This document shows positions 1-64,000 of a DNA stretch of 64,000 nucleotides, in pieces; within the stretch, counting starts at the first letter, position 1; each line of letters opens with the position of its first letter. Under the pieces are notes generated by a model. The model was not told where the DNA came from, ran no database searches, and was given only the letters and a program-made list of their open reading frames with translations. A program made the position numbers and the translations under genes. Source of the DNA: an uncultured delta proteobacterium (GTDB taxonomy: Bacteria; Myxococcota_A; Polyangia; Haliangiales; Haliangiaceae); assembly GCA_963848295.1 (NCBI GenBank), contig CAWKDB010000002.1:608001-672000 (forward strand), read 5' to 3'.

Positions 1-884
1 GCGCCGGCGCGGAGCTGTTCACCGGCGCGAAGATGACGCGCGTGATCGTCGAGGGTGGCCAGGCGCGCGGCATCGTCGCGCACACGCCGGAGGGCGCGAC
101 CCTGACGGTCCGCGCGCGCTCGGTGGTGATCGCCTGCGGCACGTTGCTGACGCCGCTCGTGCTCGGCGCACAGCACCTGGGCAACGCGAGCGGCCAGCTC
201 GGCAAGAACCTCTCGATCCATCCGGCGGCCGGCGCGCTCGCCGAGTTCGACGAACAGATCCTGCCGTGGAACGGCATCCCGCAGGGCTACGCGATCGAAG
301 ACCTGCACGACGAGGGCATCCTGTTCGAAGGCGCGATGGTGCCGCTCGAGCTGTCGATGAGCATGACCCAGCTGATCGGCCCCGAGCTCGTGCGACTCGC
401 CGAGAGCTTCGATCACGTCGCGAGCTTCGGCTTCATGGTCTCGGACACGTCCCGCGGTCAGGTCACCGAGCTGATGGGCCAGCCGGTGATCCGCTACTGG
501 CTGGGCGATGCGGACATCGCCCACATCAAGCGCGCGCTCGACGTGCTCGCCCAGATCTTCTTTGCGGCCGGCGCGCGTCGCGTCCACTTCCCGATCGCCG
601 GCTTCGACGTCATGAGCTCCCCCGCCGACCTCGCGGCGCTGCGCCGCTCGAAGGTCAACGCCTGGGATCTGGACCTCTCGGCGTATCACCCGCTCGGCAC
701 CGCGCGGATGGGGCGCGATCCGGGGAGCTCGGTCGTCGATGGCGACCACCAAGTGCACGATACCCGCGGGCTGTATGTCGTCGATGGCTCGGCGGTGCCG
801 TCCGCGCTCGGTGTCAACCCGCAGGTCACGATCATGGCGCTCGCGACGCGCGCCGCCGAGAAGATCGCGGCTCACCTCGGCTGA
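1..884 (+). CDS. GMC-family oxidoreductase, C-terminal part (truncated by window start)
   Basis: GMC C-terminal motifs AYHPLGTARMG, GLYVVDGS, GVNPQVTIMALA. Confidence 0.85.
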   Translation, partial: AGAELFTGAKMTRVIVEGGQARGIVAHTPEGATLTVRARSVVIACGTLLTPLVLGAQHLGNASGQLGKNLSIHPAAGALAEFDEQILPWNGIPQGYAIEDLHDEGILFEGAMVPLELSMSMTQLIGPELVRLAESFDHVASFGFMVSDTSRGQVTELMGQPVIRYWLGDADIAHIKRALDVLAQIFFAAGARRVHFPIAGFDVMSSPADLAALRRSKVNAWDLDLSAYHPLGTARMGRDPGSSVVDGDHQVHDTRGLYVVDGSAVPSALGVNPQVTIMALATRAAEKIAAHLG

Positions 885-885
885 G

Positions 886-946
886 TCACGGATTTCTGAG
901 AGGCGCGCTCGGGTTTCCGCGCGGTTGCGCCGGCACGGCTCGTGCT
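886..946 (+). promoter_or_regulatory. Putative sigma54 promoter (931-946) with upstream activator-like box (886-902), copy 1
   Basis: CGGCACGGCTCGTGCT fits GG-N10-GC; TCACGGATTTCTGAGAG starts 45 nt upstream; both repeated at identical spacing before the paralog. Confidence 0.65.
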
Positions 947-958
947 GTGCACCAGGCC

Positions 959-1501
959 GTGCGCACCCTCGCCCTCGCCGTCGTCGCGTCCCTCGCAACC
1001 ACCGCCGGCGCGAGCCCGTTCACCGTGGGTGTCGCGGGCGGGTGGACGCAAAGCGCGAGTGACTCGAGCTCGGCCCCGAACGACGATTGGCAGCTGTGGG
1101 CCCGGCTCCATGTCTGGCGCGCCCTGTCGACCCAGCTCGAGTGGCACAAGCTAGACAACGACAACGCGGTCGCGATGGGCACGGTCAACGCGATCGCGAT
1201 CCTCGACCTGATGCACGGCCAGTGGGTCCCGTTCGTGCTCGCCGGCGTCGGCGTCGATTACGGAGAGAACACGAGCGCGGCGGGCAATGGCGCGGACGTC
1301 GCGGCCGGCGTCGGGTTCGAGTACCGCAGCCCGGGCGGCGTCGTCGTCGGGATCGATGCGCGGATCGGCACGCGCGCGGTCAGCCAACCGGAATACGCTA
1401 CCCCGATATGCAACTTCTGCGCGTTCCAGGCGCCGCCCGACCTCGCGCTGGCCAACGGTGAATACCGCGCGGTCCGGCTCGCGGTCGGGCTTCACTTCTA
1501 G
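959..1501 (+). CDS. Secreted outer-membrane beta-barrel-like protein, paralog 1
   Basis: GTG start, signal peptide, alternating beta-strand pattern, C-terminal ...AVGLHF; homologous to 1601-2149. Confidence 0.7.
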   Translation: MRTLALAVVASLATTAGASPFTVGVAGGWTQSASDSSSAPNDDWQLWARLHVWRALSTQLEWHKLDNDNAVAMGTVNAIAILDLMHGQWVPFVLAGVGVDYGENTSAAGNGADVAAGVGFEYRSPGGVVVGIDARIGTRAVSQPEYATPICNFCAFQAPPDLALANGEYRAVRLAVGLHF

Positions 1502-1527
1502 TCAGCGGTCGTTCGCACGTCTAGCGC

Positions 1528-1588
1528 TCACGGATTTCTGAGAGCGCGCGACCCGATCCCCGCGGCTTACGCCGGCACGAGTCGTGCT
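1528..1588 (+). promoter_or_regulatory. Putative sigma54 promoter (1573-1588) with upstream activator-like box (1528-1544), copy 2
   Basis: CGGCACGAGTCGTGCT fits GG-N10-GC; identical TCACGGATTTCTGAGAG box 45 nt upstream. Confidence 0.65.
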
Positions 1589-1600
1589 GAGTGCGACTCC

Positions 1601-2149
1601 ATGATCGGGACAAGACTCCTCGCTTCGACGGTCGCTGCGGTGTCCGCCGTCTCGGCGGTCGCCACCGCGAGCCCTTTCTCCGCCGGCGCCAGCATCGGCC
1701 GCGCGCAGAGCGCTGATGACTCCGACAACACCGACCCGAACACGACGTGGGGCCTGTGGGGTCGGATGCGCGTGGCCGGGCTCTTGTCGACTCAGGTCGA
1801 GCTCTACAAATACGACAACGTCGACGGTGCGGCGATGGGCACGTTGAACGGCGTCGCGATCGTCGACTTGAGACGGCACGGGCACTTGATTCCGATCGCG
1901 CTCGCCGGGGTCGGCGTCGACTGGACCAACGGCGACCAGAGCGGGTTCGACGTCGCGGCCGGCGTCGGGCTCGAATATCGGGCCGATGGCGGGTTCATCG
2001 TCGGGCTCGACGCGCGGCTCGGCACGCGCTCGGTGTCGTCGCCGGATGAGCCGACCGGCTGTAACGAGTGTCTGTACGCCGTCGCGCCAACCGACTTCCG
2101 CGGCGGCGAGTACCGCGCGGTCCGCCTCGCGGTCGGCGTGCATTTCTGA
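1601..2149 (+). CDS. Secreted outer-membrane beta-barrel-like protein, paralog 2
   Basis: Signal peptide, beta-strand pattern, C-terminal ...AVGVHF; shares ASPF, AMGT.N..AI.DL, DVAAGVG.EYR, GEYRAVRLAVG with paralog 1. Confidence 0.72.
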   Translation: MIGTRLLASTVAAVSAVSAVATASPFSAGASIGRAQSADDSDNTDPNTTWGLWGRMRVAGLLSTQVELYKYDNVDGAAMGTLNGVAIVDLRRHGHLIPIALAGVGVDWTNGDQSGFDVAAGVGLEYRADGGFIVGLDARLGTRSVSSPDEPTGCNECLYAVAPTDFRGGEYRAVRLAVGVHF

Positions 2150-2177
2150 TCCGGCGCGCATGTCAGCGCTTTCGCGT

Positions 2178-2213
2178 CGGCCACGGTAACGGCAACGGCG
2201 TCGGCTCCGGCGC
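2178..2213. repeat. Short CGG(C/T)NN hexamer tandem array (6 units)
   Basis: cggcca cggtaa cggcaa cggcgt cggctc cggcgc. Confidence 0.6.
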
Positions 2214-2259
2214 GTTTGAGTCCGGTAAAGGGTGCCGGAATCATCGTCGGCGGGCGCGC

Positions 2260-2580
2260 TCACCGCGTGAGCCGGAACAGCATCGCGCGCACGCGATCGA
2301 GCGGCGCCTCGATCGCGGCGAAGTCGTCGGCGGAGATGTAGCCGCGCGCCTTCGCGATGAGCAGCGCCGCGGACAGCTCGCGCGCGCTGCCGAAGGCGCG
2401 GCGGAACATGTCGGGCCGGTCGAGCCCCGCGCGCGCGCTCGCCTCGGCGATGTTGAGAGCCACGCTCTCGGCGGCGCGGCCGATCTCGTCGGCGAGCGAC
2501 TTCCGGCGCGAGCGCAGTTTCGGCTCGACCGGGGCGAGCTGTTCGAGGACGGTGAGCGACTGGGCGAGGACGTCGAGCAT
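2260..2580 (-). CDS. Four-helix-bundle protein (23S rRNA IVP / TIGR02436 / Avd-like family), copy A
   Basis: 106 aa; family motif [12 protein letters not shown]...R....F..A.GSA.E; paralog of 3464-3787. Confidence 0.85.
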
Positions 2581-2609
2581 GGCGTGGCCTTTCGTGGATG
2601 AGCGGACGC

Positions 2610-2794
2610 CCGATTCGCCGGGGCCGTCTCGCCCGTCGCGCCGCACTCGCGCCGGCGCCGTGACGAGCGCGGGCACCCAACACCGCACACCCCGTCGATC
2701 CAACTCTGCGGCGGTGCTTCGCATGCGTCGGTAGTCCCGGCGCTCGGCGCGGCGCTGGCGCGAAGCGGCGCAGGGCGACGGCCCCGGCGATCGG
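2610..2794 (-). ncRNA. Candidate structured RNA / long hairpin in the 5' leader of four-helix-bundle gene A
   Basis: Extended imperfect inverted repeat; core homologous to 3246-3442 with compensatory changes in the stems. Confidence 0.55.
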
Positions 2795-2817
2795 AAGCCG
2801 CGAGGCGCGAAAGGTGG

Positions 2818-3219
2818 CGGCGTCGGCCTCGGCCTCGGCCTCGGCATCGGCCTCGGCGACGGCTGCGGCTCCGGCTGCGGCGTCGGCTGCGGCTCCGGCT
2901 TCCGCACCGGCTTCGGCTGCGGCGTCGGCTGCGGCTCCGGCTTCCGCACCGGCTGCGGCTGCGGCTTCGGCTGCGGCTCCGGCTTCCGCACCGGCTTCGG
3001 CTGCGGCTTCGGCTGCGGCTCCGGCTTCCGCACCGGCTTCGGCGTCGGCTGCGGCTCCGGCTTCCGCACCGGCTGCGGCTGCGGCTTCGGCTGCGGCTCC
3101 GGCTTCCGCACCGGCTGCGGCTGCGGCTTCGGCTGCGGCTCCGGCTTCCGCACCGGCTGCGGCTGCGGCTTCGGCTTCGGCTCCGGCTTCCGCACCGGCT
3201 TCGGCTTCGGCGTCGGCTT
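2818..3219. repeat. CGGCNN hexamer array (67 units) with higher-order 42-nt periodicity
   Basis: 402 nt in 6-nt phase; variant CCGCAC unit recurs at 2902, 2944, 2986, 3028, 3064, 3106, 3148, 3190. Confidence 0.95.
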
Positions 3220-3245
3220 TAGACCCTCGATCCTCCTTCGCTCTC

Positions 3246-3442
3246 GCCGATGGGCGGAACGTCTCTCTCGCCCTGCGCCGCTTCGCGCTTGTCCCGCGCC
3301 GAGCGCCGAGTGCGCCGGCGCCTGCGATCGATCGCCGCGGAGTTGATCGGCCGGCGATTGCGGTGGTCAGCGCCCGCGCTCGTCACGGGACCCGCGCGAG
3401 TGCGGCGCGACGGGCGAGAGAGAGACGTTCCTACCCATCGGC
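3246..3442 (+). ncRNA. Candidate structured RNA / long hairpin in the 5' leader of four-helix-bundle gene B
   Basis: GCCGATGGG..GGAACGTCTCTCTCGCCC pairs with GGGCGAGAGAGAGACGTTCC..CCCATCGGC; inner stems shared with 2610-2794; followed by GGAGGA RBS and ATG 3464. Confidence 0.55.
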
Positions 3443-3463
3443 CACTCACTTCGGAGGATCTTC

Positions 3464-3787
3464 ATGTCGTTCTACGCCCTCGACTTCGCCCTCGCCGTCC
3501 TGCACCAGCTCGCCCCGATCGAGGCCAAGGTCCGCCGCGCGCGCAAGTCACTCGCCGACGAGATCGTCCGCGCCGGCGAGAGCGTCGCGCTCAACCTCAG
3601 CGAGGGCCGCATGCGTGTCGGGCTCGATCGCCCCGACTTCTATCGCCGCGCCGCCGGCAGCGCGAGCGAGCTCACGACGGCGCTGCTCATCGCCCAGGCG
3701 CGCGGCATCATCTCCGCCGAGGACTTCGCCGCGGTCGACGAGCCGCTCGATCACGTCCGCGCGATCCTCTGGCGCCTCACCCACTAG
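3464..3787 (+). CDS. Four-helix-bundle protein (23S rRNA IVP / TIGR02436 / Avd-like family), copy B
   Basis: 107 aa; RAGESVALNLSEG..R....FY..A.GSASE; strong RBS GGAGGA. Confidence 0.87.
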   Translation: MSFYALDFALAVLHQLAPIEAKVRRARKSLADEIVRAGESVALNLSEGRMRVGLDRPDFYRRAAGSASELTTALLIAQARGIISAEDFAAVDEPLDHVRAILWRLTH

Positions 3788-3943
3788 CGTTCGCGCCGGC
3801 CACACTGACTTGGCACCTGTCGCGCGAAGCAAACGACAGCCCGAAGAGCGGTGCACGGCGTAAGCGGGGTGTCAGCACCAGAAGGCCGCGCTGTCTACAG
3901 GATCGCGACGTATGGGTCAGCGATGTCTTGAGCACTTCCGAAG

Positions 3944-4224
3944 CGGTTGCGGCTTCGGCTTCGGCGGCGGCGACGGCTTCGGCCACGGCTACGGCTTCGG
4001 CGGCGGCGGCGACGGCTTCGGCCACGGCTACGGCCACGGCTTCGGCCTCGGCTTCGGCCACGGCTTCGGCTTCGGCGGCGGCGGCGACGGCTTCGGCCAC
4101 GGCTACGGCTTCGGCCACGGCTTCGGCTACGGCTTCGGCTGCGGCTACGGCTTCGGCTTCGGCTTCGGCTGCGGCTTCGGCTTCGGCGACCGCGACGGCT
4201 TGCGGCTTCGGCGACGGCTTCGGC
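3944..4224. repeat. CGGCNN hexamer array (CGGCTT/CGGCCA/CGGCTA/CGGCGG mix)
   Basis: Directly visible tandem units between gene B and the kinase stop codon. Confidence 0.95.
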
Positions 4225-4233
4225 AGAGTCGGG

Positions 4234-5808
<1,575 letters not shown>

Positions 5809-5877
5809 CCCAAGCCAAATTCTCGCAGAACCATCGGTGATTCGCACCTATGTTTCGAGGTTTTAAGCGGCATCCGG

Positions 5878-6315
5878 TCAGCACTTCGCGAGCAGGATCA
5901 CGAGCAACAGGATCGCGATGGCGCCCGATACCGCTGGGACTACCCAGACCGGGCGCGCGCGCTCGATCGGCGGTGGCGGCAGCCCGGCGATCGCGTCGTC
6001 ATCGCCGACAAACAGCCGGACTCGTGGCCCGCCGGGTCCGAACTCGACCTTGACCGGCACGTTGTGCGCGACTGCCGATTCGGTGATCCGTGTGCCCTCG
6101 ACGTACGTGCCGTTGGAGCTGCCGAGATCGACGAGCACCCAGCCCGACTCGAGCGCTCGCAGCTCGGCGTGACGCGAGCTCGCGTCGATGTCGCGGTGGG
6201 GATCGAACGACACTTCGCAGTCCGGATGGCGGCCAAATCGGACGCGCTCCCCCTCGCCGAACTCCTGACGTTGTCCGCGCCGGCTTCCCGCAACGTGGTC
6301 GATGACGACCCGCAC
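5878..6315 (-). CDS. FHA-domain membrane protein
   Basis: FGR, SSRHA, DLGSSNGT motifs; C-terminal TM. Confidence 0.88.
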   Translation of the reverse strand: MRVVIDHVAGSRRGQRQEFGEGERVRFGRHPDCEVSFDPHRDIDASSRHAELRALESGWVLVDLGSSNGTYVEGTRITESAVAHNVPVKVEFGPGGPRVRLFVGDDDAIAGLPPPPIERARPVWVVPAVSGAIAILLLVILLAKC

Positions 6316-6324
6316 GCCATGATG

Positions 6325-7450
6325 TTACCTCCCGCCGACCACCCAAGCGATCCCACACGCCACCACGCCGGCCACGACGTACCACCACCAGGTGATTCGG
6401 CTGGCCACGAGCTTGTGAGCCGGACCATCGAAATCAGCGATCGGCAGCGCGGTCGCGGGCACGCGAATGCCGATGCGGGATCGCAGGATCGCGTGCTGGC
6501 CGGTGACCGGGATCGACGGCGGGATCGTCGTCGTCGTCAGTCCGATCCGCGCGGCGAGCCGGCTCGCGACGTGCGAGGTCTCGGTCATCGCCGGATCGCC
6601 CTCTTTTTGCGGGTCGAACTCTTTGAACGTCGGAAGATCGTCATCGCCGTCGGGTGGGCGCAGCCGATCGCCACTGACCTCGGCGACGACCGCGGTGATG
6701 TTGTCGTTGCCACCGGCCGCGCGCGCCGCGGTGACGAGCAGCATGACCGCCTCGGCGACCGTGTGCGGCTCGGACATCAGCAGGTTGATCGCCGGATCGC
6801 CGACCAGGCCGTGCAAGCCGTCGCTGCACAGCAAGATCCGGTCGCCGCGCGCGGAGCTCGAGGATCGACAGCGACGGATCGACGTCCTCGCCGACCCCGA
6901 GCGCCTGCAAGATCGCGTTGCCGGCCCCCGCGGCCTCGAGCGGGCTGTGCCCCGCGGCGACGAGGGCCTGGGCGAGCGACTGATCGCGCGTGACCTGCAC
7001 CAGCACGCCGGACCGCAACACGTACGCCCGGGAGTCGCCGATCGTGGCGATGATCAGCTTGGTGCCGACGACGCCGGCCGCGGACAACGTCGTCCCCATG
7101 CCGCGCAGGCCGGGCTCGCGCCTGCCGACCGCGTGGACGTCGTGGTTCGCGACTCGTGCAGCGCGGCGCAGCAAGCGCGCGAACACCTCGGCGTCGCGCG
7201 TCGCGGGGGTCGCGCGCATCTCGCGCCACACCGACTTTGCCGCGAGCTCGGACGCGACCTCGCCGCCCACGACGCCCCCCATGCCGTCGCACACGACGAG
7301 CAGCGGGCCGCGCACGGCTTCGGAGTGCCACGACCCGAGCATCTCGACGACGCGATCGCCATCGAGGTCACCGACCAGGAGATGATCCTCGTTGTGCTCG
7401 CGGACCTCACCGACATCGGTGGCTCCCGCGACCGCGACCCGCAGCGTCAC
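6325..7450 (-). CDS. PP2C/PPM-family Ser/Thr phosphatase (frameshift near 6850)
   Basis: TDVG..REHNED, VCDGMGG, MGTT, GDSRAY in one frame; LCSDGL, GGNDNIT in the next. Confidence 0.88.
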
Positions 7451-8724
7451 CGCAGCTCGATCCGCAACAACTGATCGCCGAGCCGGATGTGATCGCCGTG
7501 CTTGAGCGCGGTTGGCACTTGAACGCGAACGAACGTGCCGTTCGAGCTCCCGAGGTCGGTCAGCTGACAGGTCTTGCCGTTCCAGTTGAGCGCGGCGTGG
7601 CGGCGCGACATGAATGCGTCGTCGCGATAGACGATGTCGCCGTCTTCGCGGCCGAGGACGATCTCCTCGCCGAACAGGTGCCGGACGTCGCGGTGACCGC
7701 CGGACGGGATGATCTGCAGCACGCGGCCCCACGGCTCGCGCGGGGGCGATCCGAACAGCGCGACGCCATGGCGGATCAGCGGATGCACGGTGCGCTCCTC
7801 GGCGGAGACCCGCTCGAACCGCAACACCTCGCGGCCGACGAGGAACGTCGCGCCATCGACGAGCTCGACCGGGACATCGGCCTTGCGGAACACGCCGTTC
7901 AACGTGTCGAGCGGATGCACGCGCACGACGCCGTCGGCTCGCTCGATCCGCGCGTGCTGGCGCGCGAGGAACCGATCGTCGTCGAACGCGATGTCGGCGC
8001 CGTTGCGGCCGAGCACGGTGTCGTCGGAGACGAGCGCGAAGCGTTGGCCGTCACTGCCGTCGCGGTTGACGAGCACGGCGCTGCCCCACTGTCCGACGGC
8101 CGGACCGGGCGCGATCGCCGGCCCCGACGTGCGCACGGCCGCGGCGGCGCGCGGCTGATCCGGCTGCGCGAGCGTGCCGGCATGAGGATCGATGCCGCCG
8201 GAAACCGCGACGAGCTGCGCCGGCGGCGGCGATGCCGATGGCGTGCGCGGTCGCGCGGCGGTGCCACCCGGATCGGTCGGAGCGATCCCCTGCATGTGCA
8301 GGCCGCACTGCTGGCAATACGCGAACCCGACCGGCGTCGACGTGCCGCAGCGCGGGCACGTGATCATCGCGTTGCTCGACGGCCGCGGCGTTGCGACGAC
8401 GACCGGCGGCGGTCCGATCGCGGGCGCCGACATCGGTGGTGGTGGCATCAACGGCGCACCGCCCTGGATCATCGGCGAGCTGCCCAGCGGCGCGCCCATC
8501 ATCGGAGCGCCGCCGGCCATGGCAGGTGATCCGGGCGTCGTCTGGCCCAGGCTCGTGCCACACGATCGGCAGAACTTCATGCCGAGCGGGTTCTCGCCGC
8601 GACACACCGAGCAGATCACGGGCAACCCCGAGGCTGCGACGGGAGTCTGCGCCAGAGCACTGCCGCAGTTGAGGCAGAACGACGACCCAGGTGGGCTTTC
8701 GTGGCCACAGACAGAACAGCGCAT
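7447..8724 (-). CDS. Zinc-ribbon repeat + double FHA-domain protein
   Basis: Three CxxC..CxxC ribbons; two FHA domains (LGR..ARQHA..NGVF; LGR..SRRHA..DLGSSNGT). Confidence 0.9.
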   Translation of the reverse strand: MRCSVCGHESPPGSSFCLNCGSALAQTPVAASGLPVICSVCRGENPLGMKFCRSCGTSLGQTTPGSPAMAGGAPMMGAPLGSSPMIQGGAPLMPPPPMSAPAIGPPPVVVATPRPSSNAMITCPRCGTSTPVGFAYCQQCGLHMQGIAPTDPGGTAARPRTPSASPPPAQLVAVSGGIDPHAGTLAQPDQPRAAAAVRTSGPAIAPGPAVGQWGSAVLVNRDGSDGQRFALVSDDTVLGRNGADIAFDDDRFLARQHARIERADGVVRVHPLDTLNGVFRKADVPVELVDGATFLVGREVLRFERVSAEERTVHPLIRHGVALFGSPPREPWGRVLQIIPSGGHRDVRHLFGEEIVLGREDGDIVYRDDAFMSRRHAALNWNGKTCQLTDLGSSNGTFVRVQVPTALKHGDHIRLGDQLLRIELR

Positions 8725-8850
8725 CAAACCCCTCTGTCCGTGAGTCTCGCAGCAAGGCCGACGATCGGGAATGGCGCTGGGCCGGTTCTTGGTGCCCGGG
8801 TTTGCAACGCCCGGAGCGACTTGCTAAGACGGCTCCGGCCCGTGGCGCGC

Positions 8851-9900
8851 ATGTTCTCGACGCTGTTGATCGCGATCGCGCTGGCGGCAGGCTCGGGGTG
8901 CGTCGACACCGCGATTCGCACCGCCCCGTTCCGCGTCCGGCCCGACGCCGCCGAGCCGGGCTCGCTGCGCGGTCCGTTTACCGGCCGGGTCGTCGACGGC
9001 ACGACGCACGCGCCGATCGCCGGCGCGCTGGTCTATGCCGCCTGGGCGCTCGAGCGCGGCAGCGCGCTGGTCGAGCCGGCCGGTGCGCGCGAATTCGTCG
9101 GGTCCACCGACGCCGGCGGCAACTACAAGGTGCCGGTGATCGCGGCCCTGCCCGCCGGCGCCCGGATCGCCGACTTCACCATCCTCATCTACAAGCGCGG
9201 GTTCGTGGCCTATCGTAGCGATCGCCGGTTCACCGACCTCGGGCCGCGGATGGACTTCGCCCAGACCGATAACCAAGTCCTGCTCGAGCGCTGGCGCAAC
9301 GAGCTGTCGCACGCGCGTCACCTGCGGTTTGTCGGCGGCGGCACGGCGGTCGCCGCGCTGACCAGCTGGGAGCTGTCCGACGCGAGCGCGGAGCTCGAGG
9401 GCAAGCGCGCGAGCATCGACGACGTCCGCCCCGGTCGTGGCGAAGGACCGTTCATCGTCGCGGCGCAGCTGTTGACCGAAGCGGACATCAAGAAGCGCAC
9501 GAAGTACGACGGCGTGTTCGAGACCGGCCCCTTGTCCGACGAGCCCGACACGGCGACGTACTCGTCGCAGCACTTCAAAGCCCTCGCGCGGCCCGAGACC
9601 TGGGACGTCGCGCTCCGGGTGTGGCGGCTCGATCCGGTCAAGGCGCAGGAGCAATACGACGGCTTGCTCGGATCGCTGCCCGGCGTCGCCGAGAAGGACG
9701 ACATCGCCAGCCGATCGTTCCTGGCGAGCGAGACCGATATTCGCGGCATCGGCTTCGTCGATGTCCCGCACGGCGTGGTCGTGCTCTTGACGTGCGGCAC
9801 GAGCCAGTGCGTCACCGCCGACGACGCGACGTCGCTCGCGAACACGGTGTACGCGCGGCTCAAGCAGATGATGCCGGCGCCCGGGAGCTCGAAGCCGTGA
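8851..9900 (+). CDS. Putative lipoprotein with carboxypeptidase-regulatory-like N-terminal domain
   Basis: Lipobox-like AGSGC; GRVVD..T..PIAGA.V motif. Confidence 0.6.
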   Translation: MFSTLLIAIALAAGSGCVDTAIRTAPFRVRPDAAEPGSLRGPFTGRVVDGTTHAPIAGALVYAAWALERGSALVEPAGAREFVGSTDAGGNYKVPVIAALPAGARIADFTILIYKRGFVAYRSDRRFTDLGPRMDFAQTDNQVLLERWRNELSHARHLRFVGGGTAVAALTSWELSDASAELEGKRASIDDVRPGRGEGPFIVAAQLLTEADIKKRTKYDGVFETGPLSDEPDTATYSSQHFKALARPETWDVALRVWRLDPVKAQEQYDGLLGSLPGVAEKDDIASRSFLASETDIRGIGFVDVPHGVVVLLTCGTSQCVTADDATSLANTVYARLKQMMPAPGSSKP

Positions 9901-11304
9901 GACGCCTCCGGACCACAGCCCGGAACGGAGCCATCGTCTTGTTCGCGTTGGTGTGCGCGCTGCCGCAGCGTGCGTCCGCGTGGGAGGCCGAGACGACCCA
10001 AGCAGGCCTCGCCGAGCAAGCCGCGCTCGGTTCGAAGCTGCATCGCCGGATCGTCGCACTCGGCTTTGGCGGCGGGTTGTTCGAGCAGCTGACGATTCCG
10101 CCCGCCGACGCGCACGCGCTCGTCGACGATCTGCACTTGTTGTCGCCGTCTCAGGGCATCGTGCCAGATGCGCGCGGCCGTCAGACCGCGCTGTCGTGGA
10201 TCGCCGCCGGTGCCGCGCTCGCCGACGTCCGTACGGCCTATGGCGCGAATCACTTCTTCGATCCCGCGACCGGTCAAGGCTGGGAGCGCCCCGACCGGGG
10301 CTTCATCGCGTCGATCGTCGCGGCGTTTCGCGCGCCGTTGCCGGCGCATGGCGTACCCGCACCCGATTGGGTCGTGTCGAACAGCAACCCGATGGGCCTC
10401 GGCGCGTTCCTCGATCACTACGCCAAGGCGGCCTCCGCGCCACTTCCCGGTGAACGTTCGCGCCATCTCGCCGCCGCCTTGCTCGCCGCCGGCGCGATGA
10501 TGCACGTGCTCGGCGATCTCGGCTCGCCCTCGCGCGTGCGCAGCGACGAAGCGGCACATCTCGATCCGCTCGGCGGCGGTCCTCAGGATCTCGGCTCGCG
10601 GTTCGAGCGCATCGCGGCGCTCGCCTACGGCCGGCTCGGGATTCCGGCGCCGACGCGCCCGGTCACGCGCATGCACCTGCGCGACTACTACACGGCGAAG
10701 GACGGCTCGGGTCTGGCCGACGTGATCTCGCGCAGCTACTTCTCGCCGCACACCCTGCCGAGCGATGCGCGCGTCGGCGGCGACGAGGTACCACGGCTCG
10801 CGCGCCCGCTACCGGCGTTGCCCAGGCGCCTCAACTTGATGGCGGCGAGCCGCGACGACGGCGCGAAGCTCCTCAACGCTGCCGGCGTCTGCCTCGCGCG
10901 CTACAAGGTCGCGCACAGCCGGGTCACGTTCTCGCTCGACGACGAGTGCATGCTCGAAGCAGGTCACCGCGATCCTGCCCGAGGTCGTGAGCTACGAGGC
11001 CGGGCTGCTCGACTTCTTGCTGCGTGGCGAGCTCACGGTCGCGAACAACGGCGGTGCGCTGACCGTCACCGGCAGAGACCTCGGCCCGGGCTCGATCCAG
11101 CTCTACCTCGAGGACGAACGCGGGGTGCGCTCGCCGCTCGGTGCGGCGATCCCGGTCACCACGACGGTGGCGCCGCCGGCCGGCACGCCGCTCGCTCGCC
11201 TGCCGCTGCCGTCGACCGGGAATCGCGTCGTCGCGGTGTTTCGCGGCACCGATCCGAACGGCGAGGCGCTCGTCGCGATCGGTTCCATGCCGCTGGTGCG
11301 CTGA
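9897..11304 (+). CDS. Secreted hypothetical protein (possible phospholipase C/P1-like Zn site); frameshift near 10960
   Basis: Signal peptide then mature WEAE; NHFFDP and H..GDL...R motifs; continues in ORF 10987-11304. Confidence 0.5.
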
Positions 11305-11309
11305 CCGCG

Positions 11310-12266
11310 ATGGCCAAGCGCCGAGATCGAGACTTCGGCGATCCGATCGATCGCTTGTTCGCCTCGCTCGACGCGGCGCCGCCCGGGTTGCACGACATCG
11401 CGCCGCCGAACCCCGAGCTGCCGGCCGGGTTGCCCGAGACGCTGATCGAGCTCTATGCGCGCTGCGACGGCGCGCGGATCTACGGCGACAGCATCGAGAT
11501 CGCCGCGGCCGCGGACGTGGTCTACGAGGACGGCCGGTGGAGGTTCGCGACCTACGAGGGCGAGGCGATCGCGCTCGACGTGCGCGGCCGCGTGTGGCGC
11601 ACCGATGACTCGATCGACGATGCGGTGTGCGAGGCGACGCGGCTCGATCGCTGGCTGGTCGGAGCGGTCGACTCGCAGGCGATGATGTTCGATCACGACG
11701 GCGAGTTCGCCGAGGACGTGTTCGACGAAGACGGCGAGTTGTTGCTCGCGATGCGCGAGAAGCGGCTGCGCGCCCAGCTCAAGCGCGACCAGGGGGCGCC
11801 CGGGCCGCGCTGGCGACTCGCTCACGTGCTCGTCGAGCAGGGTGCCGCCGAGAACGCGCGCGACATGCTCGAGCAGGTCGTCGCCGACGATCCTGCGATG
11901 GCGTGGGCGTGGCTCGATCTCGCGCGGATCTCCGAGAAGATCGGCGAGATGTCCGCCGCGATCGACGAAGCGCGGATGGCCGCCGATGCCGCCGAGGGCC
12001 TCGGCCACCCGCAGGCCGGCTACTTCTGGGCCCAGCTCGCTCGGCTGGCGGTGCGCGGACGCGACGAGCTCGTGCGCGCCGAGGCCGCGACGAAGGTCTC
12101 GTTGCTCGCGCCGAGCCTCAAGCAAGCGCAGCTCGGCGGTGCACGCGAATCGCTGGCCGCCGGCGATCGCGCCTCCGCCGAGGGCCTGATCGCGCTGCTC
12201 CGCGCGGTGTGGCCGCGCGATCTCGAGGTGCTCGAGCTCGCGCACCAGCTCGACTCGAGCTCGTGA
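11310..12266 (+). CDS. Hypothetical protein: SMI1/KNR4-like N-terminus + TPR-like C-terminus
   Basis: LPETLIELYARCDGA motif; helical repeats (A.AW.DLA). Confidence 0.5.
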   Translation: MAKRRDRDFGDPIDRLFASLDAAPPGLHDIAPPNPELPAGLPETLIELYARCDGARIYGDSIEIAAAADVVYEDGRWRFATYEGEAIALDVRGRVWRTDDSIDDAVCEATRLDRWLVGAVDSQAMMFDHDGEFAEDVFDEDGELLLAMREKRLRAQLKRDQGAPGPRWRLAHVLVEQGAAENARDMLEQVVADDPAMAWAWLDLARISEKIGEMSAAIDEARMAADAAEGLGHPQAGYFWAQLARLAVRGRDELVRAEAATKVSLLAPSLKQAQLGGARESLAAGDRASAEGLIALLRAVWPRDLEVLELAHQLDSSS

Positions 12267-12292
12267 AGACGCGGCTCGAGAAGCTCGGCGCG

Positions 12293-14503
12293 CTAACGAA
12301 ACACGGCTTGGTCAGCAGGAATCCCGCGCGCTGCGAGATCGCCGTAGAACCGAGGCACCGTGCCGGTCGCGGCGAATCCGCCGTCCTTGAGCTGGAACAC
12401 GACCTGGGTCTCGAACCCGACGTCGGTCGTGCCGACCACCTCTTCGACCGAGTGCACCTTGATCGTGCCGTCGGAGTGCCGCGCCACGTGCACGATGATC
12501 TCGAACGCCGACGCGACGAGCTCGCGCGTGGCCGCGACGTCGCCGGTCGCGGGTTGCGTGATCCGGACCAAGTTCACGAGCCGGTTGAGCGCCGAGCTCG
12601 CGCCCTCGCCGACGACGCCGACGACCGCGCCGTCGACCGCCGAGGTCAACGCGGTCACCACGGTCATCGCCTCGGCGCCGCGGACATCGCCGATCACGAT
12701 GCGATCCGGGAGCAGCCGCAGCGCGGTGTCGATCAAGTGAGCCATCTCGATCGCGGGCGAACGCGGCGTCGCCGGCCGCGCTTCGAGCTGCACCCATTCG
12801 TCGCGTGCGATCGCGAGCTCGGAGATCTCTTCGACCGAGACCACGCGCTCGCCCGCGGGCGATGCCGCCGCGAGCGCCGCGATCAGCGGGGTCTTGCCCG
12901 AGCCCGGGCCGCCACACACGAGCACGTTGCGGCGCGCGGCGACGCAGGTCGCCATGAAGTCGGCCATGCCGCTCGACAGCGCGTGCTGCGCGACGAGATC
13001 GGCGAGCGTCGGCATCTGCGTCGGCGGCTTCTTCAGCACGAGGCAGGCGCCGCGAGTTGCGACCGGTGCGAGCGCCGCGGTCAGCCGCGTGCCGTCGCGC
13101 ATCCGCAGATCCACGATCGGACGCGTGTCGTCGAGCACCGCGCCGGCCTCGGCGACGAGCCGCTTGACGACGCGCTCGAACGTCTCGTCACTCGAGAACG
13201 CCTTGCCCGATCCGCGCAGCTGGCCGTCCTTGCCAACGACGACGCGGTCCCGGCGATCGATGATGATCTCGTCGACCTTTTCGTCGGCGAACAGATCCTC
13301 GAGCGGTCCGAGGGCGAGCGCCTCGTTGAGGGTCTCTTTGATCAGCGTGTCCTGATCGATGTACTTCGGGAGCTCGCCCGAGCCTTCGAGGGTCTCGACG
13401 AGGTCGATCGTCGCGCGCTCGGCGCGTTGCCAGAGATCTTCTTCATGCAGGCGATCGGCCGGCACCTTGTCGAGGTCGAGCTTCGTGCGCAGTCGCTCGA
13501 GAATCGTCGACTGCAGATCGAGCATCTTGACGATCTTCGGGTCGAGCGGCTCGAGCTGCACGCCGCGCTTGCTCTTCGTCGGCAACGACCGACCGACGAC
13601 CTTGCGCGCGCCGGCCCCGACGAGCCGACCGCGAGCAGGTTGCTGGCCCGGTCCGGTCGGTAAAGGCACCACCGGCGCGGGTGCCGGCTGCGGCGCTGGA
13701 GCCATCTGCGGCGGCGGCGGTGCCGGCGCCGGCGTGGGAGCCGGCGGCAACGGCGCCGAAAATGGCGCGGGTTGCGGCGCCGAGAACGGCGCCGGCTGCG
13801 CAGCGAACTGCGGCTCGGCCATCGTCGGCTGGGGCGGCGGTGCGATCGGCGCCGGGATCGGCGGCACGAGCGGCGGCGGCATCGTGCCACCAGGCCGGCC
13901 ACCGAGTGGGCGACCCTGCGATGGAGCCGCGATCGGCGGAGGATTCGGCACCGGCGCGGGACGCGGCGGCCCGGGGCGCAGCGTCTGCCCTTGCCCGGGC
14001 CCCGGGCCCGGATTGAACGCCGGCGGCGGTGGCGCCATCGGCGGCGGTGCATCGGCGTGAAGCCGATCGTTGCCCATCGGATTGCCCATCGGCATCGGCA
14101 TCGGCATCGGTGCCGCTTCGGTCGGACGCGGAGGACGCCCGTCGAGATGCTGCGGCGCATTGTTCGGTCCGGGAGGCGAAGTCGTCGTCTCCGATGGTCC
14201 GTCGCCCTCGGCTCCCGCCTCGTCGACGCCGACGATGAAGTCACCGATGTAGATCTTGTCGGAGTCTTTGACCACGAGCGGACTCGTGATCTTGCGACCG
14301 TTGACGTACGTGCCGTTCGTGCTCTTGAGATCGACGATGATGAACTTGCCGTCTTTGAGCACGATGCGCGCGTGGCGCTTCGACACGTTGCCCTTCGGCA
14401 GCACGATATCGTTGCCTTGCACGCGGCCGATGGTGACCTCAGGCTTGTTGAACACCATGCGGCGCTGCTCGCCGCCTTTTTCCTGAATGAGTATGGTGAA
14501 CAT
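12293..14503 (-). CDS. FHA domain + Pro-rich linker + CpaF/TadA-like (VirB11-family) ATPase domain
   Basis: IGR..VSKRHA..STNGT FHA; LGPLE.L..D..V.EI, D.R..DG.R, Walker A GGPGSGKT, ALRL.PDRIVIGDVRG. Confidence 0.88.
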   Translation of the reverse strand: MFTILIQEKGGEQRRMVFNKPEVTIGRVQGNDIVLPKGNVSKRHARIVLKDGKFIIVDLKSTNGTYVNGRKITSPLVVKDSDKIYIGDFIVGVDEAGAEGDGPSETTTSPPGPNNAPQHLDGRPPRPTEAAPMPMPMPMGNPMGNDRLHADAPPPMAPPPPAFNPGPGPGQGQTLRPGPPRPAPVPNPPPIAAPSQGRPLGGRPGGTMPPPLVPPIPAPIAPPPQPTMAEPQFAAQPAPFSAPQPAPFSAPLPPAPTPAPAPPPPQMAPAPQPAPAPVVPLPTGPGQQPARGRLVGAGARKVVGRSLPTKSKRGVQLEPLDPKIVKMLDLQSTILERLRTKLDLDKVPADRLHEEDLWQRAERATIDLVETLEGSGELPKYIDQDTLIKETLNEALALGPLEDLFADEKVDEIIIDRRDRVVVGKDGQLRGSGKAFSSDETFERVVKRLVAEAGAVLDDTRPIVDLRMRDGTRLTAALAPVATRGACLVLKKPPTQMPTLADLVAQHALSSGMADFMATCVAARRNVLVCGGPGSGKTPLIAALAAASPAGERVVSVEEISELAIARDEWVQLEARPATPRSPAIEMAHLIDTALRLLPDRIVIGDVRGAEAMTVVTALTSAVDGAVVGVVGEGASSALNRLVNLVRITQPATGDVAATRELVASAFEIIVHVARHSDGTIKVHSVEEVVGTTDVGFETQVVFQLKDGGFAATGTVPRFYGDLAARGIPADQAVFR

Positions 14504-14580
14504 GCGCTCCTGAGGGCCGCTTGACGGTTCCCCCCTAGGAACCGTACTAAGCTCCGGCAATCACGGTCAAGTTCGCGGGG

Positions 14581-14757
14581 CTATGTCTGACCAGAAGGTG
14601 CGGTGACTGGGTCCGTCGGCGATCCGCCAGATCCGCTGCCCGGACCGAGGTGCAGCGCGTCCCGCACATCGTCCCACCACATCGCCCACACCCCGACAAC
14701 CAGGAGCGCGGCAATCGCGAACCCGATCGCAAGGTCGTGCCAGCGCGGCCGTGTCAT
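14581..14757 (-). CDS. Small single-TM protein
   Basis: MTRPRWHDLAIGFAIAALLVVGVWAMWW hydrophobic segment. Confidence 0.45.
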   Translation of the reverse strand: MTRPRWHDLAIGFAIAALLVVGVWAMWWDDVRDALHLGPGSGSGGSPTDPVTAPSGQT

Positions 14758-14792
14758 CTGAATCAAAACTACCACGCAGCGTCGATTGAGGC

Positions 14793-15380
14793 ATGATGCG
14801 CACCATGAAGCGCCTCGCGTTATGCGCGCTCGGGCTATGCGTGCTGTCCGCGACTGCCCTCGCCGCTCCCAAGTCGAAGAAGTACCACTTCGAGCTCGCC
14901 GCGCTGACCCCGAAGCCCGAGGTCAAACCCGACATCGCCAAGATCGCGCAGCCTCGGGTCCAGGCCCAGATCACGAAGGCGTTCGAGTCGAATCCGCAGC
15001 TCGTCGCCGCGCTCGACGGGGCGCCCGATGCCAAGAACGCCGACGCGTACCGCAGGTTCCTCGCGCACAAGGGCCTGTCCGGGTCCTACCTCGTCACGGT
15101 CGAGATCACCGAAGCGTCCGAGACGGTCGAGCCGATCACCGACAAGCCGAACACGCAGCGGCTCGACGTCCACGTCGCGATCCACATGCTCGGCGAGACG
15201 ATTCCCGGCCGGACGATGGGCTTCACCGGCGACGGTCAGGCGACGGTCAAGCAAGAGGTCGGGATGAAGATCCGCGACAAGGACCGCGATTATGCGTGGG
15301 ACTCCGCCGCCGAAGTTGCGGTCGGAGACGCGTTGAAGACGTGCTTCGTCCAGCTCGATAAGCCGGCGAAGAAGCAGTAA
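14793..15380 (+). CDS. Secreted hypothetical protein
   Basis: Signal peptide, coding-like codon usage. Confidence 0.7.
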   Translation: MMRTMKRLALCALGLCVLSATALAAPKSKKYHFELAALTPKPEVKPDIAKIAQPRVQAQITKAFESNPQLVAALDGAPDAKNADAYRRFLAHKGLSGSYLVTVEITEASETVEPITDKPNTQRLDVHVAIHMLGETIPGRTMGFTGDGQATVKQEVGMKIRDKDRDYAWDSAAEVAVGDALKTCFVQLDKPAKKQ

Positions 15381-15383
15381 GAG

Positions 15384-15559
15384 AATTGATCAATTGATCA
15401 ATTGATCAACAGGCAGCAGGCAACAGGCAATGCCGGCAGATTTGCACGCTGGAGTTGTCCCGCTTGCGCGCTCTGATCTGAACTTCCGTAAAACGCCCGC
15501 CGCGCAGCGGCGCACCTGCATTGCCTGTTGCCTGTCGCCTGTTGATCCATTGATCAATT
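15384..15559. repeat. Inverted-repeat element built from AATTGATC and CAGGCAA tandem units
   Basis: Arms 15392-15433 and 15518-15559 are reverse complements at 39/42 positions; 84-nt spacer. Confidence 0.85.
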
Positions 15560-15581
15560 TCCCCGAGCAACCCACACGATC

Positions 15582-18488
<2,907 letters not shown>

Positions 18489-18508
18489 CGCGGCGGGTCG
18501 CCAGGTTG

Positions 18509-18694
18509 TTAGCGTGACCCGAGCCGCAGGTCCACCTGCCCCGGGAGCTGATCGCGGTACTTCTCGAGCACGAGATCGATGCCTTGGCGGATGTACTCGG
18601 CGACCGGGACTTTCGTCCGTTCATGCAATGCCTTGAGCTGCGCGTCCTGCTCCGGCGTGATGTACACCGTCGTCGAGATCTTCTTGCGCGCCAC
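18509..18694 (-). CDS. Ribbon-helix-helix DNA-binding protein
   Basis: [15 protein letters not shown]...[14 protein letters not shown]. Confidence 0.8.
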
Positions 18695-18772
18695 GGCAGC
18701 CGTGACCCTACGTGACCATATGCGGGGGGTCAACAGCTTGCACGACCGGAGCGAGCCGTCTACGCTGCCTGG

Positions 18773-19508
18773 GTGCTAGCGAAGCTCTCGAAATTCGTCG
18801 TGTTGACAGCGGGGTTGGCAGCCTGTGGTGGCTCGAAGGCGGCGCCGAAGAACGCCTCGCTCGAGACCAGCATCCCGGCGGTCGATCCGACGCTGTGCGA
18901 CACGACCGGCAAGAACGTCGTGACGTTCGACCTCAACCACGACAACAAGCCGGACGAGTGGATCCTCTACAAGACCGAGGACGAGGGCGGCACCAAGGTC
19001 GAGTTCATGACCTGCAAGCAGATCGACTTCGATCACGACGGCCGCAAGGACTACGTCGTCGCGTACAACCGCAAGGGCAACCCGATCTACGAAAAGGACG
19101 ACTTCGACTTCGACGGCAAATGGGACGACTCGAAGGTGTTCGACCCGAAGACCGGTCAGGTCGCGGAGGTCGAGCGCGACGAGCGGGTTCGACGGCAACT
19201 TCGACATCAAAGACACCTACGACAGCACCGGTCAGCTCGTGGCCTCGGCCCGCGATCGCAACCACGATGGCAAGGCCGATATGTGGGAGCAGTACAAAGA
19301 CGGTGTGCTGATCGCGATCCTCTACGATGACGACTTCGACGGCAAAGTCGACCGGCGCGAAGAGATTCCCGGGGCGCATCCGAAGGTCGAGATGCCGACC
19401 TCGATGGACCCGACCGCGACCTCGAATATCAACGAGGCCGGCGCGGGTTCGGGCAGTGCCGCACCGGCGACGCCGGCTAAGAAGCCAGCGCCCGCACCGA
19501 AGAAGTGA
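18773..19508 (+). CDS. Lipoprotein with repeated DxDxDG (Ca-binding-like) motifs; frameshift near 19180
   Basis: LAAC lipobox; DLNHDNKPD, DFDHDGRKD, DFDFDGKWD, DRNHDGKAD, DDDFDGKVD. Confidence 0.75.
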
Positions 19509-19909
19509 CGGAGCGCGACAAGTCGGGCGAACGCCCGACGCGTAGCGCCGCCGATGGCGGGCCGGAGGTGATCGCCAAGCCCTGGGGCCACGAGCTGATC
19601 TGGGCGCAGACCGACCGCTACGTCGGAAAGATCCTGCATGTCCGCGCCGGCGAGGCGCTGTCGCTGCAGTTTCATCGCGAGAAGGACGAGACGATCATGG
19701 TGCTCACCGGCAAGTTGCGGTTCGAGCACTTCGTCGATGGCCAGCCGCCGCACGTCCACGAGCTCGGTCCGCGCGAGCCGTTTCATATCCCACCGGGGAC
19801 ACGGCACCGGATGACCGCGATCGAGGACACCGAGATCGTCGAGGTGTCGACGCCCGAGCTCGACGACGTCATCCGCCTCGAAGATCGCTACGGCCGCGCG
19901 CCGCGCTAG
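19505..19909 (+). CDS. Cupin (mannose-6-phosphate-isomerase-like) protein
   Basis: KPWGHE, LSLQFH..KDET, HRM.A..D...EVSTPELDD. Confidence 0.88.
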
Positions 19910-20658
19910 GTGCCGCAGCACCTCTTGTACTTCTTGCCCGAGCCGCACGTGCACGGATCGTTGCGCCCGATGCTCGGGGCGAGCAGGCGATGCACCGCCG
20001 CGCACAACATCTCGATCGGCTTGCCGGGGCGGAGCGCATGATGCAGGACGCCGCGCAACGACTCCTGCCGCTCGTACGTGTCCTCGGTTTCGGCGTGCTG
20101 GTAGTACTTGACGTCGCCGCCGTCGGCGCCGCAGTGCGCGTTCGTGAACAGCGCGTGCGCCTTGCGGCATAGCCCGGGCCGCACCGGGTAGATCGTGCAC
20201 GCGCCTTCGTGGTTGAACGCGCACATCGCGCGGCGCTGCTTCGCTTCGATCGCCCACGCGCGCTGCGCCGCCTCGGTCTTCGCCGCACCGGCGCTCGCGA
20301 CGAGCGGACCGAGCGTTTGTCGCCACGCCGGATAAGCGGCTTCGTAGCGCGAGCGCACCGCGGCGTTCGCCGGATCGCGTAGCCATTCCGCGACCGCGAC
20401 CGCCTCGCCTTCGGTGACGATCAGCGGCGACACGCAGCACGAGCTGCAGCCGCGCGAGCACGCGATCGGCAGGTGCTCGCTCACGGCGGCCGCTTCGCGC
20501 CGCTCGATCGCGGCGTCGAGCTCGGCGTGGGTCATCGCGATCAGGCCCGCGGCGTCGCGCGGCTGGACGACCGGGAGGCGCACGCGGCCGTGCTCGTCGG
20601 GATGCGCGGTCGCTTCGGCGAGGCTCGCCGCCACCTCGCGCAAGCGCTCGGTTGCCAT
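19906..20658 (-). CDS. YkgJ/CxxCxxCC cysteine-cluster protein with C-terminal SEC-C motif
   Basis: [12 protein letters not shown]...[26 protein letters not shown]. Confidence 0.88.
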
Positions 20659-20667
20659 CCCGCGAGC

Positions 20668-21162
20668 TTACTCTGGCGTCGCCCGCTCGCGAAACGCCGA
20701 CAGCAAGTCGCCCCACCACATCCCGATCCCCCGAATGAACACGGCGACCGGCTTGCCGTGCCGGACCGGGTGATCGGGCCGCAGTGCCGCGAACCCGCGA
20801 TGCACGAGCACGACCTGCGTCGCGCCGCTGGCGGTGGGCGTGAACGACACTTCGACGTGCGTCGACTCGCCGGGCGCGAAGTTGCTGCCGCGCCACTCGA
20901 ACGCGAACCGCGACGGCGGTTGCCACGCGGTCACCCTGCCCGCCTCGTGGACCGCAGGTCCATGCGGGCCGGCGTACTCCTCGAACAACCGGCCGCCGAG
21001 CTCGGGCTCGAGCACGAGCACACCTTGCGCTTTGCCCGATGCGCGAAACGCGATGCCGCGCCGCCACCACAGATCGATCTCGGCGGTGAACACTTCGAAC
21101 GCGACCTCGGGCGCGACCTCGACTCGAACCGTCACCGACACCTGGTCGCCGGCGATCGTCAT
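20668..21162 (-). CDS. SRPBCC/AHSA1-like protein
   Basis: AFEVFT..IDLWW, G.V..W.PP.R..F.W, T.V...H.G. Confidence 0.85.
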   Translation of the reverse strand: MTIAGDQVSVTVRVEVAPEVAFEVFTAEIDLWWRRGIAFRASGKAQGVLVLEPELGGRLFEEYAGPHGPAVHEAGRVTAWQPPSRFAFEWRGSNFAPGESTHVEVSFTPTASGATQVVLVHRGFAALRPDHPVRHGKPVAVFIRGIGMWWGDLLSAFRERATPE

Positions 21163-21476
21163 CGTCTTCGTTCGACGTGCGTCTTGAACGCGGCGAGCTG
21201 CACCGTCCAGAACGCCTCGACGTGCTCGAGCCAGTCATGCAGCTGCGTGAACGGCTGTTGGCGCAGGCGATAGATCCGCTCGCGCGCGTCGCCGTCGTTA
21301 CCGGCTTGGACCAGCCCGGCCGAGCGCAGCACGCGCAAGTGTCGGCTCATCGCGGGCGGGCTCGCGGCCAGCGCCTCGGCGAGATCGCCGGCGCGCATCG
21401 GCGCCTTGCGCAGCAGATCGACGACGCCGCGACGCGTCGGATCGGCGAGCGCGGTGAATGTCTGGTCGAGCGTCAC
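21159..21476 (-). CDS. ArsR/SmtB-family transcriptional regulator
   Basis: F.ALADPTRR, S.PAMSRHLRVLR.AGLV, R.Y.L. Confidence 0.9.
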   Translation of the reverse strand: MTLDQTFTALADPTRRGVVDLLRKAPMRAGDLAEALAASPPAMSRHLRVLRSAGLVQAGNDGDARERIYRLRQQPFTQLHDWLEHVEAFWTVQLAAFKTHVERRR

Positions 21477-21967
21477 TCGACGCCCGGGACCTGCGCCCGG
21501 GCGGCAGCATCGCCGGATGGCGATGCGGTTCGATCGAGGCGTTGCATGAACCACCAGTGGTGGCCTTCGGGATCGATCGCCTCGTAGCTGCGATCGACCC
21601 AATAGCCTTCGCCGTAGTCGGTCGTCTTCGGCTCCTGCGCGATCGTCGCGCCGCCTTTGCGCGCGTGCTCGCAATGCGCGTCGACGTCGTCGACGTAAAA
21701 ACACAACGTCTGGGTGTTCGCGCCGCCGAGCATCTTCGGGCTCTGCCGCCACTCGCGGCCCTTCGCGACATCGCCGAGCGTCACGAGTCCGCCGCCGAAC
21801 ACGAGCTCGGAGTGCTCGATCCGCCCGCCCTCGCCGTCGACCTTGAGCTGGATCTCGAACCCGAACGCCTTGCACAGGAAGTCGATCGCCGGCGCGGCCT
21901 TTTCGTAGGCGATGCTGGCGGACATGCGGGGCCAGCCCTTCGGCGGCGGTTTGGATGTGAACGTCAT
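21473..21967 (-). CDS. VOC/glyoxalase-family protein
   Basis: AIDFL.KAFGF, YVDDVDAH, DPEGHHW. Confidence 0.88.
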   Translation of the reverse strand: MTFTSKPPPKGWPRMSASIAYEKAAPAIDFLCKAFGFEIQLKVDGEGGRIEHSELVFGGGLVTLGDVAKGREWRQSPKMLGGANTQTLCFYVDDVDAHCEHARKGGATIAQEPKTTDYGEGYWVDRSYEAIDPEGHHWWFMQRLDRTASPSGDAAARAQVPGVE

Positions 21968-21973
21968 GCCCAC

Positions 21974-21995
21974 TAGTTAACCGTTAAGTTAATTA
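21974..21995. promoter_or_regulatory. AT-rich palindrome, probable ArsR operator
   Basis: TAGTTAAC-CGTTAA-GTTAATTA immediately upstream of the VOC-ArsR-SRPBCC operon. Confidence 0.6.
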
Positions 21996-22021
21996 ACGTC
22001 AAGGTGAAACATCGCCGATCG

Positions 22022-23716
22022 TCAGGGCTTCTTCTTGGCCTGCGACATCTTCTTCTTGAGCGCCGCGAGCTCGTCATCGACATCGGCCGGCGCGGAGGAC
22101 TTCGTCCGGCCGCTCGATGGTTTCGGAGCGGCTTGCTTCGGTGCCGCGGCGGCGCCGCCGCCCGAGCTGCGCTTCATCTGCTCGAGCTGGTCATCGATCG
22201 ATGCGACCGGCGCAGCCTTGGCCCGCTTCGGCTCCGTCGCCGCCGCCTCGGCTCGCGGCGGCGCGGTCCCGACCTGGGCGATCGCGCGCTCGAGGTCCTT
22301 GAGCTCGGACTCGAGCGTCGCGAGCTCGGACAGCAGCGAGTGCATCCGCGCGCGCTCGGCGTCGGCCCGGCGGTCGAGCTGGGCCGCTTCGTCGGCCTGG
22401 CCGCGCGCGGTCGCGCCCTTGGCCTTGTCGGCGAGGTCGCCGGCCGCATCGCGCGCCGCCATCATCGACTTCGTCATCTCGCCGACGCGCTGCGCGACCT
22501 CGCGCCGCAACCGCTCGAGCTCTTCGCGATCGGGCAGCCCGGACAGGTCGGCCGCGCCGCCGCCATCGCCGCCGAGATCTTCGAGCTCGCCCGGCGGTGC
22601 GGTCGACGCGGCCGCCGCTTGCGCCGCTGCACTCGCCGCGCGGACGCGGTCGCGAGTCGCCGCGTGCGCGGCAGCTCGGCGCTCGTCGATCACGGCGCGC
22701 TTGTCGCCGGCGACCGCCGCGATGATGTCGGCGATGTGATCGGCGCCGTCGTCGGTCGGGGGCGGGGGACTGCCGGTGAACGCGGTGTCGAGCGCGCTCG
22801 ACAGCATGAGCAGGCCCTTCGCCGCGATCGCGCGGCGCCGGGCTTCGAGCGCAGTCGCGGCCTTCGCGCCGCCCGCGACTTGATCGTCGATGATCGCGAC
22901 GAGCCTGCCGCCGACCAGCATGACGCGCGCGATCGTCTCCGGCTTGGGTCGCGCGACGATCACGTCGGCGGCGCGCCATAACAGCGCGGCATCCGCGGTC
23001 GCGCCGAACAGCTTGGCCTTGAGGCCGAGCGTCGGGACCTGCCGGCGCAGCACCGCCGCGGATTCGGCATCGCCCGCGGCATCGAACAGGAACGTCGTCG
23101 CATCGCCGCCGTCGAGCAGCGACAGCTGGAGCGCGAGCTGGCCGGTCTGCTCCGCGCCGAGGCCGGCGACCTCGACCAGCGCGACCTTGCCGCTGACCTT
23201 GAACCGCGAGCGCAATGCCGCGCGATCCTGCGCGCCGGCTTCGGCGAACGCGCGCTCGCCGATCGCGCCGACGACGAGGATCCGATCCGCCTCGACGCCG
23301 AGGTCCGCGAGCGCGACCGCCGCCAGCTCGTCGACCGCGACGAACCGATCCGCATCGGTCTGCGCCCACGCCGCGGCGGGCTCGAGATCGCCGACGATCG
23401 CGATCACCGGCGCGGTGCCGGCGATCAGCGGAACTTGATCGCGCGCGACCGTCAACGCGAGCGCGGCGTGCGGATCGAACGCGACCGACGCATCGGGCGG
23501 CGACAGCTCGAGCTCCTTGCGCAACCGCCGCTCAGCGCCTTCCCCGAGCAGCGCGCGCCGCACGCGATCGGCCATGCCACCGCCCCCGCCGCCTGCCGCG
23601 CCGAGATCGATCGCGCGCACCCGCATCCCCGCCGCTTCGATCGCCGCGAGCACCGGCACGATCGCCGCGGGCGACGCGCCGCTCGAGGTCACGACGAGGA
23701 CGTGGAGCTCAGCCAC
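22022..23716 (-). CDS. Hypothetical protein: degenerate GT-B (MGDG-synthase-like) region + PspA-like coiled-coil tail
   Basis: W...DADRFVA, L...GV.ADRI.V.G, AADVIVA.P; C-terminal IDDQLEQMK / VDDELAALKKKM. Confidence 0.5.
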   Translation of the reverse strand: MAELHVLVVTSSGASPAAIVPVLAAIEAAGMRVRAIDLGAAGGGGGGMADRVRRALLGEGAERRLRKELELSPPDASVAFDPHAALALTVARDQVPLIAGTAPVIAIVGDLEPAAAWAQTDADRFVAVDELAAVALADLGVEADRILVVGAIGERAFAEAGAQDRAALRSRFKVSGKVALVEVAGLGAEQTGQLALQLSLLDGGDATTFLFDAAGDAESAAVLRRQVPTLGLKAKLFGATADAALLWRAADVIVARPKPETIARVMLVGGRLVAIIDDQVAGGAKAATALEARRRAIAAKGLLMLSSALDTAFTGSPPPPTDDGADHIADIIAAVAGDKRAVIDERRAAAHAATRDRVRAASAAAQAAAASTAPPGELEDLGGDGGGAADLSGLPDREELERLRREVAQRVGEMTKSMMAARDAAGDLADKAKGATARGQADEAAQLDRRADAERARMHSLLSELATLESELKDLERAIAQVGTAPPRAEAAATEPKRAKAAPVASIDDQLEQMKRSSGGGAAAAPKQAAPKPSSGRTKSSAPADVDDELAALKKKMSQAKKKP

Positions 23717-24638
23717 GGAGCGTCACCTCGCGATTGACGAGGTTGCCCGGCCGGCGCCCGGACAGCACCGCGATCACCGCATCCGCGCACAACTGAGCCA
23801 TCGCCGTTCTAGCCTCGGTGGTAGCCGATCCCAGGTGCGGCGCCAAGACCACCCGGGGATCCGCTCGCAACCGAGCGTCGAGTTTCGGCTCGGCCTCGAA
23901 CACGTCGAGCGCCGCGCCGAAGATCTGGCCGCGCCCGATCGCCTCGGCCACCGCCGACTCGTCGACGCAGCCGCCGCGCGCGGTGTTGACCAGGATCGCG
24001 GTCGGCTTCATCTGCGCGAGCCGCGCCGGGTTCACGAGGTGGCGGGTCTCGGCGGTCAACGGGCAGTGCAAGCTGACCACGTCGGCGGTCGCGAACAGCT
24101 CGTCGAGCGTGATCCCGTCGTGGCCGGCGGCGATCACGCGCATGCCGAGCCCGACCGCGCGGCGAGCGACCGCTCGCCCGATCCGGCCGAGGCCGACGAT
24201 GCCGAGGGTCCGGCCCGCGATCGGCTGGCCGAGCAGCTGATCGAGCCGCCAGCCCGGCCATTGGCCCGAGCGCACGAGCTGCGCCGCCTCCGGCAGCCGG
24301 CGCGCCGCGGCGAACATCAGCGCGATCGCGAATTCCGCGGTCGCCTCGGTCAGCACGTCCGGCGTGTTCGTCACCGCAATACCGGCGGCGGTCGCGGCGT
24401 TGACATCGATGTTGTCGTAGCCGACCGCGCAGTTCGCGATCACGCGCAGCTTCGGCGCGCGCCGGATCACGTCGCCGTCGATCCGATCGAGCAGCAAGCA
24501 GACGAGCGCGTCCGCGTCGCCGAGCTCGGCCGGAACGCCGGTCCACTCGGTCGGGACTTCCACGCGCGCTCCCGCGAACGCCGCGCCGACCTGCGCCGGC
24601 AGATCGATCGGCAAGCTCGACGTCGAGATCACGCGCAC
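23709..24638 (-). CDS. D-2-hydroxyacid (D-glycerate/glyoxylate) dehydrogenase
   Basis: AVGYDNID, NTPDVLT, GLGRIG, NTARG, LDVFE.EP, PHLGSAT. Confidence 0.93.
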   Translation of the reverse strand: MRVISTSSLPIDLPAQVGAAFAGARVEVPTEWTGVPAELGDADALVCLLLDRIDGDVIRRAPKLRVIANCAVGYDNIDVNAATAAGIAVTNTPDVLTEATAEFAIALMFAAARRLPEAAQLVRSGQWPGWRLDQLLGQPIAGRTLGIVGLGRIGRAVARRAVGLGMRVIAAGHDGITLDELFATADVVSLHCPLTAETRHLVNPARLAQMKPTAILVNTARGGCVDESAVAEAIGRGQIFGAALDVFEAEPKLDARLRADPRVVLAPHLGSATTEARTAMAQLCADAVIAVLSGRRPGNLVNREVTLRG

Positions 24639-24692
24639 GGACGGAGCGTATCGCGTCGTAGCGCGCGACGCCGAGGTGCTACGCTTGGAGTC

Positions 24693-25712
24693 GTGCGGTT
24701 GGCGCTGATCTCGTGCGGAGTCGCGGTCGCGGCTGGCGCGGTGCTCGCGCAGCCGGCACCGTCCGCCGACAAGCCCGCCGACAAAGCAGCCGACAAGCCG
24801 GCCGAGCCCCCGCCACCACCGGTGCTGACGCCGCTCGGCGAGGCGGTGAATCCGGCGCTCGATCCGAAGAACCTGATGACGCTCACCGACGACCCGATCT
24901 TCGGCAAGGCGCCGCGGATCAACGGCGACGAGATGCCCGGCGTCGTCGCGTTCACGTTCGACGACGGCCCGAACCCCGCGACATCGCCGGCGGTGATCGA
25001 CGCGCTCGTCAAGTACGACGTGCCCGCAACGTTCTTCATCGTCACCCAGCGGATCGTCGGCAAGCACGGCCAGGCGTCGCGCGAGGTGCTCGCGCGCGAG
25101 CTCGCGTCGGGGTTCACGGTCGGCAGTCACTCGGTGACGCATCCGAACCTGCGCGACGCGGTCGGCGAGCAACTCGACAAGGAGATCAACGGCTCGATCC
25201 GCACGCTCGCGACCACGGTCAATCATCCGATCGGGCTGTTTCGCCCGCCGTACGGTGCGCTGTCTGGCGCCGGGCGCGTGCGGCTCAAGAAGCTCGGCGT
25301 CACCGAGGTGATCTGGTCGATCGACACGCTCGACTGGCGCGCGCACGACCCCGACAAGCTGCGCAAGAAGGTCGGCATGATGATCTGGAAGCAACACGGC
25401 GGGGTGGTGCTGATGCACGACGTCAAGCCGATCACCGCGAAGGTGATCGATGGCGTGCTCGACGACCTCGAAGCCGCGAACTGCCAGGCGCTCGCCGAGG
25501 GCAAGGAGCCGATCGTGCCGGTGTCGCTGCACTACTTCTTGCGCGACGGCAAGCTGCCGCGCGACGTGCCCGATGCGGTGAAGGCGCGAACCGCGGACTA
25601 CAGGGCGAAGCTCCCGAAGCGGTGCGAAGCGAGACCGAAGCTCGAGCCACCGACGCCGGGCGCTGACCAGGTGCCTTGCCTCGATAACCCGCTCGCGAAG
25701 GGCTGCCGCTAG
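24693..25712 (+). CDS. Secreted polysaccharide deacetylase (CE4/NodB)
   Basis: TFDDGP, HSVTH, FRPPYG, DT.DW, LMHD. Confidence 0.92.
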   Translation: MRLALISCGVAVAAGAVLAQPAPSADKPADKAADKPAEPPPPPVLTPLGEAVNPALDPKNLMTLTDDPIFGKAPRINGDEMPGVVAFTFDDGPNPATSPAVIDALVKYDVPATFFIVTQRIVGKHGQASREVLARELASGFTVGSHSVTHPNLRDAVGEQLDKEINGSIRTLATTVNHPIGLFRPPYGALSGAGRVRLKKLGVTEVIWSIDTLDWRAHDPDKLRKKVGMMIWKQHGGVVLMHDVKPITAKVIDGVLDDLEAANCQALAEGKEPIVPVSLHYFLRDGKLPRDVPDAVKARTADYRAKLPKRCEARPKLEPPTPGADQVPCLDNPLAKGCR

Positions 25713-26377
25713 CAAACTGGCTTGACCCTCGCGTCGGCGAACTGCTCGTGCGGTCCGATCTCGACGAACGCCCAGACGTACTCGGACGCGTCCATCGACT
25801 CGGTCTGCCAGAACATCACGCGAAACCGCGCGTTCGCGGTGCCCCACGTCGCGGTCACGACGTTGACCGCGCGCGCACAGCTCGGCTCGGCGACGACGAA
25901 GCGATCGGCGCGCGGGTCATCGCGACGCGTCACGCCGCGGGTGATCGCCGGCTTGCCGTAACGGCGAGACAGCTCGGCGATCAGGCCATCGGCGGCCTTG
26001 ACGCACGCCGCGAACTGGTCGCGACCGAACCCCATCTGACACGAATGGTCGGCGGTCCACACTTCGCGATGGTCCGCATCCTCGATCGAGGCATCGGGCT
26101 GGAACACGTAGCCGGCGAGCCGGCCGTTGTCGAACTCGAAGCTCCACACGCCGTCGATCGCGTGAACGACCTCGCGGCGATCCCATCGCCGGATCGTGGG
26201 ATCGTCCGGATCGGCGACGACCGCTTGCGGCGTGAGCCCGGGGTGGACCGCGACGAGCTCGGCGATCGTCATGCCGGGGTGAACCACCGCTGGCATCTCG
26301 ATCACGGTGGGATGGCGAACCGGCGCGGCGCTCGCCACCGAGCTCGCGGTCAGGGCAACGATGACGAGCGCTCGCAT
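25709..26377 (-). CDS. Secreted hypothetical protein
   Basis: Signal peptide MRALVIVALTASSVASA. Confidence 0.55.
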   Translation of the reverse strand: MRALVIVALTASSVASAAPVRHPTVIEMPAVVHPGMTIAELVAVHPGLTPQAVVADPDDPTIRRWDRREVVHAIDGVWSFEFDNGRLAGYVFQPDASIEDADHREVWTADHSCQMGFGRDQFAACVKAADGLIAELSRRYGKPAITRGVTRRDDPRADRFVVAEPSCARAVNVVTATWGTANARFRVMFWQTESMDASEYVWAFVEIGPHEQFADARVKPVC

Positions 26378-26556
26378 GTCATGTAGCGGACGCGGCGAGC
26401 AATCGGATGGTCGCAGGCGCGGCTGCAACCGCTGTAGTCCGGCTTGCAGATCACCGGGAGCTGAGGAAACTTCGATGTGAGTTGACAACTACATCGAACC
26501 ACACTAGGGTCCGCGCACTTACCAGGGTTGGCACTCGGGAGAAGCGTGGAAATCTC

Positions 26557-29333
26557 ATGGAACAATCGACTGTTATGTCCAAACTGGACGCGGATTGGCT
26601 GATCATGCCGCCGCTAACCTGGGACAGCCAATCGCCCACTCCGGACGTTTCGACCGAGCAGACCCCTTTGTTCGAGTCGAGCGAGTTCGAAGGCGACGGT
26701 ACCATCGTCACGAGCGCCGCGTACGTCTTGAAGCCGGCCTTCACGGGGCGGGTCGCCTCCCTGACCAAGCTCGCGACGCTCGCCTCGCACGCGTTCGAGC
26801 ACCGCGAGATCGCGTTCGCCGTCATCATCGGCGACAGCGGCCTCGGCAAGAGCCGGATCGTGGCCGAGCTGGTCGCGCGGATGCGCACCGCGCGCCCGAA
26901 CCTGGCGGTGATCAGCGGCGCGAGCGACGACGGCTTGTCGTACGGCCCGATCGCGCGCGCGCTCGCCACCCACATGGGGATCCCGCTCGGCGAGGACGCC
27001 GCGACGACGCGCGACAAGATCCAAGCCGCGGTCGCCGAGGTCGTGACCGCCTCGAAGGTCCCCGAGGTCGCGCACCTGCTCGCGCACATCATGCGCGCGC
27101 CGTTCGACGACAGTCCGGTCGTGGCGCCGCTGCTCGAGTCGCCGCAGCGGCTCGAAGCGCGCGTGTTCATGGCGGTCCGCCGCTACGTGCTCGCGATCGC
27201 CGAGCGAGCGCCGGTGATGTTCGTGATCGAGAACCTCGATCAGTGCGGCAGCGAGACGATCAACCTGCTGCAGTACCTCGCCGCTGGCCTGCGCGAGCAA
27301 CCGGTCGCCTTGATCGCGACCGCATCGCCCGGCCTGTTCGAGCGCCACGCCGCGTTCGGCGACGGCGAGGTCGCCCCGACGAGGATCGAGCTGCCGGCGC
27401 TGACGCCGAACGAATCGGAAGAGCTGCTGCGCGAGCTGTGCAAGCAACTGCCGCAGGTGCCGGCGCGGGTCGTCGCCCACGTCCGCGCGCTGCTCGACTC
27501 GCCGCGCTCGATCCACGAGCTCGTTCGCCTGCTGCTCGAGAGCGACGTGATCGTCCGAGAAGGCGTGATGTGGCGGATCGAAGAGTCCAAGCTCGCCGGG
27601 CTCGCGCTGCCCAAGACGTACGCCGATCTCGTCGCCGAGCGGCTGCGCGTCATGGAGCCGACCGAGCGCCGCGTCGTCGAGATGGCGGCGGTGATCGGCG
27701 AGACGTCGTGGCTCGACGCGATCCTGTCGCTCGACCGCTCCGGCCAGCGCACCGACGATCCCGATGGCCCGACGCTCGCGCAGATCGCGTCGTCCGGCGA
27801 CCACGGCCGGATCGCGGTCGTCGCGGCGATCGGCAAGCTGATCGAGCGCGGCATGCTCGTCGAGGTCACGCAGTCGACGATCGCCGGCGAGCGCGAGCTC
27901 CAGTTCTCGTATCCCGGGCTGTGGCAGCTGATCTACAAAGGGCTCGACGAGGTGCGGCGGCGCAACTATCACGCGGTCGTCGCGCGCTGGCTCGAGCTCC
28001 ACCCCGAAGGCAAGGCGCCGTCGGCGCAAGAGGAGATCGCGCGTCACCTCGCGCTCGCGGGTGATGCCCGCGAAGCGGCGAGCCGTTATCAGCGCGCCGC
28101 CGAAGCGGCGAAAGAGCAGTACGCGAACGAGCGCGCGATTCGCCTCTACGACCGCGCGCTCGCGTGCGTCGGCGATAGCGATCTTGCCGCGCGGCTGCAC
28201 ATCTGGCACGACCTCGGCTCGATCTACGAGCTGATCGGCGACTTCGAAGCGGCGCTCGGCGCGTTCGAACGGATGCTGCGGTTGTCGTGGGTCGCGGCGA
28301 GCAAGACCAAGGCCGCGGTCGCGTTCAACAAGATGGGCCGCGTCTGGCGGCGTCAAGCGGCGACTTGAAGCTCGCGCTCGAGTATCTCGAGCGTGGGCTC
28401 GAGCTGTTCCGCGGCGCGGGTGACGGCCGCGGCGTCGCGGGCTCGCTCGACGACATCGGCAAGTCGCTGCACATGCTCGGTCGGCTCGACGAGGCGCACG
28501 CGAAGATCACCGAGGCGCTCGTGCGTCGCGGTAAGGGCGGCGACAAGCGCGCGATCGCGACGTCGCTATCGCGCCTGGGCGACGTGCAGCACGATCGCGG
28601 GCAGTTCGAAGCCGCGTACAACTGTCACAAAGAGGCGCTCGACCTGCGCAAGCAGACCGGCGACCGCTGGGGCCAGATCGTGTCGCAGAACAACCTCGCC
28701 GCGCTCGCGTTCGACCTCGGCGATCTCGCGCAGGCGCGCGCCGGCTGGCTCGCGGCCCTGCCCGATGTCGAGGCGATCGGCGCGCTGCCGTTGAGCGCAC
28801 TCGTGTTGAGCAACCTCGGCGAGCTCGCGCTGGTCGAGGGCAAGCTCGAAGAGGCGCGCAGCCGGCTCGACAACGCGCTCGAGATCATCGAGGACATCGA
28901 GGATCGCGGGCTCGAGACCGAAGTGTGCCGCCACCTCGCCGCGCTCGAGCGGGCCCTGGCCAAGCCGACCGCGGCTCGCGAGCTCGCCGAACGCGCGCTC
29001 GCGGTCGCGCGCAAGGCGGGCCTGCGCGAGAAGGAAGCGCAAGCGCAGCTCGCACTCGGCGACGTGCTGTCGACCAGCATCTACGACACGACCGACGACG
29101 GCGCGGCGAACGATGCCGCGGTCGCGTATCGCTGCGCGGTCGACCTGCTGCGTGCGATCGGCAACGACGCCGCGCTCGGCCGCGCGCTGTTCTCCTACGG
29201 CCGGTTCGCAGCCGAATCGGGCAAGCTCGACGACGCGAAGGACATGCTGCGCCAAGCGCTCGCGACGTTCACGCGGCTCGGGCTCGCCAAGCCCGCCGAG
29301 TCCGCCAAGCAGCTGCTCTCGACGTTGTCGTAA
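26557..29333 (+). CDS. STAND-type AAA ATPase with TPR repeats; frameshift near 28355; start uncertain
   Basis: F.GR, Walker A GDSGLGKSR, AAVIG, TPR-like repeats continuing in ORF 28287-29333. Confidence 0.85.
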
Positions 29334-29374
29334 CGCCCGCCCGGGCTTGCGCCGGACGCATCTAGCCGGCATCG

Positions 29375-30370
29375 TTGAGCGACAGCTCGATGATCTGGTT
29401 TTGGCTCGGGTTCTTCGCGCTGGTCGCGCTGCTGTTGGTCTTCGACCTCGGCGTGCTGAACCGCACCGCGAAAGAGCCCACGCTGCGCAGCGCCGCGCTG
29501 GCGACCGTCGGCTGGGTCGTGCTCGGGCTGTCGTTCGTCGCCGTCGTCTACCCGATGTACGAGAACAACTGGCTCGGCGCGCGCCTCCACGGGGGCCCGC
29601 TCGATCACGCCGACGGCGCCGACGCGTCGATCACGTACGTCTCGGCCTACCTGCTCGAACAGGCGCTCAGCGTCGACAACATCTTCGTGATGTCGCTGTT
29701 GTTCACCACGTTCAAGGTCCCGCTCAAGTACCAGCACCGCGTGCTGTTCTGGGGAATCCTCGGGGCGATCGGATTCCGGCTCGCGATGCTCGGCGGCGGC
29801 GCTTATCTCGCGGCGCGGTTCGATTGGATCTTCTACATCTTCGGCGGCTACCTCGCTTATCAGGGGCTCAAGCTGTTCCGCGATGAGGGCGACGGCGACG
29901 ACGAGGAGCGCGACAAGAGCGTCGTGCTGCGGATCCTGCGCAGGTTCGTGCCGATCGTCGACGGCGACCACGGCGGCAAGTTCACGGTCAAGCTCGACGG
30001 CCGCCGCGCGCTGACCACGATCGCGGTGTGTCTCGTCGTGATCGAGCTGACCGATATCGTGTTCGCGCTCGACTCGATCCCGGCCGTGCTGTCGGTCAGC
30101 CAGGACACGTTCATCATGGTGACGTCGAACGTGTTCGCGATCATGGGCCTGCGCTCGCTCTACTTCGTGCTCGCCGGCGCGATGTCGAAGTTCAAGTATC
30201 TGAAGATCGCGCTCGCGGTGCTGCTCGTCGGCATCGGCGCGAAGATGATCGCGCACAAGTTCTATCCGATCTCGCACACGGTCTCGTTGATCGCGATCGC
30301 CAGCATCCTCGCGGTCGGCGTGCTCGCCTCGGTGATCGCCGCCCGCCGCGCCCCGAAATCCGCAGCGTAA
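29375..30370 (+). CDS. TerC/Alx-family metal homeostasis membrane protein
   Basis: E.ALSVDNIFV, QHRVLFWGILGA, E.TD..FALDSIPA, SNVFAIMGLRSLYF. Confidence 0.95.
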   Translation: MSDSSMIWFWLGFFALVALLLVFDLGVLNRTAKEPTLRSAALATVGWVVLGLSFVAVVYPMYENNWLGARLHGGPLDHADGADASITYVSAYLLEQALSVDNIFVMSLLFTTFKVPLKYQHRVLFWGILGAIGFRLAMLGGGAYLAARFDWIFYIFGGYLAYQGLKLFRDEGDGDDEERDKSVVLRILRRFVPIVDGDHGGKFTVKLDGRRALTTIAVCLVVIELTDIVFALDSIPAVLSVSQDTFIMVTSNVFAIMGLRSLYFVLAGAMSKFKYLKIALAVLLVGIGAKMIAHKFYPISHTVSLIAIASILAVGVLASVIAARRAPKSAA

Positions 30371-30374
30371 GCTC

Positions 30375-32522
30375 CTACTCCTGGCACGCGAACGGATCGG
30401 CGCACGCGTCCGAGCCCGTGGTCGCCGGACGCGAGTCGAGCGTGGTCCCGGCCGCGCGGCACGCGGTGATCACGGCGTTGCGGTGCCGGCGCACCAACGC
30501 GAGCCACTTGTGGGCGCGCCCGGAGTCGTGGGTGCGACACGCGGCGAGCACGCACGTTCCCGCTTGGGTCGCGACCAGGTTCGCGTCGGCGCGACACAGC
30601 GCGATCGCATCGGCGAACCGATTGTTCTGCATCGCGCTCGCCAGATCGGCTGACGGGTCCGCCGCCGGCGGACTCGGACGTGGCGTCGGGTGCGGACGCG
30701 GGTGCACCACATCGACGGGCTTCGCCGAGCCCGCATGCGCGACCGACGGATCACCAGCGGCGCTGCCGACCGGCTCGGTGACCGCGGCATCTAAATTTAG
30801 CTCGACGCGAGCGACGACCGCAGCGTCGGGCGGCGGTCGCGGCGCAGGCGCCGGCGCGATCGCGACGATCGCGCTGTCGACGGGGGCGCGAGCTTTTCGG
30901 CCGCCGCCGCGCAGCGCGACAAACGCACCGATGCCGACGCCGACCGTGGCGAACGCGACCATGATGATGGTGAACGCGCGCCGGCGGTTGCGAATCCCGA
31001 GCGTCGAACCGGTGTACGCGGCGTTGAACGGCGGAGACGCCGAGATCGGGTGGCGCTGCGAATCCACGAGGCCGGCCGCGGACGGATAGACCGCCGCGCC
31101 GATCGCGGACAGCAACGGTTGCGTCACCGCCGGGCCGCCGGAGGTCACCGGCGCGTACCTCGGACTATCGATCGAACCGCGCCGCCCTTCGGCTCCGCTG
31201 CCGGCCGGGGCCAAGCCCCGGCCCTCGACGACGCCCGCCGCACTCGCGATCTGTTCGATGGGAACCGTGAGCTGGCCCGTCATGCCGAGTCCGTACACGG
31301 TGCTATCGATCTTCACGGTCGGGAACGCCGCCCCGTTCGCGACGGTGCTGGGCATCCCCGAGCCCGGACGACCCCCGACGGTAGGAGCCTGCGCACCTGC
31401 CGCGCTGCCGGATGGCGACGCGGTCCGCTCGACCAGGCCGCCGGCCGCGAGGTCGATGACATGTGCGAGCGCTCGCTCGACCGGATCGAGCCCGACTGCC
31501 GCCGGCAACTCGACCGCCATCGCGGTCAGCGTGTGACCGACCGTGTACGGCCCCGGGCGCTGGAGCTCGACCCACGGCTCGGGCCGTTGCCCGAAAAGCT
31601 CGCGCAGAAACTTCGACATCCCGCTGACCGACATCGACACGCCCGCGCGCACCGCGATGCGATCGATGTCTTCGTGCAGCTCGTCGCCGGTCTGATAGCG
31701 CGCCGCCGGCATCTTCGCGAGCAGCTTGTGGACGAGGTCGTCGAGCTCCGGCGGCACGTCCGGCCGGAAGTTCGTCAGCCGCGGGGCATCGTCGCTGACG
31801 ATCGCGTGCATCGCGTCGAAGTCGCTCGTCCGCCGATACAACCGCGTACCCGAGATCGTTTCCCACAGCACGATGCCGAGCGAGAACAAGTCGCTGCGGC
31901 GATCGACGTCGTTGCCGCGGCACTGCTCCGGCGACAGATAGCTGATCTTGCCTTTGACCGCGCCGGATCGGGTCTCCGCGCTGCGATGCGTTGCTTTCGC
32001 GACGCCGAAATCGACGAGCTTCACCGTGCCCTCGAAGCTCGCCATGATGTTCGAAGGCGAGACGTCGCGATGGACGATGCCGAGCGGCTTGCCGTCGATG
32101 CCGTGGCGCGTGTGCGCGTGATGCAACCCGGCCGCGACGCCCGAGGCGATCGCGAGCACGCAGCCGAGTGGGATCGGTTTCGCGATCGCCGTGGCCTGCC
32201 GCAGGATCCCGCGCAGCGTCTCGCCGTGGACGTACTCCATCGTGAAGAAATAGGAGTCGCCGAGCCGACCGATGTCGTAGACCTGCGCGACGTTCGGGTG
32301 CTGGAGCTGAGCGGCGAGCCGAGCCTCGTCGAGGAACATCTGGACGAAGCTCGTGTCGCTCGCCTTCTCGCGCAGGATGCGCTTGAGCACGACGTAGCGC
32401 TCGACTCCGGCCACGCTGTTGCCGCGCGCGAGATAGATCTCGGCCATGCCGCCGGTAGCGAGCCGGGCCAGCACCTCGTAGTTGCTGGCCGCGGACGCAA
32501 CTTCGTCGGCAGCTCTCGGCAC
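30375..32522 (-). CDS. Transmembrane Ser/Thr protein kinase
   Basis: LATGGMAEI, HRDVSPSN, DFG, YLSPEQ, DLFSLG; TM then Cys-containing C-terminus. Confidence 0.93.
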   Translation of the reverse strand: MPRAADEVASAASNYEVLARLATGGMAEIYLARGNSVAGVERYVVLKRILREKASDTSFVQMFLDEARLAAQLQHPNVAQVYDIGRLGDSYFFTMEYVHGETLRGILRQATAIAKPIPLGCVLAIASGVAAGLHHAHTRHGIDGKPLGIVHRDVSPSNIMASFEGTVKLVDFGVAKATHRSAETRSGAVKGKISYLSPEQCRGNDVDRRSDLFSLGIVLWETISGTRLYRRTSDFDAMHAIVSDDAPRLTNFRPDVPPELDDLVHKLLAKMPAARYQTGDELHEDIDRIAVRAGVSMSVSGMSKFLRELFGQRPEPWVELQRPGPYTVGHTLTAMAVELPAAVGLDPVERALAHVIDLAAGGLVERTASPSGSAAGAQAPTVGGRPGSGMPSTVANGAAFPTVKIDSTVYGLGMTGQLTVPIEQIASAAGVVEGRGLAPAGSGAEGRRGSIDSPRYAPVTSGGPAVTQPLLSAIGAAVYPSAAGLVDSQRHPISASPPFNAAYTGSTLGIRNRRRAFTIIMVAFATVGVGIGAFVALRGGGRKARAPVDSAIVAIAPAPAPRPPPDAAVVARVELNLDAAVTEPVGSAAGDPSVAHAGSAKPVDVVHPRPHPTPRPSPPAADPSADLASAMQNNRFADAIALCRADANLVATQAGTCVLAACRTHDSGRAHKWLALVRRHRNAVITACRAAGTTLDSRPATTGSDACADPFACQE

Positions 32523-32602
32523 GTGCGCGAAGTATATACGGACGGCGCGATGGAACGGATTCTTGCCCTACCAGCGCCGCCACCGCTGTACCCTTGACGC
32601 AG

Positions 32603-33730
32603 ATGCGGTACGCGTCGTGGATCGCAGTCGCCGCCGCATTTACGCCGGGTTGCCGGCAGGTTTTCGGGATCGATCCGCCTCGCCTGGCCAGCGATGCCGC
32701 GGTCGACGTGGCCGATGCCCCGGTCGGACCGCCGGCCGATGCGAGCTTCTGCTACGGACCGTCGACGTTCTTGATGTGCTTCGACGCGCCGCCGACCGGT
32801 TCGTTGAGCCTGATGTCGATCGACGCCGGCAAGGCGGTCACGTGCGCGCCGTCGCTACCCGCGAGCTGGACGGCCGCCGGGCAGCCGGACGTCTGCTTGC
32901 TCGCCTACAACGACATCACGATCGCCTCGAACGTCCGCGTGAAAGGCACGCGGCCTCTGGTGCTGCTCGCGGCGACGACGATCAACGTGTCGGCGACGCT
33001 CGACGCTTCGAGCCAAGGCGCGAGCATCGGCGGTCCCGGTGCGAGCTCGCCGCCGTGCTCGACCGCGATCAACGGCTACGACACCACGATCGCCCAGTCG
33101 CCGGGCGGCGGCGGTGCGGGCGGCACGCTCGCAGGTGCGGGCGCGGTAGGCGGCGGCGATCCGGGTGGGACCGGCGTGCCGTGCGCGGCCTCGGTCGAGC
33201 ACACCCCGCTGCGCGGCGGTGCGAACGGCGGCGTGGGCGGCGACCAGCCGGACTACACCCTCAACCCGAAAGCCGGGCTCGGCGGCGGTGCGGTCTACCT
33301 CGCGGCGGGGACGTCGATCACGATCGGCGCGAGCGGCCTGATCAACGCTTCGGGCGGCGGCGGCAACGGCGGCACCAACTTCACCGGCGGTGGCGGCGGT
33401 GGCGCCGGCGGGATGATCGCGCTCTACGCACCGACGATCGACGCGATCGGTACGCTGATGACCAACGGCGGCGGCGGTGGTGGCGGCCGAGGCAACGGCA
33501 GCGATCCCTCGACCGCAGCGCCGACCGCGGGCGGTGCGGGCGGTAGCTTCAACGGCTCGCCGACCGGCGGCAGCGGGTGTGGCCGCGCCGCGCAGCCGAC
33601 CGCCGGTGCGGCGGGCAGCGTCCCGAGCGGCTTCGGCGCGAGCGGCGGCGGCGGCGGTTGCGGCTTCATCCTGTCGAGCGATACCAGCCTACAGAGCGTG
33701 ACGGCGTCGCCGGGCCTGACGCCGTTCTAG
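32603..33730 (+). CDS. Gly-rich secreted lipoprotein
   Basis: Lipobox-like PGC; GGGGAGG repeats. Confidence 0.7.
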   Translation: MRYASWIAVAAAFTPGCRQVFGIDPPRLASDAAVDVADAPVGPPADASFCYGPSTFLMCFDAPPTGSLSLMSIDAGKAVTCAPSLPASWTAAGQPDVCLLAYNDITIASNVRVKGTRPLVLLAATTINVSATLDASSQGASIGGPGASSPPCSTAINGYDTTIAQSPGGGGAGGTLAGAGAVGGGDPGGTGVPCAASVEHTPLRGGANGGVGGDQPDYTLNPKAGLGGGAVYLAAGTSITIGASGLINASGGGGNGGTNFTGGGGGGAGGMIALYAPTIDAIGTLMTNGGGGGGGRGNGSDPSTAAPTAGGAGGSFNGSPTGGSGCGRAAQPTAGAAGSVPSGFGASGGGGGCGFILSSDTSLQSVTASPGLTPF

Positions 33731-34692
33731 AACGAGCCGACCAGCACGACGCCGGCCGACGTCGTGGTCGCGGTCGGCGCGACGATGATCTCGCGCGGCG
33801 CGGTCAGATAGAGCACCGCGCCACCGGCGGCGAGGACGAGCCCGGCGATGCCGATGCCGGTGGCGAGGTTCGCGTCTTTCCCGGCGCGATCGACCTCGTG
33901 GACGCCCGCGGGATTGCACACCGTGCTGTACGCCGGCGTGCTCGTGCAGTTGCCGTTGTCGAACTGCGCGCGATCGAGGTCGTGCGCCGAGATGCCGACG
34001 ATCACGCTCGTCGCGATCGTCGCGAGACCGACGCCCGCCGCCGCGGCCCCGAGGATCACCCGGCCGCGGGCGCGCCGAGTCGGCTGCGGCGGCGGGTTCG
34101 TGCGCGGCGGTGGCGTCTGCGGGGGATTCGGCGTGAACGACGGGATCTTGACGACGACGGTCTTGCTCGCCTCGACCTGGGCCGTGGTCTGGAAGCCGGG
34201 CCGATCGGGGACACGCGCGCTCACCGCGACGCTCCCCGGATCGACCTTGCGCTCGAGCTCCGCCGCCGCGACCACCGGCGCACCGCCGATCGCCACCACG
34301 AGCCCGGGCGCGCCCGGATCCGCCACCTCGACGACGAGCGTGCCGATCTTAGATAGCAGGGCGTTCGCTCGATCGCGCGACACCCCCTCGCGCTTGATGT
34401 CGCCCGCCTGCTCGGCATGGATCGCCGCATCGTCGAACAGCCGCCAGGCGTCGGCGAGATGACCCAGGCGCTCCCGGCAATCGGCGAGGTTGAGCTCGGT
34501 CCCGAGCGCGCGCTCGAGCTCGTAGCTCTTCGCGAACAGCGGGCACGCCTCATCGAGCTTGCCGGCCTTCACCAACGCGCGGCCGTCGTCGAACAGCTTC
34601 TTCGCCTCGGCGTTGCCGCCACCGGCGGGTTGCCCGAACACCCGACCGGTGCTGAACATCCCGAGCATCGCGACCCATGCGAGCGCGCGCAT
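33727..34692 (-). CDS. Secreted TPR/PEGA-like protein
   Basis: A..LF..GR.L...G...EAC..F..S; LNLADC.E..G..A.AW..F. Confidence 0.75.
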   Translation of the reverse strand: MRALAWVAMLGMFSTGRVFGQPAGGGNAEAKKLFDDGRALVKAGKLDEACPLFAKSYELERALGTELNLADCRERLGHLADAWRLFDDAAIHAEQAGDIKREGVSRDRANALLSKIGTLVVEVADPGAPGLVVAIGGAPVVAAAELERKVDPGSVAVSARVPDRPGFQTTAQVEASKTVVVKIPSFTPNPPQTPPPRTNPPPQPTRRARGRVILGAAAAGVGLATIATSVIVGISAHDLDRAQFDNGNCTSTPAYSTVCNPAGVHEVDRAGKDANLATGIGIAGLVLAAGGAVLYLTAPREIIVAPTATTTSAGVVLVGSF

Positions 34693-34705
34693 CTTGGTTA
34701 TCGTA

Positions 34706-35668
34706 CTACCGAACGATGACGAGCATGTCGGTCTCGAGGATCTGCTCGGCCCATCGCCGTTTGTAGTCCATCTCGGTGCCGAGGTCGTACCGGCCGACCG
34801 CCTCGGCGCACAGCTCGAGCACTTGCCGGTACTGCAGCAACCCACCGATCCCGAGCTGCGCGACCGAGTCGTCGTAAGAGAATTGCAGTCCGCGGTACTC
34901 GCCCGCGAGCACCGCCCCGAGGATGTAGCCGACGTCGCGATCACCCTTGCGCGCGAAGATCGTCCGCTGCTGACCGAGCGCGCACAGCCGCGGCATCATC
35001 AAGCTGTAGAATCCGCGCATCGGCCCGGCCGAGATCCCGACGCCCTCGCCGGCCTTCCAGCTCGTCGCCTCGACCGCCTGGATCCGTTCGTACAGCGCGT
35101 GCGCCTCGGCCTCGGTCGCGCGCACCGACTCGAACGTCACGCCTTCGGTGTCGGCGACGCGCAGCGATCTGCGGAGCGACTTGCGCAGGTCGCGCGATCG
35201 CCGCGCCAAGAACCCGTCGATGCCGCCGTCGAGGCTCGCGACGTGGCGGATCGTCGGCTGGCCGCGGCGGCGCTCCCACCGCGCCGGCAACGCCGCATCG
35301 AGCGCCCGACGTTGCGCACTCGACGCGGCGTGGCCCGAGATGATCGCGAGCTGCCAGTCGCGCCGGCCGGCAAGCAGCGGCACGACCTCGGCGACGACCG
35401 CCACTGGATCGCGGCCGATCAGCGGCGCGGCGAGCCCCCACGCGAGCTCGATCGGCTCGATGTACGGAAAGCCGGCGGGGTGAACGCCGCGCATCGCCGC
35501 GAAGTAGCCGTGCTCGCCTTGGAACGAGAACGAAGCGCGCGGCGGCATCAACGCGGACGCGGCGGCGAGCACCCACGCCGTCTGCGAGCAGAACCGATCG
35601 ATACCCGGCGTCGCGACGACCTCGCGATCGAAGTCGTCGGCAATGGCCGCGAGGTCGACCGGCTCCAC
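34706..35668 (-). CDS. GNAT-fold acetyltransferase (CelD/BcsL-like)
   Basis: SYD......IGGLL, YDLG...DYKRRW. Confidence 0.7.
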   Translation of the reverse strand: MEPVDLAAIADDFDREVVATPGIDRFCSQTAWVLAAASALMPPRASFSFQGEHGYFAAMRGVHPAGFPYIEPIELAWGLAAPLIGRDPVAVVAEVVPLLAGRRDWQLAIISGHAASSAQRRALDAALPARWERRRGQPTIRHVASLDGGIDGFLARRSRDLRKSLRRSLRVADTEGVTFESVRATEAEAHALYERIQAVEATSWKAGEGVGISAGPMRGFYSLMMPRLCALGQQRTIFARKGDRDVGYILGAVLAGEYRGLQFSYDDSVAQLGIGGLLQYRQVLELCAEAVGRYDLGTEMDYKRRWAEQILETDMLVIVR

Positions 35669-35736
35669 ACCTGGCAATGTACCGCCACGTGGCAATCGTA
35701 ATGTTGGACCCGCAGCGATTCTGCAATAGTGGGGTC

Positions 35737-36789
35737 ATGCGCATCCGTGCCGCCCTGCTCGCGTACCTGGCTGCGACAGGCTGCGCCGACAACAGCTACC
35801 GGATCCCGCGATCGGAGCTCATGCGGCTCGCCGCGACGCCCCCAGCCCAGCGCGCCGATCACGTCTTCGTCTCGCAGGAGTACTTCGCGACCGACGTTCC
35901 GACCGCGCCGAAGGTATACGAGGAGACCCCGATCGTGCTCGTGCCGCCGGTCTACGTCGACGGCGAGCGGCGTCGCTCCGGCGGCTTCGGCGGCAACGGC
36001 GGCGGCGGTTTCGGCGGTGGTCACGTCAGCGGCGGCGCGCACGGCGGCGGTGGTGGTCACGGCGGAGGTGGCGGCGGCCTGGGCGGTGGTGGTGGCGGCG
36101 ACGGACGCGCGTACGTGATCGGCGCGGTCGTCGTCGCGGTGTCGATCCTCGTCGTCGCCGCGGCAGTCGAAGGCGATCGGTTCGACGGCTACGTGAAGCT
36201 CCACCCGATGCACCCACTCCACCTGATCGGGCAAGACGGCGCCTACGCCGAGATGCCGCTCGCATGGCTCGATCCGCAGACCGCGGCGCTGTCCGACTAC
36301 GCGGTCGTGCGTCCGGACGAAGGCCCATGGCAACGGCTCGAACGCGCGCGGCTGTGGCGCACCGGCTGGACGTACGGCGTGTACAGCGGCATCGGCACGT
36401 ACGTCGCGCGGGATGGCAGCATTGGCACCGGCCCCGCCAACACGATCCAGCTCGGCTACTTTCCGGAGCAGCGCTTCGGCATCGTCAGCTCGGTGTTCCT
36501 CGGTTGGCGCGACGACGCGAAAGAAAATACGTCATACGAGTCGCGCTACACGCTCGAGGCCCAGGCGTTTCCCGTCGCCGCGGGCCCGGTCCACTTCGGC
36601 GCGTACGGCGGCGGCGGCCTCGCGTATCGAGTCGAGCCGAACGGCAACGACGGCGGCGGCGAGCTCCACGGCGGCGCCGCGATCCAACTCGACGTCGCGA
36701 CCCGGCTCGCGCTGACGCTGCGCTTCGGCGTCAGCGACGCGCACGGCGCGATGATGCAAGACGCGATGTTCGGCCTGGCGATTTATTGA
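35737..36789 (+). CDS. Lipoprotein with Gly-rich segment and beta-barrel-like C-terminus
   Basis: ATGC lipobox; terminal aromatic residue. Confidence 0.6.
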   Translation: MRIRAALLAYLAATGCADNSYRIPRSELMRLAATPPAQRADHVFVSQEYFATDVPTAPKVYEETPIVLVPPVYVDGERRRSGGFGGNGGGGFGGGHVSGGAHGGGGGHGGGGGGLGGGGGGDGRAYVIGAVVVAVSILVVAAAVEGDRFDGYVKLHPMHPLHLIGQDGAYAEMPLAWLDPQTAALSDYAVVRPDEGPWQRLERARLWRTGWTYGVYSGIGTYVARDGSIGTGPANTIQLGYFPEQRFGIVSSVFLGWRDDAKENTSYESRYTLEAQAFPVAAGPVHFGAYGGGGLAYRVEPNGNDGGGELHGGAAIQLDVATRLALTLRFGVSDAHGAMMQDAMFGLAIY

Positions 36790-36792
36790 CAG

Positions 36793-37038
36793 CTACTTCT
36801 GGTACGTCGCCTTCCACGCGTCGTACGGCATGCCGTAGATCGCCTCGCGCGCCTCGGGGTCGGTCAGCTCGACGCCGCGCTCGCCGGCCTCGGCGCGGTA
36901 CCACTTGGCCAGGCAGTTGCGGCAGAACCCCGCGAGGTTCATGACGTCGAGGTTCTGGACATCGGTGCGCTCGCGGAAGTGGCTGACCAGCCGGCGAAAG
37001 GCGGCCGCTTCGATCTCGATCCGCTGCTGGTCGGTCAT
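36793..37038 (-). CDS. DUF1244-family protein
   Basis: EAAAFRRLV.H...R.DVQN.D.MNLAGFCRNCL.KWY; YGMPY..WK. Confidence 0.9.
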   Translation of the reverse strand: MTDQQRIEIEAAAFRRLVSHFRERTDVQNLDVMNLAGFCRNCLAKWYRAEAGERGVELTDPEAREAIYGMPYDAWKATYQK

Positions 37039-37095
37039 CCGCTGGCCTTTAGCACATGATCGCCCACGCGGTATCGGCCGTGGTATCGCTGGGGC

Positions 37096-38271
37096 GTGGA
37101 GCTCCCGAGCTCGGTCACGCAGGTCACGGTCGGCGAGACGACGTACTACGTCGTAGGTACGGCGCACGTGTCGAGCCGATCGGTCGACGAGGTCCGCGAG
37201 GTGATCGCGGCCGTCGAGCCCGAGGTCGTGTGCGTCGAGTTATGCCCGGCGCGCCTCGCGGCGCTCACCACCGACGGCGCGTTCCGCAACCTCGACGTGT
37301 TCAAGGTCGTACGCGAAGGCCGCACGCTGTACCTGCTCGTGCACCTCGCGCTCGCGTCGTATCAACGGCGGATCGGCGCCACGCTCGGGGTCAAGCCCGG
37401 CGCCGAGCTGATCGCCGCGGTCGATGCCGCGAAGGAGCGCAACATCCCGCTCGCGCTCGTCGATCGCGATATCAACATCACGCTCAAGCGAACGTGGCGC
37501 AACGTCGGGCTGTGGAAGCGGCTGATGCTCGTCGCGTCGTTGTTCGGCGGTGGCGAGTCGACCGATCCGGGCGGCGAGATCACCGCCGATACGGTCGAGG
37601 ATCTCAAAGAGACCCAGGCGCTCAACGAGATGCTGACCGAGCTATCGAAGGCGCTGCCGCAGGTCAAAGGCCCGCTGATCGACGAGCGCGACGCGTACCT
37701 CGCGAGCAAGACGACCGAGGCCGGCGTCGGCAAGCGCAAGGTCGTCGTGGTGGTCGGCGCGGCGCACGTGCCGGGCATGGTGCCGAAGCTCGGCACGAAG
37801 ATCGATCGCGCGCCGCTCGAGATCGTGCCGCCGCCCGCGCTGTGGTGGCGCCTCGCGAAGTGGATCGTGCCGGTCGCGATCCTGAGTCTCTTGATCTTCT
37901 TCGCGTTGCGCAGCGATCCGGCGACGTTCGCGCGCGCGATGATCGCGTGGATCGTCCCGACGATGATCGGCGCCGGCGCGTTCACGCTGATCGCCGGTGG
38001 AACCGTGTTGTCGGTGATCGCCGCCACGTTCGTGTCGCCGATCGCGCGGATCTATCCGTTGGTGCGGACCGGCATCGTGGTCGGGATCGTCGAGGCCTGG
38101 CGGCGCAAGCCGTCGGTCGCCGACTGCGAGCGCTTGGCCGACGACGCCGACAGCTTTCGGGGCATGCGTCGTAACCCCGTGACGCGCATCCTGATCGTGG
38201 CTGTGGCATCTGGCCTCGGCGCGCTGATCGGGTTCTGGGTCGGTGTGGGCTGGGTCGCTAGCGTTCTGTGA
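37096..38271 (+). CDS. TraB/PrgY/GumN-family protein
   Basis: GTAHVS, VCVEL...R, DR.I.ITL.R, IDERD.Y, VVGAAHV.G; C-terminal TMs. Confidence 0.9.
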   Translation: MELPSSVTQVTVGETTYYVVGTAHVSSRSVDEVREVIAAVEPEVVCVELCPARLAALTTDGAFRNLDVFKVVREGRTLYLLVHLALASYQRRIGATLGVKPGAELIAAVDAAKERNIPLALVDRDINITLKRTWRNVGLWKRLMLVASLFGGGESTDPGGEITADTVEDLKETQALNEMLTELSKALPQVKGPLIDERDAYLASKTTEAGVGKRKVVVVVGAAHVPGMVPKLGTKIDRAPLEIVPPPALWWRLAKWIVPVAILSLLIFFALRSDPATFARAMIAWIVPTMIGAGAFTLIAGGTVLSVIAATFVSPIARIYPLVRTGIVVGIVEAWRRKPSVADCERLADDADSFRGMRRNPVTRILIVAVASGLGALIGFWVGVGWVASVL

Positions 38272-38334
38272 CGACTGCGTGACGCGCTGATCCGTTGCTG
38301 AATCTGCGACGTATCGCAGGTATAAGGGACGTCT

Positions 38335-39732
38335 ATGGTGACCAGGCGAGACGCGATCAAGACGCTCGGCGGCCTGGCCGGCGCGGCGGGGCTATCCCGG
38401 CTGCTGCCCGGCTGCGGCGGCAACGGCAAGAGCGGCATCACGAACTACGTGTTCATGATGCTCGAGAACCGGACCTACGATCATTACTTCGGCGGGCGCT
38501 CGCTGGTCGAAGGGCTGCCCGGCGACGGGCTCACTGCCGCGATGATGAACCCGGACACCAACGGCGTGCCGGTCGCGCCGTACGTCCCCGCGATGGGGCC
38601 CGACGAATGCGTCAAGGATCCCGACCACAGCTGGGACGGCTCGCGCCTGCAATGGAACAACGGCGCGAACGACGGGTTCGTCAAGCAGCAGGAAGCCGCC
38701 TACGGTCTCGGCTCGCACGAGCCGATGCAGTACTACACGCGCGACCTGTTGCCGATCAGCTGGGCGCTCGCCGACGCCTACACGACGTGCGATCGCTGGT
38801 TCGCGTCGGTGCTCGGTCCGACCTGGCCGAATCGGTTCTACTGGATGTGCGGCACGTCCGGCGGGTTGATGGACAACGAGCTGCCGGGCTCGACTGGCAC
38901 GGTCACGTTCCCGACGATCTTCAACAGCCTGCACGACGCGGACATCGACTGGGCCTACTACTACGGGTCGATTCCGGTCGTGTCGGCGCTCGACAGCCCG
39001 GGGCAGTACCAGATCGACGTCTCGACCAACGTCAAGAACTTCACCCATTTCATGACCGACGCGATGGCCGGCAACCTGCCGACCATCACGTACATCGATC
39101 CGGCGTTCTATCAGAACGACGATCATCCGCCGATCCATCCGATCAACGGCCAGGCGCTGATCTCGACCGTGTACACCGCGCTCGCCAGCTCTCCGCAGTG
39201 GAAGAACACGCTGCTCGTCATCACCTACGACGAGCACGGCGGCTTCTTCGATCACGTCTCGCCCGGGATGACGACCGACGACATGCCGGCGTTCATGCAG
39301 CGCGGCTTCCGCGTTCCGGCGATGGTCATCGGCCCGTACGTCAAGCAGGGCTACGTCAGCTCGGTCGAGCTCGAGCACACCTCGGCGCTGCACCACCTCG
39401 AAGAGACCTTCGACCTGCCGCCGCTCAACAGCCGGACCGCCGCGCAGAACGATCTGAGCGACTGCATCGACATGGATCGGCTCGCGAAGGGCGATTGGGC
39501 GCCGCCGATCGAGCTACCCGACGTCGACCCCGATTCGTGGCAGATGGGGCCGGCGTGCGTGTACAGCAGTAGCGCGCGCTTGGAGCCCGAGCACCTCGAT
39601 CCGATCACCGCGTGGGCGAACAAGAACCCCGACCGGATCAAGGGCCTCGACTTGCGGCCGCAGCTGCCGCAGTACGAGAAGGCGATCAAGGACTTCATGC
39701 GCGCGCATCGCGGCAAGGTCCCGGTCCGCTGA
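38335..39732 (+). CDS. Tat-exported phosphoesterase / phospholipase C family protein
   Basis: TRRDA Tat motif; MLENRTYDHYFG, TWPNR, DDHP, YDEHGGFFDHV, GFRVP. Confidence 0.92.
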   Translation: MVTRRDAIKTLGGLAGAAGLSRLLPGCGGNGKSGITNYVFMMLENRTYDHYFGGRSLVEGLPGDGLTAAMMNPDTNGVPVAPYVPAMGPDECVKDPDHSWDGSRLQWNNGANDGFVKQQEAAYGLGSHEPMQYYTRDLLPISWALADAYTTCDRWFASVLGPTWPNRFYWMCGTSGGLMDNELPGSTGTVTFPTIFNSLHDADIDWAYYYGSIPVVSALDSPGQYQIDVSTNVKNFTHFMTDAMAGNLPTITYIDPAFYQNDDHPPIHPINGQALISTVYTALASSPQWKNTLLVITYDEHGGFFDHVSPGMTTDDMPAFMQRGFRVPAMVIGPYVKQGYVSSVELEHTSALHHLEETFDLPPLNSRTAAQNDLSDCIDMDRLAKGDWAPPIELPDVDPDSWQMGPACVYSSSARLEPEHLDPITAWANKNPDRIKGLDLRPQLPQYEKAIKDFMRAHRGKVPVR

Positions 39733-39877
39733 GAGTTCACCTGCGAGACAAGCAGGCGCGACACGCCCGACAAAGCCGTCGGCGATAACGAGCTCGGAGG
39801 CAAGGTCTCGCTCGATTCGACCGAGATGTCTCCACCGCACGTGGCCGAGGTAACCCCTCGGCTTCGTCACTTTCGGC

Positions 39878-40741
39878 CTAGCAGAGGATGTCGAGCAGCT
39901 GCGCGCGGGTCAGGTAGCCCTCGAGCACCGCGACATACTCGTCGATCATGAGATCGAGCTCGAGCGTCATGCGCTGGCCCGCGGTGCGGACGACGCGACC
40001 CGAGATCGGAATCTCGCTGCCCGCGAGGTGAGCGACACCCGAGATCCAGCTGCCGTTGCCCGGCGAGCCCGCCGGCGCGACGATCGACACGTGGGTGCGC
40101 GAGATGTCGGCGATCGGCACGTTGCCGGAGTCGAGCCGGACGTGCGCGGCGAGCGCCGGCGGCGGCTCGACGCGGTAGTTCACTCGCCGGTTGTGCGTGA
40201 TCAGCTTGTCGAGGGTGTCGTGCACCGGCGCCGAGATCGGCGTCTCGGCACTCTCCAGCACGAGCTCGCGCAGTCGCTTGAGGTCTTTTTGCGTCGTCAT
40301 CAAGTTCTGGCGCATGTCGGCCATCCGCCGCTGATCGCGATGGACCTTGTCCGCGACGAACCCGAGCAGGTTGACGAGGAAGCGCACGCCGAGCTCTTGG
40401 CGATTCGCGAGAAACTCCTGGATCTGCTTGGCGGGCAACGCCCACACCGCCGAGCCCGCCACCGGGGTCGCCCGCGTCGAGCGCGCGAGGTTGGTCAGCG
40501 CGCCGAGCTCTCCGATCAGCGCCGGCGGACGCATGCGGAACACGTCATCGCCCGGGCGATCGAGCACGACCTCGCCGCTGGTCAACAGATACAGCGAGGT
40601 CGCCGGATCGCCGACATCGAACAGTGCCGCCTTACCGTCGATCGCGACCGGCGCGAACAGGCGACCGATCTCGCGCAATTCGTCGTCGGAGAATCCGTGG
40701 AACAACGGAATCGTCCTCAGCTCGTTCGCGGTGGGCCCCAT
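39878..40741 (-). CDS. Cyclic-nucleotide-binding protein with PilZ-like C-terminus
   Basis: IPLF.G, LF..GD, GELG.L....RS; RRVNYR..DIS motif. Confidence 0.75.
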   Translation of the reverse strand: MGPTANELRTIPLFHGFSDDELREIGRLFAPVAIDGKAALFDVGDPATSLYLLTSGEVVLDRPGDDVFRMRPPALIGELGALTNLARSTRATPVAGSAVWALPAKQIQEFLANRQELGVRFLVNLLGFVADKVHRDQRRMADMRQNLMTTQKDLKRLRELVLESAETPISAPVHDTLDKLITHNRRVNYRVEPPPALAAHVRLDSGNVPIADISRTHVSIVAPAGSPGNGSWISGVAHLAGSEIPISGRVVRTAGQRMTLELDLMIDEYVAVLEGYLTRAQLLDILC

Positions 40742-40809
40742 GCGCGCACCATACCGCGCGCCCCCGCTGGCGCACATCTCGCCGCCCGAAATCGCGTATC
40801 GTGTGGCGC

Positions 40810-41685
40810 ATGCGACAGCTCGCGCTCGCGGCGCTCGCGCTCGCGGCGTGTCACGAGGACGCGAGCCGCGCCGCACCCCGCGATGCCCCGCCGCATCCAG
40901 CGCGCGATGGCGGCACCGCGCGGGTCGCGTTGCCTCACAACACCTACGCGGACCTCGCGAGCGCACTCGCCGCGATCATTCCCGACGACGCGCGCGTCAT
41001 CGGGTTCGGCGAGCTCCACGCGCGCACAGATCGCCCGCACGTCACGTCGGCCCTCGCCCGGTTCACGCGCGACGCCCTGCCCGCGCTGGCCCCGAAGCTC
41101 AGCGATCTCGTGATCGAGACCTGGTTGCTCGACCCCCACTGCGGCAAGACCGCGGCGCAGACGAGCGCGAAGGTCACGACCACGATGAAGCGCCCGGCCG
41201 AGACGACGAACGAGATCGGCGCGCTCGCCGACGCCGCTCGCAAGGCGCGAGTTCAGCCGCGCGCGATGAACGTCAGCTGCGCTGACTACGCGCGGATCGC
41301 GCCCGCAGGCAAAGACATCCAACCCGACGTCTTGCTCACGCTCACGACGAGCGAGCTCGGCCGCGTCGCGACCGAGGCGCTCACCGCGCGCGACGCCGAG
41401 CCGCACCACCGGCCGTGGATCGCGGTGTACGGCGGTGCGCTGCACAACGACCGATTCCCCGACGATAGCGTCGCCGAATGGAGCTACGCCGCGAAGGTCG
41501 ATGCTGCGACCCACGGCCACTTCGTCGAGATCGATCTGATCGTCCCCGAATTCGCCGACGGCGACCCGATGTCGCAGAAGGAGCCGTGGTACGGGCTCGC
41601 GAGCCACGCGGACAACGCGTTCCACGTATGGAAGCGCGGCGACCGGTCGTTCGTCGTCGTGATGCCGCGGACCGAAACGAAATGA
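40810..41685 (+). CDS. Lipoprotein, hypothetical (GE.H ... YGGALHND motifs)
   Basis: LAAC lipobox. Confidence 0.65.
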   Translation: MRQLALAALALAACHEDASRAAPRDAPPHPARDGGTARVALPHNTYADLASALAAIIPDDARVIGFGELHARTDRPHVTSALARFTRDALPALAPKLSDLVIETWLLDPHCGKTAAQTSAKVTTTMKRPAETTNEIGALADAARKARVQPRAMNVSCADYARIAPAGKDIQPDVLLTLTTSELGRVATEALTARDAEPHHRPWIAVYGGALHNDRFPDDSVAEWSYAAKVDAATHGHFVEIDLIVPEFADGDPMSQKEPWYGLASHADNAFHVWKRGDRSFVVVMPRTETK

Positions 41686-42632
41686 TCGGGCCGATCGTCG
41701 AACGCGTCGGCGAGGCGTGGCTCGCTTGCGCGCTGATCCAGGCGATGCTGTGGCTCGTCCAGCGACGCACGCGCAACGCCGGCATCGTCGACGTCGGCTG
41801 GGCGCTGACGTTCACCGTGGCCATCGGGATCTATGCGGCACGAGCGACCTCACCGATCACTGCGTGGCTCCCACTCGCCGCGATCGTCGCCGTGTGGAGC
41901 GTGCGGCTCGGTGGCTATCTGATCGCGCGCGGCGCCGCCTCGCCGCCAGAAGAAGGCCGCTACGTTGAGTTGCGCGCGCGCTGGGGCGATCGCGCCGGCT
42001 CGCGCTTCTTCGTGTTCTTTCAAGCGCAGGCCGCGCTGACCGCGTTGCTGTCCAGCGCGCTGGTCGTGCCGTTCGTCGCGGCACCGCGGTGGTGTGCGCT
42101 GCAAGCTGCCGGCGTCGCGCTATCGGCGATCGGCGTGCTCGGCGAGACCATCGCCGATGCGCAGCTCCATCGCTGGCGCCGCGATCCCGCGCACCGGGGC
42201 CAGGTCTGCGACGTCGGGTTGTGGAGCTGGTCGCGCCACCCGAACTACTTCTTCGAGTGGTGCGTCTGGTTAGGGTACGCGATACACGGTCTGGCTTTCG
42301 CGCCGTACGGGCTGATCGCGATCGTTCCGCAGGCGTTGCTGCTGTGCTCGATCTTGTTCGTCACGGGCATTCCACCGACGGAGAAACAGTCGCTCGCGTC
42401 GCGCGGCGATGCGTATCGCGCGTACCAAGCGCGCGTGAGCAAGTTCGTTCCGTGGCCTCCGAAGCGTCGTGATCCTGACGTCCGGATTTCGGACGAATTT
42501 TACGTTCTACACCGGTTCTACACCGGTATGTCAGCACCCTGTTGTACGCTCGGCTGCCATGATCAAGGTGCACGTCGGCACGGACGGAACGAAATCCTTC
42601 CAGGTCTACGGCCGCTCGCGGGTGCGCGATAA
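41682..42632 (+). CDS. DUF1295 / steroid 5-alpha-reductase-like membrane protein; homology ends near 42465, ORF runs on into the integrase
   Basis: VDVGW, E.IADAQL, GLWSWSRHPNYFFE, Y..YQ.RVS.F.PWPP. Confidence 0.85.
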   Translation: MIGPIVERVGEAWLACALIQAMLWLVQRRTRNAGIVDVGWALTFTVAIGIYAARATSPITAWLPLAAIVAVWSVRLGGYLIARGAASPPEEGRYVELRARWGDRAGSRFFVFFQAQAALTALLSSALVVPFVAAPRWCALQAAGVALSAIGVLGETIADAQLHRWRRDPAHRGQVCDVGLWSWSRHPNYFFEWCVWLGYAIHGLAFAPYGLIAIVPQALLLCSILFVTGIPPTEKQSLASRGDAYRAYQARVSKFVPWPPKRRDPDVRISDEFYVLHRFYTGMSAPCCTLGCHDQGARRHGRNEILPGLRPLAGAR

Positions 42633-43674
42633 GAGCGTCCGCGTCTACGTCGGGTCGTTCCCATCGAAGCGCGACGCCGAGCACGCGGACCAGCAGCACC
42701 GCGTCACGCAGCGCGGGATCCGGGAGGGCGACCTACCGCCAGCCGTGGACCACACCCGCACGCTCGGCGACGCGCTGGACGCGTGGCTGCGCGCGATCAA
42801 GGACCAGCGCTCGCACGACGAGTACGCCGATCGCATGCGCCTGTACGTGCGGCCCGAGTTCGACAGCACGCCGGTCGTGAAGATCACGAAGTCGAAGCTC
42901 CTCGAGCTGCGCAGCGACCTGCGCGAGCGCGAGGTGCCGTTGGCGCCCAAGACCGTCAACGGCGTCTTCGCGACGCTCTCCGCGGCGTTCAACTACTTCA
43001 TCGAGCAAGGCTGGTGCAGCGACAACCCGACCAAGTTCATCAAGCAGCTCCCGGTCACCCAGCACCCGTTCCTCTGGCTCCAGTCCGCCGGCGAGGTGCA
43101 GAAGCTGCTCGGCGAGTGCAACGACAACATCCGCAACCTGGTGGCGGTGCTGGTCGGCACCGGCATGCGCCTGGACGAAGCGCTGCACCTGCACTGGACC
43201 GACATCGACCTGCAGCACCGCGTGATCCACGTGCACCGCGGCCGCCGTGGCGCGCCCAAGTCCGGCCGCCTGCGCCACGTCCCGATCTTCGACTCCGTGC
43301 TGACCGTGCTGCGCGAGATGAAGCTCGCGAAGGGCACGAACACCCTGCTCTGGCCCGGCGCGAGGCGCGACAAGCTCGGCGACCAGCTTCCCCGCAACAA
43401 GACGAGCGTCTTCTACCCGTTCAAGGCCGCCGTCGAGCGCGCCGGCCTCTCGAAGAAGTTCCGCCTCCACGACCTCCGCCACACCTTCGCCGGCCTGTTC
43501 CTCGCGTCCGGCGGCGACATCTTCAAGCTCTCGAAGATCCTCGGCCACTCCAGCGTCGCGATCACGCAGCAGGTCTACGCGCACCTCCACCCGGACGCGT
43601 TCGCCGAGGACTACAGCCGCGTCTCGTTCGCGATGCCCGAGAAGTCCGGCGTCGTCTTGAAGCTCCGAGCCTAG
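42559..43674 (+). CDS. Tyrosine recombinase / phage-type integrase
   Basis: TGMRLDE (R), PKSG (K), HDLRH (HxxR), LGH, VYAH (Y); N-terminal arm-binding-like domain. Confidence 0.95.
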   Translation: MIKVHVGTDGTKSFQVYGRSRVRDKSVRVYVGSFPSKRDAEHADQQHRVTQRGIREGDLPPAVDHTRTLGDALDAWLRAIKDQRSHDEYADRMRLYVRPEFDSTPVVKITKSKLLELRSDLREREVPLAPKTVNGVFATLSAAFNYFIEQGWCSDNPTKFIKQLPVTQHPFLWLQSAGEVQKLLGECNDNIRNLVAVLVGTGMRLDEALHLHWTDIDLQHRVIHVHRGRRGAPKSGRLRHVPIFDSVLTVLREMKLAKGTNTLLWPGARRDKLGDQLPRNKTSVFYPFKAAVERAGLSKKFRLHDLRHTFAGLFLASGGDIFKLSKILGHSSVAITQQVYAHLHPDAFAEDYSRVSFAMPEKSGVVLKLRA

Positions 43675-43784
43675 CTGCCGTCTGTCCCCCGAGATCGTTC
43701 CATCGCAGCTGCGTGCTGATCGCCGTCGGCAACACAGGTAACTTCCGTGCCAGTGTCACAGCGCTCGTGTAACTATCTCCGGGG

Positions 43785-46685
43785 ATGTCGGACCAGATCG
43801 TCAGCGATCTCGAAGGCTTCGGTGCAACGCGCACCCAGCTGATCGATCTCGCGCGCGAGCATGGTCCGAGGTCGCTGCCCTACCTCGACCTCGCGCGCGC
43901 CACGACCGACGGACGGCCGCCAGTCGTGTTCGAAGTTCAGGGCCAACCGCGAGCCTATGTCTTCGATGCTCGCGGCGAGAGCGAGAACGTGACTAGGTGG
44001 GTGCGGCGCATCGCGTTTCGCGGTGACGCCGATTGGGTCGCCGTGCTCCGCGCAGGTCGTCTCGACGTGTTCCGCGCATCGCTCGGCGGCGACGCGCCGC
44101 TTCCCTTCTCGGGACTACCGCAGGGCCCCTTCTTGTTCCCGGCGCTCCTACACGCTCGGTGTCCGCGCGACGTGTCGAGCGTGCGCGTGGCCTTGCTCGC
44201 GCTCCTCCGCCGTTCGATCACGGGCGCACGTGCGAGCGGCATGAATGCCCGAGACGCGCTCTCGCTGGTGGGCCGCGCGTTGTTCTGGCGGTTCCTCGTC
44301 GACCGCGATCTTCTCGCAGGCTTGGATCCAGCCGACGTCGCGCCGCGCGCGAAGAGCTGGGAGGGTTGCCTCGACAACAAGACGAATGCGCTCGCGACGT
44401 TCGATTGGCTCGACACGACGTTCAACGGCGGGCTGCTCGGGTTCACCAGCTCGGGAACGCCCGGGCGGGTCAAAGCCGAGGTCTACGAGAGTGTGGTCGG
44501 CAACATTGCGCACGCCGCGACGGCCGATGGCCAGCTTCAGCTGAAGCTCCCGACGGAATGGCGCGAAGTGAACTTTGCCCACGTCCCGGTCGGCTTGCTC
44601 AGCGAGGTCTACGAGGCGTACGCGCACGAGGAGTACACGGAGCAAGCAAAGGCTCAGAGCGTGTTCTACACGCCACGCCACATCGCCGACTTCGTTGTCG
44701 ACGAGGCGCTCGCTGCGATCGATGACGTCGCCCAGCCACGCGTTCTCGATCCCGCATGCGGAGCGGGCGTCTTCCTCGTCACCGCGTTTCGTGCGCTGGT
44801 CGCGCGCGAATGGCACCGGAGCGGAAAGCAGCCGTCGCGCGCCGTGGTGCGGCGCATCCTCAACAAGCAACTCGTTGGCTTCGACATCAACGACGATGCA
44901 CTCCGCTTGTCCGAGCTGGCGCTCTACCTGACGGCAATCGAGCTCGATCCCGAGACCCGACCGCGACCCTTAAGCCTGCTGCGATTCGAGGAGTTGCGGG
45001 ACCGCGTGCTGTTCTTGCGCGAGGACGATCACGGAAGCCTCGGTCCCGTGGACGATCGATTTCGCGCGAAGTTCGATCTTGTCGTCGGGAACCCACCCTG
45101 GACTGCGAAAGCAACCGCTCCAGAGAAACGCGCATGGGTTGCCGCGAGTCAGGACGTGCTGCGCGAACGACTCGGCGAAGAGCGAGCCGCAACATTCGAC
45201 TTCCCTGATACCAATCCCGACCTTCCCTTTGTCTACCGTGCGATCGCGTGGGCGGCACCGGGTGGCTCGATCGCGCTCGTCACGCACGCTCGTTGGTTGT
45301 TCGGACAGAGCCCGCGCGCGACATCGGCGCGACGCGATCTACTGCAGTCGGTCCATGTCACGGGCCTGCTCAACGGAACTGCACTCCGAGACTCGAACGT
45401 CTGGCCGAACGTGCGCCATCCGTTCTGCTTGCTGTTCGCCGTCAACGAACCGCCACCGCCGGCCGCCTCGCTCCAGTTCATCAGCCCGGATCTCGAACGC
45501 ACACCGGATCGACTCCAGGATCACATTCGCATCGACTGGAACGATGCACGCGACGTCGCCATCGCCGACATCATCAAGCGACCGTGGTCGCTGAAGGCAC
45601 TGTTTCGAGGAAGCTCGATCGACGAGTCGATCCTCGCCGACGTGCATCAGCGCGGTGTCTCGCTGTCGGAATACTTCGAGACCTTGGGAACCAAGCTGAG
45701 AAACGGCTATCAGGTTGGAGGCAAGGCCGGTCGCCAGCTCTCGGCGAAACACTTGGCGGGACTCCCTGACTTGAAGGGAAGCGCTCCAGGCTTCTTTGTC
45801 GCTGTCGATTCCTTGCCACGATTCTCCCGCAAGACGCTGTTATTCCCGAGAGAGCGACACGCCTATGAAGCGCCTCTCCTCATTCATGAATCGATGCGAG
45901 CCGATCCGATGGCACCGCGGGCGATCGTCGCCCTCCAGGATGTTGCCTACGACGAGCGGTTCAGCGGCGCGTCGTTCGCGGGGGTTGAGAACGGAGAACA
46001 ACTCGCCGAGTACCTTCAACTCGTTGTCCAATCATCTCTATTCACGCACATCGCCCTGTTCCTCGATGGCCAGTTCGGCGTCGAGCGAGAGGTAGTGCAC
46101 AAGGAAACGATCGACGCCGTACCGGTCGTGCCGTGGTCGCGACTCGCTCGCACTCTACGCACACGGTCATCATCACTGTCCCAACGACTACGGGGAGGCA
46201 TCTCGGTGGAGTTGCTTGCCGACATCGACACGTTCGTCGCCGACGTGTTCGAGCTGAGCGACGTCCAGCGCGACGCGATCATCGACACCCTTTCCGTTTC
46301 GCTGCCAACGGCAGCGTCGAAGAGCAACGCGACGCGTGGCACGAACGATAGCGACCGTAAGCTCTTCATGGAGACCTGCGAGACCGAGCTCTTTGACCTG
46401 CTCGACGCGCAGGTCACCGTGTCCTCGGCGAGGATCGCGGGTGATGGGCCCTGGAGATTCATCAATGTGGTCCTGGCAACTGGCGACAAGACCGCGATTG
46501 GGATCTCGGCGGTCGATGCAAGGCACATCGTCGCGATCGCCGACGATGGAGCGGCCTCGTTGATCAAGATCCAGACCGGCGAGCGAGCCTTCGTCATTGG
46601 TCTGCTCGATCAAGACCGGTACTGGACGAAGACACGTGCGCGCCTGCTCGCCTCGGCGCTCGTCTCAGAGAAGGTCGATGGCTAA
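43785..46685 (+). CDS. Large N6-adenine DNA methyltransferase (HsdM/type IIG-like) with C-terminal TRD-like region
   Basis: LLSEVYE, FYTP, VLDPACGAGVFL, GFDI, VGNPPW. Confidence 0.9.
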   Translation: MSDQIVSDLEGFGATRTQLIDLAREHGPRSLPYLDLARATTDGRPPVVFEVQGQPRAYVFDARGESENVTRWVRRIAFRGDADWVAVLRAGRLDVFRASLGGDAPLPFSGLPQGPFLFPALLHARCPRDVSSVRVALLALLRRSITGARASGMNARDALSLVGRALFWRFLVDRDLLAGLDPADVAPRAKSWEGCLDNKTNALATFDWLDTTFNGGLLGFTSSGTPGRVKAEVYESVVGNIAHAATADGQLQLKLPTEWREVNFAHVPVGLLSEVYEAYAHEEYTEQAKAQSVFYTPRHIADFVVDEALAAIDDVAQPRVLDPACGAGVFLVTAFRALVAREWHRSGKQPSRAVVRRILNKQLVGFDINDDALRLSELALYLTAIELDPETRPRPLSLLRFEELRDRVLFLREDDHGSLGPVDDRFRAKFDLVVGNPPWTAKATAPEKRAWVAASQDVLRERLGEERAATFDFPDTNPDLPFVYRAIAWAAPGGSIALVTHARWLFGQSPRATSARRDLLQSVHVTGLLNGTALRDSNVWPNVRHPFCLLFAVNEPPPPAASLQFISPDLERTPDRLQDHIRIDWNDARDVAIADIIKRPWSLKALFRGSSIDESILADVHQRGVSLSEYFETLGTKLRNGYQVGGKAGRQLSAKHLAGLPDLKGSAPGFFVAVDSLPRFSRKTLLFPRERHAYEAPLLIHESMRADPMAPRAIVALQDVAYDERFSGASFAGVENGEQLAEYLQLVVQSSLFTHIALFLDGQFGVEREVVHKETIDAVPVVPWSRLARTLRTRSSSLSQRLRGGISVELLADIDTFVADVFELSDVQRDAIIDTLSVSLPTAASKSNATRGTNDSDRKLFMETCETELFDLLDAQVTVSSARIAGDGPWRFINVVLATGDKTAIGISAVDARHIVAIADDGAASLIKIQTGERAFVIGLLDQDRYWTKTRARLLASALVSEKVDG

Positions 46686-47453
46686 CGGTCGGCGCCGTCG
46701 GCTCTCGGTTCGAGCGCAGCAGATCCTCTCGGAACCGGACATCTCCGAGGTGCGCAAGCGCGCCGTCGAACGTGCCCTCCGGTGGGCCTGGAGAGAGGTC
46801 GGACAGCGCTGGCCTACGATCGCGAAGACCGGAAGCGAGGAGCAGGTCACCGCGAAGATGCATCGCGTTCTGAACGAGCACACGCCCACTCATCGTCGTG
46901 CTGCGCCCGGGCTTCATTCCTTCGAGACCGTGAACCGCGGTTCCAAGGTCGAGGCGGCTGACGCTCGGATCGAGCTGATGCCGACCTCGTGTTCCGTCCG
47001 CCGCTCCCCGTAGGCGTCCGCAACCGCGGCGACTGGGGATACTTCGTCGAGTGCAAGATCGTGGACGGAGCGGCATCGATCGGCCTGTACTGCACGCAGG
47101 GTGTCGAGCGCTTCACGAGCGGCGCGTACGCAGCTTGGATGCCCAGCGGCGGGATGCTCGCGTACGTGCGCGACGGAACGCGTCCCTTTGCCTCGTTGAA
47201 GGCTCGATTCGCAAAGGGCTATTCGACCCAGCATCACCTTCACCGATCTGCCGACACCAGCGATTCGATGCACGGGCGCGGCGCACTACCGACACCGTGC
47301 GTCGACATCGCGCTCGTGCACCTGTGGCTGTCCACGAGCTGGCCCTCGCCGTCCGACTGGAGCGCCCGCGTGAGCGGATGGGCCGCCGTCCACGGGCGCC
47401 CACCAATTCTGGTAGCGATCGGTGCCAACGAGGCCGACGGACAGGCGTCGTAG
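46678..47453 (+). CDS. Putative PD-(D/E)xK nuclease; frameshift near 46982
   Basis: ATG overlaps the methylase stop region; restoring one base gives MPDLVFRPP...YFVECKIV, followed by Y...GV.RF.SG.YA. Confidence 0.6.
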
Positions 47454-47499
47454 CCTAGGCGCACGGTCCTACGTAGCCGGCGCGAGGTCTGGGCAACCG

Positions 47500-48545
47500 T
47501 CTTTACCACCGCTCTTGGGGGTGTCGATCGTCGTGGGATCGCGCAAGTTGGCCCACTTCGACGCCGCGCTGGTCGGCTACACGTTCGCGACGCTTTTCGC
47601 GACGTTCGGGATCACCTACCGTTACGCGATGTGGCTCCAGAGGCCGCCGACGCGGATGTACTGGCGGCGCGGCTGGCAGGCGTTTCTGCGCCCTCGGCTC
47701 CTCGGCGCAACCTGGCGGCGCTCGGCCGCCGCGCTGGTCGTGCAGGTCGCCGCGAACCGTTTCATATTCCGGCGCGAGCGGCTCGCGCGGCGCTGGCGCA
47801 CTGGCTGATCATGTGGGGCTGCCTCCTGGCCGCCGCCATCACCTTTCCCCTCGTGTGGGGCTGGATTCACTTCGAGACCGCGCCCGGCACGTTCGACATG
47901 TACCGCACGTTCCTCTTCGGCTGCGCGGCCGGCGACTTCCGTGTCGACTCGGTGTCGGCGTTCATCGTTTTTCACGGCCTGGTCTGGTCGTCGTTCCTCG
48001 TGATCGGTGGCGTGATGTTGGCGTTCCGGCGCCGCATGCGCGATCACGGCGCCGCCGCCGTGCAGCAGTTCGGCGAGGACATCCTGCCGCTCGTTGCTGC
48101 TGTTTGCGATCAGCGTGACGGGGCTGATGCTGACCGCCAGCTACACGTGGATGAAGGGCTACGCCTACGACTTCCTGGCCATCCTGCACGCGATCACCGT
48201 CATCATGACGCTGCTCTGGCTGCCGTTCGGAAAGTTCTTTCACGTCTTTCAGCGCCCGGCCCAGCTCGGCGTCGCGCTTCTACAAGGACGGGGCGCGCGC
48301 AGCAGCAGGCGCGCTGCAGGCGGTGCGGCCGGCCGTTTGCGTCCGCGCTGATGGTCGCGCGACCTCGATCGCCGTGGAGCGCGAGCTCGGGTTCCGCTAC
48401 GAGCTCGGCCGAGGCGGCGCCGGGCACTACCAGGAGATCTGTCCCGCCTGCCGGCGCGCGCTGTTCGGCCTCGCCAAGGCAGGTGGCGCGCTGGGCAGCG
48501 GCGAGCGAATCGGCGCCAAATGGCGCAGCGCGCTGCGTGGCCTGA
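47500..48545 (+). pseudogene. Multi-TM membrane protein (NarI-like His-containing helices, C-terminal CxxC..CxxC); multiple frameshifts, ends approximate
   Basis: [49 protein letters not shown] across ORF fragments. Confidence 0.65.
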
Positions 48546-48579
48546 GCGCAGCGAGCTCGCTCCGAGAGAGAATGATTGA

Positions 48580-50859
<2,280 letters not shown>

Positions 50860-50863
50860 GCGC

Positions 50864-51549
50864 ATGCCGATGCCCGTGCCAGACCTGCGAGTTCTTCATC
50901 GACCCGAGCCGGTGCATCGGCTGCCAGGCGTGCGTGCAGGCGTGCAGCGAATGCGACACGCACCGGGGCCAGTCGATGATCCACCTGGAGTACGTCGACC
51001 GCGCGGAGAGCGGTGCAGACCGTGCCGGTCGTGTGCATGCACTGCGACCAGCCGACGTGCGCCGAGGTGTGCCCGGCCGACGCGATCAAGCGGACCGAGG
51101 ACGGCGTCGTGCAGTCGGCGCGCAAGCCGCGCTGCATCGCCTGCGGCAACTGCGTGCTGGCCTGCCCGTTCGGCGTGCCGGAGGTCTACGTCGACGCAGC
51201 AGCTCATGATGAAGTGCGACATGTGCTACGACCGCTCCGCGTCGGCAAGAAGCCGATGTGCGCGACGGTCTGCCCGAGCCAGGCGCTGTTCTTCGGCACG
51301 CGCGAGGAGATCGAACAGCTGCGGCCCGCCTCCGCGCCGGTGAACGAGTTCCAGTTCGGCGCGCAGACGATCACGACCGGGTGCGTGATGATGACGCCCG
51401 GAACGTCGCCAGCCGCGCGCCCGTGGTGGACGTGACGGCCGCGATGAGCGAACAGGCGCGGCCGCGGGCGATCTCGTTCAAGGTCGTGGCGCCGTCGGGC
51501 GACCGACGACGGGCCGGACCCGTACGCGGACGTGAAGGTGGAGGAATGA
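50864..51549 (+). pseudogene. 4Fe-4S dicluster electron-transfer subunit; frameshifted
   Basis: [44 protein letters not shown]. Confidence 0.85.
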
Positions 51550-52105
51550 GCGTGAGCCGCACCGACCTCGACGTGCACGAGACCATCACGGTCGCCCCGG
51601 ACGGCCGGCCCATGCACGAGCAGCCCGCGTGGCGCCGGGACTTCCCCATCGACTGGGCGCGGGACCACTACGTCGAGCGCCGCGAGTTGATGAAGTTCCT
51701 CGTGCTGACGAGCCTCGCTTTCCGTCCGGCCAATTCTGGATTGGCGCGCGCGAGTGGCTGGCGCCGCCGGCGCCCGCGGACGCGCGCCGGATTGCGGCGG
51801 TCGCCGACCTCGCGATCGGCGGGGCGCTCGTCTTCCACTACCCGTCGGCGGACGATCCGTGCGTGCTCGTCCGGCTGGCCGAGGACCGGTTCGTCGCCTA
51901 CAATCAGCGCTGCACCCACCTGTCCTGCGCGGTGATCCCGCGGGGAGCTCGGCCAGGCCTCCGCTGCCCCTGTCATCACGGCGTCTTCGACTTGCAGTCC
52001 GGACGGCCGCTCGCCGGACCGCCGCGGCGTCCGCTGCCGCGGATCGCGCTCGACGTCCGCGGAGGCGCCATCTACGCCACCGGCGTCGCCCGAAGCGCGG
52101 TGTGA
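51546..52105 (+). pseudogene. Rieske 2Fe-2S protein with twin-arginine-like segment; frameshift near 51720
   Basis: ERRELMKFL; CTHLSC, CPCHHG. Confidence 0.85.
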
Positions 52106-52106
52106 C

Positions 52107-52342
52107 ATGCCGACCGCCCCTCGCTCAGCCGCGCGCAGCGCACGACCATCGTCTCGGGCATGGTGGCGTTCGTGCTGATCATCCTCGTGCTGCAGCTCTG
52201 GCTGCTCACGGCCACGATGAACGCGTATCTCGGCGGCGACACGAGCGTGATCTGGCCGGCGGCGCTCGCGAGCCTCGGCTGCCTGCTGCTCAACGCCGGC
52301 CTGCTTCGCTACGTGCTGCGGCTCGAGGGCCGCCGGCGGTGA
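52107..52342 (+). CDS. Small two-TM protein (possibly DUF6755); start uncertain
   Basis: LQLWLLTATMNAYLGG..WPAA. Confidence 0.6.
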
Positions 52343-53439
52343 CGATGCGACGCCCGGGGCCGCGCCCGCGACGGCTCGGCCCTCGCCGGCCTCCATCCCG
52401 CCTACTTCGCGATGGTGATGGCCACCGGCATCGTGTCCATCGCCTCGCTGCTCGTCGGCTTCCGCGCGATCGCGGTCGCGCTCCTGCCGGCCAACGTCCT
52501 CTTCGCCATCGTCCTTGGCCGTGTTGACCGCCTGCGCGTGGTCCGGTATCCGCGGCGGGTCGCGGCCGATCTCGCCGACCACGGGCGCGCGGTCGGTTTC
52601 TTCACGCTGGTCGCCGCCACGAGCGTGCTCGGAAGCGAGCCAGACCCTGCTCCTCACCGGCGCGCGATCGATCGCGACATCGCTCTGGATCCTGGCGATC
52701 GTGTTCTGGGCGACGTTGACCTATACGGTGTTCACGGTCTTGACCGTCAAGCGGGTCAAGCCGACGCTGGCGGGAGGGATCAACGGCGGCTGGCTCGTGG
52801 CGGTGGTCGCGCCGCAGTCGATCGTCATTCTCGGCGCGCAACTCGCGGCCGGCTTCGGCGCGCACGCGCAGGCGGTGCTGTTCTTCTGCCTAGCATGTGG
52901 CTGGGCGCGGGGATGCTCTACATCTGGATCATCTCGCTCATCTTCTATCGCTACACGTTCTTCGTGCTCGAACCATCGGACCTGGCGCCGCCGTACTGGA
53001 TCAACATGGGCGCGGTGGCGATCTCGACCCTGGCGGGAAGCTTCCTCATCCTCGACGCCCCCCAGTCGCCGCTGCTGGCGCAACTGGTGCCGTTCCTAAG
53101 GGCTTCACGTTGCTCTTCTGGGCCACGGCGACGTGGTGGATTCCAATGCTGGTGATCCTCGGGGTCTGGCGCCACGGCGTCGCGCGGTTCCCCCTGCGCT
53201 ACGACCCGCTCTACTGGGGCGCCGTCTTCCCGCTCGGCATGTACACCGCCTGCACGTGGCGGCTGGCGCAGGCCATCGACGGTGCCCTCGCTCATGGCGA
53301 TTCCCCGCGTGTTCATCTTCGTCGCGCTGGCCGCGTGGTGCATCGTCGCGGCCGGCATGGCGTGGCACCTCCTCGGCCGGCCTCGTCTTGCAGCAAGTCG
53401 ATGAGGAATAGCCCGGCGTTTCTAGCAGTTCGATCGTGA
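52339..53439 (+). pseudogene. TDT/SLAC1 (tellurite-resistance/C4-dicarboxylate) transporter; frameshifted
   Basis: YFAMVMATGIVS, GFFT.VAAT, NGGWL..VVA.QS, PPYWINMGA.AIS, YWGAVFPLGMY. Confidence 0.85.
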
Positions 53440-53457
53440 CGGCGCGCTTGGCGTGTT

Positions 53458-55757
53458 TCAACCGGCGTTCGTCAGCCGCTCGACCGGTTCGCGCGCCGGG
53501 ATCTTTCCCGGTCGATTCCGGTTCGCGACCATGCGCAGCGCGAGGTAAAGGAGCGGCACGACCCCGCCGATGATGAAGACGACGTCTCCGGGTAACCGCA
53601 GCCACTCGAGGAGCGTACGTCGCCGCGAGCAAAGAACTCCGGGCTGCGGGCATGCCAGTATCCGTGACGAGCGCGTCGTGAAGCTGGAGCGCGCCGATCG
53701 GGAAGAGGTTGACGCAGACCATCCAGGCGAGACCACCATTGAGCGACCAGAATGACCACTTCATCGCCCGTTCGGTCCGCGCATCGCGCGGGACGAAGTA
53801 GGCGGCCACGAACATGAAGAAGCCGATGGCGAGCATGCCGTAGACGCCCATCATCGCCGCGTGGCCGTGGTTCGCGGTGAACTGAGTGCCGATCTCCCAG
53901 TAGCTGACGATCGGCAGGTTGATGAGGAACCCGAAGACGCCGGCGCCCACGAAGTTCCAAAAGCCCACGGCGGTCAGGAACATGACGGCCCACTTGTGCG
54001 GAAACCGCTCGTCGCGTGTGTCCATCGTTCGCTGGCCGGGGCTCCTCCCCCAGGCGCATGAACCGCCACGCTTCGAAGGTCAGGAGCACGAGCGGAACCA
54101 CCTCCATCGCCGAGAAGAACGCTCCGAGCGCCATGTGCATCGCCGGCGTCCCGCTGAAATAGAGGTGGTGCATCGTCCCGACCACGCCGCCGATCGAATA
54201 GAGGATGATCTCGAGATAGATAAGCCGCGTCGCCGACCGCTCGGGAACCATTCCGATCAGCACGAACATGTAGGCGACCGTCACCGTGGTGAAGATCTCG
54301 AGGAAGTCCTCGACCCAGAGATGAACGACCCAGAAGCGCCAGAAGTCGATCACCGCGAAGTGCGACTTCGGCCCGAAAAGCATTCCCACTCCGTAGAAGA
54401 GAGGGATGGAGAGTGCCGCATAGAGGAACAGCGACGGGAGGCTCCCGAGATGTTCTGCGCTCAGCTTGGAGCGAAGGCCTCTGAAGATGATGACGAGCCA
54501 CAGCACGAGCCCGGCGGTGAGGGCAATCTGCCAAAGCCGGCCCAGATCGAGATACTCCCAGCCTTGCGCCCCCACCCACCACGCCGTGGAGGGCGACCTA
54601 ATGATGCCTCGATAGCTCAGCGTCTCGCCGGCCAGCGAGCCCCCCACGACGACGATCAGCGCGCCGAACAGCAAGAGCGCGAGCGTGTCCTGGTGGCGCG
54701 GCTCCTTCCCGGCGATCATCGGCGCGATGAAGATCCCGATCGCCAGGTACGCGGTCGCGACGAAGAACAGCGCGAGCTGGAGATGCCAGGTCCGCGTCAG
54801 GTTGTACGGAAACCAAGACGCGACATCGAGCCCGAAGAAGGTCGTCGGATCTGCGTGGTAGTGAGCGTTGGCCCCGCCGCAGAGCGCTTGAAGTAGGAAC
54901 AAGCTGATGACGACCAGGAAATACCAGACCGTCGAGCGCTGCCCGGAGGTGAGCCCGACCTCGCCAGGCTGGCGGAAGATGATCGTCCGTGCGCCGTCCG
55001 GGGCCTCGTCCGGCCAGCCGAGATCACGGAAGCGCCCGAAGGCAAAGAGCGTCGCGCCGATTCCGCCGAGCAGCGCGATGAGCGAAAGGGTCGACCAGAG
55101 GATCGCGTCGGCGGTGAGGGTGTTCCCGATCTCCGGCGCGGGTGGCCAGTTGTTCGTATAGGAGTACGGTTTGTTGGGGCGGTTCGCCGTCGCGACCCAC
55201 GCGGACCAGGAAAAATACGCGACGAGCGCCGGGATCTCTTCCGGCGAGATGGTCGGGCGCCGCAGCCCGCGCTGGCTCTCGGCCGGGCCAAACCATTGGC
55301 GATAGTAGTCTCGGAGCTCGCGGAAGGCGGCAGCCTGCGCGGGCGTGAAGACGAGGACGTCCCGAGTCGCATCCCAGCGATTGGTCTTGAAGTCCTCGAG
55401 GACGCGCCGCGCGGGATTCGTGGCGGCGTTCGACGCGTAGAAGTGGCCCATCGCCTCGCGCGCGCGCTCGATGTAGTCGGCGGTGAAATCGGGACCGAGG
55501 TAGGCACCGTGGCCGAAGATCGTCCCGTACTCCATGAGGCCGTATTTCCCGAAGATCAGCTGCCCCGCAAAGACATCGTCTCCCGTGAAAAGAATGCTGC
55601 CATCCATGGCGACGGTCTTTCGGGCAACAGGCGGATGCTCGGCGTACACGCGGTAAGCGAGGTAGCCGAGGATGGCGAACCCGACTACGAACGTGAGAAG
55701 CGCCACCTGAATCCAGGTGGGCGAGACGGCGAGCGGGGACCGGGCGGGCTTGGCCAT
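53458..55757 (-). CDS. norB: Quinol-dependent nitric oxide reductase (qNor); frameshifts near 54030 and 53655
   Basis: G.IFGHGAYLGPDFTAD, YTNNWP, RTWH.QLA, VHLWVEDFLE, GTMHH, HGHAAMMGVYG, W.RLPGD. Confidence 0.9.
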
Positions 55758-55878
55758 CCGAGCCTTATATCCCGCGGGGCGATTGGTTCGGTGGCGCAAG
55801 TGCGATGGCCTCCGGAGCGGGTACTGCTGCTCCTCCCGCCCTCGAATGCGAGCTCGGCCCGTCGCGTGCATCGCATAG

Positions 55879-56460
55879 GTGTCGCGCCAAGCGAGGCACG
55901 AACCCCCTGTACACCGTCGGCCACTGGACGCGCACCGCCGGCGAGCTCGTCAAGGTCCTCCTAACGCGTACGCTGCGACGAGGCTGGTCGATATCCGCAG
56001 CATTCCACGCTCTCGGACCAACCCGCAGTTCAACCTTGACGTCCTGCCCGACACGCTCCACGCAGCGAAGATCAGCCACGTCGATCTCGCCGCGCTCGGT
56101 GGTCGCCGAGGCAAGAGCAAGAGCATCGAGAACGGGCGTCAACGCCGCTGGCTGGGAGCGGCAGCCATTTCACAACTACGCCGACTACGCCGAGACCGAG
56201 CCGTTTCACAGGAGGGCTCTCGAAGCGCAGCTCTCCGCGATGGCGGCGAACGAGACGTGCGCGATGATGTGTGCCGCAGGCGCTCCGGTGGCGCTGCCAC
56301 CGCCGGATCGTCCGCGGGTATCATGTGCTCGCGCGGGGAGTCCCGGTCTTCCACATCAGCACGCGCGCAACGAGCCGCGCCGGCCGTGATGACGCCGTTC
56401 GCGGTCGTGAGCAAGGCGGGCGGCGTCTCGTACCCCGCGCCCGCCGGGACGGACACCGCG
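55879..56460 (+). pseudogene. DUF488-family protein; frameshifted
   Basis: YTVGH, LVDIRSIP.SR.NPQFN, LGGRR, FHNYADY, CHRRI. Confidence 0.8.
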
Positions 56461-56618
56461 AGTCGTGCCATCCCCCCCCGGCGCGGCGCATCACCGAAGC
56501 GACGCGCCCCCGCTCCGCCGAGACGGCGATTGCCTGCACGAAATAGATCTCGAACACCTTCGCCCACGGCTGTGCTTGGCATCGTGTTGCTCGCCCATAT
56601 GCGAGCAGGAGGTTCCAG

Positions 56619-56972
56619 ATGACCGACGGCATCTATCCAGCTCCGACCCAAGACCTGTCCCGCATGCGAAGCGAAGCCTCGGCGCCTGACACCGACGCTG
56701 CGTTCCGCGCGTTTTCGAAGCAGGTCTTCGCAGAAGGTGCGCTGTCCGCGAAGACCAAGACATTTTATCGCGGTGGCGGTCGCGCACGTCACGCAGTGCC
56801 CGTACTGCATTCGCGGCCATACGAAAGCCGCGCTACGTGCCGGCGCGACGCCGCAGGAGCTGATGGATGCGATCCGGGTGGCCGCGGAGATGCGCGCCGG
56901 CGGTGCTTCGCGCACGCGACGATCGCGCTCGCAGAGATCGAGGCAGAGCAGCCGCCGCACGAGCACGGATAG
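56619..56972 (+). pseudogene. Carboxymuconolactone decarboxylase/AhpD-family protein; frameshifted
   Basis: F..GALS.KTK, IAVAVAHVTQCPYCI.GH...A...GAT..E. Confidence 0.85.
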
Positions 56973-57228
56973 CGGATAAGCTGTATCCATCGGCGATCCC
57001 GGTGCGGCAGCGCGGTGTGGCCGTCAGCGAGGCGGATCGCTGGGCGCTCGTCGCATACGTGTTGTCGATGTCGCCTCCCGAGCGGCCCGTGCTCCATGCA
57101 CGCGACTTCGCCGCCGATCGCGCGCATCGGTCCGGACGGGCGCGTGCGCCCGTGACGCGACAGGACGATGCCAGAGGCCGAGCACGCGAGACGAGAGCTA
57201 CGGGTGTGTCGTCCGCCGATCAGCTCGT

Positions 57229-57962
57229 TCAGTAGCCCGTAAACTCCTGCGTCCGGATGTCGTCATCATCGACTCCGGTCGCGTTAAGCATCGCGTGCAG
57301 CCCCTTCACCATCCCGGGCGGCCCGGCGATGTAATAGATCGGCGATGCGGCGTCCTTGAGGTGACGAGAGAGGAGCTGCTAATCGATCAGCCCGGTCTCT
57401 CCCGTCCACGGCCGATGCGAGCTGGCCATGTCGGTCATCGTCGCGACCAACTTGTAGTTCGAATTCGTCTGCTGCAGCGCGACGAGCTCGTCGAGGAACG
57501 CCGCATCTTCCGGTCGCCGATTCGAATAGAACACGAAGATGTGATGCGGGAGCTTTTGCCGTGCGGCGTGGACGAGGATGCTTCGAAACGGCGTGATCCC
57601 GATGCCTCCCGAAAGGATCACCGCGGCCCGCGCGAATTGTTGTGAGCGCCAAGTGGGCGAACGGACCTCGATCGTCACTGTGGTGCCGAGCGCCAAGGTC
57701 TTCAGCACGCGTTTGAAAGCAGTGTCACGCATGCGGGTCGTGATCATCAGCGTCGCCTCTTCAGGAGCGCTCGAATCGAGAACCCTCGCTTGTCACCCTC
57801 GGCGTCGGTTTCCGGGGGCGACAGGAGGCTGATATCGATGAACTGACCAGCCTTGAAGGTCCAGCCGGATGGCTTCGAACTGAAAGGCCATCGTCGCTCG
57901 GCGACTTCCTCTCGGCCGATCAACGTGGAGTGAAACATCGGCCAACTTGCGGTGACTGCCAT
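57229..57962 (-). pseudogene. FAD/NAD(P)-binding ferredoxin-reductase-type oxidoreductase; frameshifted
   Basis: FKAGQF, GGIGITPF.S, YSNR, YYIAGPP, C-terminal EFTGY. Confidence 0.8.
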
Positions 57963-58001
57963 GGTTCCCTGCTTTCCATCACATCGAGTGGATCATCGTG
58001 G

Positions 58002-59086
58002 TCATCGGCTCGATTTCAAGGCCGCGCTCTTGTCCGCGATCCGCTGGAGCAACTCGTTCCACGACTTCACGAACGACTTCGCGCCATCGATCTGGAGCTG
58101 CTTCGCGACCGCATCGATATCGATGCCCTCCTTGGCGAATCGCGCGAGGACCGCTTCCGCGTCGCCGCCGTCGGCGGCCAGTACACCCGAGACGTTGCCG
58201 TGGTCGGCAAACGCTGCGAGCGTCTTCTCGGGGATCGTGTTGATCGTGTCTGGAGCCGCGAGTGCTTCGACATAGAGCGTATCGGAGGCGTGCGGATTTT
58301 TCGTCCCGGTGCTCGCCCACAGCAAGCGTTGTGGACGAGCGCCCGCCGCCGCGAGCTTGGTCCACCGCGGCGATCCGAGCAGCTCGCGATACGCGCGGTA
58401 CGTACGCTTCGCGATCGCGATGCCGAGCTGATTGCGGAGCTTGGGCGGCACCTTGTCGCTCACGGCCTTGTCCCACCGGCTGACGAACAGCGACGCCACC
58501 GAGCTCACCCGCGGATCGCGTCCCGCGGCGATCCGACGCTCGATCGCGCGCAGATAAGCCTCGGCGGCCGCGACGTAGTGTTCCCGCGAGAACAGGAGCG
58601 TGACGTTGATCGGTACGCCGGCAAAGATCGATTCCTCGATCGCAGGAACGCCCTCGGGTGTCCCGGGAATCTTGACGAACAGGTTGCTCCGGTCGGCCTG
58701 TCGATGGATCTGTGCGCGGCCGCGACCGAGCCTGCGGTATCGGCCGGCAACCGCGGTGAGATCTCCATGGAGATCCAGCCATCGACACCCTCAGTGGCAT
58801 CGAAGACCGGCCGGAATAGATCCGCCGCCCGGCGGAGATCCTCGAGTGCGAGCTCGATGAACAACGCCTCGCCCGATCGACCGGCCTTGGCCTTGTCACG
58901 GATGCCGGCGTCGTACGCGGTTGTCTTGCCTATCGCCTCGTCGAAGATCGTTGGATTCGAGGTCAGGCCGGTGACCGAGTACTCCGCGATGTAGCGGCAC
59001 ATCGTGCCGTTATCGAGAAGATCGCGGGTGATGTTGTCGAGCCACACACTCTGGCCGAGCGCGCGAAGCTTGCTGGTCTTGTTCAT
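58002..59086 (-). pseudogene. tal: Transaldolase; frameshifted
   Basis: GQSVWLDNI, GLTSNPTIF, VKIPGT, NVTLLFS, SVASLFVSRWD, QRLLWASTGTKNP. Confidence 0.88.
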
Positions 59087-59271
59087 GTTCGAAGCTCCGT
59101 ACCGTCACCATGGTCGACTCGTGAACCGGCGCCCACCTTGGGAGCACCATCTCTCGCCGGGAGTCGACCGTCGACGACGAGGAACCTAGCGCGCCGCCCT
59201 CGTTCTCCCAGCGGCGAATTGCACGCGTCTCCAGATCATTGCGGCAGGCCGGTCGTCGCGCTTCGCTTCGA

Positions 59272-60269
59272 TCATGCTCGATCAGGTTGCAGCGCATGTG
59301 CCAGAGCGACCGGGCCCAGGTAGCCGCGCTCGACGAGTCGGGCGAGTAGCAGATGATAGTAGAGCATTCCACGCTGCGGGCCGAGTGCATCGAGCACGTG
59401 GTCGACATCCACCCCACCGACGAGCTCGAGATTACGAACAACGCTGGAATCGTTCATCGGAAAGACATCGAGCCGACCGAGTCCACGTAGCAGGATCACG
59501 GTGGCGGTCCACGGACCGATTCCTTTGATCCGGCAGAGCAACGCCACGGCGTCCGGGCTCGGCAGCGCTTCCAGCATCGCTTCATCGAGCGTGCCGGTCA
59601 GCAAGGCCTCGGCCACTCGGCGGAGCGCCGCCAGCTTGTTCGCGCTCAAACCGGTTGCGCTCGACACGACATCGTTCGCGCCTTGTAGGCTCTCGGCCGT
59701 CGGGAACATATGGAGTTTCAACGCGCCACACTCGATCGGCACTCCGAGCGCCTCGACGAGATGTCGCGAGATCGAGCTGGCCGCGCTGAGACTTACCTGC
59801 TGAAACACGATCGCGTTGACGCAGGCCTCCCACAGCGTCGGATAGCGTGGCGGCTTGACGCCGAGCATGCGCCGGGCCAGCGGTCGTAACCATCGGACAC
59901 CGCGGAGCGCGCGGTAGAAGTGCGAGAGCTCGCGATCGACTCCCAGAATCCGGCGCAAGACGGCAAGCTCTCGGAGGCGACCGTCAGCGCGGTTCTCGCG
60001 GCCGTCGAACTCACCCGTAGTGCGTCGGCTCGGTCCTGGGTCACGTGCGCGATCACCGGTGCACCCGCCCCGCCGAGCGCGCGGATGTACTGACCTTCTG
60101 CGGTGAGCACGTCCACGATATTCGTCGGGAGCCTTCGGAGCGCGCTCACCGTCAGGTCGAGCCGATAGGGCGCGACCACCGCGATATCGTACGCGCTCGA
60201 GCTCGGTGGCAACGATCGCGGACGTTGGCGATGGGGTGTGGCTCGTCGCGAAGGATTCACGTTTCTCAC
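59272..60269 (-). pseudogene. AlkA-like DNA-3-methyladenine glycosylase; frameshifted, ends approximate
   Basis: I.FQQVS, FPT, L..IKGIGPWTA (HhH), DVFP..D. Confidence 0.8.
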
Positions 60270-60384
60270 GGGTCTCGTCGTTGTAGGGTTTCACGAACCG
60301 CCGATCGCCACCGGTCCGAAGGGCACGCGCACATTCCTGCCACAGCGAGCGTCATCGCACGATCGCAGGCGAACGCAACGCCGT

Positions 60385-60752
60385 TCAAACCAGCGGGCGT
60401 TGCTTCACGTCAGACGGGATTTGCCGTTCGTCGAGCCTCGCTTGCTTGTCGTGCTCGAGGCTGAGTCGTGCGAGGGCGAGCGCACCGAGGAACAGGCCGA
60501 AATCGCGGAGCGCGACGTCGAGGTAGCCCCTGACCATGATGAGATTCACCATGATTCCAACGAGCCACGCTGCAACGACGTAGGCGCCCACGCGTGGCCG
60601 TACGAGGACGATGATCGAGCGATGATCCCGACGACTCCGACGACACCCATGAATGCGTGGCCGCTGATCGGAAGTGCGGCGACGACGTTGGGTGCGAGGT
60701 ATTTGTCCCAGTTCGTCAGCACGTGGAAGAACTTGTCGATGCCGGCGACCAA
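60385..60752 (-). pseudogene. DoxX-like membrane protein fragment; frameshifted
   Basis: AGIDKF...L.NW..YLAP, Y.D.ALRDFGL. Confidence 0.65.
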
Positions 60753-60990
60753 GGGGCGACGACGAACCCCAGGTGAAGAATGTCGTAGGCCTCGTGCGCG
60801 TGACGGGTCAGCTTGACGTTGCTTCGTGCGCTAGCCGCCGCTTGCTCGGCTCCAGAGTAAGGCAGATTGATGCTCGCCATGGTTCGCTCCTTGGGGACGC
60901 TAGTCGGAGTTCGTGCATCACCAGAGCCAGGCGATTGTCGCCGACGCCGACGACGAGCTCACGGTACGCGTGGTGCACCGAATCCACTCG

Positions 60991-61263
60991 ATGACGACGT
61001 TCAAGGTTGGAGATCGAGTGAGCTGGAGCTCGGAAGCCGGCCGCGCTACCGGAGTCATTCGCAAGAAGATCAGCTCGCCGACGAAGTTCAAGAGCTACAC
61101 GGTCCGAGCATCCGCCGCAGAGCCGCAGTACCTGATCGAGAGCGAGAAGACCGACCATCTCGCGGTTCACAAAGCAAAGGCCCTGCACAAGTTGCGTCCA
61201 CGTACGCAGAAGGTGCAGCGCGCGCGTTCGAAGCCGAGCCGGCGCGGTCACGGCACAAGATGA
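60991..61263 (+). CDS. DUF2945 / Hva1 Tudor-like protein
   Basis: FKVGD.VSW.S..G...G, AS..EPQY.IES.KT...AVHK..AL. Confidence 0.85.
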   Translation: MTTFKVGDRVSWSSEAGRATGVIRKKISSPTKFKSYTVRASAAEPQYLIESEKTDHLAVHKAKALHKLRPRTQKVQRARSKPSRRGHGTR

Positions 61264-61302
61264 GTCTCTATTACCCGATGCGGATCGCAGCGCGCCTGCT
61301 CG

Positions 61303-61695
61303 TCAGGGCGGCGAAGCCTTGTCTTTCCAGCCGAACGTGAGCAGGAACGCGCTGTCCTCGACCGCTTCGACGTCGTGTTCGATCCCTCGGTCGAGCACGA
61401 GAAGTCGCCCCATGGGCAGATCGACGATCCGATCCTCGCGCTGTCGCGCGAGCCGCGGCAACTGCAAGCGCACGTGCCCCGCGAGGGTCTGGATCGACAC
61501 TGTCTCGTTCGCGATGTGCTGCGCGATGTGGGCGCCGGCCTTCATGGCGATCAGCACCACGCGCATGTCGTGCTCTCGCACCAGCGTTCGCCCCGTATGG
61601 CCTTCACGGAGATAGGCATCCTCGCTTCGCATCTCCCGAACGATCGTCGCGAAGTCGAAGGTCGTCCCGAATTCTGGAGACTCTGGTTTCGCCAT
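61303..61695 (-). CDS. Cupin-fold protein
   Basis: RTLV...D.RVVL.A..AG....H, HDVEA.E.SAFLLT; paralog of 63634-63996. Confidence 0.85.
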   Translation of the reverse strand: MAKPESPEFGTTFDFATIVREMRSEDAYLREGHTGRTLVREHDMRVVLIAMKAGAHIAQHIANETVSIQTLAGHVRLQLPRLARQREDRIVDLPMGRLLVLDRGIEHDVEAVEDSAFLLTFGWKDKASPP

Positions 61696-61854
61696 CGACG
61701 AGCCTAGTGCACGATCGAGACCGAACGCCGCACGCGCCTCCCGAGCCGCTGTTCACGGCCGCGTCCAGCATAGTCCGGTCATGAGCGAGCGCAGCGGCGT
61801 GCCCTCGGGCGTCCCGAGTGAGGTGTCTCCGGAGACCGTCCGCGCGTATCGGGC

Positions 61855-62022
61855 GCTGCTGATCTTCTACCGCTACACGTTCTTCACGATGAGCCCATCC
61901 GACCTCGCCCCGCCGCACTCGCCGGCGCTCGAGCAGATCCTGCCGTTCGTGCGCGGCTTCACGTGGATGTGGTGGGCGACCGCGACGTGGTGGATCCCGA
62001 TGCTGCTGATCCTCGTCGTGCA
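61855..62022 (+). pseudogene. Internal fragment of a second TDT/SLAC1 transporter
   Basis: LIFYRYTFF...PSDLAPP and WATATWWIPML match the gene at 52339-53439. Confidence 0.75.
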
Positions 62023-62045
62023 GCACACCAATGATGAACGTCGTC

Positions 62046-62606
62046 TCACGACGCGCCGAAGCCGTCGTTCTTCGCGAGCCAGCGGACGATATCCATCGTG
62101 GACACGATCCCGATGAGCCGACCATCATCGTCGACGATCGGAGTGTGATGCACGTCCTCGCTCGCCATCAGCGCGGCCGCATGGGCGACGGTGGCGCGCT
62201 GCCCGAGCGTGATGGCGAGAGGCATCATCAGCTCGTTGGCAGTCTTTGTTCTGAGATCGTTGGAGGTCGGGCTCTCCGCCTGCTCCAGATCGTTCTCGAG
62301 TAGCTGTTCGACGAGATCGAGCTTCGTGATCATGCCGATCGGACGCCCCGGCTCCTCCACGACGGGAACGCAGCCGATGTGCTCCCGTACCATGAGCTCC
62401 GCGATCAGCGCCGCAGACAGATCGCGGCTCGCGCACGTGACGTTGCGAGTCATGATCTCCGTGACGGGAATCAGGTCGGCGATCGTCCGAACGGATGCGA
62501 GGTCGGGATCGGGTTTGGCGCAGGAGAGAAACCGGTCGGTGTGTGCCCCGCCCATCCGGAAGATGCGCAGGTTCAGCTGGCTGTCGGCTGCCATCGTCTT
62601 CGTCAT
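62046..62606 (-). CDS. CBS-domain protein; start uncertain
   Basis: V.EIMT, PVV...G.PIGMIT..DL, G.LIGIVS.MDI. Confidence 0.85.
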   Translation of the reverse strand: MTKTMAADSQLNLRIFRMGGAHTDRFLSCAKPDPDLASVRTIADLIPVTEIMTRNVTCASRDLSAALIAELMVREHIGCVPVVEEPGRPIGMITKLDLVEQLLENDLEQAESPTSNDLRTKTANELMMPLAITLGQRATVAHAAALMASEDVHHTPIVDDDGRLIGIVSTMDIVRWLAKNDGFGAS

Positions 62607-62763
62607 GACGATCAGCTCAGCAAGGTTCGCGCCCGAACCAACAGGCGTGCCCCCCAGGCAACGCGCAGAAGTTTCGCCGCGGAGCGACGGCAGCGCAGCC
62701 GATTCGCGGTTCCTCCAGAGACGTCCGGCGGCATCTGGCGCGTCGGCTGCAAGTCCATCTAGC

Positions 62764-63168
62764 GTGAACCCACAACAAGCTCTCGAGGATGTCCTCGCCC
62801 AACACGCCGAGCTGCGCGAGCTAACGGATCGTTGCGATGTGCTCGCCGACGAGCTGGACGCCGGGCAGATCGAACCCGACGCTGTGCTGCGCGAGGTCGT
62901 ACGTCTACGCCTTCGATTCGAGGCGCAACGCCGGTTTGAGGAGCTGGTTCTGCACCCGATGCTTCGCGAAGCAGGCCTGTTTCGCGCGATTCCCGTGGCG
63001 AGTGTCTCTTGGCGCAAGCCGCTTCCGCAGCTTGCGCTCGCTTCGGACGTCACGGTCGAGCTTCGACTCACGCTCGACGCGCTGCGTACCGGTCTCGACG
63101 CGGAAGATCGGCCTTATCGGTCGTTGCGTGTCCTTCAGTACACCACCGAGCTGGGCGGGCCGCGATGA
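62764..63168 (+). CDS. Hemerythrin/HHE-like helical protein (possibly degenerate)
   Basis: QH.ELR, FEE.VL.P.L, EDR motifs. Confidence 0.5.
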   Translation: MNPQQALEDVLAQHAELRELTDRCDVLADELDAGQIEPDAVLREVVRLRLRFEAQRRFEELVLHPMLREAGLFRAIPVASVSWRKPLPQLALASDVTVELRLTLDALRTGLDAEDRPYRSLRVLQYTTELGGPR

Positions 63169-63214
63169 TGTCGTTCGCGGTGGCGAGCAAGCTGTGCCGC
63201 AGCGCGTGCTGCGA

Positions 63215-63637
63215 TCATGAGTCCGCGCGGCGCCTCACCGAAGCGGCGCGCACCCGCTCCGCCGGCACGGCGATCGCCTGCATGAAGTAGAGCTTGAACG
63301 CTTCGGCCCACGGCTGCTCGTCGACCGCACGCGCCATGCACAAGAGCCACGCGTCACGCTCGGCCTCGTCGATCGCAAAGCGTGCGTGGAAGCCGGGGAT
63401 CGAGATGGCTCCGAATCGCGCCCGATATTCGTTGGGGCCACCGAGCCAGGCCACGAGGAAGACCGCGAGCTTGTCGCGGACCTCCGTCAGATCGGTGGCG
63501 TGCATCGCGCGAAGCGCTCGCGCCGCGGGGAGCGTCTCCATGTGCTCGTAGAACCGATGGACGAGGCGGTCGATCCCATCGGCACCACCCGCGGCGCGGT
63601 ACGAAGCGTCGTCAGTTCCGTAGCTTGATGAGGTCAA
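63215..63637 (-). CDS. Group II truncated hemoglobin
   Basis: Y...GG..GI.RLV..FY, FL..WLGGP..Y, H..F.I...ERDAWL.CM. Confidence 0.9.
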   Translation of the reverse strand: MTSSSYGTDDASYRAAGGADGIDRLVHRFYEHMETLPAARALRAMHATDLTEVRDKLAVFLVAWLGGPNEYRARFGAISIPGFHARFAIDEAERDAWLLCMARAVDEQPWAEAFKLYFMQAIAVPAERVRAASVRRRADS

Positions 63638-63996
63638 GCCGCGCCCCGCGCGAGCACGAGAACGAACGCGCTCTCGGCGATGGCCTCGACGTCGTGGGCC
63701 GGGCCGCGCTCGAGTGGCAGGAGATGCCCGGCACCGAGCTCGACCACGCGATCGTTCAACCGGACCCGCAGCTCCCCGTGGAGGACCTGCACCGTCGCCG
63801 TATCGCTGGCGTGGTGCTCGGCGAGCGTGGCGCCGGCCTCCATCGCGATCACCACGACCCGGAGGTCGGGCTCGCGGAGGATCGTGCGCGCGGCGTGTTT
63901 GACCGCTGACGCGATGGCGTCCGCGCGTAGCTCGCGCGCCACCGCGACGAGGTCAATCACGCCACCGGCGTGGGCTGCCTCGGGCTGGGACTTCAC
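63634..63996 (-). CDS. Cupin-fold protein
   Basis: RVVVIAM.AG.....H, HDVEA..ESAF.L. Confidence 0.8.
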   Translation of the reverse strand: MKSQPEAAHAGGVIDLVAVARELRADAIASAVKHAARTILREPDLRVVVIAMEAGATLAEHHASDTATVQVLHGELRVRLNDRVVELGAGHLLPLERGPAHDVEAIAESAFVLVLARGAA

Positions 63997-64000
63997 GCGG

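Follow-up and report, generated by a model that had tools for sequence, protein, structure and literature searches.

A hairpin-led pair of four-helix-bundle genes with CGGCNN arrays as a candidate modular selfish element in a myxobacterial genome

The window, a 64,000-nt stretch of genomic DNA from a soil bacterium, contains a cassette inserted between an outer-membrane beta-barrel gene and a convergently transcribed Ser/Thr kinase gene. It consists of two PF05635 genes, two hairpins of about 190 nt and three CGGCNN arrays, which confirms the layout given in an earlier note on this DNA. The cassette starts immediately past the stop codon of the beta-barrel gene and includes the following features, listed together with the flanking host genes:

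1601..2149, + strand: host outer-membrane beta-barrel gene, left flank (PF13505, 29.7 bits)
2178..2210, + strand: short left CGGNNN array of 4-6 units (period 6 at 2178-2199, 3.7 copies)
2205..2259, - strand: conserved segment 3' of gene A with a small hairpin motif (7 other copies, 82-90% identical, found by genome search)
2260..2580, - strand: four-helix-bundle gene A, 106 aa (PF05635/TIGR02436)
2608..2800, strand unassigned: hairpin A (model match 2615-2795)
2818..3219, + strand: middle array of 67 hexamers (67.0 copies, period 6), non-coding, CGGC fixed and the last two bases free
3246..3443, strand unassigned: hairpin B (model match 3251-3431), which stops just short of the ribosome-binding site
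3464..3787, + strand: four-helix-bundle gene B, 107 aa (PF05635/TIGR02436)
3788..3945, + strand: segment 3' of gene B with partial conservation (four other copies match it at 73-75%)
3950..4224, + strand: right CGGCNN array of about 47 units (46.7 copies, period 6) with frame-breaking steps
4234..5808, - strand: host Ser/Thr kinase gene, right flank, convergent (PF00069)

The two units are inverted copies of each other, with 78% identity between the genes over 310 nt and 80% between the leaders over 152 nt. Arrays had been described on both sides of each hairpin and gene. They are present, the left one with merely 4-6 units, but they lie outside the inverted duplication and all three read CGGCNN on one strand, as is also the case in the nine other cassette copies of this genome. 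The segment 3' of gene B is found in some cassette copies only and has no match elsewhere in the genome. A coding role of the middle array was rejected, as the 311-aa frame running through it into gene A is not kept among the copies (open frames of 195-368 aa). Neither sigma-70 promoters nor terminators were found, and Rfam 15 gave two weak matches far below threshold and none at gathering score. Nothing resembling a 23S rRNA intervening-sequence site was seen: there is no rRNA match in 1500-5000, and the cassette flanks are protein genes.

The products of genes A and B score 51.5 and 45.2 bits with PF05635 (cut-off 33.8) and 47.7 and 45.6 bits with TIGR02436 (cut-off 24). The PF05635 family is large and includes members of solved structure, and to our knowledge a function has been described only for Avd. 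The gene B product is modelled as an antiparallel four-helix bundle (pLDDT 96.5), with 2GSC and 2RLD as its best structural matches (TM 0.77-0.88). The fold is shared with Avd of diversity-generating retroelements (4DWL, 8UB7-8UBE) at TM 0.81-0.85 (0.85 for 4DWL) and 10-11% identity. According to the part of the Avd report considered here (10.1101/2023.10.23.563531), Avd is a positively charged barrel and its pentamer touches an Avd-binding RNA element, whereas the cassette proteins are nearly neutral (K+R/D+E of 17/14 and 14/14). The entries 2GSC and 2RLD have five chains and a Xanthomonas homologue is described as a pentamer in the accessible part of PMC4990558; by analogy, the cassette proteins may form a homopentameric ring. 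Both proteins are under purifying selection, with dN/dS of 0.12 for gene A (nine intact copies in the genome) and 0.16 for gene B (ten copies).

The complete head-to-head cassette is present in ten copies in the genome, their cores being 91-97.5% identical, and together with three related units these copies account for 22 of the 31 PF05635 matches. Seven of the ten copies were compared with relatives, and the locus proved not to be invariant. The closest relative, G104, has no cassette at five of the six assembled sites and a decayed unit at the remaining one. Four of its empty sites are gaps of 12, 0 and 41 nt and a pair of overlapping stops, and the fifth holds a sensor-kinase gene. In G104, another convergent gene comes 12 nt after the beta-barrel gene; nine of ten other relatives' loci have no cassette at the kinase junction, and there the kinase abuts a different convergent gene. 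The ten dispersed copies and the absence from orthologous sites in the closest relative show that the cassette is mobile. The unit also recurs in independent genomes. No two copies exceed 97.5% identity, so present activity is no more than possible. Insertion into CGGCNN arrays, once proposed for this element, is unsupported since the empty sites carry no non-coding array, while the alternative idea of a small dispersed element with catalysis supplied in trans turned out to be the best reading here.

The A and B units do not have a common distance pattern (Mantel rho -0.01), which suggests that they have been shuffled from one cassette copy to another. Targeting of TAG stops was considered and rejected: a count by eye gave TAG at nine of 16 stops at the junctions, versus a 35% background (p 0.07).

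Two cassette copies, that of the window and C11:442400, mark an apparent reciprocal exchange of flanking genes. A replicative origin of this exchange was rejected, as the two are not mutually closest (92.1% and 92.7%). A single alignment query found no cassette relative in viral contigs.

Both window hairpins fold far better than shuffled sequences (z -7.3 to -8.0, 0 of 200 shuffles as good), a property not shared by coding controls (z -0.9 to +1.7). Covariation in the leader, which the earlier note proposed to check, was found in 62 sequences: 0.402 versus 0.138 +/- 0.008 for shuffled and 0.08-0.11 for slid comparisons, with 17 of 28 pairs altered on both sides. Such compensatory blocks could also come from template switching without structural selection. 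The 62 sequences have no conserved columns outside the stem, so there is no conserved GTAG foot. A fixed cut site was sought in upstream duplications of a hairpin arm and rejected: 12 of 107 copies have such a duplication, and the end points are scattered.

Isolated mismatches on the gene strand of these 62 sequences are C.T (112), A.C (73), C.C (20) and G.T (12). A.C exceeds G.T in 44 sequences and the reverse is true in 4; in the variable basal stem there are 20 A.C and two G.T mismatches. Counted per alignment column, the two strands differ as 20 versus 10, the sequences being related. In 52 of the 62 sequences the antisense strand has the lower folding energy as RNA, and in 58 as DNA. On these statistical grounds, it is most likely the strand antisense to the gene that adopts the family hairpin structure. 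In the window itself, the sense RNA of hairpin A gives the better fold (-144.5 vs -137.9) and hairpin B as DNA is nearly symmetric between the strands.

The hairpin is an uncatalogued, covarying element common to several small selfish gene types. All 23 strong matches to its model in this genome stand before four-helix genes, and of 91 genomes from the genus, 52 contain its core pattern (control patterns match 3 in all). Range beyond the genus was judged by pattern matches, and those beyond myxobacteria are nearly all chance, with no score with the model. Other family members do carry the leader and arrays. Among 128 distinct copies outside this genome, 78 are associated with four-helix genes, 16 with DUF222-like and 6 with GxxExxY genes, 20 have no recognised cargo and 8 are cut off; four-helix loci were sampled preferentially for this tally, and a small number of genomes supplied its DUF222-like members. 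The 22 copies facing GxxExxY or DUF222-like genes and the 20 without recognised cargo weaken the initial idea of a module made of a protein and its cognate hairpin RNA. Rfam gave no match at the hairpins of three loci (L176, L194 and L209). This genome has two DUF222-like genes, neither with the hairpin, and a single query found no GxxExxY gene in it.

Of the 51 arrays with at least 15 units in the genome, 26 lie within 600 nt of cassettes. As cassettes cover 0.4% of the genome, this association is not due to chance. Among the other 25 long arrays, 20 were classed as coding linkers. Solo arrays were rejected as element footprints, most non-cassette arrays encoding Gly-X or Pro-X linkers; what looked like a solo array in G104 turned out to be the end of a neighbouring coding sequence. 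The middle array varies from 112 to 409 nt and differs in composition among the ten cassette copies. CGGC is kept in 414-439 of 441 tiles, and the final two positions take all four bases. Arrays are present outside the hairpin in 40 of 57 four-helix units, 0 of 14 DUF222-like units, 0 of 4 GxxExxY units and 2 of 19 units without cargo, and the same split (2/2 vs 0/5) is seen within a single genome, G023. Hexamer arrays track the four-helix gene and are absent from other cargo (0/18). Left and right arrays were also considered as halves of one array opened from a circle. This model was rejected, their likeness within a copy being at chance level (p 0.35); the comparison of middle and right arrays, one of three tests, gave p 0.007.

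We consider it somewhat probable that the cassette is a modular selfish element in which the hairpin is a mobility signal read in trans and the protein forms a ring on the repeats. Its basic unit would be a short-repeat array followed by the hairpin of about 190 nt and a four-helix-bundle gene; in this genome two diverged units move as a head-to-head pair and occupy gaps at the ends of host genes. The hairpin would act as a single strand, most likely DNA, antisense to the gene, and a mobilising enzyme from elsewhere would read its conserved bulges and mismatches. We lean slightly towards this by analogy with Y1 (HUH) enzymes on REP hairpins, where recognition is strand-specific and bulge-dependent according to the part of PMC8266576 considered here. 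A resident RAYT-like Y1 transposase is a possible but doubtful candidate for the enzyme, alternatives being DUF222/HNH-type, GxxExxY or DDE enzymes. The chances appear evenly balanced that the protein acts as a pentameric ring which attaches in cis to the single-stranded repeats with their fixed core and free spacer, aiding the spread of its own unit. The arrays would change through slippage after insertion, with the CGGC core presumably held by selection.

No enzyme could be tied to the hairpin. Of the 91 genus genomes, 88 contain Y1 genes, and so do 4 of 106 outer flanks elsewhere (136 kb in all); a Y1 match is lacking in three hairpin-bearing genomes (G102, G084, G095). In this genome there are nine Y1 genes, which carry a different upstream motif and no hairpin match. 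PF01548 (IS110/IS1111 DEDD recombinase) has no match in this genome, which is 85% complete.

TRAP-type ring proteins bind spaced short repeats. The cassette would share with them a ring oligomer and a repeat of fixed core and free spacer; the folds are unrelated, so this is an analogy only. As far as the parts of PMC3116915 and PMC8266576 considered here describe them, REP/REPIN sequences with their Y1 transposases (TnpA-REP, RAYT) share with the cassette an intergenic, non-autonomous hairpin, compensatory changes, conserved mismatches, strand asymmetry and the lack of both terminal repeats and target duplication; the genus is also rich in Y1 genes. Unlike REPs, the cassette hairpin is about 190 nt long, stands in front of a gene, has tandem repeats at its borders, lacks a conserved GTAG foot and occurs in tens rather than hundreds of copies, and the local Y1 genes are not flanked by it. 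ORF-bearing 23S rRNA intervening sequences (S23p/IVP), in the portion of PMC4990558 consulted, encode the same protein family and are likewise selfish and patchy with a stem structure. They carry the ORF in the loop of a stem made by their ends, whereas the cassette lies outside rRNA in many chromosomal copies and has its gene beside the hairpin and direct flanking arrays.

An unlikely alternative has the hairpin serve as an mRNA leader bound by the protein encoded behind it, for autoregulation or as a small ribonucleoprotein, mobility being incidental. The position of the hairpin directly before the four-helix gene (23 of 23 here, 78 of 128 elsewhere), its end a few bases before the ribosome-binding site, as in a regulatory leader, the better sense fold of hairpin A and the likeness to Avd (TM 0.85), an RNA-contacting pentamer in the part of 10.1101/2023.10.23.563531 considered, all agree with it. 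However, the invariant motifs are identical before unrelated gene types, close homologues of the protein (L010, L014, L017 and L019) keep the arrays without the hairpin, and the family mismatches favour the antisense strand, which is no mRNA leader.

It is distinctly unlikely that the hairpin is a promoter or other regulatory DNA shared by selfish genes, such as a sigma-54-like single-strand promoter complete only upon folding of the template strand. Sigma-54 promoters have the spacing GG-N10-GC, with the second G normally invariant. The spacing from G[T/G] to the invariant GC is exactly 10 nt in the gene-proximal arm of 55 of 62 sequences, while it varies in the partner arm (10, 11 and 12 nt in 25, 34 and 3 sequences), and folding would take place on the template strand. 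Against this, most copies have T in place of the second G, the starts of DUF222-like genes lie 330-660 nt from the hairpin behind AT-rich promoter-like stretches, and hairpins are also found without genes or at the 3' end of a gene, pointing inwards (the DUF222-like gene of L176).

Carriage by non-autonomous insertion sequences that depend on a conventional DDE transposase, with the hairpin and arrays as mere cargo, appears improbable. It would suit a relative's unit, L136, which lies between inverted ends with CTAG outside each, three loci with the same end motif (L013, L050 and L170) and a cassette copy (C2:1181147) with CTAG at both junctions where G104 has a single CTAG. It would also suit the second four-helix family of this genome, with CTAG five bases outside 10 of its 14 inverted-end copies. 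That family has inverted arms, whereas the cassette arrays are direct and polar and accompanied by a separate long non-repetitive hairpin. At the ten cassettes, in contrast to a MITE or non-autonomous DDE insertion sequence, no transposase, terminal inverted repeat, consistent target duplication (nine junction pairs examined) or L136 end motif was found, and the outer ends are variable arrays.

Even less probable is recruitment of a group II intron reverse transcriptase (RT) by an Avd-like ring, with repeated error-prone copying of a short template writing the CGGCNN arrays. The likeness to Avd, three RT matches over cut-off in the genome, GCCG-NN in the invariant stem and apical motifs of the hairpin and the arrival of arrays with the insertion agree with it. 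Yet both RTs examined, L001 and L003, belong to group II introns, as judged by RVT_1 together with GIIM and/or Rfam intron domains; the ones close to four-helix genes are located in the ends of the second four-helix family, and none of four RT matches is near a cassette. The cassette copies all lack the RT, template repeat and target gene of diversity-generating retroelements, and 1500-5000 holds no direct template/variable repeat pair differing at adenines. The arrays occur in both orientations across the surveyed units (22 vs 17) with blocks and higher-order periods typical of slippage, and the same hexamers also fill coding linkers. A functionless local duplication or assembly artefact is hardly credible and is refuted for the element itself by the 2.5-9% differences between copies, the purifying selection and the independent genomes, though the flank exchange could be a misassembly through the repeat; no public DNA contig of four runs bridged the cassette junctions.

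The modular selfish element might even represent an undescribed class with two exchangeable modules, a long, strand-specific hairpin end for several cargoes (four-helix bundle, GxxExxY nuclease and DUF222/HNH-type) and an Avd-like ring recognising and propagating its own telomere-like arrays, moving through a single-stranded intermediate without any known transposase family; we regard this wider claim as rather unlikely. If true, it would assign a role to the orphan PF05635 family and account for its repeats. In this system PF05635 has two candidate ligands that can be separated by comparison, since the repeats track the protein and the hairpin does not. The hairpin connects three poorly understood gene families, and as cassette copies mark the flank exchange, the element may also reshape these genomes.

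The cassette in the window is a head-to-head pair of units, each consisting of a hairpin and a four-helix-bundle gene (A on the minus strand, B on the plus strand). A tandem-repeat scan placed its arrays as follows:

2178-2199: left period-6 array
2818-3219: middle period-6 array, 67 copies
3950-4224: right period-6 array

Both genes (106 and 107 aa) score above the PF05635 and TIGR02436 cut-offs in a profile search. The modelled product of gene B folds as a four-helix bundle (pLDDT 96.5), with 2RLD and 2GSC as nearest structures and a likeness to Avd, the accessory protein of diversity-generating retroelements (DGRs), of TM 0.85 at 10% identity. A ~190-nt hairpin stands in front of each gene (folding z -7.3 to -8.0 versus shuffles), and an Rfam search with the window hairpins gave no match at threshold. 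The layout proposed in an earlier note, two four-helix genes with hairpin leaders among hexamer arrays, is thus borne out. The two units are indeed inverted relative to each other, but the arrays are not inverted with them: CGGCNN is read on one strand in all arrays of a cassette. Elsewhere in the window, 959-1501 and 1601-2149 are paralogous beta-barrel genes in tandem whose upstream sequences resemble each other; a PP2C-like phosphatase frame annotated by eye (6325-7732) is split near 6834-6870 by a frameshift or sequence error; and a hairpin without a gene (15384-15560), whose inverted arms consist of 7-8-nt tandem repeats, lies between two convergent stop codons.

The window's own genome, G000, contains ten copies of the head-to-head pair, one with a truncated A, in addition to one related pair, one single unit and one remnant. 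Comparison of nine A and nine B units shows leader-plus-gene cores that share 91-97.5% identity and diverge in a star-like fashion; the middle arrays range from 112 to 409 nt and vary in composition. Among copies, dN/dS is 0.16 in the 10 B genes and 0.12 in the 9 A genes, so the four-helix proteins are under purifying selection. Arrays of at least 15 units number 51 in G000; 26 of them lie within 600 nt of cassette loci (0.4% of the genome), and 20 of the 25 located elsewhere were classed as coding. At C10:1111600-1112200 a ~130-nt unit is repeated in tandem after the single four-helix unit and its array.

G000 also carries another four-helix-bundle family, whose ends and hexamer repeats are both inverted; many of its copies are broken. 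CTAG is found five bases outside 10 of its 14 end copies. Its sites include C2:271083, C2:797188, C2:436753, C10:2647165, C10:3467581, C10:3175866 and C10:4056361. Three insertions of a group II intron share a single position in this family's inverted end (C2:797062, C10:2116766 and C10:3467986; L003).

Seven of the ten cassette copies were compared with relatives. In G104, the closest genome (~86-92% identical in most flanks, 90% complete, 1410 contigs), the cassette is absent from five assembled sites:

After the window's beta-barrel gene: empty, 12-nt gap
C10:1502371: empty, no gap
C2:1181147: empty, stops overlap
C10:4854666: empty, 41 nt; also empty in a further relative, G063 (29 nt)
C2:1462672: sensor-kinase gene in place of the cassette

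The C10:511651 site in G104 holds a decayed A unit and 2.3 kb of other genes. The locus is thus not invariant across relatives; it was invariance that the earlier note had listed as speaking against its proposal. No non-coding array was found at the empty sites of the relatives compared, so the arrays come with or after insertion, and the idea of insertion into existing CGGCNN arrays is not supported. In one relative (L036, G090:C758) the gap after the kinase, 0-60 nt in the other relatives, is taken up by an isolated 11-nt tandem array.

In G104 the neighbour facing the beta-barrel gene is the one that in G000 forms the right flank of another cassette copy, C11:442400, and the kinase faces the left flank of that copy in 9 of 10 relatives' loci. 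By gene order, the two flanks of the window's cassette are not ancestral neighbours. Two insertions were followed by a reciprocal exchange of flanks, either real or assembly-made, between which the public contigs do not decide. The ten cassettes show neither a terminal inverted repeat nor a consistent target duplication.

Two hairpin core motifs at fixed spacing were found in 52 of 91 genus genomes (including the unpublished G010 and G057), with 3 control matches in all. The two unpublished genomes also enter three further tallies, among them the kinase-locus comparison and the count of Y1 transposase genes, but bear on nothing else. Named records with the gene or hairpin are mainly Kofleriaceae and Haliangiales assemblies, plus single Polyangiaceae and Sandaracinaceae ones. 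Arm pairing reduced 113 pattern matches to 105, near-duplicate removal to 74, and dropping of 11 chance-like matches and one reverse duplicate to 62. In these 62 sequences both sides change in 17 of 28 predicted pairs. Covariation of the structured leader, expected by the earlier note, is 0.402 against 0.138 ± 0.008 for shuffled and 0.08-0.11 for slid alignments, by our own score instead of R-scape and uncorrected for kinship. An alignment fitted to the model yields 27 of 33 pairs, though it leans to the model and contains about two dozen wrong-strand matches. The basal stem is swapped in whole blocks, with the bulges, internal mismatch motif and apical motif kept. The hairpin thus constitutes a separate family. 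At L147, L165, L177 and L267 its outer arm is duplicated in tandem (57-90 nt), beside copies without four-helix genes.

All 23 strong hairpin matches in G000 precede four-helix genes. Among 128 distinct copies outside G000, a sample enriched for four-helix loci, 78 stand before four-helix genes and 6 before GxxExxY (PDDEXK_3) genes; the hairpin precedes DUF222-like genes in 10 and comes after them in 6, 20 copies stand without recognised cargo and a further 8 are cut off. Of four DUF222-like proteins scanned, one is above the Pfam cut-off, two are just below it and that of locus L176 has no Pfam match; by eye, it carries what we take to be an HNH-type motif. The order in L176 (host stop, tandem repeats, hairpin, gene, inverted hairpin, tandem repeats, host stop) displays the general plan of the units, which are found alone or paired, either tail to tail or head to head. 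Given this range of cargo, hairpin and four-helix protein are not a cognate pair. Of the two hypotheses put forward before, the dispersed element holds, while the cognate RNA-protein module is weakened: a cognate mRNA leader of the four-helix gene is unlikely, as the hairpin is likewise found at GxxExxY and DUF222-like genes. A promoter element, favoured by the fixed 10-nt spacing, we rate slightly lower still.

Isolated mismatches on the gene strand of the 62 hairpins are C.T (112), A.C (73), C.C (20) and G.T (12), which become stable G.A, G.T and G.G on the opposite strand. A.C exceeds G.T in 44 sequences and G.T exceeds A.C in 4; folding energy is lower for the antisense strand in 52 of 62 sequences as RNA and 58 of 62 as DNA. 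The variable basal stem has 20 A.C against 2 G.T, though per column over the stem just 20 against 10. Contrary to an antisense reading, sense RNA folds better in window hairpin A, and the two strands are nearly symmetric in hairpin B. The folded strand is nevertheless probably antisense to the gene, and the almost purely Watson-Crick block changes lean towards DNA over RNA.

Of 57 four-helix units with sufficient flanking sequence, 40 carry a hexamer array on the outer side of the hairpin, versus 0/14 DUF222-like, 0/4 GxxExxY and 2/19 cargo-free units (Fisher p 5e-8, overstated because kin are not independent). Within G023 alone the contrast is 2/2 versus 0/5, and homologues without the hairpin (L010, L014, L017, L019) still keep them. 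By this distribution the arrays go with the four-helix protein and the hairpin is separable. Across the ten middle arrays CGGC is kept in 414-439 of 441 tiles with the last two bases free, as would be expected if the arrays offered a ring protein a ladder of binding sites, for which TRAP would be an analogy. The window proteins have a nearly neutral net charge, which makes it less likely that they simply work as Avd does. The Xanthomonas homologue is a toroidal pentamer (PMC4990558).

We lean slightly towards a modular selfish unit, in which a single strand of the hairpin would serve as a signal to an enzyme supplied in trans and the four-helix protein would bind its own repeats in cis. Recognition of REP hairpins by Y1 (REP-type, RAYT-like HUH) transposases is restricted to one strand and requires a bulge (PMC8266576). 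Y1 genes are present in 88 of the 91 genus genomes; 4 of 106 outer flanks also contain one (136 kb; rough expectation <1, from ~9 genes per 8.5 Mb). As mobile elements cluster, the nine Y1 genes of G000 have an upstream motif different from the hairpin and three hairpin-bearing genomes gave no Y1 match, a Y1 transposase is one candidate among several for the enzyme. The nine genes are at C10:3806926, C2:330154, C10:3657655, C2:1374309, C10:1439500, C10:4550601, C10:261800, C10:3445968 and C10:3040575; six share a hairpin-like upstream motif of ~100 nt, the end of which is similar to sequence that follows a DUF222-like gene at C10:2181200. Carriage of the unit as passenger of a DDE element strikes us as improbable, synthesis of the arrays by a retro-mechanism as very improbable, and an artefactual cassette as scarcely credible.

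The proteins are PF05635 members. The cassette fails defining tests of 23S rRNA intervening sequences, DGRs, REP/REPIN and MITEs, but would work most like a large gene-carrying REPIN. A literature search, with subscription papers mostly outside its reach, found no description of the element or hairpin. The cassette is real and mobile, and apparently undescribed. New here are the recognition of the hairpin as a family that covaries and also serves other cargo, its strand bias, and the separation of hairpin and arrays.
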